Origin: Candidatus Hydrogenedentota bacterium
GTDB taxonomy: Bacteria > Hydrogenedentota > Hydrogenedentia > Hydrogenedentales > JAEUWI01
Direction of reading: 5' to 3'
NCBI GenBank assembly: GCA_034669905.1
Contig: JAXMOL010000029.1
Span: forward strand, 1-64,000
DNA length: 64,000 nucleotides
Positions 1 to 64,000 of the stretch are shown here, piece after piece. A program made the translations under genes and the position numbers. The notes beneath the pieces were generated by a model. It saw only the letters and a program-made list of their open reading frames with translations, was not told the DNA's origin and ran no database searches. Positions within the stretch are counted from its first letter, which is position 1, and every line of letters starts with the position of its first letter.

Positions 1-1
1 C

Positions 2-1627
2 GGTCCCGAAGGTCCGATGGGCCCTGCGGGTACAGATGGTGAAACAGGCCCAGCGGGTGAAACCGGTCCTGCCGGTCCCCAGGGTGATCCGGGTCCTGAA
101 GGTCCTGTTGGTCCGGTAGGTCCTGCGGGCGAGACCGGTCCTGCGGGTCCCCAAGGTATTCCGGGTCCCGAAGGTCCGATGGGCCCTGCGGGTACAGATG
201 GTGAAACAGGCCCAGCGGGTGAAACCGGTCCTGCGGGTCCCCAAGGTGATCCTGGTCCTGTAGGTCCCATGGGCCCTGCGGGTGCGGATGGCGCCGATGG
301 TGCCACGGGCCCAGCGGGTGAAACCGGTCCTGCCGGTCCCCAGGGTGAACCTGGGCCGGAAGGTCCTGTAGGCCCGGTTGGTCCAGCAGGTGAAACCGGT
401 CCTGCCGGTCCCCAGGGTGATCCGGGTCCTGAAGGTCCTGTTGGTCCGGTAGGTCCAGCGGGTGAAACCGGTCCCGCCGGTCCCCAAGGTATTCCGGGTG
501 TAGATGGTGCCGATGGCGCGCCAGGTCCTGAAGGTCCGGTTGGTCCTGCGGGTGCCGACGGTGCTACGGGTCCTGCGGGTCCCCAAGGCGATCCTGGTCC
601 TGTAGGTCCCATGGGCCCTGCGGGTGCCGACGGTGCCACGGGTCCAGCGGGTGAAACCGGTCCCGCCGGACCGCAAGGCATTCCGGGTGTAGATGGTGCG
701 GATGGTGCGCCAGGCCCCGAAGGTCCAGTAGGCCCGGTTGGTCCTACCGGTCCCCAAGGCGATCCCGGTCCTCAAGGTACACCGGGTGTAGATGGTGCGG
801 ATGGTGCGCCAGGCCCCGAAGGTCCAGTAGGCCCGGTTGGTCCTGCCGGTCCCCAAGGCGATCCCGGTCCTCAAGGTACACCGGGTGTAGATGGTGCGGA
901 TGGTGCGCCAGGCCCCGAAGGTCCTGTTGGCCCTGCGGGTGCCGACGGTGCTATGGGTCCGATGGGTCCTGAAGGTCCGCAAGGCCCTGCTGGCCCTGCG
1001 GGTCCGAACACGACGGATGCCAACAGCCTGTTTGTGGGATCGGATAATGATGGTAATGAAGGCGGCTCGAGCCTTACGCTGGGCACCGATGGTGCGGCCC
1101 ATGTGACGATCCTGGAATCGGGATCGGTGGGTATTGGTATGTCGCCTTCCTTTGAGTTGGATGTAAACGGAACGACCCGCACGAAGGTGCTGAAAATAAC
1201 GGGTGGTGCGGATTTGGCGGAAGGCTTTGATGTGGCTTCGTCGGATTCGCCGGTGACGCCGGGTATGGTGGTGTCGATTGATCCGAAGAACCCGGGCAAG
1301 CTGGCGGTGAGCGTGGAAGCCTACGATCGCCGTGTGGCGGGTATTGTGAGTGGTGCGGGTGATGTGATGCCCGGCATGATCATGTCGCAGGTCGGTACCG
1401 TGGCTGATGGCGAACATCCCATTGCGCTCACGGGCCGGGTCTATTGCCTGGTCGACGCGCGCTTTGGTGCGATTGAACCGGGTGATTTGCTGACGACCTC
1501 GGCGACACCGGGTCACGCGGCGAAAGTGGACGATCATGCGAAGGCGACGGGTGCGGTCATCGGTAAAGCGATGTCGGGCTTGTCGGAAGGTCGTGGTCTG
1601 GTGCTTGTGTTGGTCAGTCTCCAGTAA
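2..1627 (+). CDS. Collagen-like protein (5' partial): long Gly-X-Y repeat plus C-terminal globular domain of tail-fibre/autochaperone type
   Basis: Frame is open from base 2 (GPEGPM...). Gly-X-Y register runs from 2 to 1009 (112 triplets). C-terminal domain [57 protein letters not shown]. Confidence 0.85.
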
Positions 1628-1695
1628 TCGGATCCGTCAGTCATGTTGCGATTGATTCGAACGCCGAGGCCCCTCCCCCACGGGGAGTGTATCGC

Positions 1696-1718
1696 GCCGG
1701 GTTCCCTGGGAACCCGGC
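1696..1718. promoter_or_regulatory. Perfect 11-bp inverted repeat directly before the RBS of the M6 protease gene
   Basis: gccgggttccc-t-gggaacccggc, followed by aggagg (1719-1724) and ATG at 1736. Confidence 0.45.
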
Positions 1719-1735
1719 AGGAGGAAGATAGAACC

Positions 1736-4654
1736 ATGCCAGGCACACTGCAGGAAAGAACGGACAGGGCGTCTCATGTTGGTGCCCTTAAGACAAGACG
1801 TGGGATATGGAGCGTGTGTGCGCTGCTCCTGTTCGCGGCGCTGGCCTTCCCCCGGGTGGGGGTGGCGGTGCAGGCGAGCCCCGAGCCTTTTGTAGAGAAG
1901 CAACCCGATGGCAGCACGGTTACGCTGCGCATTCATGGCGACGAGCATTTTCACTGGCTGGAAGACTTGGACGGTTTCACCGTCGTTCAGTCGGCGCAGA
2001 AAGAGTTCGTCTATGGCGAGCGCAATGCAACCGGGCGGGTCGTCCCGACGGCACTCCGTGTGGGGCGGGACAATCCGGCCCGTGCGGGGTTGACCCGACG
2101 TATTCTGCCGAGTCGTGAGATTCGGGCTCAGTCGCACCTTCATGCGAATGATGGTGCGGAAGCATCGGAGTCGGAAGACGGTCCGCTGTTGATGGATCCG
2201 ATTACCGGGGTAAAGCGGAACCTTGTGGTGCTGATGCGGTTCTCGGACCATGCGACGCGCACGCTTCCGACGCCGGCGAACTACGACACCCTGTTTAACA
2301 GCGTTGGTGGCGATCCTACCTATGCGCCGACGGGCAGTGTGCGGGATTACTACACGGAAGCGTCGTATGGTCAGATGACCTTGCTCTCCACGGTGGTGGC
2401 CTGGGTGGACTTGCCGCAGACGGAAGCGTACTACGCCAATGGGGTATCGGGTCTGGGTGGCAGCAAGGTTCAGGAGGCGTTGTTGTATGCGTTGAACGCC
2501 ATCGACTCCACGGTGAACTTTAACGATTTCGATACGGTCAGTGATGGGGTTATTGACGCCATCGCCTTCGTGCACTCCGGGTATGGTGCGGAGTTCGGTG
2601 GTACGGATGCGGACGGTGCCCCGAGTACCAGTCGTATCTGGTCGCACAAGTATGCCATATTTCCGGGGTGGAGCTCCGCCGAGGGGGTGACGGTCAGTAA
2701 CTATCACATCAATCCCGGGTTGTGGAGCACGTCGGGATCGGCTATCGGACGTATCGGCGTAATCTGTCACGAGACGGGGCACTTTTTTGGCCTGCCGGAT
2801 CTGTACGACACCGACGCCGGGGCGGGTGACGGTATCGGCTCCTGGGGGCTCATGGCAAACTCCTGGGGTTTCGATGGCAGCCAGTTGTATCCGCCCCAGT
2901 TTTGCTCCTGGAGCAAGATGCAGCTGGGTTGGTTGACGCCCATAGATCTGGATACGCCCGGCAATTATGCCCTGCCCACCTATCATGGGACGCCGACGGC
3001 GCTGAAGATCAGCGCCAACTTTCCGGACGGGGAATATCTGCTCCTGGAAAACCGGCAGCCCCTTGGCTTTGAGGCGGACATGCCCCAGGGTGGTCTTGCG
3101 ATCTTTCACATTGATGAAAACGCAGGCTATAACACCCAGGGCTTTCCGGGGCAGACCGGTTGGCCGGAGAATGGTAATCACTACCGGGTCGCTCTGCTTC
3201 AGGCCGATGGCAACTACGATCTCGAGAAAGGCAACAACCGGGGTGATGCGGGTGATGTGTATCAGGAATTTGGTGCTACGGTGATTGGCCCCGAGACGGT
3301 TCCGAGCACGGATACCTATCAAGGGGGTGTCGTTTTTTCGACGGGCAACACCCTCTTCAATATCCGTCAGACGGGTGGGAACATGTCCTTTACCTACTCT
3401 CAGACGGCGGTGAATGTGTTGGCCGATATTGACGTGTCTCAAACATCCATGAGCTTTTCCATGCCGACTGGCGGAACGGCCAACCAGACCTTGGACGTGT
3501 TGAACACGGCCGATGCCGGTGGTCAGGATCTGGATGTCTTAATCGATGCGTCAGTCGAAGGGTTGTCCACCGATTTCGTGGGGAGTGATGCGCTCATCTT
3601 CAATCCCGTATCGAACATCTACGTGGGCAATGTGTTTCAGGCCACGAGCAACACGCTGTTGCAACAGATAGAGACGGCATTGAGCTTCGAGGGGATGGCC
3701 AATCTGACCTTCATAATTTATGAGATGGATGGCGTCGGTAGCGGATTTGCCAAGACGGAAGTGCTGAGCCTGACCGGTGCAGTGGATGGCATCGGTGCGG
3801 CCTTTTACGGCTCTGGCGAGATTAATTTTCCGCTCACGGCCGGAAAGTACTACGCCATCGCGACGGGTTGGACCAGCGAAGCGATTCAGCTCTTAGGTGA
3901 TTTCAGCGCCGTCGCGCCGACCAGTTTCGGAAGTGTCATCATGGGCTTTGGTTACACGAACCCGTTGCCCCAGGTGTTTACGGGTGCGTTAGTGGATTCG
4001 GGCTATAACTTTTACCAGCGCCTCACGGTCGGGACGCCTGCGTGGTTGAGTGTCGCCCCCTCATTTGCGACTATCGCCGGTCAGGGTCTCCAGCAGGTAA
4101 CGGTCAGTGTGGATGCCACCGGATTTGACCCGGGTACGTACAATGGACAATTGACCATCTTCTCCAATGATGCCGACGAGAACCCGCTCACGATTGGCGT
4201 GGGCCTGTTCATTGGGGTATCGGGTCAGGTCTACGTGGACTTTGGCTATACCGGATCGGAAGCAGGGACGGAGACGAATCCCTTCAACACGCTGGCCGAG
4301 GGGTTGGCTGCGGTTCCGGCCGATGGTACGTTGACCATCTTGAACGGTGGCTTCTCACCCGAAGTGCTGGACATTAACCAATCGGTAAACATCGAGGTCA
4401 TGGGTGGTGAAGCAACCATCGGCGACGTCGGTGGGGTCGCTACGCCGGGTACGTTTACGCTTCCGGGTGACGAGACCAAATCGACGGTCATGCCCTTGCG
4501 CCGGGTGGCGATAGAGGTGGGCGCTGCTGCGCCGGTCTCCGGTTTGTCGCTCCGTGGTCGCGCCATGATGCGTCGTCGCGCGCTACGCCTTCGGGAGCCG
4601 ACAGCAGTCGACATGAGTGCTGTTGGAAGAAGTGAAAGTGGCCTGGGCCGCTAA
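1736..4654 (+). CDS. Secreted M6-family (immune inhibitor A-like) metalloprotease with C-terminal Ig-like/BACON-like modules
   Basis: Signal peptide; N-terminal QPDG..HGDEH prodomain; zinc motif ICHETGHFFGLPDLYD; GIGSWGLMA; EYLLLENRQ; start chosen at ATG 1736 from the RBS. Confidence 0.85.
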   Translation: MPGTLQERTDRASHVGALKTRRGIWSVCALLLFAALAFPRVGVAVQASPEPFVEKQPDGSTVTLRIHGDEHFHWLEDLDGFTVVQSAQKEFVYGERNATGRVVPTALRVGRDNPARAGLTRRILPSREIRAQSHLHANDGAEASESEDGPLLMDPITGVKRNLVVLMRFSDHATRTLPTPANYDTLFNSVGGDPTYAPTGSVRDYYTEASYGQMTLLSTVVAWVDLPQTEAYYANGVSGLGGSKVQEALLYALNAIDSTVNFNDFDTVSDGVIDAIAFVHSGYGAEFGGTDADGAPSTSRIWSHKYAIFPGWSSAEGVTVSNYHINPGLWSTSGSAIGRIGVICHETGHFFGLPDLYDTDAGAGDGIGSWGLMANSWGFDGSQLYPPQFCSWSKMQLGWLTPIDLDTPGNYALPTYHGTPTALKISANFPDGEYLLLENRQPLGFEADMPQGGLAIFHIDENAGYNTQGFPGQTGWPENGNHYRVALLQADGNYDLEKGNNRGDAGDVYQEFGATVIGPETVPSTDTYQGGVVFSTGNTLFNIRQTGGNMSFTYSQTAVNVLADIDVSQTSMSFSMPTGGTANQTLDVLNTADAGGQDLDVLIDASVEGLSTDFVGSDALIFNPVSNIYVGNVFQATSNTLLQQIETALSFEGMANLTFIIYEMDGVGSGFAKTEVLSLTGAVDGIGAAFYGSGEINFPLTAGKYYAIATGWTSEAIQLLGDFSAVAPTSFGSVIMGFGYTNPLPQVFTGALVDSGYNFYQRLTVGTPAWLSVAPSFATIAGQGLQQVTVSVDATGFDPGTYNGQLTIFSNDADENPLTIGVGLFIGVSGQVYVDFGYTGSEAGTETNPFNTLAEGLAAVPADGTLTILNGGFSPEVLDINQSVNIEVMGGEATIGDVGGVATPGTFTLPGDETKSTVMPLRRVAIEVGAAAPVSGLSLRGRAMMRRRALRLREPTAVDMSAVGRSESGLGR

Positions 4655-5043
4655 GTAGACACAATGATACGGACCCGCGTCTGGACGATAGGTCTGGGCG
4701 CGGGTTCTTTTTTGGGTTTGGGGGAAGGGGGGCGACGACGTTGGCGACTTTGTCTTGGGTCGGTAAGTGCTACGCGCTGGCCAGCTCCGCGTGGTTTCGT
4801 GTGCAGGGAGCAACGTCGCCGCGGTACGGCATCGGATAGTTTGCTTCGGGGGTCCTTCAGTTCTCTCCGGAAATCAGACGCCCTCCTTGAGGTGTTTTTC
4901 AGGGGGGGCTATCTTGCTCCATGCGCACGAAACCTCGTTTTACTCGGCATCGCCCTCCTTCGGCGCGTCTACGATGTGGCACGAAGGGGGGGCTCGTCGG
5001 ACCTACCATCATTGTGGGAAGGCGGCTCGGGACGCGCAGGGAG

Positions 5044-5865
5044 CTATGGCGTGGTGAGGGTGCTTCGGATGTCGGCGTGGAGGCGGGTGTAACATTCGGC
5101 CAGGGCGTGTTGGATACTGGCGTCTACGGCGGCCTGGTAGCGTTTGCCCGGTTCTGTCCGCAGGAAGTCCTGATACCGATTCAGGCGCTCATCGGACAGG
5201 GAGTGATAACGGAAGAGGGCGAAGTCCAGGCTGTGCCGCGTGATTTCGTCCCGGGCCACTTCCAGGCGGGTGCGGGCCTCTTTCTCGAGTTGGGCCGGCG
5301 TGGTGGTCGCCGTGGGCTCATGGAGCAATAGGGCCGCGTAGTCCAGGGAGCCCACGAGTTTGGTCTGAAAGGCCAGCTCGGTAGCGACACTTCCCAGGAG
5401 TTCCTGCAGTTCGGCGACTTGCTTTACCCGGGGCGTGGGCACCGTGGCAAGCTGTTTGCGGTAGCTCGCATATTCCTGGCGTGCTTTGTCGTCCAGGCTG
5501 GCGATTTCTGCGGCGGTGACGGCCTTGCCATGGGCGTCGTTCAGCCAAATCAAGGCAAATTGTACATCGGATTCGTCGAGATTGGCTTCGAGTTGGGCGC
5601 GCAGTGCAGGGAGAAAAACGCCGTCATCAAAGCGCTTTCGGAAGGCAGCGGTGAGCCGGGCGCTTCGTGGCTGGTCCATGCCCATGGCCTGGAGTTGGGT
5701 CTGAAACTGGCCTGCGATGAGGTCGGCATAGCGGCCGAACTGGGCGTTCAGTCCCGAGGCTTCCATGAGTGTGGCGTAGGGAGCGGGGGGGGAGTCGGTT
5801 GCCCGGACGCGTGTGCTGTGGGCCGTCAGGGCGAAGGCCGTGTAGAGGAATGTCCGACGTTTCAT
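5044..5865 (-). CDS. Exported hypothetical protein (DUF2059-like), possible Tat signal
   Basis: MKRRTFLYTA twin-arginine-like start after GGAGG RBS; helical sequence; lies downstream of atpC on the same strand. Confidence 0.6.
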   Translation of the reverse strand: MKRRTFLYTAFALTAHSTRVRATDSPPAPYATLMEASGLNAQFGRYADLIAGQFQTQLQAMGMDQPRSARLTAAFRKRFDDGVFLPALRAQLEANLDESDVQFALIWLNDAHGKAVTAAEIASLDDKARQEYASYRKQLATVPTPRVKQVAELQELLGSVATELAFQTKLVGSLDYAALLLHEPTATTTPAQLEKEARTRLEVARDEITRHSLDFALFRYHSLSDERLNRYQDFLRTEPGKRYQAAVDASIQHALAECYTRLHADIRSTLTTP

Positions 5866-6028
5866 GGTGTGGCCTCCCGGGTTATGCGTCCACGCCTCCG
5901 TCGCCAATTGCTCGCCCGGAACGTGGGGCGGAATCGGTCCGCGGTATTCGCGGGCTCCGAGAATTCCTGCCTTCGCGGGAATGATGTGAAGACGACCGTT
6001 GGCTTGCAATGTAGATTGGGGATAACGA

Positions 6029-6448
6029 CTAGTTATAACCCCGTTTACTGTGGGCGCCCAGCCGTGCGAGGGCGCGGGCGAGGGCCCGTTCGGCCCGTTC
6101 CCAATCCAGATCTTCCGGGGGCTTGCGGAGCCGTGTCTGGGCCCGCTCCTGGGCTTCTGTGGCCCGTTCCGGATCAATGTCATCCCCGGGCTCGTAAAAG
6201 CTGGCCAGCACAACCACGCGGTCGGGCATGACTTCGGCGAAGCCACCATGAACCGCGAAGTGATGCGCGTTGCCTTCTGCATCCGAGGCGATGAGCACGC
6301 CGGGCGTCAGGGTAGAAAGCAGGGGGGTGTGTTCCGGGTGCACGGCGAAAACGCCCGCGGCACCGGGGACGACCACCTCGGTCACCTCGAGGATGAATTG
6401 GGGCTTTTCCGGCGCACAGATTTCCAGGTGGAGTGTTGGCTGGGCCAC
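6029..6448 (-). CDS. atpC: ATP synthase F1 epsilon subunit
   Basis: VVVPGAAGVFAVHPEHTPLLSTL, FAVHGGFAEV, C-terminal helical hairpin; follows atpD. Confidence 0.95.
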   Translation of the reverse strand: MAQPTLHLEICAPEKPQFILEVTEVVVPGAAGVFAVHPEHTPLLSTLTPGVLIASDAEGNAHHFAVHGGFAEVMPDRVVVLASFYEPGDDIDPERATEAQERAQTRLRKPPEDLDWERAERALARALARLGAHSKRGYN

Positions 6449-6450
6449 GA

Positions 6451-7887
<1,437 letters not shown>

Positions 7888-7931
7888 TCACCCGAGCGGG
7901 GAGGGGGCCGGAATCATCGCGCAGTGTTTGT

Positions 7932-8786
7932 TTAAAGGGCTTCCGCGCCGCTGATCACCTCGATTAGCTCAGTGGTGATGGCATTCTGGCGCGCACGGTT
8001 ATATTGCAGGGTGAGTTTATCAATTACTTCGCCCGCGTTGCGGGTCGCTGAATCCATGGCGGTCATCCGGGCGCCCAATTCACTGGCGCTGGATTCCAGG
8101 AGGATACGGTGCATCTGGGTTTCGAGATTGCGCAGCAGCAGGGCGTCGAATACTTCTTCCTGGTTGGGCTCGTAGAGATAGTCCAGGCGCGCTTCCGCGT
8201 CGTCTCCCTCTTCGGGGAGGAAGGGGAGGAGGCGTTCGACGGTGATATTCTGCTGGACGGCCGACCGGAATTCGTTGTAGACGCAGTAGACGGCGCCCGT
8301 CTTGCCCTGGGCATACTCTTCCGCGATGTCATCAATGATGCTCCGGGAGAGGGGCAGGGGTTGGTCGGTCATCCCCGTGAAGTTTTGGCGAATGGTCACG
8401 GGGTGGCGTTTCAACGCCTCGAGTCCTTTGCGGCCGATGACGGTGAGCTGGACTTCCTTGTCATGGAAATCTTCGCGAATGGCCTGCATGGTGCGGTTGA
8501 CGATACCCGCGTTAAAGCCGCCACAGAGGCCCTTGTCAGAATTGACGACAATGATGCCGATCTGCTGGGCGTTTCCGTGGGTCAGCAGCGGGTGGGCATC
8601 CAAATCGGCGCAGCGGGTAATGTGTCCGACCAGATCACGCATATGGAAGGCGTAGGGCCGGGCCTGCTGGATGGCCGCCTGGGCACGGCGGAGCTTGGAG
8701 GCGGCGACCATCTTCATGGCCTTCGTGATTTTCTGCGTGCTCTTGACGCTGCCAATGCGGCGTTTTATGTCGCGAAGATTGGCCAT
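7932..8786 (-). CDS. atpG: ATP synthase F1 gamma subunit
   Basis: KITKAMKMVAASK, DKGLCGGFN, RQNAITTELIEVISGAEAL. Confidence 0.98.
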   Translation of the reverse strand: MANLRDIKRRIGSVKSTQKITKAMKMVAASKLRRAQAAIQQARPYAFHMRDLVGHITRCADLDAHPLLTHGNAQQIGIIVVNSDKGLCGGFNAGIVNRTMQAIREDFHDKEVQLTVIGRKGLEALKRHPVTIRQNFTGMTDQPLPLSRSIIDDIAEEYAQGKTGAVYCVYNEFRSAVQQNITVERLLPFLPEEGDDAEARLDYLYEPNQEEVFDALLLRNLETQMHRILLESSASELGARMTAMDSATRNAGEVIDKLTLQYNRARQNAITTELIEVISGAEAL

Positions 8787-8789
8787 GGA

Positions 8790-10325
8790 CTATTTCTCTT
8801 CCGCGTTTCCGCGGTGGCGGACTTCAAACTGTTCCGTGTAGTGCTTGAGGGCTTTGTCCAACTGGGGCTTCAACTCTTTGCTGAGCTCCCCGGCGTTGCG
8901 GAGGGCGTCAAACACGTCTTTCGCTTCGGTTTCAAAGTGGTGGTAGAGCTCTTCCTCATAGCGGCGTACGGCGCCGACGGGCACGTTGTTGAGGTAGCCG
9001 GAGGTGGCCGCATAAATGATGAGGACCTGCTTCTCGACGGAGAGCGGGGCGTATTGGGGCTGTTTGAGAATTTCTACGAGGCGCTGTCCCAGGTTCAACT
9101 GGAGCTGGGTCGCGCGGTCGAGGTCACTGCCAAACTGGGCGAAGGCTTCCAACTCACGGAACTGGGCCAAATCCAGGCGGAGCGTGCCGGAGACCTTTTT
9201 CATGGCCTTAATCTGGGCGTTGCCGCCTACACGGGAAACCGAGATGCCCGGGTTGATAGCGGGGCGTACGCCAGAGTAGAAAAGGTCATTCTCCAGGAAG
9301 ATCTGTCCGTCGGTGATGGAAATAACGTTGGTCGGGATATAGGCGGAAACGTCGCCTGCCTGGGTTTCAATAATGGGCAGGGCGGTGAGGCTGCCGCCGC
9401 CTTGGGCGTCGCTCAACTTTGCGGCGCGCTCCAGCAGCCGGGAGTGGAGGTAGAACACATCGCCGGGATAGGCTTCGCGGCCCGGAGGACGGCGAAGGAG
9501 CAGGGAAAGCTGACGATAGGCCACGGCGTGTTTGGAAAGATCGTCATAGATGGCGAGGACGTGTTTGCCCTTGTCGCGGAAGTATTCGCCCATGGCGGCG
9601 CCGGAATAGGGGGCCAGGTACTGGAGGGGGGCGGGTACCGAGGCGGAGGCGGCGACGACGATGGTGTAGTCCATGGCGCCGTGCTCTTTCAGCTCGTTGA
9701 CCACCTGGGCGACCGTCGAGCGCTTCTGTCCAATGGCGACATAAATGCAGATGACGTCTTCGTTTTTCTGGTTGAGGATGGTGTCGATGGCGATGGCCGT
9801 CTTACCGGTCTGGCGGTCACCGATAATGAGTTCGCGCTGGCCCCGACCGATGGGGGTCATGGCGTCGATGGCCTTGACGCCGGTCTGAAGGGGCTCGGTA
9901 ACGGGCTGACGATCCACGATGCCGGGGGCGATGCGCTCCACGGGGTTCGTTTCCGTCGATTCGATCGGGCCACGGCCGTCGATAGGGTCGCCGAGGGCGT
10001 TGACGACGCGACCGATGAGGGCATCCCCTACGGGCACGGATGTGATAGTGCCCGTGCGTCGGACGGTATCCCCTTCGGAGATCTTTTCGTACTCGCCGAA
10101 CAGCACGGCACCGACGTTGTCCTCTTCGAGGTTGAGGGCCATGCCCTTTACCCCATGGGGAAAGTCGAGGGTCTCGCCGGCCATGACATTGGCCAATCCA
10201 AAGACACGGGCGATACCGTCACCCGCCTGGATAACCGTTCCGACTTCGGAAACATCGACCGTATCGTGAAAATCGGTGATCTGCTGTTTAATGATTTCGG
10301 TGATTTCAGTAGCCTGGATTTTCAT
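8790..10325 (-). CDS. atpA: ATP synthase F1 alpha subunit
   Basis: GDRQTGKT P-loop, [24 protein letters not shown]. Confidence 0.99.
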
Positions 10326-10879
10326 CCGCCTAGATTCTCCTCTGGCAGCAGGGATTGCTTGAGTCGCTCGATGCGAGCGCGGACGCTGCCGTCGATAATC
10401 GTTCCACCAATCTGGGCGATAACACCGCCCAGCAGGTCTGGATCAACAGCGTGGTCAATGCGTACATGCATCCCGGAGAATTTTTCCAGGGACGCGATAA
10501 TTTCGTTTCGTTGGGTGTCGGTAAGCGCGATGGCCGAGGTGACCTGGGCACTGACGCGGTTGAGCCGGGCATCGGTCTGGGTCGCGAAGAGGCTCGTGAC
10601 GTCGGGCAAGATGCGGGCCCTTCGCCGCTGCACCAGTGCGGCCACCAATCTCTTGAGTCGGGGGTCTGCGCCGAGCTTGTCCAGGATGGCATCGAGAATA
10701 GCGACCTGTGTCCTGGTTGGCACGGCCGGATTCCCGATGATTCCCTGAAGGGCGTCGCTTTCCAGCAGGGTCTCGGAGAAGGAGCTCAGGATTTCGAGGG
10801 TAGGCTCGAGGGCCTGATCATCTTCGATCGATTCACTCAGGCTGCGGGCATAGCGATAGGCAACCAGGTAATTCTTCAT
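10322..10879 (-). CDS. atpH: ATP synthase F1 delta subunit
   Basis: VAYRYARSL start; [23 protein letters not shown]; position between b and alpha. Confidence 0.95.
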
Positions 10880-11643
10880 GCCTGTGCCTCCACGTCGTGG
10901 GTAAACTGTTGGATCAAGGCGTCGTGACGTTCCTGACTGTCATTGGCTTTTGCCTGGGCCGTGAGGGCCTCTATCGCCTGGTGCACCAGTTCCCGTTTCA
11001 ACGCCAGTTCGGCGGCGTGTACTTCGGCTTTCTTGCGTTCGGTCAGTTCGCGCTCATGGAGTCCCACGCTATAGTGGTTGGCCTCGGCCAGTTCGGCGAG
11101 TTCACGCTCCAGGCGTCGTTCGGTCTGTTCGCTGACCTTCAGTTCCTCTTCATGCACATGGGCGAGTTTATCTTCCACGCTCGCCCGGCGCCCCAGGGCC
11201 GACTTGCGCGAGCGGGCGGCCTGGTTAATCTTGTCGCGAAGCTCTTCGATTTGTTCGTCCAGAAAGCGCAGCAAAGGGGCTTTGGCGAGACGGAGGACCA
11301 ATACGACCACGAGGGTGGCATTGAAGATCTCGAAGAAGAGGGTGTAGAGGTGGATCCGGTGTTGCTCTGCCTGGAAGTCCTCGGTGGCTTCGTATTCCGC
11401 AACGAGGGCAACCCGACGGCCGAGCTCGGGATTGGCTTCCAGATCGAAGAGATGGGGGCGTTGCACGTAGTGCTTATAGTCGTCGCTCTTGATGGCTTCC
11501 AGATAGCGCTCATGGGCGGCACGGTGGGTGCTGCGATAGGCCTCGGAGAGCCCCGGGGGTCCGAGGAGCCAGTTCACGCCTATCCACCCGAGCAGCGCAA
11601 CGCTGACCAACAGGATGAGGAATTGCTTTGTATTGCGATTCAC
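10876..11643 (-). CDS. atpF: ATP synthase Fo subunit b with an N-terminal extra TM helix and soluble insert
   Basis: Second TM ..EIFNATLVVVLVLRLAKAPLLRFLDEQIEEL followed by a coiled coil; operon position; 255 aa is long for b. Confidence 0.75.
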   Translation of the reverse strand: MNRNTKQFLILLVSVALLGWIGVNWLLGPPGLSEAYRSTHRAAHERYLEAIKSDDYKHYVQRPHLFDLEANPELGRRVALVAEYEATEDFQAEQHRIHLYTLFFEIFNATLVVVLVLRLAKAPLLRFLDEQIEELRDKINQAARSRKSALGRRASVEDKLAHVHEEELKVSEQTERRLERELAELAEANHYSVGLHERELTERKKAEVHAAELALKRELVHQAIEALTAQAKANDSQERHDALIQQFTHDVEAQA

Positions 11644-11646
11644 AGG

Positions 11647-12066
11647 CTACTCCAACTCCAGTTTTTTGGCCATGGCATGGTGGATATCACCGGAAAGGGC
11701 ATCAAACTGATCACGCTGGCCGTCAATCTCTTTCGCGAGTGCCTGTGCCAGGGTGGCAATCTCTTGCTCGGCTTTTGCCTTAAAGGCCGCCACGTGGGCG
11801 TGGTGCTCTTCCTGGGCCTGGCGGTGGGCGCGCCCGAGGCGCACGCTGGCTTCCCGGTGGATTCGGGCGATCTTCGCACCGTACTCGTCCTCCAGGGCGG
11901 TGGCTTCTTCGCCGGCTTTGATGGCCGTTTGTTTGTCGTCCGCGATCTGATCATTCCGCCGATCCATCAGGGCGAGGAGGGGCGTAAAGATAAGGCGGTG
12001 CATGGCCCCGAGAAAGGCGAGGAACATGACCAGCAGGACCACTATGGTGAAGTTTACCGATACCAT
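11647..12066 (-). CDS. ATP synthase Fo subunit b'
   Basis: SVNFTIVVLLVMFLAF..LIFTPLLALMDRR followed by a coiled coil; typical b' start. Confidence 0.85.
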   Translation of the reverse strand: MVSVNFTIVVLLVMFLAFLGAMHRLIFTPLLALMDRRNDQIADDKQTAIKAGEEATALEDEYGAKIARIHREASVRLGRAHRQAQEEHHAHVAAFKAKAEQEIATLAQALAKEIDGQRDQFDALSGDIHHAMAKKLELE

Positions 12067-12085
12067 GAGACGAGAAGTGCCTTGC

Positions 12086-12421
<336 letters not shown>

Positions 12422-12494
12422 CTAATTGGGCCTAAGGGCCTTGGTCAATCAATGTTGCTTGGTTAAAACGCCGTGTTGGCGAAGGACTACGTAA

Positions 12495-13478
12495 TCAACC
12501 CACCACGTAAAGGAGGGCGAGGGCAATAATCAGGGCATAAATCGCGGTGGACTGGGAAACGGCCTGTCCGATGAGCATGGTGCGCAGAATCAGCGCGTCT
12601 TTGTCGGGGCGCAATGCGGTGGCGGCACAACCTTTCGCGGCGGTGAGGCCACTACCGATTCCCGGGCCAACGCCCCCGAAGCCGACCGCGATGGCCGCGC
12701 CGAATACCTGGGCGAAGCCGAGCAGTCCGGGGTTCAAATCCCCCAGGGCAAACATCATGATAAAGGCGACGAGCATGCCGAAAATCGCGGGCGTTTCACA
12801 TACGGCCTGACCAATCAGCATGGTGCGCAGGGTGACACCATAGGCCAGGGGCCAGCGTCCAATACCATCCACGGCGCCACCGGCGGTCTGTCCCGAGCCG
12901 ATGCCCGAGCCCAGCGCGCTTACGCCCATGGCGAGTCCGGCACTGATGTAGATGCCCATGGTGGGCAGGTCGGTGCCGTTCTGGGCGGTGAGAATGAGGA
13001 TGAGGGAAACGACCAGGGCGAAAATACTGGGGGACTGGGCGACGGCCTGACCGATAATCATGGACTGGGTGAGCTTGGGGCTCCGTGCGGGGTTTCGGGC
13101 GAATCCGGCGCAGGCATTGCCTGCGGGCCAGCCGCAACCGAGGCCACTGCCGAAGGTGCCGAAGCCAATCGAGAGTCCAGCACCGAGGAGCGCGGCGAAG
13201 TAGTTGCCACCAATGAGGTCGAGGTTGGCGGGGGAGACCACGATGATGAAGAGGCCAATGACCAGGGCGAATACGGCGGCACCCTCGCCCACGGCCTGTC
13301 CGATGAGCATGGTGCGGAGCATTTCGCGCTGCACTTTGGGCTGGCGCATGATGGCGTGGTTGGCCATGCCGGCGGCATTACCCATGCCGATGGCGGCACC
13401 GATGCCGCCGAAGCCGAGGGCGACACCCGCGCCAGCGAGTTTGCCGAGAATTAGCCATGTGTGTGGTTCGAGGTCCAC
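12495..13478 (-). CDS. atpE: Atypical ATP synthase subunit c with four fused hairpins (8 TM)
   Basis: Four repeats of GxGxGxG...R-x-P...M(L/I)IGQAV; essential position is E65, Q148, E228, Q309. Confidence 0.9.
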   Translation of the reverse strand: MDLEPHTWLILGKLAGAGVALGFGGIGAAIGMGNAAGMANHAIMRQPKVQREMLRTMLIGQAVGEGAAVFALVIGLFIIVVSPANLDLIGGNYFAALLGAGLSIGFGTFGSGLGCGWPAGNACAGFARNPARSPKLTQSMIIGQAVAQSPSIFALVVSLILILTAQNGTDLPTMGIYISAGLAMGVSALGSGIGSGQTAGGAVDGIGRWPLAYGVTLRTMLIGQAVCETPAIFGMLVAFIMMFALGDLNPGLLGFAQVFGAAIAVGFGGVGPGIGSGLTAAKGCAATALRPDKDALILRTMLIGQAVSQSTAIYALIIALALLYVVG

Positions 13479-13539
13479 GATACTTCCTTACGCGTGCGCC
13501 AGGCGGGCCGTAGTTTGGCAATCGACGGGCGGCAGGCTG

Positions 13540-14310
13540 CTATTTGATGGCCACCGCGATGTAGGTCAGGGTGAGCATGGTAAATACGAAAGCCTGCACG
13601 GTGCCGACGAAGAAAATGAAAAAGAGATCGAGGCCTACCGCGAGAATGCTGAAGTGGTAGACCAGATTGGAAACAACAATAATGATAATGCTGCCGCCCA
13701 CAATGTTTCCGAAGAGTCGGAAGGAAATGGAGACGACTTTGGCGAGTTCACCAATAATATTGAGGGGGAAGAAAAAGATGGCCGAGAGTTTGCCGGCGAT
13801 TTTGGCGCCGCCGGTGGCCTCGGGCTGGTCCCACATGGGCCCGAGCAATTCTTCGACGTAACCGCCCATGCCCTTGGTCTTGATGGCACACCACGTGGCG
13901 ATAAACATACCCAGGAGTCCGAGGCCGAGGGTACAGTTAATGTCGGCCGTGGGCTCTTCGAAGTAGTGGGTGGGCACGAAGCCGATGAAGTTGCTGAGGA
14001 TCAGGTAGAGGAAGAGGGTGCCGATGAGGGGAAAGAAACGGCGGTTTTTTTCGCGCGTTTCCAGTTCCAGGGAGCTGGTCACCAGGTTGTCAAAGATACC
14101 GGTGAAGAGCTCGACGGCTAGTTGACCCCGCGCCGGGACCATGGCAAACTTGCGCACGGCGAGGCGGGCGAGCACCAGAAGGACCAGCATCACGATGGTC
14201 GCGTTGAACACGGTGAGGATATTGACCCCGCCCAGGGGGATCGGGATATCTGTGAATGGCACGTAGTACCAAGTGAGTCTTTCGCCGATGGATTCCATGC
14301 GACTACACAT
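13540..14310 (-). CDS. atpB: ATP synthase Fo subunit a
   Basis: PTADINCTLGL, PLNIIGELAKVVSISFRLFGNI (essential Arg), VQAFVFTMLTLTYI; start may instead be 14298. Confidence 0.96.
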   Translation of the reverse strand: MCSRMESIGERLTWYYVPFTDIPIPLGGVNILTVFNATIVMLVLLVLARLAVRKFAMVPARGQLAVELFTGIFDNLVTSSLELETREKNRRFFPLIGTLFLYLILSNFIGFVPTHYFEEPTADINCTLGLGLLGMFIATWCAIKTKGMGGYVEELLGPMWDQPEATGGAKIAGKLSAIFFFPLNIIGELAKVVSISFRLFGNIVGGSIIIIVVSNLVYHFSILAVGLDLFFIFFVGTVQAFVFTMLTLTYIAVAIK

Positions 14311-14689
14311 CTCTCCGCGTGTTGCCCAGCCTCGTAAACGCCAAGGTGATCATGACGATTTGAACAAAGAAAATCCCGATCACCGCTGCGATAAGGCCAT
14401 GATAGAGTTCCCGGTCTAACGTGTAGGCCTTGTAGATCGCAAGCGCATAGAAGAATAAGCGGACGAACGTCCACTTAACCGCTGAGGATTGTAGCTGGGT
14501 GGCATCGGAGGTTGCAAGTTTCTCAACGTTTCTGCCGGTAATCCAGAAGCCGAGGGCGCCGGCCAGGCCCCCCATGAGGACGCTCTTGGCCACGACGGGA
14601 GACCAATAAAAGGTGGCCGCGCAGGTGACCAGCGAGAGGGTCATGGTGTAGCGCACGACGGCCAGGCGAAATGCTTTCAGGGTGTCCAC
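14303..14689 (-). CDS. atpI: ATP synthase protein I (4-TM)
   Basis: 128-aa hydrophobic protein immediately upstream of atpB. Confidence 0.75.
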   Translation of the reverse strand: MDTLKAFRLAVVRYTMTLSLVTCAATFYWSPVVAKSVLMGGLAGALGFWITGRNVEKLATSDATQLQSSAVKWTFVRLFFYALAIYKAYTLDRELYHGLIAAVIGIFFVQIVMITLAFTRLGNTRRDV

Positions 14690-14724
14690 GTTATACTCCT
14701 GTTCGGCCGGGAAGTCGGGTCATG

Positions 14725-14958
14725 CTATCGGGGAGGGCTTGCGCGCAACAACAACCAGACTGCCATGGCCAGTCCGAGCACCAGGCCCGTGAGAATTCCT
14801 GCGGCGGTTAGCAGTCCATTCGTCTGAAAATGCTTGTCGAGGTTGATTCCGGCCCATGTGCCTGTCAATATATTACCTGTGATGACTAAGCCCACCAGGG
14901 CGACGAGTCGCATGGCATTTCGGATGTCGGATCCGTCGCGATTGTGGGGTGGAGTCAT
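14725..14958 (-). CDS. AtpZ/AtpI-family small membrane protein
   Basis: Two TM helices with GTWAGINLDKHFQT motif; first gene of the atp operon. Confidence 0.8.
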   Translation of the reverse strand: MTPPHNRDGSDIRNAMRLVALVGLVITGNILTGTWAGINLDKHFQTNGLLTAAGILTGLVLGLAMAVWLLLRASPPR

Positions 14959-15076
14959 GGTGGGTCTCGACTGAGGCTATCGGCGTACTCTATCACCCAC
15001 CACCAATTTATCTCAAGATGCGGCGCATTAAGAGTCGGCTGATGCGCCTGCATCGGGGCCCCAACAGGAGTTTGCA

Positions 15077-15583
15077 GTGAAACGGGTTAAGGTACTTTTT
15101 GTTTGTTTGGGAAATATCTGTCGTTCACCCACGGCGGAAGGGGTGTTTCGGGCGTTGGTCGAAAAAAAAGGGCTGGGAGACCGCATCGAAATTGACTCGG
15201 CGGGCACGAGCGGATGGCATCAGGGCGAGGCACCCGACCCGCGTTCGCAAGAAGAGGCCCTCCAGCATGGGGTCGATTTAAGCGATCAGCGCTCCCGGGT
15301 GGTCGTTTCGCGGGATTTTACCCATTTTGACTATATCTGCGCGATGGACAGTTCGAACTTGCGGGAACTGAAGCGGAGCTGCCCTATCGGATATGGGGGA
15401 CGGCTCTATCGCTTCACCGATTTTGCCCCCGATCTGGATATTCAGGATGTACCCGACCCCTATTATGGGGGGGACGATGGTTTCTTGAAGGTGTATCAGA
15501 TTATTGAGGCCAGCGCGGTGGGCTTGCTCACCCATATTCGGGAACACGATCTGGAATGTTTGGCAGGTCAGGAATCACAGTAA
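15077..15583 (+). CDS. Low-molecular-weight protein tyrosine phosphatase
   Basis: VLFVCLGNICRSPTAE P-loop, IDSAGT, DVPDPYYG. Confidence 0.95.
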   Translation: MKRVKVLFVCLGNICRSPTAEGVFRALVEKKGLGDRIEIDSAGTSGWHQGEAPDPRSQEEALQHGVDLSDQRSRVVVSRDFTHFDYICAMDSSNLRELKRSCPIGYGGRLYRFTDFAPDLDIQDVPDPYYGGDDGFLKVYQIIEASAVGLLTHIREHDLECLAGQESQ

Positions 15584-15607
15584 ACGATATCGACCAGGGA
15601 AGGTACC

Positions 15608-16465
15608 GTGTGCGATAAACTGCAGGAAGTGGTGACCCAGGCCCTGGGCCAGCATATTACCCATCGCAGCCCCCTGAGTGGGGGCTGCATTGGGGAGGTT
15701 TTTCGACTGCGTCTGGAAGACGGGCGCGATGTGGTCGCCAAACTGGATCGCAGTAGTGCGCCCCGGCTGGATATCGAGGGCTACATGCTGCAGTACCTCA
15801 CGGCTCACAGCAGGTTGCCCGTGCCCCCCGTGATCCTGTCCACGCCGGAAGTGCTGCTGATGGACTTCGTTCCCGGGGATAGCCACTTCGTAGCGTCGAG
15901 CCAACGTCATGCGGCCCAGTTACTTGCGGCGATGCACGGGGTTCGGGGCGAGGCCCATGGCCTGGCGCGGGATACCCTGATAGGTTCGCTCCATCAACCC
16001 AATCCGTGGACGGCGTCGTGGGTCGAATTTTTCCGCACGCACCGGCTCCTTCATATGTCGGAGATGGCGCGTCAGGAAGGGGTTATGGGGGCCCAATTGC
16101 TCCGCCGTATGGAGCGATTTGCCGGCGATTTGGATGATTTTCTGGAGGAGCCGGCCTATCCTTCGCTGCTGCACGGCGATGTGTGGACCACCAATGTGCT
16201 GGCTTCCAAGGGGCAGATCACGGCCTTTATTGACCCGGCGGTCTACTATGGGCACCCGGAGATTGAGTTGGCGTTTATTACTCTTTTTTCCACCTTCGGG
16301 CCGGCCTTTTTCGATGCCTACAACGCCCTGCGTCCCCTGCGCCCCGGATTTTTCGAGACCCGGCGGGATATCTACAATCTCTATCCCCTGTTGGTCCATG
16401 CGCGGTTGTTTGGGGCGAGTTACCTGAACAGCGTGGAAGGGACCCTGTCGCGGCTGGGGTACTGA
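15608..16465 (+). CDS. Fructosamine kinase family protein
   Basis: LSGGCIG, PSLLHGDVWTTN, FIDPAVYYGHPEIELA, YNLYPLLVHARLFG. Confidence 0.92.
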   Translation: MCDKLQEVVTQALGQHITHRSPLSGGCIGEVFRLRLEDGRDVVAKLDRSSAPRLDIEGYMLQYLTAHSRLPVPPVILSTPEVLLMDFVPGDSHFVASSQRHAAQLLAAMHGVRGEAHGLARDTLIGSLHQPNPWTASWVEFFRTHRLLHMSEMARQEGVMGAQLLRRMERFAGDLDDFLEEPAYPSLLHGDVWTTNVLASKGQITAFIDPAVYYGHPEIELAFITLFSTFGPAFFDAYNALRPLRPGFFETRRDIYNLYPLLVHARLFGASYLNSVEGTLSRLGY

Positions 16466-16477
16466 GGGGGGAATTGC

Positions 16478-19400
16478 CTACGAATTGCTTCCTGCCAAAT
16501 CGGAATGCAACCCTTGCAAGGTCTCGAACAACCCTTCGATTACGTTGTCGTGACCGGCAAACAGTTCATCGGGCCCGCCCGCATGCAATCCGCTGAAGGG
16601 TGGCTCATACAGCGCCGACGCCTCCATCACGCCTCGGGCCGTGAGTTGCTCGATGACCATCTCTACAAATCGAATCTGCGCCGGGCTCAGGCTGCGGTCG
16701 TTCAGGAATTGTGAAAATGCCGCCTGTGCCGCGGCCCGATCCATCCCCACCAGACTTCGAACAAACCAGGCCAGGGAAGGGGCACCGCTACGCTCCAACA
16801 AATGCCCCAGCAGTGTGTTGCCATTTTCTTCACCGATCTCCGCCAGGGTTTGCTCCAGCCCGGTCAGATCGGTTTCCGTAAGGGGTTGGTTGGTGCGCAG
16901 CCGCTGGATGACCAAGTGGTCGAGATGGCTCCGCAGGTAGTCTTGGACTTTCTTTTCATACTGTATTCCAGTCATTTTCGGCATGAGCACCGCCTGCTCC
17001 TCGCGCACGCCCAAGACCTCATCGTTGAAATCGGTTACGACAATCTTTCGTTTCTTCCGGTCCAGAAAGGGCATAAGCCCGCGCAAGCGTAGCCGCATCT
17101 CTTCCAGGGCCGCTAAGTCTACGCCTTCCCAAAACAGGGTCTCCTGAATCGCCGCCAGGTAGGCGAGCTGCTCCTTTACGGCCGGAATCGCCGATTTCTC
17201 CTCCAGCATCATGGCGATTTCTATCACCCGCTGCCGATAGCGCTCCAACACGCTGTAGTCATTCTGGGCCACCGCCAACTGCATTTGCAGCGCCATCAGG
17301 TCAAATTGGCGCGACTCAATATCCTCCACCGGCAGGGCGCTCGGCAAGCCCGCCACCTCCTGTTGCAGGGTCTCCCGGTCCGACTCGGACAAGGATTCCC
17401 AGGCGTCGGGCTGCTGGAAGCGTTCCACCGTCTCCAGGTGCATGCGCACGATGAAGTTATCCCGGTTCATGGCGAGCAATTCCCCATGGAGCGTTTTGGC
17501 GAGGGCGTTCCCCAGGGAACCCTTGGGGTCCAGCGCCGTGTCGCCCTGGACATGGCCGATCAACTGCACCCGCGCGCGGAAGAGTCGTTTCCCGAGCGAC
17601 ACTCCGCCGCTGCCCTCCAACCCCTGGGGGTTCTCCCGGAAAAAATCGAAGTTAAAGCAGAAGTCGAAAATGCGAAAATCCGTCTTGTCATCGCCGGGGC
17701 CGAAGAGGTCGGGACAGAGGCGCGTACCGCGACCAATCATCTGCCAGAACTTTATCTTGGAGTAGACCGGTTTGAAAAAGACCAGGTTGGCCACCTCGGG
17801 CACGTCGATGCCCGTGTCCAGCATGTCCACCGAAATGGCGATGTGGGGGGGCTTGTCCTTCTGCGAAAAATCGTCGAGGATGCTCTGGGGATACTTCGCG
17901 CGGTTGTCGATTACCCGGGCGAAATGGCCCTTGTAGTGGGGGTAATGGTGATTGAAGCGCTCCTCGATGAACACCGCGTGATCATGATTGCGTGCAAAGA
18001 TAATCGTTTTGGCCAGTCGGTCGCCCCCGTCCACCGTGTGGCCATTTTCCATCAGGTGCTGGAGCACCTTGTCCACCGTGTCGCGATTAAAAAGCCAGCT
18101 ATTAACAGCCGCCGCATTTACTGTCGTCGGCATGGCCGGTTCGTTGCTCTCGTCGCCCCAGTCGAGCCCTTCCCACTGTGCTTGTTCCTCCGGGCTGAGC
18201 GAATCGTAATCAATCCCGTCCCGGGGGAATTTCAGGTTCACCTGCTGCGCTCGGGGCGGCACAAGGAAGCCATCGTCCACGGCCGTCTGCAATTCGTAGG
18301 CATCGGTGGGCACCCCTGGTTCCAGGTCGAATAGATCGTAGGTATTCCGGTCTACTTCCTCCCGGGGCGTCGCCGTCAGGCCCACCAGGAGCGAGTCAAA
18401 GTAGTCAAAGATGGCGCCATACTTCTGATAAACCGAGCGGTGGGCTTCGTCGATGATCACCAGGTCAAAATGGCCTACGCCAAAACGCGCCGTGCCCTCG
18501 TCCACCTGATCGATGAGGTTCAGTATGGTGGGGTAGGTGCACACGTACACCCGGCCATCCGTGTTCTTTTCCGTCACCAGGTTTACCGGGCTCGATTCGG
18601 GCAGGTGGGTCTTGAAGGCGTTACAGGCCTGGTTCACCAGCGACACCCGGTCCGCCAGGAAGAGGGCCCGCTTCACCCAGCCCGCCCGCTGCAACACATC
18701 GACCAGCGCGATGGCCGTCCGCGTCTTGCCCGTGCCCGTGGCCATGACCAGCAGGGCCTTCCGGCGTTTATCGGTGAACTGGGCGAAGATGCTGCCAATC
18801 ACCCGCTTTTGGTAGTAACGCTCGACAATCGCGTCTTTCACAGCGCTCACCGCTGGCGGCACTTGCTGCGAGCGCCGTACCATGAGCCGCTGTAGCTCGT
18901 CCTTCTTGTAGAAGCCTGCCACCTTCCGGTGTGGATAGTCGGAGTCGTCCCACAGCCAGGTCTCGTAGCCGTTGGTGTAGAAGATGAAGGGACGTTGCCC
19001 GTGCATCGTTTCCAGGCAATCGGCATAGAGCTTGGCCTGCTGCCGTCCCACTTCAGGGTCAACCGTGCTCTTTTTCGCCTCCACCACGGCCAGGGGCTTG
19101 CCGTCGTCGCCCCAGAGTACATAATCCACATAGCCCACGCCCTTGTTGTTGGGCATACCCGTGACTTTGTATTCCTGGTCGTTGGTGCCGTCCAGTGGCC
19201 AACCCGCACGGCGGAGCTCCACGTCGATGAGGTAGCGGCGTGTTTCGGCCTCGGAATAATCGTGGGTGTCTTGCGTCGCCTCCGATTCCGCGCGGATCGC
19301 CGCCAGTTGGGCGCGCACGGCCTGCAATTCGGCGTCGAGGGCGATTTTTTCCTGCTGCTCCTTCAAGGTCGCTTCGTTCTGTGCCGCCAGCTCCGCCTCC

Positions 19401-19870
19401 AGTTTCTCCAGCTTTGCCCGAGGCACCACGGCCGCCGGGTGTAGGGGCTTGGGCACGCGCTCATCCTGCCAGGCCGCCCCATCGCGCGGCGCGTCCGGCG
19501 CATAGGTCCGCGTGAGCCAGTAACACAGATGGTGGAGTTCCTTCACCACCTGAAGGGCATCATACTGGCGGACAGGCTTGGTATGGTGGACCGCCTGGTT
19601 GCCCATCTTCAAGATGACCCGGGCCTTTTGGAATACGGACCCAGGCAGCAAGTTCTGAAAAGTGGGCTCATGGATCAGGGCCCCGAGTTTTTCGTCGTAG
19701 GGCATTTTCAGGCTGGGGTCGTGGGCATAAAGCCAATGGACCACCGCCTCCAGGGTGAAGCGCGCGTGGAAGCAGGCCGCCCGGGGGTCGCCATGGATAT
19801 GACCCTCTGCCTTGCCCGCCGACTCGGCGATGGGGCGGAACAGTTTTGGAAGGAATGTGAAGTTACTCAT
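16478..19870 (-). CDS. hsdR: Type I restriction enzyme R subunit (EcoEI/EcoAI-like, N-terminal DUF4145-like domain)
   Basis: Nuclease DYVL..VVEAKK; helicase motifs MATGTGKT, DEAHRS, GLTATP, QMIGRGTR; start taken at MSNFTFL. Confidence 0.93.
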   Translation of the reverse strand: MSNFTFLPKLFRPIAESAGKAEGHIHGDPRAACFHARFTLEAVVHWLYAHDPSLKMPYDEKLGALIHEPTFQNLLPGSVFQKARVILKMGNQAVHHTKPVRQYDALQVVKELHHLCYWLTRTYAPDAPRDGAAWQDERVPKPLHPAAVVPRAKLEKLEAELAAQNEATLKEQQEKIALDAELQAVRAQLAAIRAESEATQDTHDYSEAETRRYLIDVELRRAGWPLDGTNDQEYKVTGMPNNKGVGYVDYVLWGDDGKPLAVVEAKKSTVDPEVGRQQAKLYADCLETMHGQRPFIFYTNGYETWLWDDSDYPHRKVAGFYKKDELQRLMVRRSQQVPPAVSAVKDAIVERYYQKRVIGSIFAQFTDKRRKALLVMATGTGKTRTAIALVDVLQRAGWVKRALFLADRVSLVNQACNAFKTHLPESSPVNLVTEKNTDGRVYVCTYPTILNLIDQVDEGTARFGVGHFDLVIIDEAHRSVYQKYGAIFDYFDSLLVGLTATPREEVDRNTYDLFDLEPGVPTDAYELQTAVDDGFLVPPRAQQVNLKFPRDGIDYDSLSPEEQAQWEGLDWGDESNEPAMPTTVNAAAVNSWLFNRDTVDKVLQHLMENGHTVDGGDRLAKTIIFARNHDHAVFIEERFNHHYPHYKGHFARVIDNRAKYPQSILDDFSQKDKPPHIAISVDMLDTGIDVPEVANLVFFKPVYSKIKFWQMIGRGTRLCPDLFGPGDDKTDFRIFDFCFNFDFFRENPQGLEGSGGVSLGKRLFRARVQLIGHVQGDTALDPKGSLGNALAKTLHGELLAMNRDNFIVRMHLETVERFQQPDAWESLSESDRETLQQEVAGLPSALPVEDIESRQFDLMALQMQLAVAQNDYSVLERYRQRVIEIAMMLEEKSAIPAVKEQLAYLAAIQETLFWEGVDLAALEEMRLRLRGLMPFLDRKKRKIVVTDFNDEVLGVREEQAVLMPKMTGIQYEKKVQDYLRSHLDHLVIQRLRTNQPLTETDLTGLEQTLAEIGEENGNTLLGHLLERSGAPSLAWFVRSLVGMDRAAAQAAFSQFLNDRSLSPAQIRFVEMVIEQLTARGVMEASALYEPPFSGLHAGGPDELFAGHDNVIEGLFETLQGLHSDLAGSNS

Positions 19871-20538
19871 GCAATGCCCCTTGCAACTAGTTGGGCGTGT
19901 CAAGGTGGTTTCCTATTGCCAACACTACGTATCAGAGCGTACTATAGCATATGAGTTCACTGCCAATCGGCGTTGAATCTATCGAGGTTTCGGCCGCTGA
20001 GCCAGCGTAGCAAATCAGCGGTCTCTTGCTCATCCTGCGATTTCGCGGGGCGGGGCTTCGGAGGGGCTTTCGAAGGACGGGGGAGTACAACAATCTGTGG
20101 GATGCTCTTCGTGCCGCGCGATCTCTTGAGGGGGCGGCGGGAAGCGCCCTCGGGAGTTCGTGCGTAGGTCTAGCCACGGTCTCCGGGCGGTTAGCCATGG
20201 GCTCAGGTGTGAGGAAGACGCACGAACGCGTTTCGGCGCGACGGCGTCGCGGCCGAAGCGCGATCGCGCGGCACGGGGGAAGGAGAAAGAGACGCCGCGC
20301 CAACACGCTCTTTCCATTCACTATTCTAAATTCACCATTCACAATTCCCCACTCCCCTTGGTTGGTGTTGGGTCGCGACGTACAGCCGGTACAGTCCCAC
20401 CTTCGTCTGGCACGAAGGAGATGACAGTCCCTTACGGAAGACGCACGAACGCGTTTCGGCGCGACGGCGTCGCTTCCGAAGCGCGATCGCGCGGCACGGG
20501 GGGAGCCCATTCATAATTCACTATTCTAAATTCTAAAT

Positions 20539-20625
20539 TCATAATTCGCCGTTGAACGCGCGGGACTGCAATGAGGCGAACAGGGTGTCCAATTCCGGCA
20601 GGTGGGGCCCCATTCGGGTCTTTTG
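20539..20625 (-). pseudogene. Remnant 3' end of a second hsdS
   Basis: Translates QKTRMGPHLPELDTLFASLQSRAFNGEL*; 23 of 28 residues match the C-terminus of the intact HsdS. Confidence 0.85.
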
Positions 20626-20672
20626 GGTGCTTTATGCGTCGCGGTAATAATCCCAAGTTGCGAAGGTGCGCC

Positions 20673-20836
20673 AAAGTGGGTTGGCCTTCCAGGCTGACAC
20701 AACGTGTCCTCGACTTACCGGAATAACGCTCGTAACTAAAATGGTGGCCCAGCAATCCAGGGTGCTTCCTATGGCCTGTCGCCCCATAGGCTGTTTCGGG
20801 CGGTCGACATGACAGGCTGGAAGCCTATCCCACTTT
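20673..20836. repeat. REP doublet (REPIN-like) with inverted GTGGG ends
   Basis: aaagtgggttggccttccaggctgac ... gacaggctggaagcctatcccacttt. Confidence 0.6.
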
Positions 20837-20955
20837 GATCGTCGGGGGAAAGGCCTGGCCGCTTTCGATAGGGGCCGCGACGGCGTCGCTTCCGAAGCGC
20901 GATCGCGCGGCACGGGGGTGAGCCCATTCATAATTCACTATTCTAAATTCACTAT

Positions 20956-22155
20956 TCATAATTCGCCGTTGAAGGCGCGGGACTGCAATGAGGCAAACAA
21001 CGCGTCCAGCTCCGCCAGGTGGGCACGCATCCGCGCCTTTTGCGCCTCCACCGATTCCACGATGGCCGCGAATTCGCGCTGGAGCGCGAGGGGTGGAACG
21101 ATGAACTCAAACTTCCGAATTCCAGCAGTACTAAGATTGTAATTACCAGCAGTTGTCCTCGCTTCGCGGCGGACTCTGTGCCGGTAGCTCGGAAACTCTA
21201 TATGGTGCTTCAAAAATTCGCTCGTCAGACCTATGGACAACTTAACTCGACCTCGAATTAGGTAGGAAGCATAATAGCTTGGGCGAGTTCCGTCGAACCT
21301 TGCGCACCGACCGATATGGTCTGGATTTCCGTTGGAGCGAACGAAGAGTATATCGTCTAGCTGCAACTGAAGCTTTGTTGCCTCAGTACCATCGAGTTCA
21401 ACGAATTTCAAATCTTCCCAATCAATTTGTCCACCAATTACGTTGGGAATTCTCAGAACTGGGAGTGCTTTTCCAGTTGGCGTATTAATAGACTTCCTGG
21501 ATGTACCATACGTCAAGTCTTCGAAAGCTTCTGTGCCTCGTACAACTTCCCACCCCATCGGATTGGTGACGGGATCGCCAAACATCTCCAGGAAGGTGGA
21601 TTGGAGGAGGGTGTCGAGCTCGGCGAGGGAGGCGCGGCGACGGGCCCGCAACCCGTCCGCCTCATCCAGGATCGCCGCGATTCGACGCTGCTCCGACAGC
21701 GGCGGCAGGGGAATATCCATGGTCTTGATTTGCCCCAGGCTTAGATTTGTAATCGTTCCCGTAACACCCCTTGACGCCATTTGGCGGTGCGCGTCGGACG
21801 TCTTTAGCCAATTGAGGACATATCTCTGACTTGCCTTACCGTTAAGCCTTAGAATTGCCACTGCCTGGTTACAATTCATAGGCAAATCACATTCGACAAC
21901 TGCAGCGCGTCCGATCGTTCCCGCTATAGAAACGAGCAAGTCCCCTTGCTGAATCTGGGACCGTTCCAGTGCAGAATGTGTAGCATTATCTATGAACAAA
22001 GGCTCTTTCGTTACATCGACCCTACCATCTATGAGATTCTGAACCCTGACAAAAGGAATGCCATAGTCAACGAACGAATAACCGATAGACGTCGGCGTAG
22101 TTCCTTTTGTGATCAGAGTCGACAATTCATTCATCTTGACTCGCGGCCACGTCAC
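20956..22155 (-). CDS. hsdS: Type I restriction-modification specificity subunit
   Basis: Two lower-GC TRDs; conserved IPLPPLSEQRRIAAILD, FLEMFGDPVTNPMGWE, PPLALQREFAAIV..LQSRAFNGEL. Confidence 0.95.
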   Translation of the reverse strand: MTWPRVKMNELSTLITKGTTPTSIGYSFVDYGIPFVRVQNLIDGRVDVTKEPLFIDNATHSALERSQIQQGDLLVSIAGTIGRAAVVECDLPMNCNQAVAILRLNGKASQRYVLNWLKTSDAHRQMASRGVTGTITNLSLGQIKTMDIPLPPLSEQRRIAAILDEADGLRARRRASLAELDTLLQSTFLEMFGDPVTNPMGWEVVRGTEAFEDLTYGTSRKSINTPTGKALPVLRIPNVIGGQIDWEDLKFVELDGTEATKLQLQLDDILFVRSNGNPDHIGRCARFDGTRPSYYASYLIRGRVKLSIGLTSEFLKHHIEFPSYRHRVRREARTTAGNYNLSTAGIRKFEFIVPPLALQREFAAIVESVEAQKARMRAHLAELDALFASLQSRAFNGEL

Positions 22156-23720
22156 TTCAACAACCCCTCCAATTCCTTCCGCCCCGCCGCAATCTCCTTT
22201 TCCAACGCCGCCAGGCGCTCCAAAATCACCTTCGGCGGGTCATGCTCCACCGCCTCATACTCCACCTCCTTATAGCGATTAATCGACAGGTCGTAGTCGT
22301 TCCCCTGAATCTCGGCCACGGGCACGACGAAGGACTGGTCCGTCCGGGCGCGCTTCCATTCCGGACTCTTCGGGCCCTTGTCCCGCAGGGACTGCCAGCG
22401 CAGTTGGATATCCGGCAGGTTGTTCACGGCGTGGATTTCTTCCGGCACGGCCTTGCCCTTGGCGAGGCATTGGGCAATCTTTTCCCTGGCGTCCCCGTTC
22501 CCCAACGGCGTGCGTTTGTCGTCGAGGGAGAAGCCATCGGCGCGCATGTCGTAGAACCAGACGCCGTCGGTGCCGCCGGAGTTGGTCTTGGTGAAGAAGA
22601 GGATGGCGGTGCTGACGCCGGCGTAGGGCTTGAAGACGCCGGAGGGCATGGAGACGATGGCGTCGAGCTTTTGCTCGTCCACGAGGATCTGGCGGAGGGC
22701 CTTGTGGGCCTTGCTGGAGCCGAAAAGGACGCCGTCGGGCACGATGACGGCGGCCCGCCCGCCGGTCTGCATGAGCCGGAGGAAGAGGGCGAGGAAAAGG
22801 AGCTCGGTCTTTTTTGTCTTGACGATCTGCTGGAGATCCTTCGCGGTGGATTCATAGTCCAGGCTCCCGGCGAAGGGCGGATTGGCGAGGATGAGGGAGT
22901 AGTTTTCTTCGTCGTCGTGGACGCCCTCGGAGAGGGAATCGCGGTAGCGGATATCGGGGTTTTCCACGCCGTGGAGGAGCATGTTCATGCTGCCGATGCG
23001 GAGCATGGTGTTGTCGAAGTCGTAGCCGTGGAAGGTGCCCGCGTTGAAGCGGCGGCGGGCCGATTCGCTGCGGTAGATATCATCGCCGTGGTGTTGGAGG
23101 AGGTATTCCGACGCGGCCACGAGGAAGCCCGCGGTGCCGCAGGCGGGGTCGCAGATTTTGTCTTTCGGCGTGGGGGCGCACAGGGCCACCATGAGCTGGA
23201 TGATGTGGCGGGGCGTGCGAAACTGGCCGTTTTGCCCGGCGCTGGCGATTTTGCTGAGCATGTATTCATAGAGATCGCCCTTGGTGTCGGCATCGTCCAT
23301 CTGGATCTGGTCGAGTTGGTCGACCACATTGGCGAGGACCCGGGCGGTGGGCATCATGAAGAGGGCGTCCTTCATGTGGTGGGTGTAGGTGGAGTCTTGG
23401 CCGTCGCCATCGCCACTGCGCCCGAGGGTCTTCATGAAGGGGAAGACTTCGTCGCGCACGATTTCGAACATTTTCTCGGGTGCCAACTCCTTGAAGCGGG
23501 ACCAGCGGAGGTGGTCTTGCTGGGGCGTGAAGACGGGGTTTTCGATGGGTTTCTTCGTCCGGGCTGCCTTTCGCTCGGCGAGGGTATGGAGCTCATCGAG
23601 CCGCTTGATGAAGAGGAGGTAGGTGAGCTGTTCGATGACGGAGAGGGGGTTGGAGATGCCGCCGGACCACATGGTGTCCCAGATGCGGTCTATCCTGGAT
23701 TTAAAATCGCCTGTGACCAT
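22152..23720 (-). CDS. hsdM: Type I restriction-modification N6-adenine methyltransferase
   Basis: GQFRTPRHII, DPACGTAGFL, ILANPPF; start at MVTGDFKSRIDRIW; overlaps the hsdS start. Confidence 0.95.
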   Translation of the reverse strand: MVTGDFKSRIDRIWDTMWSGGISNPLSVIEQLTYLLFIKRLDELHTLAERKAARTKKPIENPVFTPQQDHLRWSRFKELAPEKMFEIVRDEVFPFMKTLGRSGDGDGQDSTYTHHMKDALFMMPTARVLANVVDQLDQIQMDDADTKGDLYEYMLSKIASAGQNGQFRTPRHIIQLMVALCAPTPKDKICDPACGTAGFLVAASEYLLQHHGDDIYRSESARRRFNAGTFHGYDFDNTMLRIGSMNMLLHGVENPDIRYRDSLSEGVHDDEENYSLILANPPFAGSLDYESTAKDLQQIVKTKKTELLFLALFLRLMQTGGRAAVIVPDGVLFGSSKAHKALRQILVDEQKLDAIVSMPSGVFKPYAGVSTAILFFTKTNSGGTDGVWFYDMRADGFSLDDKRTPLGNGDAREKIAQCLAKGKAVPEEIHAVNNLPDIQLRWQSLRDKGPKSPEWKRARTDQSFVVPVAEIQGNDYDLSINRYKEVEYEAVEHDPPKVILERLAALEKEIAAGRKELEGLLK

Positions 23721-24069
23721 GGGGGTTCCTTGGAAAATGGTGTTACCGCCATCGCCGGGCGGGATTGGCCCGGTGTGGCACGGAATGTTATGTGTCCGCC
23801 GCCAAACGGAGGGTCTGACGGCCTGAACGCCGTGGATGGAGGATGGCACCCTATTGGGCGGCACCGCTCGACCTGGTGGTTTTTCCACGGGAGGGGAAGT
23901 ATTGCGGTTGTTGTTGGCAGGTGTCAATAGGGCTGCACGGTGGGCTATCTTCGCCGTCGGCGGGTGCATTAAGCGGCGCGGTGAATTTTCCATGGGAACG
24001 GCGGGGAAGGGTCTGTTATACTGAATTCTTTCCCTTTTATAGTAAACATTACCACCCGAAATGGACGTC

Positions 24070-24414
24070 ATGAGCGCTTTACCCCCCTGCCCGAAGTGTC
24101 ATTCTGAATTTACCTATGAAGACGTCAGTCTCCTGGTATGCCCCGAGTGTGCCCACGAGTGGTCTGCCGAGGCCCCCGCAGAAGAGGCGGGAGCCGGCGA
24201 GAAAGTCTATCGGGATTCGGCGGGCAATGTCTTGCAGGATGGCGATACGGTGACGGTGATCAAGGACCTGAAGCTGAAAGGATCGGGGGGCGTGGTGAAA
24301 ATCGGGACGAAGGTTAAGAACATTCGCCTGGTGGACAGCGATCACGATATCGACTGTAAGATTGATGGCTTTGGGGCCATGAGTCTGAAATCGGAGTTCG
24401 TGAAGAAGGGTTGA
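24070..24414 (+). CDS. phnA: PhnA/YjdM zinc-ribbon protein
   Basis: [52 protein letters not shown]. Confidence 0.92.
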
Positions 24415-24654
24415 CCGGGCATCGGGCAACTTGTAAAACCCCCGGACAGTGCTTATAATACGTGTGATCAAGAAGCGTTGATTGCGGTATCCCCACTATA
24501 CAGCTCCCATGCGCCCAGTTGGCGCCTGCCGGACGGAATCTGGTGTCCGGCTGCAGGGCATAGGCATGTGCACCACGCAGGCGAAGGGGACCTCAACGCG
24601 AGCAGTTAATCCGAACGCGGATTGCATTACCTTAATGTGTATAAGGAGCGAGCC

Positions 24655-24849
24655 ATGTGGACACCAGGAATTGGTGAGTTGGCGATTATCATGATCATCG
24701 TGGTGCTGGTTTTCGGTACCGGAAAACTCAGTGGCGTGGGGAAATCCCTCGGCACCGCCATTCATGATTTTAAGGCTTCGGTGAAGCCGGAAGAAAAAGA
24801 AGACGCACCGGCCTCCGATGCGCCTTCCGACGCGGAAAAGTCTGAGTAG
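24655..24849 (+). CDS. tatA: Twin-arginine translocase TatA/TatE subunit
   Basis: [42 protein letters not shown]. Confidence 0.92.
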
Positions 24850-25003
24850 ACACTGCGTTTTGAGGGCATATCGTATGCCTTTCCCGGGTGCGGAGGTCTG
24901 GTGTTGCCAGGCCTCCGGGCACACCCCGCTGGGGGATTCGGCGGTGGGAATGGGCGCGATGTGGGCCCGCCAATCAGGTAAATGGCCGTATTTCGGAGGT
25001 TTC

Positions 25004-25459
25004 ATGAAGCTATCAACGGTAATTATCGGCGCCATGCTGGCCATGGCCAGCGTGGGCATTCAGGGCTGCGTTCATGCGCCCCGTGACACGACCGGTTTTG
25101 CTCAAAACCACAGCCTTTCTGTGAGCGCCAACTTTAACGACACGTGGCAGGCCGTTAAAGATACCCTCCGCGATAAAGAGCTTGAGATTTATACCCGCGA
25201 CAAGCGGGGTGCCTTTGTGGCCTATACGCCCATGAAGCGCCGCTATCTGCAACCCAATCGATACCAGTACACCTTCGACATTGAAGCCATCTCGGAGGAT
25301 GAAACCCGTATCGCCCTTGACACCCGTAAGCAATCCTACGGCGTGACCCTGCTGACCTACCCCGGTTGGCACGATCGCAAGACGGGGGATACGCCCCAGT
25401 CGCAGGAATTGCTTGACGCCATCCAGGCCAAACTGGATGGTGCCGCTGCCGCCCCCTGA
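25004..25459 (+). CDS. Hypothetical lipoprotein
   Basis: GGAGG RBS; signal peptide ending in lipobox-like IQGC. Confidence 0.7.
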   Translation: MKLSTVIIGAMLAMASVGIQGCVHAPRDTTGFAQNHSLSVSANFNDTWQAVKDTLRDKELEIYTRDKRGAFVAYTPMKRRYLQPNRYQYTFDIEAISEDETRIALDTRKQSYGVTLLTYPGWHDRKTGDTPQSQELLDAIQAKLDGAAAAP

Positions 25460-25586
25460 GGCGGAATCCGTACCGACCTCGAGCGAATGCTTTCCCGCTG
25501 CACGTTCTCAAAACGGGAAGAACTCACTTGACAAAACAATTAAAACTAGTTTAGCACTATTTTTTGCCGTTTTCCGTCGGGGAATA

Positions 25587-25595
25587 TGATATAAT
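25587..25595 (+). promoter_or_regulatory. Candidate extended -10 promoter element
   Basis: TGaTATAAT in an AT-rich intergenic stretch, 25 bp before the ORF at 25620. Confidence 0.4.
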
Positions 25596-25619
25596 CAGCG
25601 TGTACGAAGCCATCGGAGA

Positions 25620-26087
25620 ATGATGCCTATGTTGTCCCTCATCGAGGTCACCTGCCCCCACTGCTCCGCACAGGGCCAAATCATGTTACCCCCTCTCGGC
25701 GCGATCATCGTCGGCCCCTGCCCGGAATGCCAGGGCATGGTCGCCGTATTCTGCGGCCGCGTCTTGCCCCTGGACAAAGAGATTATGTCGTCCAGCGATC
25801 CCGACGTCAAGCGGGCCCATCTGAATGAGATTCTGGGTAACTTCCTTCACGACCGGGTGGATCGTCTTTTTGGTACGGAAGATCCGGAAGAAGAGATTTC
25901 CTACGAAGAGCTCGACGGCTCGGAAGACGAAGGCGCTGCGGCACACACCGTCCTGGGGAAGATAGATCCCTATGGCAATGAGCACGATGCGCCTATTTCG
26001 CCGGAGGAGCTGGAATCCTTCAAGAATGTGGACCTGCGATTAATCGACAACCCGGACTATTTTAAAGCGATTTTCGACGAATCCTGA
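25620..26087 (+). CDS. Hypothetical zinc-ribbon protein with acidic C-terminus
   Basis: CPHC...CPEC pairs; GGAGA RBS. Confidence 0.7.
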   Translation: MMPMLSLIEVTCPHCSAQGQIMLPPLGAIIVGPCPECQGMVAVFCGRVLPLDKEIMSSSDPDVKRAHLNEILGNFLHDRVDRLFGTEDPEEEISYEELDGSEDEGAAAHTVLGKIDPYGNEHDAPISPEELESFKNVDLRLIDNPDYFKAIFDES

Positions 26088-26125
26088 GAAATCGGGTATT
26101 CGAGCGAGATTTTGACGTGTGCGGC

Positions 26126-26155
26126 TTGAAACAGGACCCCCTTTTTTGCTACTAT
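26126..26155 (+). promoter_or_regulatory. Candidate sigma70 promoter of the tRNA gene
   Basis: TTGAAA-N18-TACTAT with an upstream TG (extended -10). Confidence 0.5.
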
Positions 26156-26174
26156 AGGTCTTGTCAACAACTGA

Positions 26175-26251
<77 letters not shown>

Positions 26252-26261
26252 ATTATAAATC

Positions 26262-26295
26262 AAGGACTTACGACGATGTCGTAGGTCCTTTTTTT
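26262..26295 (+). terminator. Intrinsic terminator after tRNA-Met
   Basis: aaggacttacgac-gat-gtcgtaggtcctt followed by a T run. Confidence 0.75.
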
Positions 26296-26608
26296 GTGTC
26301 TGGGTGGCCCGAGCGCGCAGGTCCGCATCCGGGGGCTGCGGTCCCACCTTGCCCCGGGGTATGGGCCCCTGCCGTTCCACCGGATGGCCGGGCGGCTCCG
26401 TCGGTAATGGGACACCGCCCGACTCCCCATCCATCCAATCACGCCGCCTCACGATAGCCACTTCGAACGATACCACCCCGCTGGTACGCGCGTATGTTGG
26501 CGTTCCTTCGGGGGATGGGAAATATAGACGTATCAAAAGGTCAGCGGTTTGGGCCGGAGATTTCCCACCATCCCAATGCCGTCGCTTCGAAGTTGGCCCC
26601 GGTCGTCT

Positions 26609-29485
26609 TTACTTCGCGAGTTTGATTTGTACCTGCTGGAGCACCGGATAGCGATCCCCGTTGTCTGAGCGGAAGGTGGCCCGGTATTGCATACACCGGT
26701 CATCGGGCGATAGGGTGCCGTGTTTCTCTTTCACCGGACGCCATGTCTGTTCTTTCAGCAGATCCGGATCGCTCGCGGTGCGTATTTCGAGGGTCAGGCC
26801 AGCGCCTTTTGGCTCCTCTGCCTGGTAACTGATGTGGACTGAACGGGCGGCTGCGTCCCATTCGAATAGGGATGATTCGTAGCGCTGTTGGTAACTTCGG
26901 TCGTAGATGTGTCCCGGGTCCTGGGTCCACAAGGTGTGTGCCCCCAATGTGGGCAACCGGAGTACCTCCGGGTTCGTGAATCGCTTGCCGTCGTTATAGA
27001 AGACTTTCGAGTCCACCTGATGATTCCCGAAGCTATTGTGGCATGCGACGGCAAGGTCAAGCAGGCCGTCTCCGTTGAAGTCCCCGGCCTGCGCGTCACT
27101 CGCAGAGTCGCAGAGGAGTACGGCCCGGTTCTTGAGGTTGAAGCCATCGGGTCCTCCCCAATACAGGAATGACGGCAAATCGCCGCGGTGAACTTCCCCG
27201 TGGTAATTGGGTACGAACAAATCCAGGTACCCATCCTGGTCAAAGTCCGCGATGGCCTGATACAAGGTGCAATAGCCGGGCAGCCATTGGGAGTCCCACT
27301 GGCGAAAGCCCTGCTCGCCGCCCCATAAGATGACATTGCCCAAGTCTCTGAAGTCATTAACCCGGTCGCGGTACCCCGAGCAAACCAGATCGAGCCAGCC
27401 GTCCCCGTTGAGGTCTGCTACTTCCGTGCCCATCGCCATTGGAAGGATAACCACGTGCTGGCGTTCCTCATCAAAGCCCTTCTCGCTGCCCCAGAAGATC
27501 CGAAGTCGGCAGGTTTCGCGGCTTGTTACGGTAATATCGAGCCAGCCGTCTTTGTTGAAGTCCGCGATGATGGGGCCATTACTCCTCCCCTCCGAGCGGA
27601 GAATGATCTTATCCGCCATTTCAAATCCGTTTGCCGAACCGTAGTACACGGCCACCTGGGCGGCCGTATCTGCTGCGTCGGAATACCATTGCTCCCAACC
27701 GCCGAGGACAATATCGAGATAGCCATCCTGATTGAGGTCGGCCGTGGCGCTTGTGTCCATATAGGGCTCAGGCAGAATGGTTCGAGGGCCGTCCAAATCG
27801 AATCCTTTAGAACTGCCCCACAGGATGTTCGTTCCGATGATGGGGTTTTTCAACGCTCCGGGTCCACCATGGGCGGTAAAGGTGAGCAAAAGATCCACGA
27901 AGCCGTCGGTATTGAAATCCGCCGCGGTGGCATCGTGGCCGCTTTGCCCGGGAATCACCCAGCGATTGGACGGCTCAAAGCCTGCGGGTGCGCCCCAATA
28001 CACATAATTGGGAACCCGTTCATAGAGCGTTCCCCCCAGACGGTTCGCGAAAACGGAGCGGCCGGGTAAGCCGCCCTCCGGTGGCACGATGCAGGCATCG
28101 GTGGCGCCGGATGTACTCGCTTCTTTTGCCGCCCTCACGAAACTTCGTTTGCCCTGTCCGAAGTAGATGAGGGACTTGGAATCAAATCGTTTGTCTTCCA
28201 GCCCCTGGTACACCGCTATCGCGATGTCCTTCTGTCCGTCGCCATCCACGTCGCCCACGGCGGTTGCGGTACCAAACCACGCTTCAATGGTGGTCGTCTC
28301 ATCCAGTGAAAACCCCTGGGCGCTACCCCACATCACCCGCACCGGACTGAGCCGGGACGTATCCACATCGCCGACCTCACCGCCCGCGGTCGCATAGCGT
28401 CCCGTAACGGAAACGTTGGTGAAGAGGAGTTCGTCGTAGCCATCCCCATCCACATCACCGGCTGAGAGCTGGGAGCTGGGGAAGAACTGCCGCGACGTGA
28501 CCTTATTCCCATCTCGCCCCGTGCCGCCTTCGACCAGGTAAAGGGTGTCGGTGCCCGTACCGATGGCCAGTGATTGCGGGCCATTCTCCGTGGCGTTTAC
28601 GATCGCCATACACGTTCCGCCACCATTCGGCAACGACACGTCCGTCTGCTCAAATTGCACTTCGTAGTTCTCGCCTCCGGACCTCTCAGGCACTTTTCCA
28701 TCGCGCAACTTATGAATCTGCTCCACATCGGTACGAGAACCCCAAAAAATCCGGACCCGATCGGCCGCGAGCACCATCAAATCAGCTACACCATCTTTGT
28801 CCAGGTCCGCCGCCTCCAGTGCGATGGCGTCAGCGAGTCCGAGATCCTGGTATTGATAGAGCAAGAATCCCGTGTCACTCCCCCAGTAGATGCGAATGTT
28901 CCTTTCCGCAGTGAACGGGCCGCTCGGGCTGTTCAGCACGGTAATATCTGGCCAGCCATCGCCGTTCAAGTCATCGACCTCAACGCTCAGTGGGCCATTG
29001 GTGGGAAGTACCCCCAGGCGGGCTACGGTCCAGCCATCCTCTCCACCATAGAGGATTCGCAGGAACTCCCGTTGGGTCTGCAGTCCCGACCGTTCAAGGG
29101 TGAAGACCAGATCCGTCCAACCATCGCGGTTCAGGTCCCCCGACTTAACGCGATTTGCACCGATTACCGGCAGGCTGGATGAACTCAGCAACCGATCCTC
29201 CGACACGCTGGCCAGTGTGGGTGGAACCTTGTGAATCAAATCGTGTGTATTGCCGAAGAAGAGGTCGAGGTAGCCGTCCTCATTCAGGTCATACCGCTGG
29301 ATAACCTGTATTTTTCCGTCCTGGCTGACGTAAATGTTCTGGCCGGAGGCATCTAGGGTCCCGTCGACGAAGTCCTCGAAAGTATCTTCTGTCCAAACGA
29401 GCGTGTTCTCTTGGGCGAGCGCACCACCTCCGCTGAAAAGCAGGGCAAGGCATGACCAGTGAACCAGGAGGTTGAGGGGCTTCAT
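26609..29485 (-). CDS. Secreted FG-GAP/VCBS repeat protein
   Basis: Signal peptide; many DLNxDGxxDL repeats alternating with (I/V)YWG motifs. Confidence 0.88.
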   Translation of the reverse strand: MKPLNLLVHWSCLALLFSGGGALAQENTLVWTEDTFEDFVDGTLDASGQNIYVSQDGKIQVIQRYDLNEDGYLDLFFGNTHDLIHKVPPTLASVSEDRLLSSSSLPVIGANRVKSGDLNRDGWTDLVFTLERSGLQTQREFLRILYGGEDGWTVARLGVLPTNGPLSVEVDDLNGDGWPDITVLNSPSGPFTAERNIRIYWGSDTGFLLYQYQDLGLADAIALEAADLDKDGVADLMVLAADRVRIFWGSRTDVEQIHKLRDGKVPERSGGENYEVQFEQTDVSLPNGGGTCMAIVNATENGPQSLAIGTGTDTLYLVEGGTGRDGNKVTSRQFFPSSQLSAGDVDGDGYDELLFTNVSVTGRYATAGGEVGDVDTSRLSPVRVMWGSAQGFSLDETTTIEAWFGTATAVGDVDGDGQKDIAIAVYQGLEDKRFDSKSLIYFGQGKRSFVRAAKEASTSGATDACIVPPEGGLPGRSVFANRLGGTLYERVPNYVYWGAPAGFEPSNRWVIPGQSGHDATAADFNTDGFVDLLLTFTAHGGPGALKNPIIGTNILWGSSKGFDLDGPRTILPEPYMDTSATADLNQDGYLDIVLGGWEQWYSDAADTAAQVAVYYGSANGFEMADKIILRSEGRSNGPIIADFNKDGWLDITVTSRETCRLRIFWGSEKGFDEERQHVVILPMAMGTEVADLNGDGWLDLVCSGYRDRVNDFRDLGNVILWGGEQGFRQWDSQWLPGYCTLYQAIADFDQDGYLDLFVPNYHGEVHRGDLPSFLYWGGPDGFNLKNRAVLLCDSASDAQAGDFNGDGLLDLAVACHNSFGNHQVDSKVFYNDGKRFTNPEVLRLPTLGAHTLWTQDPGHIYDRSYQQRYESSLFEWDAAARSVHISYQAEEPKGAGLTLEIRTASDPDLLKEQTWRPVKEKHGTLSPDDRCMQYRATFRSDNGDRYPVLQQVQIKLAK

Positions 29486-29716
29486 ACACGTTTACCTTTC
29501 GGGTGTCGCCGACGTGAGGGTGTGGGACTATGGATGTCGACGCGGTGTGGTGATGTGGGGTGGTATTACATTGATTTAAGCAGAAGGCCGTGGGTGAGTC
29601 AAGGACATTGCCTGGAGCGAGGCATGACGTAGCTGATGAATGGGCGCATGTGGGCTGCAGCATTCAGCGGGGTACCATTCGCCTGAGGGGCTGTCAACGT
29701 GAGGCTGCGTGTCTGC

Positions 29717-30922
29717 CTAAACGAAGCCCGCGTCTATGCGTGCATAGCCATGGGCCATGACGAGATGGCGTTCGCCCGAACCTTCACAAACCCGAGACCA
29801 ACTGTCGACAATGAGTTGGGGCGATTCGCCCGCCCGACGCAGTTCAATGCGAAATCCCCCATACATGCCAGGAATGGGAAACCAGATCATGGGGGACTCC
29901 CGCTCCAATAGGAGGCAGAGCGGTGGAAATTCGATTTGATTTTGCTCGACGAGGTCGTCCGTACGGCCAAGAACTACGTTCCGGAGTTGGGCTTCCAGTT
30001 TGGCGATTTGTACTTCACTAACCTGGTGTACAGGTGCTGGTTGGAGGACTTCCAGCAGGTGTCTAGAGGTTGCCCGCCTTGCCGTTTCCAGCGGCGTTTC
30101 GTCACGCGCGTTGCGAACCATACGAGAGGCACCGAGACGTATGAGTTGTTCAGCGACTTCGACGGAAGCGCCGTTTCTCGCGGCCTGATGGAGGGGGGTA
30201 TACCGTGCTTTCCCTTGGATTCCAGGCTGATTTATCTGGCCTGGTTTTTCGCGGAAGATTCGAAGGAGTTTGTCCCATTGCCCTGCTTTCGCGGCATCTG
30301 CAATCGCATTGTTTTCTTCAAGAAACCAGCCCGCGAGTGACTCTGTATTGCGGGAACCATACCACTCGGCGCCTTGCTCACCATCAATCGAGATCCGGTC
30401 TGGCTCAAACCACTCCGAAACGTAACGTGATTGCTCCTGTGTTTCGGGGGAATTGGGTCTCTTGGAAGACTTCGGGCAAGACGCCCAAAGCTTCTTGAGT
30501 GTCTCTAATGGCGGGCTGAAACCGGAATGTCTGCTAAGCCAACAACCGACCACCGTCCCTGTACGGCCGACTCCTCCCCAACAATGCACATAAACGTTTC
30601 GGTCCGCGCACAACGCTTCATCGATGTGGTCAAGAATCGCGACCATGTCTTGACGGGACCTGGGTATTGAGACATCACGAATGGGATGGGAAAAACGCTG
30701 CGCCTTACCGTTGCTGACCTCGCCGAGGATTGATTCATAGGATTCCAGTCCATCCCGGAGTTCGGTGAGATCGATGAAGCTGGAGATGCCGGAATCGACC
30801 ATGTCAGTCAGCCGTCGTCGCGAAGAATCTTCGTCGAGCGTGCGCGGATACTCTCCCGCAAGAAAGCGCTGCGGGACAACCCAATAGCTATTCAGGAGTG
30901 GCTTTCGGATATTATCATCCAT
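29717..30922 (-). CDS. Dual-specificity/tyrosine phosphatase fused to an ankyrin-like domain
   Basis: LAGEYP, VYVHCWGGVGRTG (CX5R), SPETQEQ; then YTPLHQAARNG..ETPLETA; start estimated at MDDNIRKP. Confidence 0.8.
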   Translation of the reverse strand: MDDNIRKPLLNSYWVVPQRFLAGEYPRTLDEDSSRRRLTDMVDSGISSFIDLTELRDGLESYESILGEVSNGKAQRFSHPIRDVSIPRSRQDMVAILDHIDEALCADRNVYVHCWGGVGRTGTVVGCWLSRHSGFSPPLETLKKLWASCPKSSKRPNSPETQEQSRYVSEWFEPDRISIDGEQGAEWYGSRNTESLAGWFLEENNAIADAAKAGQWDKLLRIFREKPGQINQPGIQGKARYTPLHQAARNGASVEVAEQLIRLGASRMVRNARDETPLETARRATSRHLLEVLQPAPVHQVSEVQIAKLEAQLRNVVLGRTDDLVEQNQIEFPPLCLLLERESPMIWFPIPGMYGGFRIELRRAGESPQLIVDSWSRVCEGSGERHLVMAHGYARIDAGFV

Positions 30923-31263
30923 TCTTGCCGACGCGGAAAGATAGCCGAACTTTTCACTGCATGATTGACAGTCTGGTATGGGAGTACGGTAGCCGGTCGT
31001 GGCAGGAAGAGTCAATTGTGGAACGCGGTGCCCAAAAAACTGCGTGCCTTCGGCCCGAGGCAGGCGGGCCGCCAGCGCTCCCAAATGTCAAAGACTTCTT
31101 TAATCAATAAGGGCCAAATCGAGCGGAGCCTATCTCTCCGGCACGAATAAGCCTTCCCGATAGTGCGCGTATTCTGGGTACGAGACGGCGACAACCAATT
31201 GCCCACCGTCGTCTTTTCGAATCCGGCCCCGCTAGAGACACCCCCGTCGTGGAGATGACGGCG

Positions 31264-33162
31264 TTAGTCCCACTCGAGTTCAAGGACTAGCGTGTCGGGT
31301 GTTTCGAAAGGGTGGGTGAAGGTGGCGGTGTTTTCTGCGAGGCGTTCTCCCGTCAGGGCGTTGGTTACGCGCCGGGCGGGTCGGGGCAGGGTGATCTGCT
31401 TGGGGCCACCGGTCTTGCTGTGGACTACCACCAAGCGGTCGTTGGCGTAGACCGGGGTGGTCTCGTCGACGTAGTGGTGTACCCCTGCCGCTTGCTGAAT
31501 ACCGCGCAAGGCCTCGGGGCTCATGGTGCCGTATTCCCAGGAATAGATGGAGGTCCAGCCGTCCATAGCGACGGTGGTAGGGCCCTTGATACCGTAGTCG
31601 GTACCGGTCCATGCCTTCACCCGGTTTGTGTCAAGGGAGTGGCCATCGGAGATGCCGGGGGCGTAGTTCCAGATGATGGTGCGGTTGTTGTTGAGCACCT
31701 TCTCCCGGAGCAGGGCGGCCCGTTCGGGGGTGATGAGGAGCGTGGCGGGCAGGCAGAGGACCTTGTAGGGGGAAAGGTCGATGACGGCGAGGTCGTTGAA
31801 GGAATAGAGGTCGAAAGGCGCGCCGGTCTTGCTGAGGCGCTCGCGGAATTTGCGCGTCATGGCCGCGGCGTGGGGCGCTTTGTCGTTCACGTAGACCGCG
31901 CTCTGGGGGTCGGCCACCAGGAGGGTCTCGGCCACACTGGTAGACGGCCTATCGATGTGGCGGAGGGCGAAGGCGTGCAAGCGGCGGATGAGATCCCGGG
32001 TGGGCTCGGCCTCATACCAGCCCCCCAGCATGTCGAACCACCAATAGGAGGCGTCGTTGACCACCGCGAAGGCGGCCTCCCGCGTCAGGCCCGCTTCGTC
32101 TTCCTGCTGGGTCTTCCACTGGTTGCCCTGGGGGAGCACGTGGGTGCGGTGATCGATTTCGTGAAGGTAGCGCTTACCGTAGCGCTGCACCGTGCCCCGG
32201 ACCAGTTGGGGTCCACTGCCGCCGCCCGTTGCCCGGTCATTGTAGGTGCCGGGACTGATGAAGAAATCGATGTCGGGGCTGGCAAAAACCCGCTCGTAAT
32301 CCAGGTGGCCGAAGGAGACCAGCTTCTGGTCGCTCACGAGGTAGTAGCCGTAGAAAACGCCCACTTCCTTGCGGTCATCGAGCGTGGCCCGTGCCGTTTT
32401 TGCGAAATGGAGAATGGCCTCGGCGACGATGTGGTTGTGGAAGCGCCAATACTGGATCTTGTCCATCTCGGTGGCCGGGTCGTAAATGACATTGTCGTGG
32501 GCGGCCTCGCGCAGGGTGCTCTCGCCGGGCACATCCGGCCCGAGGTCCAAGCCTTCCGCCGCGCTCCATGCCCGCCAGGCCGTGCTCTTCACCCGGCTGC
32601 TACGGCCCCGGTCATACTCATACCATTCCGACGTGCCGCCACCGGACAGGATGTAGGCGTCGATGCGGTCACCGTAGTGTTCTTCTGAGTAGGCGATGAA
32701 GTCCTTCAGCCACGTGGTCGTGTACTCCAGCCACTTCGGGTCCGACGCGGCATGGGAAATGGCGTCGAAACTATCCACCGCGAGTTTACGGGACAGCCAG
32801 GGGGGCGTATTCAGATCGATCATGCAGAGGAAGCGCGCGTTGGGATTCGCCGTGACGAGGTCCTTTACCTGCTGGTCATAGGCGTCAAAGTCGTAGCGTC
32901 CGATGCCCAGCCAGATGGGCGGATACTTGCAGTATTCGAAGCCCATCGAATTGATCGTGTTTGCGGCGAAGAAGCATCGGGTGTTGATACCCATTTCCCC
33001 AAAGGTGCCCGTCATTTCCAGTTCGGGCCAGAACGAACGATAGGCGATGTAGGAGTTCGGTGCGGCCTCGGGCGGTGCCCCGTCGGGCGCTGCCGCTCCG
33101 CCAACCGAACATGGACCCAACACAGCGAGGGCCAGAAGTCCCCAAGATAACCACTTCAACAT
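31264..33162 (-). CDS. Secreted glycoside hydrolase (GH42/beta-galactosidase-like)
   Basis: Signal peptide; GGGTSEW, HEIDHRTH, WWFDMLGGWY, trimerisation-like domain GAPFDLY..YK..L, AGVHHY. Confidence 0.65.
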   Translation of the reverse strand: MLKWLSWGLLALAVLGPCSVGGAAAPDGAPPEAAPNSYIAYRSFWPELEMTGTFGEMGINTRCFFAANTINSMGFEYCKYPPIWLGIGRYDFDAYDQQVKDLVTANPNARFLCMIDLNTPPWLSRKLAVDSFDAISHAASDPKWLEYTTTWLKDFIAYSEEHYGDRIDAYILSGGGTSEWYEYDRGRSSRVKSTAWRAWSAAEGLDLGPDVPGESTLREAAHDNVIYDPATEMDKIQYWRFHNHIVAEAILHFAKTARATLDDRKEVGVFYGYYLVSDQKLVSFGHLDYERVFASPDIDFFISPGTYNDRATGGGSGPQLVRGTVQRYGKRYLHEIDHRTHVLPQGNQWKTQQEDEAGLTREAAFAVVNDASYWWFDMLGGWYEAEPTRDLIRRLHAFALRHIDRPSTSVAETLLVADPQSAVYVNDKAPHAAAMTRKFRERLSKTGAPFDLYSFNDLAVIDLSPYKVLCLPATLLITPERAALLREKVLNNNRTIIWNYAPGISDGHSLDTNRVKAWTGTDYGIKGPTTVAMDGWTSIYSWEYGTMSPEALRGIQQAAGVHHYVDETTPVYANDRLVVVHSKTGGPKQITLPRPARRVTNALTGERLAENTATFTHPFETPDTLVLELEWD

Positions 33163-33553
33163 AAACTACCTTTCCCCATGGGACTCCATTCGGCCCCCTC
33201 AAGTTGAACTGTTCATGATACCGGCTGCCTGGCGGAGCATCAAGCTATCGCGAGCAGGGTAATCGCATTAAAACTCAGTCACTCCCAAACAATAGAGGCC
33301 TGGTCGTGCGCGTGGGGCCTACCGGAGAGTAAACATCTGTCAGCGACCTGCACGAGCGTCCGACCTTCTCGCCAAGGGGGACGACTACCCACGCCACTCC
33401 TGCGCACGAACTTCACCATACTCGTTTAGACTCGTAGGTTGAAGATCGCGCGGCACGACCGAGGGAATCTTTTTTGAGACCGGTGACTTTTCATGCGATT
33501 GCCCTGCTATCGCAAGAAATCGGCCTGGCGGCGCTGTCCGCCCCGGAATGGCC

Positions 33554-34681
33554 TCAGGTCAGTGGATAGCCACAGGCCTGCAGAAGGCACTCTTGAACCA
33601 GTAACTCGTGTTCCAAGGGGTAGGGGTTTTCGATTTCGCCGCGGATGATTTGGGCCAGCTCCAACAGTTGGAGATCGTAGCGGGCGGGGACGTCGGGGAA
33701 GCTTACTTCCTGGTAACCGGCCTTGTAGGCACCGCGGGCCTTGGCGAGGGCCATCTGAAGGGAAAGTGGGCGGGATGTCTTGAATTGGTAGGTCTCCAGG
33801 GGGCGGATGTCGATGGTCCCTTCGTCGCCGACCACGACGAGTTGGCGCCGCCGGAACCCTTCGACTTCGAGGGAGGTGGTGCGGATGGTGGCGGTGGTTT
33901 TGGGATACTCGAAGACGACGAGTCCGTTATCGCACATCCCCCCGGCGTCGGAGCGCGTCTGGCGCATGAAGGGGACAATCCGGTCGGGCTTGCCCAGGAG
34001 GCCGACCACGAGATCGATGAGGTGGCAGGAATAGATAAACATCGTGCCGCCCTTAAACTGGGAGAGGTACTTTCGGTAGCGGGTGTCGGAGAACTTGCTC
34101 ATGACGGCGTGGACTTCGAAGACCTGTCCGAGCCAGCCCTCCTGGACGGCCTGGCGGCAGAACTGGACCGCCAGGTTATTTCGGTACATGTAGCCCACTT
34201 GTACCGTCAGATTGCGCCGGCCGGCCTCGTCTAAGACGGCTTTGAATTTGGGGAAGGACTCCCCCCCTGGCTTATCGAGGTGGATGTGCATGCCAGCGTT
34301 GATGCAGCGCCCGGCGATGTTCATTACGTGCGGGTCGTCCGAATCCACCTCCACGGCCACGGCCTGCAGGCCCTTGGTGTTGAGCAATTGCTCCTCGGTC
34401 ATCCAGGGCAGACCTTTGTAGATGGCGCTGTTTTCGTATTTCTTCCGTAGTGCGGGGTCGGGCTCGACGATGCCGACGACCTCGTAGTGCTCGCTGAGTT
34501 TCCGAAAGGTCTTCATTTTTTCCGAGGCGTGCTCGTGCCCCGTGCCAATCTGTCCGATCTTAATCCGCGGGGTGGGCGGCGTGGCGGCGAAGAGGTTGGG
34601 CGCCAGGCCCTGGGCGGCGACCACGGCGGCTCCTGCGCGGGCGGCGGTGGTTAAGAGTGTGCGACGGCCAATTTGAGTCAT
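33554..34681 (-). CDS. Gfo/Idh/MocA oxidoreductase with Tat signal
   Basis: GRRTLL signal; IGQIGTGHEHA; HIHLDKPGG; GYMYRNN. Confidence 0.9.
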   Translation of the reverse strand: MTQIGRRTLLTTAARAGAAVVAAQGLAPNLFAATPPTPRIKIGQIGTGHEHASEKMKTFRKLSEHYEVVGIVEPDPALRKKYENSAIYKGLPWMTEEQLLNTKGLQAVAVEVDSDDPHVMNIAGRCINAGMHIHLDKPGGESFPKFKAVLDEAGRRNLTVQVGYMYRNNLAVQFCRQAVQEGWLGQVFEVHAVMSKFSDTRYRKYLSQFKGGTMFIYSCHLIDLVVGLLGKPDRIVPFMRQTRSDAGGMCDNGLVVFEYPKTTATIRTTSLEVEGFRRRQLVVVGDEGTIDIRPLETYQFKTSRPLSLQMALAKARGAYKAGYQEVSFPDVPARYDLQLLELAQIIRGEIENPYPLEHELLVQECLLQACGYPLT

Positions 34682-34731
34682 GGGGGGCTCCCTGTTTTTT
34701 TTCAAATTCGTGAATCGTATTCTCAACAACG

Positions 34732-34815
34732 GTCATCTCCACGAAGGCGAAGATCCCGTAACGCAAGTACCGAAACCGGTGCTACCCGCTGGATTCCCGC
34801 CTGCGCGGGAATGAC
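34732..34815. repeat. GTCAT-type REP-like palindromes (ATTCCC-N8-GGGAAT family); a similar copy at 5962-5985
   Basis: gtcatctccacgaaggcgaagatcc ... ggattcccgcctgcgcgggaatgac; aattcctgccttcgcgggaatgat at 5962. Confidence 0.65.
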
Positions 34816-34968
34816 GTGCTAACATCACTTGCTTGTGGCCAAAGGCTGCGCCAAACCACTATCCACCATTGTCCTTTTTTTAAACAGGACAACTCTCGTA
34901 CGAGCGCGTATCCCAATCTCATTCTCTCGGTTAGAATCGCGGATCCTGGTTGGAGAAATTTCTAATTT

Positions 34969-35120
34969 TGACCACGGATAAATCGGAAGCCACGGATGAA
35001 ACAAAACAAAATACAAATAAGATTGCCAATCAGGATCTCGTCGGCACGAATAATTCAAGGGGCAATGTTCGATAGTTTCGCGTTCCCTGTCATCCGGGTC
35101 ATCCGATTTATCCGTAATCA
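34969..35120. repeat. ~31-bp imperfect inverted repeats with 9-bp periodicity around an AT-rich spacer
   Basis: tgaccacggataaatcggaagccacggatga ... tcatccgggtcatccgatttatccgtaatca. Confidence 0.7.
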
Positions 35121-35222
35121 ATAATTTGTTTGGGGCCGATACTTTTCGTGTAAATTGGTGTTCATTCGTGGTTCAACGTTTCTCACTGCGGCATGCTCAC
35201 TGCCCGCTGTAATTTTTCTCTG

Positions 35223-36665
<1,443 letters not shown>

Positions 36666-36780
36666 AGCTTCCCCTTTGCTTTGATTTTGATACGCGGTGA
36701 ATGTTTCATGGTAGGTAGTCTAATAGCAATCACGCAAGTTTTGCCTGGGCGTTTGTGTTGGTGGTGTGGCCGGGGATGGA

Positions 36781-37163
36781 AAACCCAGGGGCGGCCTCCT
36801 GTTCTTGGTGGTAACTCAAGGCGCGAAGTGGCGCTTTGGTGACTGCATTTCCAAGTGGCGCTTGGCAACGAGGGTGGCAGGGACGTTCTGCCGCCGCAAG
36901 GTGATGGGGTGGGATGTTTGCCGGCAGCCTTTTTGTAGGAGCTGGTGTCGCCGGAGTGTCCTTCGGGCGGCTGCACGTCCCGGTGGGGCGTTGCAGAGGT
37001 GGCGGCTTTTCGGGATGGGGCTTGTGAGGGAGTCGTGGGGCGTCGAGCCTACGGCCACCGGGACAGGAACGCGCGTTAGCGTGGTGGCGGTGATGCAATG
37101 GGTGCGGGTTGGCGCGACGCGACCGCGACTCCGCAGGGCTCTTGGGCGCGATACCGTCCCTTT
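36781..37163. repeat. REPIN-like unit 1 (degenerate left end ...aggggcggcctcc, right end ataccgtccctt) with nested palindromes
   Basis: Ends resemble those of the units at 40607-40793 and 42336-42484. Confidence 0.55.
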
Positions 37164-37485
37164 GGTGCGCTTTCGGGTGGGAAGGGGTCGCCCCTATGGA
37201 GCGCCGACGGCCTGTCGGCATGGGTGCCAATGGCACCTCATCGGAGTCCGCTCTTGGAGCCGTTGGGACCCCTTCGACCTTTTTGACATTGCTAATAAGT
37301 CATAGGGATACTATAGAAGTAATTCGGTCATGGGCAGGGTTGAGTGATATAGCGGCGAGCGACAAAGGCCTGGTTAAAACGGCAGGAGCGATACCATGTG
37401 GGGTACGAATATCTGGGGTGCTTGGACTGATGGCTGTAATCCATATAGAAGAAGAGGGATAAGGGTGACGGTCTCTGGTTGTTTC
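37043..37485 (+). repeat. ~440-bp direct repeat, copy 1, with candidate promoter TTGACA-N18-GATACT (37283-37312)
   Basis: Near-identical to 40671-40953 up to 37325, then diverged but alignable to about 41110. Confidence 0.9.
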
Positions 37486-37486
37486 A

Positions 37487-37600
37487 ACTTCCTCGACCAG
37501 TTGGACGGGCTGTCGGACCGTGTGCTACGCCCTAAAAAGCCGGGCCGCCCCAAGAAGCGTGCGGGGGAAAGGGTAGAATTACGTAGTCTGTCCCTTGGTT
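37487..37600 (+). pseudogene. Probable C-terminal remnant of a REP-associated tyrosine transposase (RAYT), followed by the end motif GTAGTCTGTCCCTT
   Basis: Translates FLDQLDGLSDRVLRPKKPGRPKKRAGER, like the LE..LGR.L.P.KRGRPKK tail recognisable in RAYTs. Confidence 0.55.
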
Positions 37601-37602
37601 CT

Positions 37603-39255
37603 TTGAATTATCAACATACAGATTCCAGCCGAGTGGTCGTGTCGGTGGCGGGCGGCGATGCGCCCCTGGAATTGAACCGGGGGACGAGTTCGCCCACCAG
37701 ACGCTATATTACGGTGCGGGGAGGGACGGCCTTGTCGCTGACGGCCGAGTCGAACAATCCAAGTGGTACCGGCTTGCGGGTCTATGGCGAGTATTCGCAA
37801 GCGTCGACCAACGCCCTGTCGAGTTCTTCCGTGATGACCATTGCGGCACCTTATGTGGCGATCAGTGGTGGCGCGGCACCCTACGGCACGGGCACGGTAA
37901 TGGGTACGATGGCGAACGGCCAGGCGGTGGTGGCCATGGGGGATTTGGAAATTCCCATTACGATGGACCGCCTCGTCTACCCGCTGCCGAACCCGACCAC
38001 GGCGCCCTGGACGAAATGGACCGAATTCCAGTGGCTTCCTGACCCGGGGTTCTACGTCTATTCGGTAACCAGTCCCGATGCCACCGACCAAAACCCCAAT
38101 CCGACCGGCAGCGCCGAAACGCGGCCCATGAAAATCCTGACCTTGAATGACGCGGAGTGTCTGGATGATTGTGATCTGAACGAACACGGAAACGCCAAGC
38201 TCATCAACGCCAAGCGCTACTACATGGGGCCCCGAGCGAATAACCCCAATGGGGAGTTGGTGGGCTTACGCCCGGTGACACACCCGGGCCATGTCTTCAA
38301 GGGCTTTGACATCTCCGGTACGGACAATGTCTGGCTCGCCGAAGATGAGGAGGTGGACGATTTCTACAGTCTGTCCGATATAACTGGTCCGGCCACAAAG
38401 AACGGGGATGGACTGTACATGTGCGAGGAAACGGAGCCCCTGTATATTGAGATGTCTGAGAGTGTTAGTGTGACGCCGGTGTTTGAGGGGCCACCAGAGC
38501 TTTACTGGTTTTGCAGGGCGCTGTGTTTGCCACAGAAACGAACTACCATTGGAATTGGTGAAGAAGTTTCCGTTCATGCACTCGGCAGCGATGGTCAGAT
38601 CTACGGACAGTCTGTACGGTGGGATATTGAGGGCATCGGTGCCAAGTCGATCTCGCCGTCTTACGGTAAGAATGCAATTTTTACGGCGGCAAAAGTTGTC
38701 GGTCCAGCATCGGCAACCGTTTTCGCCTATGATGGTGATTGCGTTGTTGCTGAATTGCATTTTACGGTGCTCAGCCCGACAGGAGAAGCAACCGTACATG
38801 ATTCCGATGACAGCCCATGGCAGAGTGGGAGTGAGGCTCTCAGTGCGAGGACCATATTCGAAGTGACGGTTCTTCCCAATACGGTATGTTTCGGGAATAT
38901 CCAAATTGATGAAGAAGATGATGAGGTCTCTAGTCCTTGGCCCAATGAAGGCATGGGTGATTGGTCTACGTCGTCTGGCTCAACGTTTGATGTAGAGTGC
39001 GACAACACGTTCTTGGACTATTTCACAGAAGACTTGGCGCTCAAGTGGAATTTCTTTATAGATGATACTGACAGTTATGTGGATTTCAATGCCCTATTCA
39101 GTTTTCGCAATAGATTTCCAACTGATTCCGGTACTTGGGTCTACTACGCGGACGTCGAAACTTGGGTAGAATATAAACCTAGTTTTTACTTCATGACCCG
39201 ACACAAACGAAACGGTGTTTCAGGAGATTGGGTGGGGCCATGGCGTTATTGGTGA
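37603..39255 (+). pseudogene. 5'-truncated fragment of a large surface protein (divergent InlB-B-like repeats plus a lower-GC C-terminal domain)
   Basis: Homology starts abruptly after the end motif; no signal peptide; PGHVFKGF and YIEMSESVSVTPVFE repeat-like motifs; C-terminal RTTIGIGEEV domain. The frame is open from 37396, but that 5' part is chimeric. Confidence 0.6.
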
Positions 39256-39319
39256 TAGGATCTAATAATGAAAACCAAGGGGCGCGCGCAAGTGACAAGC
39301 CGCGAAGAAAGGTGTTGCT

Positions 39320-40177
39320 GTGAAATATAATTCGATGCTCCTCGTTAGAGTGTTCATTTTGGTTGGGGTGATGCCAAGCTTGGCGTTTGCTGATGCACTC
39401 CAAGATGAGCTGGATGCGTTGCATACAGAGATCGTTCAGCACGAGGGAGCCGTCGGCGAAGGGGAGCTGAAATATCTTGAGTTGGTAAAGGAATACAATA
39501 AGCCGGAACAAGTCGGTCGTATATACGCCGGGTTGGCAGATATGTTTTTCGATTTAGGGTCGGCCGATACGGATTCCGTAAAAAAATACGCTCGATTGGC
39601 TTTGACTTATCCGTTGGATCCATTAATATCAATGAAAATGTATTTAATTCTTGGCGAAGTGTTGGGTCGTCACGATGAAGGCCGGAATATGCCTGCGGGT
39701 GCGTTGACCAATAGTACTATTGCCTACATGAAGGGGCTCAGGGTCGGGATAGACCAAAAACTGCCCGATGACCTTCGCGAACCTTTAAAGACCTTCGCAC
39801 TCCGCGGGAGCGGGCCTGACTACGAGCGGCTACAACGGGAAAACGAGGAGCGGCGAGAGGCTCGAAGAGAATGGTCCCGAATCAAGGAGTTATTGGATAT
39901 GCGGGACACGTTAGAGAGGCGACTATTTTTTTCTTATTGTGAAACTGAGCGATCGGAGAGGGAGTTGAAGGAGTTGGCGATTCAGTATCTGGCGGACGAA
40001 TTTGCAACAACAAGACTTCTTGCCCGATTCAAGAAAGCAAAGGATGAACTTGCCGGCATAGCGATTGAGGGCCCGTCTGTGCTGTATCCGCACGCGCCTG
40101 CCGATTTTCGTGAGAGAATGGGCCTGGGCCCCGTCTTGGAGTCGACCAAGAGCGAGGTAGTCCGCCAGAAAGAGTGA
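39320..40177 (+). CDS. Secreted helical hypothetical protein (partner/immunity-like)
   Basis: Signal peptide ending SLAFA-D; lower GC; directly follows the C-terminal domain fragment. Confidence 0.75.
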   Translation: MKYNSMLLVRVFILVGVMPSLAFADALQDELDALHTEIVQHEGAVGEGELKYLELVKEYNKPEQVGRIYAGLADMFFDLGSADTDSVKKYARLALTYPLDPLISMKMYLILGEVLGRHDEGRNMPAGALTNSTIAYMKGLRVGIDQKLPDDLREPLKTFALRGSGPDYERLQRENEERREARREWSRIKELLDMRDTLERRLFFSYCETERSERELKELAIQYLADEFATTRLLARFKKAKDELAGIAIEGPSVLYPHAPADFRERMGLGPVLESTKSEVVRQKE

Positions 40178-40228
40178 CGGTAAACCCAGGAACACCCAGG
40201 GACGGACTACTATTTTGACAGCGATTGA

Positions 40229-40606
40229 GTGTGCGAGTCGGTAGGCGATGTTCATTACTGGCATGACCTTGTGGTAAAGGCCTCATTTCCGGTGGGTACG
40301 GAGGTGCATGTGAAGGCGACGGATGAGGACTGGTTTTTGAGTTGGATGGCGAAGGGTTCGCTGCTCCATGGGAGTCCCGTTGCCGAGGATAGTTTCATGC
40401 TGACGCAGGATACCACGGTGATTGGCCTGGCGAAGGGTGCTCAGAGCTTGAATTATCAACATACGGATTCCAATCGGGTGGTCGTGTCGGTGGCGGGCGG
40501 CGATGCGCCCCTGGAGTTGAACCGGGGGACGAGTTCGCCCACCAGACGCTATATTACGGTGCGGGGAGGGACGGCCTTGTCGCTGACGGCCGAGTCGAAC
40601 AATCCA
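40229..40606 (+). pseudogene. Internal fragment of the same surface-protein family, ending in the 159-bp shared segment
   Basis: 40448-40606 matches 37603-37761 at 154 of 159 nt; flanked on both sides by AGGGACGGACTAC motifs. Confidence 0.7.
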
Positions 40607-40793
40607 GAAAACTTAGAGAAAACTTAGGGACGGACTACCGTTTCTTGGCAGCGACTGAGGGTGTGAGGCCTCGAGCCTACGGCCACCGGGACAGGAACGC
40701 GCGTCGGCGTGGCGGAGGTGATGCGACGGGTGCGGGTTGGCGCGACGCGACCGCGACTACCCAGGGCATTTGGGCGCGATACCGTCCCTTGGG
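40607..40793. repeat. REPIN-like unit 2 with inverted ends and a duplicated left terminus
   Basis: gaaaacttag-agaaaacttag-ggacggactac ... gataccgtcccttggg. Confidence 0.7.
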
Positions 40794-41110
40794 TGCGCTT
40801 TCGGGTGGGTAGGAGTCACCCCTATGGAGCGCCGACGGCCCGTCGGCATGGGTGCCAATGGCACCTCATCGGAGTCCGCTCTTGGAGCCGTTGGGACCCC
40901 TTCGACCTTTTTGACATGGGTAATAAGTCATAGGGATACTATAGAAGTAATTCACGGGCGACGGCGCTCGTGTTGCATTGCGGCAAGCGACAGAGGCTTT
41001 GGGGAAACGGCAGGAGCAAATCCATGTGGGCTTCGAGTGCCAGGGGTGCCTGGACTGATGGCGCTACTCCATGCAGGAAAGAGGGGTTTTGGTGACTGTC
41101 TCTAGTCGGT
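40671..41110 (+). repeat. ~440-bp direct repeat, copy 2 (candidate promoter/leader of the ORF at 41138)
   Basis: Matches 37043-37485. Confidence 0.9.
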
Positions 41111-41137
41111 TCCTGAGTATCGAGAGAGGAAATCAAC

Positions 41138-42256
41138 ATGAAAAGAGTGCCTATCACAAGACTTCTTATTCTCTTGGTGTTTACCACTCCGGCATTTGGA
41201 GTTGCCGACTCTGTCGGCACGGAAGAGGAGCACGTCTATGTGGTTTCCGCCCAAGATTATAATGGTCCACTCTATCGTCTAAAGATGGCCCTCGATGCAA
41301 AATTGGAACCTGTGGGTCACTTTCCACCGCTTCAGTATTCTCGGTCCTCAATAGCCTTCAGGCCTGGTCACGACGAGGTGTACGAATTCAAAGGCAATCG
41401 AATCGGTGTACTCAATTTGAATTCGGGGCGTACGCGGGAAGTCGTTGTTGACGCTGTTAAATACTTCGGAAGAGCTACCGTTTTTTCTGAAGAGGGCGAC
41501 TACCTTTACACCAATGCAATCGAGCCTGACGGGAAGGGGTATGTCGGTGTAGTCATCGACCCAGAGAAGGGTACGGTACTAAAGCGGATTCAAGAAACTA
41601 GAAATTTCTTTGATACGGCTTGTTTTCTTGTTGGCGAACAATCGCTTCTCTACGGAAGCCGTCGCGGTTTGGTAAATGTGCCTATCACAGGTGACCGTGG
41701 TGAGTCGGTTATTTCTTACTTCACCACCACCAGCAATTTCATACCCTCGGATATTTCTATTCGCGGCGGTACTGTCTACGTTCTTGCTCACGGGCAGAAG
41801 GAGAATGCAGGGTATACCGAGCTGTTGAGAAGAACTGAAAACGAACTGGAGTTCTTGGGTAAGATGCGTGGCGAACCCTTCGGAAACAACGGTGTGAAGG
41901 GGGATTGGTATTCCTTCGAATGGGAAACCGATACGGTGAACTGTCTCGGGGACGTGAAACCTTCTTACAGAGCCTCGTTGATGGAGCAATTGGGGAAAGA
42001 GCGGTTCAAGAAGTATACAGGCGATGAGAAGACTGGGTACAAGTATGTACTTGACGATCAGTACGTGTACTTGGATGATATCCATTTTACGGATGCCCAT
42101 CTCGCACCAAGTGGTAATTTCAGTGTTTTCGTTCACGATGGCGGAGAACGGCGCCCAAGCTTTGTCGTTCTGAGAGACAACAAGAACGGGAAGTGGGGCA
42201 GAATCCAATGTCTTTCAAAGATTGGTCCAGGAATGACGAACATCGTTTTCGATTAG
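41138..42256 (+). CDS. Secreted hypothetical protein, probable beta-propeller
   Basis: GAGAGG RBS; signal peptide (TPAFG); SIAFRPG, VFSEEGDYLY, LAPSGNF blade-like motifs; lower GC. Confidence 0.75.
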   Translation: MKRVPITRLLILLVFTTPAFGVADSVGTEEEHVYVVSAQDYNGPLYRLKMALDAKLEPVGHFPPLQYSRSSIAFRPGHDEVYEFKGNRIGVLNLNSGRTREVVVDAVKYFGRATVFSEEGDYLYTNAIEPDGKGYVGVVIDPEKGTVLKRIQETRNFFDTACFLVGEQSLLYGSRRGLVNVPITGDRGESVISYFTTTSNFIPSDISIRGGTVYVLAHGQKENAGYTELLRRTENELEFLGKMRGEPFGNNGVKGDWYSFEWETDTVNCLGDVKPSYRASLMEQLGKERFKKYTGDEKTGYKYVLDDQYVYLDDIHFTDAHLAPSGNFSVFVHDGGERRPSFVVLRDNKNGKWGRIQCLSKIGPGMTNIVFD

Positions 42257-42273
42257 GGGGAAGGGAAGGAAAA

Positions 42274-42484
42274 GGCGGCGATGCGCCCCTGGAGCTGAAC
42301 CGGGGATAGGTTCGTTGACCAGACGCTATATCACGGAAAACCCAGGGGCGGACTGCTGTTTCTTGGCAGCGACTGAATCCGCGAGGTGGCGTATTGCAAT
42401 GGGCTACGATATCTACGCTTCCCAAACGATCTCCCAGAGGGCCTATGGAGCTCGGACGCCCGACGCGATACTGTCCCTTGGGTG
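42274..42484. repeat. Degenerate third copy of the shared coding segment (42274-42336) fused to REPIN-like unit 3 (42336-42484)
   Basis: ggcggcgatgcgcccctggagctgaaccgggg..accagacgctatatcacgg; gaaaacccaggggcggactgctgtttcttggcagcgactga ... gatactgtcccttgggt. Confidence 0.75.
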
Positions 42485-42619
42485 TTGAAGCAGCTGCACG
42501 TGTGCCTTTCTTTGATGGCGCTCAAGGCGGCGCGTTTTCCAAAGCGGCATGGCGGGGGGGAGGTAGGCCTGCGCGGAACATTGCCGTTCGCGCGCTTCGA
42601 GGCCCGCAAGTTCACCTCC

Positions 42620-43804
42620 TCAACGGCTGTGAGTTTTGCCGTTGTGATGCTGCTCGTAGTGCTGCCGCAGTAAGTCCTTGCCGTAGTCATTGCCATTGGG
42701 CGTTCGGACCACGGCGTGGATGTGGTCTCGGGATGGTTCGCGGGAGCGGAAGGGGGCCACGCGATTCTGGTGGTCGAATTCGATGAGGATGACCGGGCTA
42801 TGAATGCGATAGTAAAAGACGCTGTCTTCCCGGGTACTTCCAACCCACGCGAAATAGGTGCGATCGAGGTGCTGCTTCACTTCCTCCATTTTAATGGCGG
42901 CGTGCCCCTCCTTCATGTTGCCGACATATAGGGCGATGACGTCGAGCAGGCGTTGCGTTTGCGCTTCGTCGAGATTGGCGCATTCCAGGCCGGTGTAGTC
43001 GAGATCCAGGTTGTCCTCGTAGGCCTGGGCGAGTGCGTTGTTGCCTGCTTTCACTTCCGAAATGGTCGCCTGTTTCTGTTGGTCTTCGTTGAGGGACTGC
43101 ATAAACTGCAAGCCCTTGTTCTGTTCATCTTGCAGGATAATCGTGCCCTTGAATTTCCCCGACGTGGCATGGACCGGTTCGCTGCCGACGAAGACGGGCG
43201 ACATGACGACCTGATCGCCCAGCACGAAGTAGTTGATGACAAGGTGATGGCCGTCGAGCTGCCAGCCCCAGGGTTCGGTGGGTGATGGTTCCCCCATGAT
43301 CGTGATCCAATACAACCATTCGCCATACTCATCGTATTTCTCGGTCAGTTCGGCCAGGGTGCCGTTGAGTTTCATGATGTCCTGCGTGAGCTTGAGCCCT
43401 TTTGCGCTCAGGCTGGCACGGAGCAGCCCAAAGGCGCGTCCCCGTTGTTGTTCATCCATTTCGTCAAACCCAACGCCCTGGCGTTTGGGGCGGTGACGAT
43501 TGTCCCACTTCCTCCACTCGGAATCATCCACCGGAAAGATGGTCTGCTCCCGCTGGGATTCCTTCAATCCCGCAAGAAAATCCTCGGCCGCGCTGACCAC
43601 GGGCGCGGTAGTCACCCCCGTGGATTTGATTCTAAACAAGCCGGTTTCGATTTTTCCGTCGGCCGCCACGCCACGGAACGGTTGTTGCAGGGAATCATCG
43701 CCCCCGCCACGGGGTCCCCGTTGGGGTGGTTGGGAAACGGCGGTGATGCCAATCAACAAAACAGCGGCCAATCCCGCACAAAGGGCTACATGTTTTCTTT
43801 TCAT
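42620..43804 (-). CDS. DUF3500 domain protein, secreted
   Basis: [47 protein letters not shown]. Confidence 0.88.
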
Positions 43805-43904
43805 TGGAAAATCCGTTCTCCGGTGTTTTTCTTGGTAAGTAGGGTTTTCGCCGTCATAACATGGGGCCTGAAAGCGGCGTATGGAGGCGCAACAGAAAAC
43901 CATT

Positions 43905-43980
43905 TCTATGTGCTCTTTGCGTTCTTTGAGGTTACAAACAAGGAGCTTTTCAACCACAAAGAACGCAAAGAACACAAAGA
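43905..43980. repeat. 29-bp inverted repeat built from 9-bp units
   Basis: tctatgtgctctttgcgttctttgaggtt / aaccacaaagaacgcaaagaacacaaaga (26 of 29 complementary). Confidence 0.75.
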
Positions 43981-44036
43981 TGGGCTGCCGTGTGGTCTTA
44001 AAAAGCGGGTCTGCAAAATAGAGACCGCCCACAATT

Positions 44037-45407
44037 CTATTCCTCGGTGGGCACCTTGGATGCCAGTTGTCGGTGTACCTCGTTCACGATTTTTTCTTCC
44101 AGTCCCGGTGCCCAGTGTGCGGGACGTCCCTGGTAGACCATGGCTTTGCCGCCTTCGTAGCCCCCTTCGGCGAGGACCCGTTCGGAAGGGATGTAGGCAC
44201 AGAGGTCGTTGGCGTAGGTGGCGACCCAGGTGTTTTCTTTGCCGAGTTCTTTCTTGAATCGCAGGGAATAGTCGACCACGGCTTCGCCGCCGAGGAAGAT
44301 GGCGTTCAGTGAATCGCCAATCTGGAGTGTTTGAATCGGCACGGGGTAGTTCGGCGCAATCGGGATGCCCTTGTCCAGCTGCTCCAGCAGGATTTTGGCG
44401 CGCCGCTGATGGTATACGTCATCCCCTTTCAAATCCGCCTGCAGGGTTTCGCGCGTGGGAAGGGTGTCGAAGTCCAGGCTAATCCGTTCTAACTGGGGGT
44501 TGATGGGGCCGGAGAGAGGGCGCATGGGGGTCTTCAGGACGTCCTCCACGGCGTCGGCCAGGCGCTTGCCATACTCACGGGCCAATCGAAGTTCACGCCG
44601 CGGCAGGGGGTTGATATCACCTCCGCACCCGGTGACGAAGAGCGCGGTGGCGTCGGGATGCATCGCTTCGAGTTCCGCTTGCGCAAAACCCGGATAGTCA
44701 CCGGACCACTGGTATAACTCCACGGTGGTGGCATGACAGGCGTACCCGAAGGCCACGGCCGTCAGCTTGCCATCGGGGTCGGTCACCCGCAAGACCGGCA
44801 CATCGTGATCCACCGGACCCTGGGCCACAAAACCCGGCTTCCCGACCTCGGACTCTTTGTTGTTTCGCCGGTTCACCCCAAAGCCCGCGGTGCCGTTACC
44901 GAAGGCCAGATGGGCCGGTTGGAGGTCTTCCATCAATTCTGCGGTCAGGGAGAGAATCTTCCCTTCCAGCACCTCGCTATACCGCTTCAGCGCCGCCACC
45001 TGAGTGTCATCAATGGGATAAATGATCCTGTCTTCGATGGCGTGTAACGGCGGTCCACAATGGGTGTGGGTACATATCAGGGTGATCTGTTCTCGCGTCA
45101 GTCCGTGGGCTTCGCTGATACGCTTCGTGACCGATTCGACAAAGGGTGCCGGCAAGGTGATTACCTCGAGGGATATCAGCAGGAATCGCCGGTCCTGATC
45201 GTCTTCCAGCAGCAAGCCTTTGGCATGGAGGTCGTGTACTTTCTCGGAGACGGGTTTCGTGCGGGACGCATAGCCCCCCGCCCACAACGGTCCTTCCGGC
45301 GTGATGACGACCGCGCCCGATGCAGCCCGGTATTCGGCCCCCTGAACCAGTGATGTGACCGCGAAGGCCAGGGCGACGCAGAGGCGTAGTGTCCATGTGT
45401 AATGCAT
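44037..45407 (-). CDS. Neutral/alkaline ceramidase N-terminal-domain family hydrolase, secreted
   Basis: [46 protein letters not shown]. Confidence 0.85.
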
Positions 45408-45740
45408 ACGTTACTATCCTTCCCTGCGTCCGCAGGGAGTTGTAGAAGTTGTCCCGACTTACGCGCTGCGCATCCGCATGACCATTCAAGTTTTACCGGC
45501 CATAGACACGAGCGCAGCGTTCAAGAAGCGAAAAATCATTATGCGTGCAGAGGGTACTTAAATCAATGGTCAGGGGTACAAACGTATAGGAGGTGTCCAT
45601 CGCGAACGTTGGGGGCGAAGTCCCGCCGCTTCCATTGCGATTGGTGTGTGGTCTTGCTATTCTCAGCTACTCCCATCGACGCATTTTTTCGGGCCGTTGC
45701 TGGGTTGCCGTTTTTTACACCCGATTGAAGAGGAGTATTC

Positions 45741-46796
45741 ATGAAGACTTCCCCGAACGCACGCGTCCACCTGTTGCTGGCGAGCACCTTGCTGCTGTCC
45801 TTATCCGCATTCGCCCAGGAATCCACTCCCACGCCGGATGGGAAGGGGACCGCATCACAGACCGGTAGCCGCCATGACCTGACGGTCCGCGCCAGCGCGA
45901 TTAACCCGCAGGCGAAAGAATACCCGGCAATCGACTACGTCTTCGCGGACGAAAAGGGCAATCCCAAGGACCAGCAGCACGCGGTGGTCGACCCCGAGGT
46001 GCCGTCCCGGGGCGAGTTGGTCATCTGGTTGATGGGCCATAATCAGCGCTTCTTCGAACACCTGGCCAGTTACGGACTGCACGCGATTCAGCCCCACTAT
46101 GCGAACCGTTGGTTCTCCAAAATTGATGGGAAGAAACGGGATGACGGCACCAGCTTGGGCAAGGTGCGTCTCGAAGCGGCGACGGGTGAAGATCACAGCC
46201 CCCTGATACACCTTGCGAAACCCGATGGCCTCGCGCAGCGCTCAATTCAGATGGTGAAATGGCTGGCGGAAAGCCATCCGGAAGGCAAGTGGGGGCAGTT
46301 TCTAACGGACGATGGTTCCGACCTGCGCTGGGACAAGGTGATCCTGTCCGGCATCTCCCACGGTTCGACGACGTCCGCGCGCTTTGCCAAACATCAGAAG
46401 GTGGCGCGGGTGGTCATGTTTTCGGGGCCCCGCGACCAGTTTGAAACCTGGCACGGCTTTCCTTCCGCCACACCGACGAATCGTTACTTCGGTTTTACCC
46501 ACGTCCTCGACGCGGGTTGGGTCGGCGACCACTATTGCCGCTCCTGGCAAATGCTGGGGCTGGCCGAGTTTGGGCCCCTGGTCAACGTGGACGGGGCAAG
46601 CGCCCCCTACGGGAATTCGCGTCGGCTGATTACCAACAGCGACGTGGACAACGACAGTGGCCGCGCCCACGGCGTGGTGATTTCGGGTGCCGCCTGGCCG
46701 GGAGTATGGCGTTACCTGTTCACCCATCCGGTGGAAGAAACCGGGGACCCGGTGCCCTTCGATGAGGACTGCAGGATGGACCTGCGCGCCAAGTGA
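45741..46796 (+). CDS. Secreted alpha/beta-hydrolase-like protein (BPSS1187-like)
   Basis: Signal peptide; nucleophile-elbow-like SGISHG; VVMFSGPRD. Confidence 0.7.
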   Translation: MKTSPNARVHLLLASTLLLSLSAFAQESTPTPDGKGTASQTGSRHDLTVRASAINPQAKEYPAIDYVFADEKGNPKDQQHAVVDPEVPSRGELVIWLMGHNQRFFEHLASYGLHAIQPHYANRWFSKIDGKKRDDGTSLGKVRLEAATGEDHSPLIHLAKPDGLAQRSIQMVKWLAESHPEGKWGQFLTDDGSDLRWDKVILSGISHGSTTSARFAKHQKVARVVMFSGPRDQFETWHGFPSATPTNRYFGFTHVLDAGWVGDHYCRSWQMLGLAEFGPLVNVDGASAPYGNSRRLITNSDVDNDSGRAHGVVISGAAWPGVWRYLFTHPVEETGDPVPFDEDCRMDLRAK

Positions 46797-46890
46797 GCAC
46801 ATGCACCACACGGACTGGCTGGTTGAAGTTTCGGGCCAATTGAGTCCGGGTTCGGTTCGTGGCCGTGGGCACGACAAAAATCAAGGAGCT

Positions 46891-48522
46891 ATGATGGTAC
46901 GCGCGAATTCAGTAGATAGAGCAAAGGGCGTTGCGCCCACGGGGTTACTCCTTTTATGGCTGACGCTATTGGCTACGAGTGTCACCAGCTTCGGGGCGGA
47001 CATTTCTGCCCCGGCGCACGCTGCAGGCGAAGCAAATTCAGATAACGGGGACGCCCCGATCTGTTTGGGTGCCAATGACCTGTCTATTGCAACGGGCACC
47101 CCTTCGCTCGTAACCATGTCGAGCGGCTCGACCCACATCCCCGTGTGGTCCCTCTCCGGCGGCACGGAAGGACAGTCCGTCGCCGGTGTGGTGGGCGGGT
47201 TGCCCGCCGGGTGCGCCGCGGTCAAGGTGGAGATTGTGGTCACCACGGAGGATGGGGCAACGAGCGCCGACTTTGAAGATGTCTACCGGGTCCATCTGTC
47301 CCAGTTGGTGGAGGATGGCGCTTTCACGGACGGCTATCTCTTGGGTACGCCGGTACGGACCGCCCTTCCGCCTGCGCCATTTCATACGCGCACGATTGTC
47401 CTTGAGTCTTACTACCCCGTGGACCCGAAAGCCCCCCTGTGGGTTCGTATTCAACGGGAGCCCGGCGACCCTGCCGACACCTTCACGCGACCCACGGGGC
47501 TGGCGATGGTTAAGGTGACGCCCCTGGAGGCGCCCGCGAAGGCGCACGTTGTTCAGGATGTGCCCGGCTACAATTCGTGGCCCATGATTCAGGCCATTGG
47601 TGAAAGGCTGGTTTGCGTGTATAGCCGCGGCACGAAGCACACCATTAATGAAGATGCCCGGGTGGTGTATTCGCGTACCTTGTCGGACCACGGAAAGACG
47701 TGGACGAAGGAAACCGTCGTCGCCAACACGCCGGAGTATGGCGAGGTCGCCGTGGGGAAAGGGTTGGATTCAACGGGCGCGATGTTTCTCTGGGTGCGGC
47801 GTGTCGGGAAGGTGTGGCACCATGATCTCTATCGCACGACGGATGGGGTGACCTTCTCGCTCATCGCGACGCCGGAACTCGCGGTGACACCGGTGCAGAT
47901 CACCGACGTATTTGCGGTACCCGAAGTGGGACTCATGGCGCTGTGGTTCGCCGGGAGCTACGGTGAGGGCACGAACAATTCGTGGGGCACGTTGACCAGC
48001 GACGACGATGGTGCAACGTGGACCCAGACCCCCGTCGAGACCGGGCTGAGCAAAGGCGCATGGCCCACGGAGCCGTCCGCCGTCTATCTGGGGGACGGCC
48101 GGATTCTCGCCATCGGGCGAACAGAGCAGGGGGGACCGACCACGGCGCGGTCCCAGTTCCAGTTGGTCTCCACCGACTACGGTGCGACCTGGACGCGCCA
48201 TCAAACAAATATCGGCGAAGTTACTATCTCTACACCCAGTCTGATCCTTGATACCGAAACCGATCTGCTTAGCAACTACTATTACGAACGTGGACGGGGA
48301 ATCCTCCGGCGTCGCGTCGTCGATCCCGATTATATATTTGATAATCCCCTCCACTGGCCCGACTCCGAGGCAGTGGCTGTCGGCAGCCGGGTCGGGGTTG
48401 ATTCGGGCAACGTGAACGCCACCGCAATCGGGAGTACGCACTATCTCTCGTTCTACTCGGGCAAGGCTCCCGACACGGCGGTCCTGGTATCTGCCGTACC
48501 GGCGCCCACCACCGGGCCATAA
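46891..48522 (+). CDS. Secreted sialidase-like (BNR/Asp-box) protein
   Basis: Asp boxes SDHGKTW, SDDDGATW, STDYGATW; TEPSAVYLGDGRILAIGR; AAGGAG RBS. Confidence 0.8.
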   Translation: MMVRANSVDRAKGVAPTGLLLLWLTLLATSVTSFGADISAPAHAAGEANSDNGDAPICLGANDLSIATGTPSLVTMSSGSTHIPVWSLSGGTEGQSVAGVVGGLPAGCAAVKVEIVVTTEDGATSADFEDVYRVHLSQLVEDGAFTDGYLLGTPVRTALPPAPFHTRTIVLESYYPVDPKAPLWVRIQREPGDPADTFTRPTGLAMVKVTPLEAPAKAHVVQDVPGYNSWPMIQAIGERLVCVYSRGTKHTINEDARVVYSRTLSDHGKTWTKETVVANTPEYGEVAVGKGLDSTGAMFLWVRRVGKVWHHDLYRTTDGVTFSLIATPELAVTPVQITDVFAVPEVGLMALWFAGSYGEGTNNSWGTLTSDDDGATWTQTPVETGLSKGAWPTEPSAVYLGDGRILAIGRTEQGGPTTARSQFQLVSTDYGATWTRHQTNIGEVTISTPSLILDTETDLLSNYYYERGRGILRRRVVDPDYIFDNPLHWPDSEAVAVGSRVGVDSGNVNATAIGSTHYLSFYSGKAPDTAVLVSAVPAPTTGP

Positions 48523-48652
48523 CAGCCCACCGTGCCCGCGGCATGATGTTCATGCGTGCGGTATTCTGCTTGGGACTTTACTGCGTTGGTAGCGGATAAC
48601 TCCGCCCCCGTCTTTGTCATAACCAACACGTGGGATAGAAACGGGCTCGTGG

Positions 48653-50158
48653 TTAGTTCGTGCTGGCGGACTCCGCTATCGATTTTATGCGTTGCTTCAA
48701 CATCCCATCTAACTCACGAATCGCGGCTTGAATTTCCAGTCGGGAATCGTTGATGAGGTTTTGTGATTCGTCCGGGTCGTTTTTCAGGTCGAAGAATTCA
48801 TCACGCCCCTCATTGTGGATGTCACGAATCAGCTTGTACTTCGGGGTGCGGATACAGCGCATGTCGGCGGTGACGTAATTGATCATATGGTATTCCGCAT
48901 AGAACGTCTCGGGCCAGTCTTCGGGATTTTCTCCCCCCAGTAACGGCACCAGGCTCCGTCCGCGCAGGGGCAGCTTCGGGGGTAATTCGGCACCGGCTAT
49001 CTCGACGATGGTGGGGAAGAAGTCCAGCGCACTGGTGGTTTCGTCAATGACCGTGCCTGGCTTGACGCGGCCCGGCCATCGGATGACGGTGGGGACTTTC
49101 AGTGAATTGTCGTACATGTTGGGCCGGTACTTGTCGGAAATAACACGGGTGCCCTGGTGTGTGGGACCGGGCGGCTTGGTCACCGTGGCCCATATGCCAT
49201 TGCCTTTGTGCCATATGCCATTGTGCCCCATGTTATAGCCATGATCGGAGGAGTAGATGACGATGGTGTCTTCGGTTAATCCGAGTTGGTCGAGGCGGTC
49301 GAGCAGGCGGCCCAGATTTCGGTCGACGCCCGTGGCGCTTGCCAGGTATTCGCGCATCCTGCTTTTCGTTTTCTTCACGTCGAGGCCCGGGTACGCGGGG
49401 ATGGCGGGATCCATGTCTTCGTAGGGGGCCCAATCCTCCGGGGCGACGGGCAGCCACGCCCCGTGGGGTGCGCGGGTATTGAGGCAGAGCAAAAAGGGCT
49501 CTTCTTGGTGTTTTTCGATGAACGCGAGGGCGCGGTCGGTGAGAATGTCGGTGGTCAGCCCCTCGAAAGTCCGCATCTCACCGTCCTCTTCCAATTCGGG
49601 GTCCTTGGTGGGACAGCCCCCGTGGGCCAGGCCCATGAAATAGTCGAAGCCGTGATTGGTTGGGTGCCGTCGTGGATCGCCCGTTGCCGTCCAGTCGCCG
49701 AGATGCCACTTTCCCACGAGCCCCGTCGCATAGCCATGATCCTGTAAGACTTCCGCAAAGGTGACACTCTGGTCGGGGTCGAGTGCGACCTGCTGCCCGG
49801 GGTCATATAGTTTGTGGCCGGGATGGGGGATAAAATCGAGGATGCCAAACTCGCTCGCGTAGCGTCCGGTCATAAGGGCCGCGCGTGCGGGACTGCACAC
49901 GGGCGTCGCACAGAAGGAATTGGTGAGAAAGGCCCCTTCCCGGGCGAGGCGATCGAGATTCGGCGTGCTGGCGACCGGTACATCCCGATAGAAGCCCTGT
50001 TCGACTGCTGCGCCCATCGTCCAGGGTGCCTGGTCGTCGGTGTAGATAAAGAGGATGTTGGGTCGTGGGTTGGGTGCCGCGTGGGCCTGGGAAAGCAGGC
50101 CTGTTCCCAGGAGTGCGCACAGAGACATCATCAACAGGGTGAGCTTGCTTCGGGTCAT
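48653..50158 (-). CDS. Sulfatase (formylglycine-dependent, family S1)
   Basis: PNILFIYTDDQ, CSPARAALMTG, GKWHLG, SSDHG. Confidence 0.95.
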   Translation of the reverse strand: MTRSKLTLLMMSLCALLGTGLLSQAHAAPNPRPNILFIYTDDQAPWTMGAAVEQGFYRDVPVASTPNLDRLAREGAFLTNSFCATPVCSPARAALMTGRYASEFGILDFIPHPGHKLYDPGQQVALDPDQSVTFAEVLQDHGYATGLVGKWHLGDWTATGDPRRHPTNHGFDYFMGLAHGGCPTKDPELEEDGEMRTFEGLTTDILTDRALAFIEKHQEEPFLLCLNTRAPHGAWLPVAPEDWAPYEDMDPAIPAYPGLDVKKTKSRMREYLASATGVDRNLGRLLDRLDQLGLTEDTIVIYSSDHGYNMGHNGIWHKGNGIWATVTKPPGPTHQGTRVISDKYRPNMYDNSLKVPTVIRWPGRVKPGTVIDETTSALDFFPTIVEIAGAELPPKLPLRGRSLVPLLGGENPEDWPETFYAEYHMINYVTADMRCIRTPKYKLIRDIHNEGRDEFFDLKNDPDESQNLINDSRLEIQAAIRELDGMLKQRIKSIAESASTN

Positions 50159-50192
50159 TTCTTGTTGTTCTCCATCGTGGGCAACGGGACCT

Positions 50193-51587
50193 TTACCATT
50201 TTCGGGGGCGACTGTTTCGTAAGGTGGCGGCGGCTTCCTCCAAGGCGCGTCGGGCGCTATCGGCGGCGGGGCTGCTGCCCACTTCAACGGGATGCTTTTC
50301 GAGGAAATCCTGCGACAGGTCGTAGAGCGTGCCGTTGCTATACCGTTTCCACCGTTCATTGCGGACCACATCCAGCAGGGCGTCGGGGTGGCTGGCAGGA
50401 GCCTTATACTTGCTCGAATTGTTTTCGAAGTTTCCCCAGGTGTAGACGAAGGGCTTGCCCCCATCCGGTTCTCCGAATAATAAGGGGGCAATGTTTCGAC
50501 CGTCCAGGGGGTAATTTGCTGGCACATCGACGTCGGCCAAAGCGCACAGGGTCGGCAGGATATCGGTAAAGTCCATAAGGCCCTCCTGTGTGTGACCGGC
50601 CGGAATGCGCTTGGGCCATCGTGCGATGAACGGCACATTGGCACCGAGTTCGGTAGGGAAGTACTTGCCGCCGCGAACTGTTTCCCCCATGAACTGGCTG
50701 CGGATCGTCTTGGCGTCGCTGACGTTGTCGGTGCCGTTGTCTGCGGTGACGATCACGAGCGTGTCGTCGGCGAGTTCGAGTTCATCCAGCACCGCAAGCA
50801 CTTTCGCAATCGTGCGATCCGCGTAGCGCAGCATGGGGGCGAAGTTATCCGGGTGGCCCTTGTTGGTCAACCAGGCGTCGGGTGGTGCCTCACCTTGCCT
50901 GGGTGCTCCCTCGGAGTCGGGGGTGGGCTGGAAGGGGCGATGCATGAGGGTCATCGCGTAGTACACGAAAAAGGGTTCGTTGCGGTGGCGGCGTATGAAG
51001 TCCGTCAGAAAGTCGCTATAGACGTCGGGCCCGTAACGATCGAGCTTTTTCTTGGTGCCATTGACTACGATGTTCCCGCCCCAATAGCGGTTTCCCTGAC
51101 CGCGTTTGGCCTGTTCGCCCATGGCCCGGCTGTCGTAGGAGCAGAATTCATCGAAGCCCGCCAGACGCGGCGGCAGGGGAGCCTTGTCCCAGTGGCCAAA
51201 GGGATGCCATTTCCCTGCCATGGCCGTTGCATAGCCTCCGTCTTTGAGAAGTTGGGCAACGGTTTTCTGGGAGGTGTCGAATTCTTCCCAGGCGGTGTAG
51301 TTTCGAAAGCTGTAGCGGCCGGTCAGCAGTTCGACGCGGCTGGGGGCGCACATGGGCGTTGCATAGCAGGTGTTGAATTGCATGCCTTGTTGTGCGAAGC
51401 GATCAAGGGTGGGGGTTTCATAGCTTTCGCCGCCATAGCTTGAGAGGAGTTCCCGTCCGAGGTCATCTGCCAGAATGACCACAACATTGGGCCGACGGGA
51501 CTCATCCGCAACAGTCGTCTCGCCGCCCAGAAGGAGGGCGCCGATAGTGACGGCAATCGCAGGGCGCGACAGGCTTCGCATGGTCAT
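50193..51587 (-). CDS. Sulfatase (family S1)
   Basis: [32 protein letters not shown]. Confidence 0.95.
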
Positions 51588-54500
51588 CTCCGGGCCGATG
51601 TGATTTTGGTGCCTGCACCGGGTGGGCAGGTTTTCGCTAATTGCAGGGCCAATGTATGGATGGTTTTGGTGTGCTCTGCGCGGTTTGCCAGGTTGACGTT
51701 TTCGCCAGCGTCGCTTTGGTGGTCGTAGAGTTCCCGTGCGATTACTTCGCCATCAGAGAAATTGCGCCATTCGGTGTATCGGTAGCGGTCGGTGCGCATG
51801 GAATAGCCCATGGCGTCTGGGTCACTCCCACGAGGCGGATAGGCGGGACGGGGATGCCAGTTGAAGGCCGCTTCTTTGACGATGGCCGAGGGGTCCTCCA
51901 GGAGGGGGCGAAGACTTACGCCTTCCAGGTCTGTGGGTACGGAGAAACCGCTGAGGTCGAGGAGGGTCGGGTAGAGATCCACCAGCTCCACCAGGGCCCG
52001 GGTGCGTTGGCCACCGGGATGATCCGGCGTGGCGATGATCATGGGCACATGGGCGTCCAGTTCGAAATTACTGGTCTTTGCCCACAGGCGATGCTCGCCG
52101 AGATGGAATCCGTGGTCTGACCAGAACACGATGAGGGTATTGTCGGCCAATCCGGATTGGTCGAGTGCGTCGATGACCTTGCCAATTTGCGCGTCGGCGT
52201 AGCTGATTGACGCGTAGTAGCCGTGTCGAAGTTCCCGGGTCTGTTCCGGGCTGGGGTGTTTCATATCCAACGCGCGCAGCAGTTCACGGGAGTTGTGCAG
52301 GGCGATTTCGGGCACGTCCCGGGGCGGTTCCGGATTGTCGGGCATGGGGATTTCCGCGCGGTCGTACAGGTCCCAATATTTCTTGGGCGGGTTGAAGTCG
52401 AGATGGGGTTTCCAAAGGCCAACGCCCAGAAACCAGGGCCCATCCGATTGTTTCAACTCGGTGAGCGCCTCCACCGCCAGTTGGGCAATGCGCCCATCAA
52501 AATAGGCCTCATCGGGCACGTCCCGTTGTTCACATCGGGGCGTCATCGCCAGGTCCGGGGGGAGCTCGCCTTCCACTTCGGGGGTGTCGGCGCCGTGGGT
52601 GTTGTAGTGGAGCACCGACGGTACGGACCAGGAGGGTGCGTCGCCCTGATGGTCGGCCTGGTGCCAGTTGTGAAACATTTTTCCGATATTCTTGGTGAAG
52701 TAGCCCTGTTGCTTGAAGTACTGCGGCAGGGTGACCACATCGGGCATGGTGTCGCGGAAGTGGGTTCTCAGGTCAAAGACGCCCAGCGTCCAGGGACGTC
52801 GCCCGGTCATGAGCGAAGCGCGCGAGGGGTTGCATACCGCCTGCTGACAGTAGGCGCGTTCGAAGAGGGTGCCCCGTTCCGCCAGTCGGTCCAGGTGGGG
52901 TGTTTTGGCGAGGGTGTCGCCATAGCATCCCAGCTCTACCCGCATATCATCGACTGCGATGAATAACACGTTGGGCCGGGCAGTTTTGGATTGAGTGGCC
53001 GCGGGGTCACCTGATAGGGCCGAGAGGGGTTCGACGGACTCGGCGCTGGCTGGGGAGGTCGGTCCTTCGGGCCGAAAGGGGTTGGCCATATAGTAGAGAA
53101 AGCCATCCTCGGCACCGACGATAATGTCTCGCCAGCCATCCCCGTCAAAATCCACGGTGGTGGGACTGGTGGTGTGTCCGGCAAGGATGCGGTCACCGAG
53201 GGTGCGTTTGCTGTCAAAGCGCCACGGGGGGCCTTCTCCTGCGGTGATGTTACGAAGGAGGTCAACATTTGGTTTGCTGTTGACGAGGAGGTCTCGCTTG
53301 CCGTCGTTGTCGATATCCACGATAGCAAGCTTACGGCGGCCGCTCTTGCCTGCGGAATCCATATTCAAGCGCAGTGACCCATCCCCTTCTACCTCCGTGC
53401 CCCTGCGGTCGTACGCACCACCATCAAACACCCGTTGGCCTGGTTTGAGCACCAGTTTGCCGTCCTGGCGCGCCCGTGGGAACCACGTGAGGTAGCCCTC
53501 GTGATCGAGGGTGACCAGGTCATTCAGGCCGTCCTCATCCCAGTCGACCACGACGGGGGTAGTCCGCCATTGCGTGACCAGTTCCTTGTCGTTCGGATTC
53601 CACCAGTTCCAGGCAGGCTTGGGAGGCGTTGCGTCCCATTCAACCACGATGGGCGCGGCGGCGGCCAATTCGGGTTTCTGACGGGTGCCCGTGTTTCGGT
53701 ACCACAGCACCTTGCCCCAGATAGAATTGACCACCAGATCGGGCAGGCCGTCGTGGTCCCAATCTGCGACGCTGAGCGTGGTGTAGCCCCATTTGGCTTC
53801 GGCGGGGCCTTGAATGGAACCATTGGGCCCGGCCAGAATGCGCAGGGTCTCGCCACCTGCTTCCAGGCGTTTCGGCTTGTCCCAACGGGGTGTGGCGTGT
53901 CCGGGCGCAGTGCCCAGGTTTTCGATAAATCCGACATAGCCCGCCGTGTTGCCTGCGATGAGGTCTTCATCCCCGTCGCCGTCCCAGTCGAAGCCCACGG
54001 GCGTCACCAGGGCACCGAACTTCACGTCGTCGGCTTCCTGTTGAAAGTACTGGGGCTGCACGAAGACGGGCATGCCCCCGGCAGTACGCCCCGTATGTTC
54101 AATCAGTGCTACCCGGCCGTCTTCATCGCCGCAGACCAGATCGACATCGCCATCCTTATCCCAATCGATTGCGGTCGGCGTAATCATCTGGAGGTCCATC
54201 ACCACCGGGTGCCCCGCCGTGTCCACCAGGCGCTGCCCTGCGGCATAGCGGGGTTGGGTGCGACTTCCCTCGTTTTCAAACCAGGTGAATCCGTCGAGGA
54301 ACTCGCCACAGATCAGGTCGAGATCACCGTCGCCGTCAAAGTCTGCAAACTGGGGGCTGGGCATGCCGAACACGTCAACCGGCTTTCCGTCGGCCAGGAC
54401 CTGACGGGGCTCCTCATACTGCGGCGCGGCGTTGGTGCCCCCGTTGTGGAGGAGGAAGACGTGGCCATGCAAGGGGCCGCGGGTCCACGCGCCCGTTTCG

Positions 54501-55036
54501 TTGAAGGCATTGTCCCAGCCGTAGTCTCCCCAGAAACCGTGACCGACCACGAGGTCCAGCACGTCGTCGCCGTCGTAGTCGACATAGGTCCACTGGTTGG
54601 CTCGAACGCGGCCCTCTTCCATGAACTTGGTCGTGGGATAAAGTTTTTTCCGGGCTTCGAAATCGCCCTGGCCAATCTGGGTCAGTTCAACCCCCGGGAC
54701 GAGTATCCGGGGTTTTCCGCCTGGATAGGAGATGCTGATATTTCTGTGGCCTGCCGCAATGCGTCGGGCGGGTTTGAATACGGGAAACTTCGCATTGTCC
54801 GGCCCCGGATTCTCAAAGAGATAAATCCCGTTGTAGGGTACGTCGGAGCAGGATACGACCAGGTCGAGATCGCCATCGCCGTCGTAGTCCATGGGCAAGG
54901 GCCAGGCCCACAGGCCCACGCCCAAATCGACGACGAGGTCTGGATTGTTGTAGGGCAAGCGCTGTAGCACATCGGGCTGGGCCTCCAGGGCAAACACGGT
55001 CAACAGGGCGAAGATGCCCAAAGATAGGCGTCGCAT
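51584..55036 (-). CDS. FG-GAP/VCBS repeat domain fused to a C-terminal iduronate-2-sulfatase-like sulfatase
   Basis: DxDGDGDxDL repeats, then [33 protein letters not shown]; start at MRRLSLG. Confidence 0.9.
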
Positions 55037-55500
55037 TATTGGCTTCTCCTGAGTTGCAAGGTCATTGGGCCACCGCTCGGTACGGAGTTTCCGCAACGGA
55101 AGCATAAGGAGACCTGGTTTCGATGTCTCTCCAAGCTGGGGTGTATGACGGCGGTAGCTATGGCGGTGCCGGATTGGCGCGTAATGCCGGGATAGCGCCG
55201 CATAATCTGGTGAACTCACATTTTCCCACGTTGACCCCAGCCTGCTGACCACGACAAAAGCTCTGGAAAGCCTAACAAACCGCAAGGGGGAATGCCATCT
55301 TGCCAACGGCGCTCACGATGGATGTTTTCGGGCTGACTAAGGCCGTGAGTTTTTCGTGCTGCACCCGTGTCGTGTTCGATTGTGAACTTTTCGTAATCTC
55401 TTTGGCCCCTTCCTGTTTATCTTCGGCGGGTATCATCGCAAGAGCGATAGAACAGGGCCCGGGAGATGAACTCCTGCTTCCCCTACTGGAGGACGACGAA

Positions 55501-56943
55501 ATGGAGCGCACGAATTGGAAGAGCGGGTCGTGGTGTTTGGCTGCGATCGCGATGCTCTTTTGGAATACCAGTTGCTCTCGGGAAACCGGGACAGATACTA
55601 CCCCTGCGGATGGCACGTCTTCCCCACGTGCCTGGACGGTGGAGAGGGACGGTGATTCGGCGGTATTGACGATGGGTGTCACCACCGACGAAGGCACGGG
55701 GGACGCAACGGGCTGGACGCGCTATCGGGGCCCCAATGGGTCGGGTAGGGCGGCGGCTTCCCCGGTGTCACCGCCTACGCGGTGGAGCGAAACGGAAAAC
55801 ATGAAGTGGATGACCACCCTTCCGGGGCCGGGCTCCTCGAGTCCCATCGTCTCGGGCGACAGCGTGTTCGTCACCTGCTATTCCGGCTATGGTGTTGATA
55901 AGCAAGACACCGGCGAATACAGCGCGCTCAGACGTCATCTCCTCCGGATCAACCGTGAGGACGGTTCGGTTGTCTGGGATAAGACCGTCGCGGCAGCGTC
56001 GCAGGAAGACGGGTACCGTGGTTTCCTGACCGAGCACGGATATGCCAGCCATACTCCGGTGACAGATGGAGAGCGGGTTTATGCGTTCTTCGGTAAATCC
56101 GGTGTGGTGGCCTATGACCTGGATGGCAATGCGATCTGGCGAAAGAACGTGGGCAATCTTTCCAGTCGAAAACACTGGGGATCGGCGGCGAGCCCGATTC
56201 TGTATAAGAATCTGCTGATTGTGAATGCGTCGGACGAAAGCCGGACGCTGTTCGCCTTTGACAAGATGACGGGTGAGGAAATCTGGAAGGTTGAGAGCGA
56301 CAAGCTCGAGTATTCTTACGCCACGCCTGCGCTGGCTGTCCTGCCCGACGGGCGCCAGGAACTAATCGTTGCCGTGCCTTATGAGGTGTGGGGCTTTGAC
56401 CCGGGCACCGGCGTGTGTCACTGGTGGTCCGTAAACGAATTGGGCAACAACGTGGCGCCAAGTGTGTTGGTGGAGGGTGATGTGGCCTATCTGAATGGCG
56501 GCTATCCGCGGATTGGCAGCATCGCTGTGCGCGCCGGGGGGAGCGAGGACACGACGGACACCCACCTGCTCTGGGAGGGCGAGCTTGGTTCTTATATTCC
56601 CACGCCGGTGGCATTTGAAGGCCACCTGTATGGCGTGACCGAACGAGGGCTTGCCTATGGGGTAGACGCCCAGACCGGCCAGGCCATTTTTGAGGAAGAA
56701 CTTCCGGTTCGCGGTGCCAAGGCGTTCTACGCCAGCGTTGTTCTGGTCGACAAAAAGATTCTGGCGGTCAGTCGCCAGGCGGGGACCTTCGTCTTTGAGG
56801 CCGCGCCAGGTTTCAGGCAATTGCAGCTGAATGTCATCGCGGGCGATGAATCCGACTTTAATGCCACACCCGCGGTCGCGGGCGGCGCGATCTATCTTCG
56901 TTCAAACAAAGTACTTTATTGCATAGCCGGGGTGGAGGGATGA
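55501..56943 (+). CDS. PQQ-binding-like beta-propeller (BamB-like) lipoprotein
   Basis: Lipobox-like NTSC; WTRYRGPNGSG, GSSSPIV, FDKMTGEEIWK repeats. Confidence 0.85.
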   Translation: MERTNWKSGSWCLAAIAMLFWNTSCSRETGTDTTPADGTSSPRAWTVERDGDSAVLTMGVTTDEGTGDATGWTRYRGPNGSGRAAASPVSPPTRWSETENMKWMTTLPGPGSSSPIVSGDSVFVTCYSGYGVDKQDTGEYSALRRHLLRINREDGSVVWDKTVAAASQEDGYRGFLTEHGYASHTPVTDGERVYAFFGKSGVVAYDLDGNAIWRKNVGNLSSRKHWGSAASPILYKNLLIVNASDESRTLFAFDKMTGEEIWKVESDKLEYSYATPALAVLPDGRQELIVAVPYEVWGFDPGTGVCHWWSVNELGNNVAPSVLVEGDVAYLNGGYPRIGSIAVRAGGSEDTTDTHLLWEGELGSYIPTPVAFEGHLYGVTERGLAYGVDAQTGQAIFEEELPVRGAKAFYASVVLVDKKILAVSRQAGTFVFEAAPGFRQLQLNVIAGDESDFNATPAVAGGAIYLRSNKVLYCIAGVEG

Positions 56944-57002
56944 GCAAGGTGCCCAATCGGCCAGCCATCCGGTCAACCGACCGGCGCTAACATTCGTTTC
57001 CC

Positions 57003-59276
57003 ATGATGTACGGGATAACGATGTACGGAGTAGCAGTTATGAAAACGGTACGAACGACTGATATTTCTGAGTTGGTGACAAGTGTAAACAATGTTCCGCG
57101 ATGCACAACGGCGATTGGTTCTCGTTATCGAACACGATACTCCCTGCCGGGCCTTCTCTTGTGCATGATGGGCGTCACCCTTTCTGTCGCGGAGGCCCAA
57201 TCCCGACCGGTTGTGCGAGACCATGCCGGCCGCGTCATCAGCCCAAACGATGTTCCACGTCGCGTGGAAGACGCGGTGCCGGACAACACGGAAAAAGCAC
57301 CCACTCCGGCAGCGAGTGACGCCGGCCAGGTGGCCGATACAGCGAGCTCACCAGAGGACCCACCTTTCCTGCAGTTCGATGAATTCCGAAGTATCGACGG
57401 CTACAACAACAACATCGAGAATCCCGAATGGGGTCAGGCGGGATTGCCCTTTATGCGGCTGAGCACGCCGGCCTATGCCGACGGTGCGAGTACGCCTTCT
57501 GGCGAAGCGCGCCCGAATGTGCGGGAAATCAGCAATATCGTGGTTGATCAGTCCACATCCATTCTGAGCGCGGATTCTATTTCCGACTTCGTGTGGCAAT
57601 GGGGCCAGTTTATCGATCACGATATCGACTTGACGCCCACTTCCGAGCCGACCGATCCATTCGATATTGCCGTTCCCCCGGGCGATCCCTACTTTGATCC
57701 CGATTCCACCGGTACGCAGACGATTCCCCTGAACCGATCGCTGCCGCTGTTTGTGAACGGTGTGCGGGAACAGATCAATCTCCTGACGTCGTACATTGAT
57801 GCATCGAACGTATATGGTTCGGACGAAGCGCACGCGCTGCGCCTGCGAACGCTGGACGGCACGGGGCGTCTTAAGTCGAGCGATGGGGATTTATTGCCGC
57901 TGAATCTCGAAGGCGACCCGAACGTGCCCGAGGAAGGATTCGCCCAGTTTTACGCGGGAGACGAACGTGCGAATGAGCAGGTCGGACTTACTGTGATGCA
58001 CACGCTGTTCATGCGTGAGCATAACTATTGGGCCGATCGTATTCGCGAGGCCGTACCGGAACTGTATGGTGAGGGCATTTACCAGCGGGCGCGCGCCATG
58101 GTGGCTGCGGAAATCCAGTGCATCACGTACAACGAGTTTCTCCCGATACTCTTGGGCGAAGACGCCTTCGAGGCGTATGAAGGCTACCAGCCCGAATTGA
58201 ATGCGACGATCAGCAACGAGTTTGCTGTGGCGGCCTACCGGATCGGGCACACGATGCTGTCTCCCCAGTTGATCCGCCTGGATGCCGAACTGAGCCCCAT
58301 CGACGCCGGCCCCTTGCCGCTCCGAAACGCGTTCTTCAACCCCGCCGAGGTGATTGACTACGGTATTGAGCCATACCTCCGGGGACTGGCCAGTCAGACC
58401 GCCCAGGAGATCGACAATTACGTCGTCGACGATGTGCGGAATTTCTTGTTCGGCGCGCCGGGTGAGGGGGGCTTTGACCTTCCTTCCCTCAATCTTCAGC
58501 GCGGACGAGATCACGGCTTGCCGAGTTACAACGACGTGCGTGCGGTCTACGGGTTGCCGGCCATCTCGGATTTTGACGACGTGTCTTCGGACCCGGATGT
58601 CCAGGCGCGGTTGCAAGCGGCGTATGGCACCGTGGACGACATGGACCTTTGGGTCGTTGGTCTGAGCGAAGAGCATGTGCCAGGCGCGCTCGTGGGGGAG
58701 ACGGTCTGGACGATTCTTCAGGATCAATTCAGTGCCTTGCGCGACGGCGATCGGTTCTGGTACCAGCGTTACTTGCCGAGTGCGTTACAGCGTGAAGTAG
58801 AGCGCCGCGACCTGTTGACTATTATTCGGCAGAACACGGACATTGGGGCCGAGATCTCAGGGAATATTTTTCTCGTCGACGAGGCAAAAGGCAGCGGTAC
58901 ACTGAGCGTGCGACTCGTCCCTTCCGCGGCCGTGAACGGTGGTGCGATGTGGCGTGTAGATGGGGGTGCCTGGAATGAATCGGGCGCCGAATTGAACGAC
59001 CTGGACGCCGGTGTGTACACCGTGGAATTTTCGGATGTTGCAGGTTTCGTTACGCCGTCGAATGAAACAGTCACCATCGGCGTCGGTGAGAAATCTACCA
59101 TGACAAAAACGTACCTGCCGTTACAGCCGCCCGCGGGATGCAATGGCGGTACGATTAACAGTGCTTCGATGATGCCGCTGGCGGAGTTTCTGATGCTGTT
59201 TGCCGTCGTGGCGCTATTCGTGCTTACCGGTGAGCTGAGCAGGAAACGGGACCTTGCGGAGGAAGGCCATCGATGA
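57003..59276 (+). CDS. Animal-heme-peroxidase family protein with C-terminal membrane anchor (start uncertain)
   Basis: RSIDGYNNN, WGQFIDHD, GDERANEQ, FMREHN, AYRIGH, NLQRGRDHG, LRDGDRFWY. Confidence 0.92.
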   Translation: MMYGITMYGVAVMKTVRTTDISELVTSVNNVPRCTTAIGSRYRTRYSLPGLLLCMMGVTLSVAEAQSRPVVRDHAGRVISPNDVPRRVEDAVPDNTEKAPTPAASDAGQVADTASSPEDPPFLQFDEFRSIDGYNNNIENPEWGQAGLPFMRLSTPAYADGASTPSGEARPNVREISNIVVDQSTSILSADSISDFVWQWGQFIDHDIDLTPTSEPTDPFDIAVPPGDPYFDPDSTGTQTIPLNRSLPLFVNGVREQINLLTSYIDASNVYGSDEAHALRLRTLDGTGRLKSSDGDLLPLNLEGDPNVPEEGFAQFYAGDERANEQVGLTVMHTLFMREHNYWADRIREAVPELYGEGIYQRARAMVAAEIQCITYNEFLPILLGEDAFEAYEGYQPELNATISNEFAVAAYRIGHTMLSPQLIRLDAELSPIDAGPLPLRNAFFNPAEVIDYGIEPYLRGLASQTAQEIDNYVVDDVRNFLFGAPGEGGFDLPSLNLQRGRDHGLPSYNDVRAVYGLPAISDFDDVSSDPDVQARLQAAYGTVDDMDLWVVGLSEEHVPGALVGETVWTILQDQFSALRDGDRFWYQRYLPSALQREVERRDLLTIIRQNTDIGAEISGNIFLVDEAKGSGTLSVRLVPSAAVNGGAMWRVDGGAWNESGAELNDLDAGVYTVEFSDVAGFVTPSNETVTIGVGEKSTMTKTYLPLQPPAGCNGGTINSASMMPLAEFLMLFAVVALFVLTGELSRKRDLAEEGHR

Positions 59277-59496
59277 TGACTTCCCGGTCTTGACCACGAG
59301 ACCCAAGTGGTGCAGGATACAGGAAGCCCGCAGTGATATCGGAGTGTGTATCGGGTGAGTGTCGTCGTAGAGATATGCGACGCTCACCCGCTTTCGTACG
59401 CCAAACGGTGGCATCCTATCCCATTGGACTGTTCTCCGCCGAGAATTCCCCAGCGAGAAGCCGCAGAATCCGTAACCTGTTAAAGGGAACGAATCA

Positions 59497-60477
59497 ATGA
59501 AGGATACGAAAATGCCAAGATGCTTTGCCGCGATAGCCGTTGCGGGGCTCGCGCTGTTCAATCTGTCGTGCTTTGTGGACGAGGCGACCAAGCGGGCGGC
59601 GGAGGAGGCCAGGAGTCATGTCGTGCCTGTGGACCCGTCGCATTTTGTGCCCGAGGCGCTGCTCGGCGAGATCGTGAAAGAGGAACGCAGCCTGTCGAAT
59701 GGCACGAACGCCTTGTGCTATGTGATCCGCAGCTACTCCGAACCCCATGAACACGAGATGGGCCCCTGGTCACCCAAGACGATCACCGACGACGCCGGTG
59801 CGGGGGGTATCTGGTTCCGCGACGGTCAGGTGTATGACGTCGATGGTCCGTTCGTCAAGAACCTGGCCGAGTTCTATGATGATCCGGCGTGGAAACTCTA
59901 TCGCGACGACGGGACGGTGCGGGTTACCGATACGAAGGAAGCTTTCGAAGCGGCGGCCCGGCCCGATGTCGATCCGCGGTACCACAATCATGTGGTGGAG
60001 GGTCGGCCGGAATGGGTCGGTCGCCGTGAAAATGTTTACGTGATACCGGTGGAGCCGGTGTATCAATTGCGGCCGACGCGCCTGGGTCATGGCGGGGCGG
60101 CTGTCGCATTTAACGGGGTGAAATACGATCCCCCCGCGCCGCTCCATGCTATCCTCAAAGCCCATACCATCGCCCCTTTTGATGATGCCGGCGGTCACCT
60201 GAATCCCTTTGAAGGGTACCACTACCATGCGGCGACCGGCCAGACCAAAGAGGTTGCCCAGTCGGACGGCCATGCACCGATGATCGGGTATGCCCTGGAC
60301 GGGTTTGGCCTGTATGCCCATCTGGACGAGGCAGGCCAGGCGTCCACGGATTTGGATGAGTGTGGTGGTCATTTTGACGGGGTGCGGGGGTATCACTACC
60401 ACGCGGGCGCGCCTGGCAGCAACCAGGTCATCGGTGCGTTTCGTGGTACCCCCGGAACAATGACGGTCGCCCATTGA
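59497..60477 (+). CDS. YHYH-motif protein, probable lipoprotein
   Basis: DDAGGH..GYHYH, IGYALDGFGLY, LDECGGH..GYHYH. Confidence 0.88.
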   Translation: MKDTKMPRCFAAIAVAGLALFNLSCFVDEATKRAAEEARSHVVPVDPSHFVPEALLGEIVKEERSLSNGTNALCYVIRSYSEPHEHEMGPWSPKTITDDAGAGGIWFRDGQVYDVDGPFVKNLAEFYDDPAWKLYRDDGTVRVTDTKEAFEAAARPDVDPRYHNHVVEGRPEWVGRRENVYVIPVEPVYQLRPTRLGHGGAAVAFNGVKYDPPAPLHAILKAHTIAPFDDAGGHLNPFEGYHYHAATGQTKEVAQSDGHAPMIGYALDGFGLYAHLDEAGQASTDLDECGGHFDGVRGYHYHAGAPGSNQVIGAFRGTPGTMTVAH

Positions 60478-60582
60478 TCCGGACTTTGTAAGCATCGCAG
60501 CGGGGGGCTCGTGCGGCGGAAGGACGTCCCCCGCGGGCCGTGGCATGAACCGATTCTGGCCCGCGGGGGCTCTGACAAGGGG

Positions 60583-61983
60583 CTAGTTGTTCAAGTAGCT
60601 TTCCGCGGCAGCCGAACGGCTGCTCGCATGGACGTTGAGTTCTGTGAGGGCCGCATAGAACGCTGCGCTGCTGTCCAGGAAGGTGTAGCCGGTTCTTTCC
60701 GCGACGGCGTAGGGGGCGATCAAGGTGGCGTAGTACGCGTAAACCTGCTGGATATAGTTCGCCTCAAAGGGGCCTTCTACGGTCTCTTGTACATACGAAT
60801 CGTATTTTGCCCGATAAACCGCATCGCTATACAGATACTCAATAAGGGGCCAGGCGCCGCTTTCTATATTGGAGAAGTCCAAGGCCAGGGCTCCGCCCAG
60901 TTTTCCCTCCTGGAGTGCCTCATTGTTATCCCAGGGAATCCAGGTAAGCCGTCCGCTGTCCGGGTCGTTGTACAGGTAGTAATTCTGAGTCATTTTCCCA
61001 TAGGAGTCCCAATTCTGGATGACGGTATTCACCGCCAGCCACTTGAGAAACACGTCGGTATCCAGCGCGTCCTCCAGCGCTGCACGCCAGGTCTCTGAGG
61101 CTGTCGTTCTCGCTTCACTATGTAACGCGGTGAAGAGGGTCTGAATATCGGACCAATCCGCCTCATCTTCATTGGTCTTCTTTTCGAAGTCGATCTCATT
61201 GAAGGTGCCGTCTACGAAACTCGCGCCGGCATCTTCGGGCTTGTACAAGTTGCCACTATCATCGGAGAACTGGGTATCGATGACCGTGTCATCCACCTCT
61301 TCGACGAGGGTATACAGTCCGAAATATTCGGGTCCGCTGCCATGGTCCACATAGACTTCGTAGAAGGCGGTATGGGAAACCGCCAGGCCCGCTTCCGCCA
61401 GGATATCCGATGCCACTTTCTCTCTCAAGAAGGATTGGTCATCGTAGTTGTTTTTCAGGCTGAGCTTCTTGAACCCATAGAATCGCTGGTTGTCGATTTG
61501 CGGGTAGTCGTCTTCAAACTCATCAAAATCCAGCTTGAAGGGTAGTTTCAGTATCCCACGTTCCCAACTGCTTTGGAGACTGGAGTTTCCCTTGAAACGG
61601 ACGCCCACCCGATACCATTCGATGCCGTTGTAGAAAACTTCTGCGGGCACGAAAACGGGATCGTCCGTATCGAGCAACACTCCACCAGGCCCCGAAGGGG
61701 CACCAAAAGCGCCATAGAGATTCGTCATGTCGTCCAGCATGCTCTGCCAGCGCTCAGACGAGATAACGAGGTCAAGTCGCTTGACCTGCGTGTCGTCGAA
61801 AACCTCCTCGAAATTGGGCTCCCCATCCTTACTATGGGTTTCTTCGGTCCAATCGGTCGTCTCAAAGTCCGTGTCGTCAAGGGAGATTGTAATTTCGGTG
61901 GCGATAGGACAGCCGGTGGCCAGGGCAAGCACCGCTATCAGGGCCAGCCACGTTTTCGTGTTACGCAACGCGTTACTCCTCAT
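60583..61983 (-). CDS. CotH kinase family lipoprotein
   Basis: Lipobox ATGC; VGVRFKGNSS, YFGLYTLVEEVD, NWDSY..NYYLY, WIPWDNNE. Confidence 0.9.
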   Translation of the reverse strand: MRSNALRNTKTWLALIAVLALATGCPIATEITISLDDTDFETTDWTEETHSKDGEPNFEEVFDDTQVKRLDLVISSERWQSMLDDMTNLYGAFGAPSGPGGVLLDTDDPVFVPAEVFYNGIEWYRVGVRFKGNSSLQSSWERGILKLPFKLDFDEFEDDYPQIDNQRFYGFKKLSLKNNYDDQSFLREKVASDILAEAGLAVSHTAFYEVYVDHGSGPEYFGLYTLVEEVDDTVIDTQFSDDSGNLYKPEDAGASFVDGTFNEIDFEKKTNEDEADWSDIQTLFTALHSEARTTASETWRAALEDALDTDVFLKWLAVNTVIQNWDSYGKMTQNYYLYNDPDSGRLTWIPWDNNEALQEGKLGGALALDFSNIESGAWPLIEYLYSDAVYRAKYDSYVQETVEGPFEANYIQQVYAYYATLIAPYAVAERTGYTFLDSSAAFYAALTELNVHASSRSAAAESYLNN

Positions 61984-62128
61984 GGTATATCCCTCCAGCG
62001 CCATGTTCGGCGCGCATTGGTTTGCCGTGTGTTTTCCGCGGCGACAGTGATGTGCAGACCGGATTCGTGCAGGCCGGTCACCTGCATTGCCGACGTGTGC
62101 GCGGCAGCCGGTGCACGCCGTTGCTTAA

Positions 62129-62722
62129 CTACTGCCAGGCCTGTTGTGCACCTGGAGGGGGGCCCTGGCCGCGGGGGGGACGTTGACCCTGTGGGCCCCC
62201 TTCTCCCTGTGGGCCACCGTGTCCGCCCGGCCGACGCTGGCCCCGGGGTGGGCCTTGTCCACCGGGTGGTCCATCGGGAATCTCGCTCTCGGTGAGATAG
62301 CCGTCCCCGTCTGTATCGAATTGGGAAAAGTGTTCTGCCGGGCCGTCAAACTCACTTTCGGAGATCTTCCCGTCGCCATCCTGGTCGAGTCGCGTCAGCA
62401 GGTCGGTCGCGGAGGGCGGTGGGTTCATGCCAGGTCCATTCTGAACATTTCCTTCCGGGGGAGGCGGTGGTTGGTCGCCGGCGGGTTCAATTTCGATACC
62501 CACCGGTGGCAGAGAAGGGGGCTGGCCCCGTTCGGGTCGGTCTTCCATACCACGTGTGACGGGCGGGGGAGCGTGCTGTGGACTTTGATCGGGGGACGCC
62601 TTAAGGCCCGGCGAAGCGTTCTCGTTCACTGCGGGTCCACACCCCAGGCCAACGAGGGCCAGCATTCCAGGGGCCACGACATAGGTCCAGAGACCTCGTT
62701 TCGGGTTCGCGCTTTCCGTCAT
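62129..62722 (-). CDS. Pro/Gly-rich EF-hand lipoprotein
   Basis: LGC lipobox; DQDGDGKISESEF and DTDGDGYLTESE loops; AAGGAGG RBS. Confidence 0.82.
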   Translation of the reverse strand: MTESANPKRGLWTYVVAPGMLALVGLGCGPAVNENASPGLKASPDQSPQHAPPPVTRGMEDRPERGQPPSLPPVGIEIEPAGDQPPPPPEGNVQNGPGMNPPPSATDLLTRLDQDGDGKISESEFDGPAEHFSQFDTDGDGYLTESEIPDGPPGGQGPPRGQRRPGGHGGPQGEGGPQGQRPPRGQGPPPGAQQAWQ

Positions 62723-62892
62723 GATTGTTACCTCCTTTAGGGCCTTCGGCCGGTCTGTTCAGTCAGGGGTTTTCCCAGTGCCCTGACCCAATCGTAGCAA
62801 CCGCGCATGAAGGGAAACGGTCCAGAATGATTACAATGTTGTAACCCTGCCCATCGGGTTCCCCGCTGGGCGTGTGCTATACTCACGGGCCT

Positions 62893-63564
62893 ATGAACGT
62901 GCTTGTTGTGGAAGATGAAAAACAGGTGGCCGGACTGGTCCGCAAAGGGCTGGAAGAGCAAGGCTATCAGGTCGAGGTCTGTCATGACGGAACCGAAGCC
63001 TATGCCCTGGCCACGTCGCGGCAGTACGACGCCATCGTGCTGGATATCATGCTTCCGGGCCGGGATGGTTTGAGCATTCTCAGAAACCTGAGAAAGCAGA
63101 AGAACACGGTCCCGGTGATGCTGCTTACGGCGCGTAGCGAGCTGGATGAACGGGTGGAGGGCTTGGATCTCGGGGCGGATGACTATCTGACCAAGCCGTT
63201 CTACGTGGAAGAGTTGGTGTCTCGGGTCCACGCCCTTTTGCGCCGTACGGCGGGCGAGCAGTTGACCATCCTGCAGGTGGCCGATTTGACGGTGAACCTC
63301 ATCACACGGGAGGTCAAGAGGGGCGATCTGGAAATCCGGCTGACGGCGCGCGAGTTCGGATTGCTGGAATATCTCATGCGTTCGCCGGGCCGCGTATACA
63401 CCCGTACGCAAATCATTGAGCATGTGTGGGGGTATCACTTCGATCCCAGCACTAAGCTTATCGATGTCTACATTCAACGCCTGCGCAAAAAACTACGCAA
63501 CGAATCCGGTGACGACCTCATCGAAACAGAGCGGGGTGTGGGCTACAAGTTTGCGAAGCCATGA
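62893..63564 (+). CDS. OmpR-family response regulator
   Basis: VLVVEDE, LDIMLPG, GADDYLTKPF, winged helix IDVYIQRLRKK..RGVGY. Confidence 0.95.
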   Translation: MNVLVVEDEKQVAGLVRKGLEEQGYQVEVCHDGTEAYALATSRQYDAIVLDIMLPGRDGLSILRNLRKQKNTVPVMLLTARSELDERVEGLDLGADDYLTKPFYVEELVSRVHALLRRTAGEQLTILQVADLTVNLITREVKRGDLEIRLTAREFGLLEYLMRSPGRVYTRTQIIEHVWGYHFDPSTKLIDVYIQRLRKKLRNESGDDLIETERGVGYKFAKP

Positions 63565-64000
63565 GACTCAGGGGATTGACACGGTTCCGGTCCTTCGGGC
63601 TACGTATCGCGGTCCTTTCCTGCTTTGTCTCCGGCGTGGCGCTGGCGTTTTTCGGAGGGCTCACCTTTGCGGCCATGCAGCGCCTCAGCCTGCGTCGCAT
63701 GGATCAGCAGATCAAGGAGTTCGCTCACCGCCCCCTCGTGGAACACCAGGACTCCCTGGAGTGGGAGCGGGTTGGAAGTGCGCTCCGCTTCTTTCTGGAA
63801 GGGGACGACGAAAACACATTCATCCTCCTGGTTAAGGGCCCCGAGGGCACGATTCAATTCCAGTCCCCGAATTGGCCATCAGACCTGCCTGCCACCGCAA
63901 TTCCTGCACCCGACGCATGGGGGGAATATCCGCCCGGCATGCCTCCCGGTACCCCGTCAATTTTTCCGCCGGACGAAAACGTTGTGAGTCAGCGCGCGGG
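63561..64000 (+). CDS. Probable sensor histidine kinase (3' partial)
   Basis: ATGA overlap with the regulator stop; MRLRGLTRFRSFGLRIAVLSCFVSGVALAFFGGLTF TM start; frame open to the window end; kinase domains not visible. Confidence 0.7.
   Translation, partial: MRLRGLTRFRSFGLRIAVLSCFVSGVALAFFGGLTFAAMQRLSLRRMDQQIKEFAHRPLVEHQDSLEWERVGSALRFFLEGDDENTFILLVKGPEGTIQFQSPNWPSDLPATAIPAPDAWGEYPPGMPPGTPSIFPPDENVVSQRA

Follow-up and report, generated by a model that had tools for sequence, protein, structure and literature searches.

A conserved four-hairpin c subunit in an F-type ATP synthase operon of a Hydrogenedentota bacterium, a candidate variant of the hybrid Na+ rotor

What an ATP costs in energy is set by how many ion sites a ring contains, and the standard view holds that almost every step of an F-type rotor requires such a site. 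Hybrid rotors were surveyed by Brandt and Mueller in 2015, reportedly as pairs of one- plus two-hairpin subunits. In Acetobacterium woodii and Clostridium aceticum, the subunit c1 (PDB 4BEM chain J) shares a ring with nine c2/3 subunits, giving 10 Na+ sites and, in the available text of PMC7793690, 3.3 ions/ATP for A. woodii. How such sites are built is known from the c11 ring of Fusobacterium nucleatum, in which one subunit supplies Glu32 and Glu65 to hold the Na+ and its neighbour contributes Ser66 and the carbonyl of Val63 (PMC3692424, in part). For fused subunits, the ProAD rule correspondingly asks for [Q/E]...E in one hairpin and [S/T][S/T/Q]xxY in the previous hairpin (excerpt of the PMC11738941 supplement).

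Published sources touch on longer c subunits in passing. ProAD acknowledges c/K subunits with at least two hairpins and, in the accessible part of PMC11738941, gives logos for one and two only; its data tables surely include such multi-hairpin genes as entries. An AlphaFold survey of ring sizes dropped sequences longer than 250 aa (10.1101/2024.02.27.582367, partial text), and a preprint mentions "several multi-hairpin structures" and A. woodii (excerpt of 10.64898/2026.10.01.756066). A four-hairpin c subunit in an F-type hybrid rotor was not found described in the full-text literature searched, which included parts of PMC7911925 and PMC3543383 and left most subscription journals outside its scope.

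The c4 gene, its operon and its relatives

Within the window, the whole 64,000-nucleotide stretch of DNA analysed here, the gene at 12495–13478 on the minus strand (read from 13478 to 12495), hereafter c4, encodes 327 aa from a GTG start. A sequence-only reading had described a 327-aa gene with four c-type hairpins between atpB and atpE, and this description is exact, the strand being minus. The Pfam profile PF00137 (ATP-synt_C) matches c4 in four stretches, as that reading had expected, with an E-value of 1.3e-52 and 176 bits against a curated cut-off of 24; this score and the helical-hairpin model together place c4 among the subunit c proteins. The AlphaFold2 model, based on an alignment of 109 rows, folds into four helical hairpins (pLDDT 95.7, pTM 0.92).

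Hairpin 1 (13245–13433, minus) carries M32, the loop RQP and E65 (codon 13286–13284) in the motif EGAAVF, and most orthologues have G or S instead of this E. Hairpin 2 (12996–13187, minus) has C115, the loop RNP and Q148 in QSPSIF and is without an acid. Hairpin 3 (12756–12947, minus) has S195, the loop RWP and E228 in ETPAIF; its acid is retained by about half of the orthologues, and W209 is present in 108 of 109. Hairpin 4 (12516–12704, minus) has S276 and Q309 followed by S310-T311-x-x-Y314 (QSTAIY), with S310, T311 and Y314 each found in 109/109 orthologues. The carboxylate positions (E65/Q148/E228/Q309) and the equivalents of position 32 (M32/C115/S195/S276) all read as had been claimed, as does the restriction of S-T-x-x-Y to hairpin 4.

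The further proposal that c4 is a doubled c1 has to be given up. Identity between its hairpins is flat at 35–40% (38% between hairpins 1 and 3, 40% between 2 and 4, 40% between 1 and 4), without the 1=3, 2=4 signal of such a doubling, and relatives have two, three, four, five or six hairpins with variable inner units. From these sequences, c4 would be better read as a first cap, variable inner units and a last cap.

c4 lies in a complete F1Fo set on the minus strand with the order atpQ/Z-I-B-c4-E-F'-F-H-A-G-D-C. The atpQ/Z-like gene (14725–14958, PF09527), atpI (14303–14689, PF03899) and atpB (13540–14310), whose product, subunit a, has the conserved Arg R198 in RLFGN, precede it. It is followed by atpE (12086–12409), which encodes from an ATG start a normal single-hairpin c with E56 and E89-S-T-G-I-Y (ESTGIY), a two-carboxylate Na+ motif conforming to the pattern [Q/E]...E[ST][STQ]xxY of Na+-coupled F1Fo enzymes, then by atpF' (subunit b', 11647–12066, PF00430), atpF (subunit b, 10876–11643), atpH (10322–10879), which encodes a full-length delta, and the F1 genes atpA, atpG, atpD and atpC (6029–10325). 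The atpF product was missed by Pfam and is grouped by the ESM Atlas with Hydrogenedentota b/b' clusters (score 0.96); its 255 aa include an additional N-terminal membrane helix and an insert of ~70 aa ahead of the usual anchor. The atpE product has an N-terminal extension of ~28 residues ending ...AVAQA, which is kept in relatives and looks like a putative cleavable leader. Two ORFs at 15077–16465 (plus) are divergent from the operon; by their motifs they look low-molecular-weight phosphatase-like and fructosamine-kinase-like. Upstream, at 16478–24071 (minus), motifs mark a type I restriction-modification-like cluster (R of 1141 aa, S of 399 aa, M of ~520–640 aa).

Among 30 genomes, c4 starts with GTG or TTG in 26, with ATG in two and at an uncalled codon in two, whereas the single c starts with ATG in 29/29 and has better ribosome sites than c4. 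The weak starts fit a low copy number of c4, an argument weakened by the GTG starts of the b and epsilon genes in the same operon. A scan for a separate promoter and terminator stayed near chance (2 against 1.3 and 6 against 3.5 expected), and c4 is treated as an ordinary operon member.

A protein search gave 1985 relatives; the best 120 of the 1985 and two window proteins were examined (122 proteins), and four hairpins were found in 110, five in four, six in seven and a single hairpin in one. These 110 sequences and the same a-c4-c gene order, which is repeated in other genomes, exclude an assembly or frame artefact for c4. Acid patterns in the 110 are GQQQ (49), GQEQ (37), SQEQ (9), SQQQ (7), EQEQ (4, two of which are the window's c4 and the representative of its cluster), with four singletons besides, and 56 of the 110 have no carboxylate at all. 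At position 65, the 109 aligned orthologues have G in 88, S in 16 and E in 5, and at position 228 Q in 57, E in 51 and D in one. E/Q/E/Q is thus a minority, local pattern (E65 in 5/109, E228 in 51/109), and the acid-free state of the relatives is more surprising than this local one.

GTDB holds 323 stretches encoding relatives. A complete ORF of 2–6 hairpins was present at 74 of the best 80 of these 323 loci, under record titles that name Hydrogenedentota, Thermodesulfobacteriota, Margulisiibacteriota, Cloacimonadota, Planctomycetota and others, some of which, e.g. Nitrospirales, may disagree with the GTDB placement. In the phylum of the host, 39 of 121 genomes have a c4 match at 1e-30, two of these being three-hairpin forms. 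A named species with a family member is Dethiosulfatarculus sandiegensis strain SPR, with five hairpins. A search for forms of 574–2000 aa, which is weak evidence, gave one match among 8000 candidates, an archaeal 13-hairpin A-type protein; the profile search also returned longer all-Glu c-type proteins of other lineages.

Several other arrangements were seen on the way. Six-hairpin EQQQQQ proteins, with five consecutive blind positions, stand beside a Na+-type c at L054, L056, L059, L066, L067 and L079, and the three genomes of this kind that were checked have one to three additional rotary ATPases each. Another large clade of four-hairpin proteins, in which E/Q/E/D or E/Q/E/E prevails (L153:5001-5966, L154-L164; P0183-P0271), which we take to be Dependentiae/Babelota, adjoins atpB on low-GC contigs; a single c was not detected at its 12 loci, the ORF lists being checked for L153 and L164. 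P0164 and P0166, the latter named Candidatus Gracilibacteria, are c-type proteins of 7 and 13 hairpins with Glu in each hairpin, and P0164 has W at expected G positions, suggesting TGA read as Gly; the two are possibly single-chain or half-ring rotors.

Selection, the history of E65 and the donor half-site

Comparison of c4 with five relatives gave dN/dS values of 0.039, 0.097, 0.171, 0.216 and 0.229, against 0.049–0.164 for c and 0.04–0.174 for a; all are rough, with dS near 1 and near saturation, and a sixth pair (L018) was saturated. Comparisons of delta, gamma and beta with L097 were left out as spurious short alignments, that locus ending before those genes. c4 is less constrained than c in four of the five pairs. 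Relaxed selection, named beforehand as grounds for abandoning the sequence-only reading, was looked for and did not appear, the five pairs spanning 0.04–0.23, and on these values c4 is under purifying selection. Across 109 orthologues, 46 columns of c4 are invariant, and the cytoplasmic loops retain RQ in hairpin 1 and RN in hairpin 2 in 109/109.

In a tree of 28 genome-derived c4 sequences (two of 30 being without a called start) from which residues 60–85 were removed, the three E65 forms are nested within G-bearing relatives of the same genus with support 1.0. A 119-row tree with distant outgroups, in which long branches are flagged, speaks against a regain in placing the E65 forms at the root. 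We suggest that E65 was probably regained in this lineage. Gene conversion from atpE as its source was rejected on the tract itself, which in c4 is EGAAVF and not ESTGIY.

By the ProAD rule, none of the four sites on c4's own acid positions is a full Na+ site. Because Na+ sites are shared between neighbours, hairpin 4 would complete the site of the following normal c, with S310, T311 and Y314 as the predicted donor half. The earlier statement that c4 has no complete Na+ site stands for sites with an acid from c4 and falls short in that hairpin 4 would donate its S-T-x-x-Y to the next normal c. Among complete multi-hairpin ORFs, the donor motif [ST][STQ]xxY is present in 70 of 74 last hairpins and in 6 of 207 non-last ones. 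Under the Na+ site rule, such a motif lacks a partner inside one chain unless a normal c follows, and we regard this asymmetry of motifs as the strongest evidence that c4 borders normal c subunits.

The neighbouring gene has the matching motif: among the best 80 of the 323 loci, 75 of the 76 with both genes have an adjacent single c with the full Na+ motif, and of the four loci with no single c, three are cut by a contig end. As a control, 20 F-type regions were read, most of them taken from those genomes of the phylum in which c4 has no match; 17 have a single c only, two a three-hairpin gene plus c, and in one c was not reached. The full Na+ motif is present in 2 of the 17 single c subunits of these c4-free operons from the same phylum. 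In a set of c4-free operons (L165-L167, L169-L170, L174-L176, L179, L183-L184), the two glutamates are kept and the donor motif is altered (ESNSIY, ESVAIY, ESVVIY).

Energetics, genome setting and alternative readings

On balance, we think that one copy of c4 sits in an Acetobacterium-type hybrid Na+ ring and lowers Na+/ATP to ~2.3–3; a mixed ring with fewer ion sites, as had been proposed from the sequence, fits the evolutionary pattern. As a low-copy subunit, most likely present once, c4 would take up four successive hairpin places in a ring otherwise made of two-carboxylate c subunits. Residue changes would plug its inner faces (M, C or S at position 32, Q replacing E, P replacing T, F replacing Y); its first hairpin would face the S/T/Y of the preceding c, and its last would serve the next c as described above. 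For an 11-hairpin ring, a size assumed from solved relatives, c4 and seven c would provide seven full Na+ sites and 2.33 Na+/ATP, rising to as much as 3.0 ions/ATP if E65 and E228 carry cations too. The cation at E65 and E228 would probably be H+, since the other ligands are missing.

Such a geared-down enzyme would hold a larger sodium-motive force as an ATP-driven pump and would require one as a synthase. At 32–50 kJ/mol, and with the ring size assumed, the threshold for synthesis is estimated at 142–222 mV with seven sites (2.33 ions/ATP) and at 111–173 mV with 3.0 ions/ATP. E228 and the probably regained E65 would create an alternating, V-type-like pattern with at most one acid-free hairpin in a row, and by this pattern the ring should turn in both directions. 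Acid-free relatives would present four blind hairpins consecutively, favouring pumping: in a constant-torque estimate with ring size and load assumed, four blind steps amount to ~131 degrees undriven and a load of 14–22 kT, a barrier that pumping would not meet. The fused c10 ring of Bacillus PS3 loses ATP synthesis when one hairpin carries E56Q (PMC8809890, in part), and synthesis across four blind positions is accordingly difficult to explain; an enzyme whose c is of V type does make ATP (available text of PMC9171764). Given this enzyme, and given that two acid-free hairpins never follow each other in E/Q/E/Q, we favour a geared-down hybrid Na+ ring, able to run both ways in this lineage and inclined to pumping in the acid-free relatives.

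The host genome (G000) encodes a Thermus-like V/A-ATPase, whose K subunit (ETIVVL) is without a Na+ motif, two heme-copper oxidases and Na+-NQR (NqrA, two NqrB/RnfD genes). The complex I 49-kDa subunit had no match in this genome; G022, from the same genus and without an F-type operon, has one. V/A-ATPase genes lie within ~15 kb of a heme-copper oxidase gene (G000:C26:43298-63858). Of eight further genomes from the genus, four (one of them closed) have no match to F-type gamma or c4, so that the operon is dispensable in the genus. With PF16886 as the probe for V/A-ATPases (PF01496 at 1e-10 being too strict), a match to the A subunit is lacking in 19 of 39 genomes with c4 as against 5 of 82 other genomes of the phylum. 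The idea that c4 is always accessory to a V/A synthase was rejected on these 19.

Among 30 genomes in which c4 was read, a heme-copper oxidase is present in 16/16 acid-bearing and in 4/14 acid-free ones; ten of the acid-free genomes have neither an oxidase nor a V/A match and four have both. These counts are of relatives and not independent, 4 of the 10 oxidase-less genomes belonging to one genus, and the genomes are 80–100% complete, with absences falling in ones that are 80–97% complete. A matched pair inside one genus (G110, G118) points in the same direction, and cytochrome bd had no match in 5/5 oxidase-less genomes searched. Acid retention thus appears to track terminal oxidases, as a pattern and not a test. 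In the closed, single-contig genome G017, which carries NqrA/NqrB, no rotary ATPase operon was found other than the acid-free GQQQ one, two further PF00006 matches being, we infer, FliI and Rho. G037, acid-free and with no V/A match, has a nitrite-reductase-family match. Both organisms may need ATP synthesis, which would count against a pure-pump reading of the acid-free forms.

Alternatively, c4 could serve as a template during assembly: its four hairpins would form a pre-curved arc on which, with AtpI, the ring is nucleated, and c4 would afterwards be released or have no role beyond assembly, the working rings consisting of normal c. We consider this unlikely. The weak start codons of c4 and the loss of every acid in 56/110 relatives of the best-120 set would suit a template, and the kinetic problem of genomes such as G017 would disappear. 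Deletion of c1 in A. woodii reportedly impaired assembly, and the stabilisation of c11 rings by Na+ binding could explain a conserved donor half-site even here. The two-hairpin relative c1, however, remains in the mature ring at 1:9 (PMC9171764, in part; PDB 4BEM), and neither the gain and loss of outer-helix acids in step with terminal oxidases nor the invariant F1-facing loops would be expected of a released template.

Slightly less probable still is a brake, in which c4 would enter a fraction of rings, or enter them under some conditions, and park a blind arc at subunit a, blocking Na+ leak or wasteful hydrolysis while c4-free rings work. That one dead hairpin halts the PS3 enzyme (excerpt of PMC8809890) speaks for it, as do the four of eight same-genus genomes without F-type gamma or c4. 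So does the arrangement in Dethiosulfatarculus and another Desulfarculia genome (Desulfobacterota), where an ordinary Fo module is joined by a second one containing the multi-hairpin gene: L058/L125 (Dethiosulfatarculus sandiegensis) and L129 combine one F1 set with a module a-c5(EQQQE)-c(Na+ motif)-b and a module a-c (Q...ESLCIY), which suggests swappable motors. A brake is harder to square with c4 as an ordinary operon member with no promoter or terminator signal above chance, and both the donor half-site, which is conserved, and the acids, which were regained, imply interfaces that bind ions and not a dead end.

We give yet lower odds to geometry instead of gearing, i.e. a ring of more than 11 hairpins, or a second a-subunit that drives while the blind arc passes the first, leaving ion/ATP normal. 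In c4 hairpins 1–3, glycine or proline of the inner-helix motif GPGxGxG is replaced by alanine or serine; a 15-hairpin ring would yield 3.7 ions/ATP, and a two-stator F1Fo exists in Chloroflexus (PMC12002316, in part). Two-stator enzymes of that type have a shortened delta N-domain (same excerpt), whereas the OSCP profile matches delta here over 1–172 of 172, on which ground this type was rejected for the present operon. The partner c, moreover, resembles c11-type subunits, and hairpins 3–4 fit the c11-type c1 better than V-type rings. Finally, a decaying tandem duplication or assembly artefact without function, to which lost catalytic residues and the patchy distribution (39/121 phylum genomes) might point, is very improbable, being already contradicted by dN/dS of 0.04–0.23, by 46 invariant columns in 109 orthologues and by the recurrence of this architecture across many phyla and independent assemblies.

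Returning to the geared-down hybrid ring, we put forward, tentatively and with more doubt than conviction, a generalization: that there may be a widespread class of bacterial F-type rotors in which one long fused c puts up to 4–5 consecutive ion-free positions (130–165 degrees, more than one catalytic step) in a working ring, and in which lineages tune Na+/ATP and direction by gain or loss of single carboxylates, being acid-free in oxidase-less species, where the enzyme can be the only rotary ATPase, and alternating in aerobes. Current motor models leave a long stretch moving few or no ions unexplained. The only solved natural hybrid ring that we found has a single gap, compared with 1–5 consecutive blind positions across the c4 family, and this natural series, under strong selection in many phyla, makes the limits of ion-free turning and of ion/ATP directly testable. 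If c4 is in the ring, ion/ATP values taken from single-c sequences are wrong for these organisms.

Comparison with known rotors

V/A-type K/c subunits and archaeal multi-hairpin proteolipids (one site on two hairpins or, in methanogens, three or 13 hairpins) resemble c4 in having fused hairpins and lost acids, and the E/Q/E/Q of c4 alternates as in V/A-type subunits. V/A-type enzymes, however, usually have at most one blind hairpin in a row, and c4 lies in an F-type operon and fits the F-type c1 better. Like N-ATPases, the c4 enzyme might work next to another ATP synthase and pump Na+ at the expense of ATP. Identity with an N-ATPase was rejected: the c4 operon follows the canonical order, has b in two genes and encodes a full-length delta separately, and the N-type order is beta-epsilon-X-X-a-c-(b delta)-alpha-gamma with delta absent or fused. 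The neighbouring atpE has the same E32/E65/S66/T67/Y70 set as the F. nucleatum c11 ring (PDB 3ZK1), which is a homo-oligomer of single hairpins, unlike the ring that c4 would enter.

The closest solved relative of c4 is A. woodii c1, both by sequence (E 5e-24) and by fold, so that the likeness proposed by the sequence-only reading is borne out, including a partner c of Na+ type. Residues 171–327 of the c4 model superpose on the ring-embedded c1 (4BEM) with 1.4 Å over 155 residues and Z 15.7, compared with 2.1–3.1 Å for the same region on two-hairpin V-type c/K chains; the low rmsd to 4BEM may come from AlphaFold's training set. Like atpE1 of A. woodii and C. aceticum, c4 sits between atpB and a Na+-type atpE, and both systems combine a multi-hairpin c and a single-hairpin Na+ c in one F-type operon between atpB and atpF. 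In both, the last hairpin has exchanged E for Q and kept the donor motif (Q309-S-T-A-I-Y314 in c4, QTTGIY in 4BEM c1), and the terminal motifs ETSGIF/QTTGIY of c1 recur in the first and last hairpins of the c4 family.

The differences are equally clear. c1 has exactly two hairpins (four helices) and c4 has four. The first hairpin of c1 has Q/E at 32 and E at 65, i.e. Q...E, whereas c4 has M32 in 109/109 and E65 here, with G or S in 104/109, and no complete Na+ site on its own acids. One blind position in c1 compares with 2–4 in most c4 orthologues (0–1 acids). The partner c is of E/E type in the c4 operon and Q/E in A. woodii, and the c4 host additionally has oxidases and a V/A-ATPase. We conclude that c4, for which we infer ring membership, copy number and ring size, is a real, conserved variant of the hybrid rotor that would work like c1 and departs from it in two defining features, the number of hairpins and the make-up of the first one.
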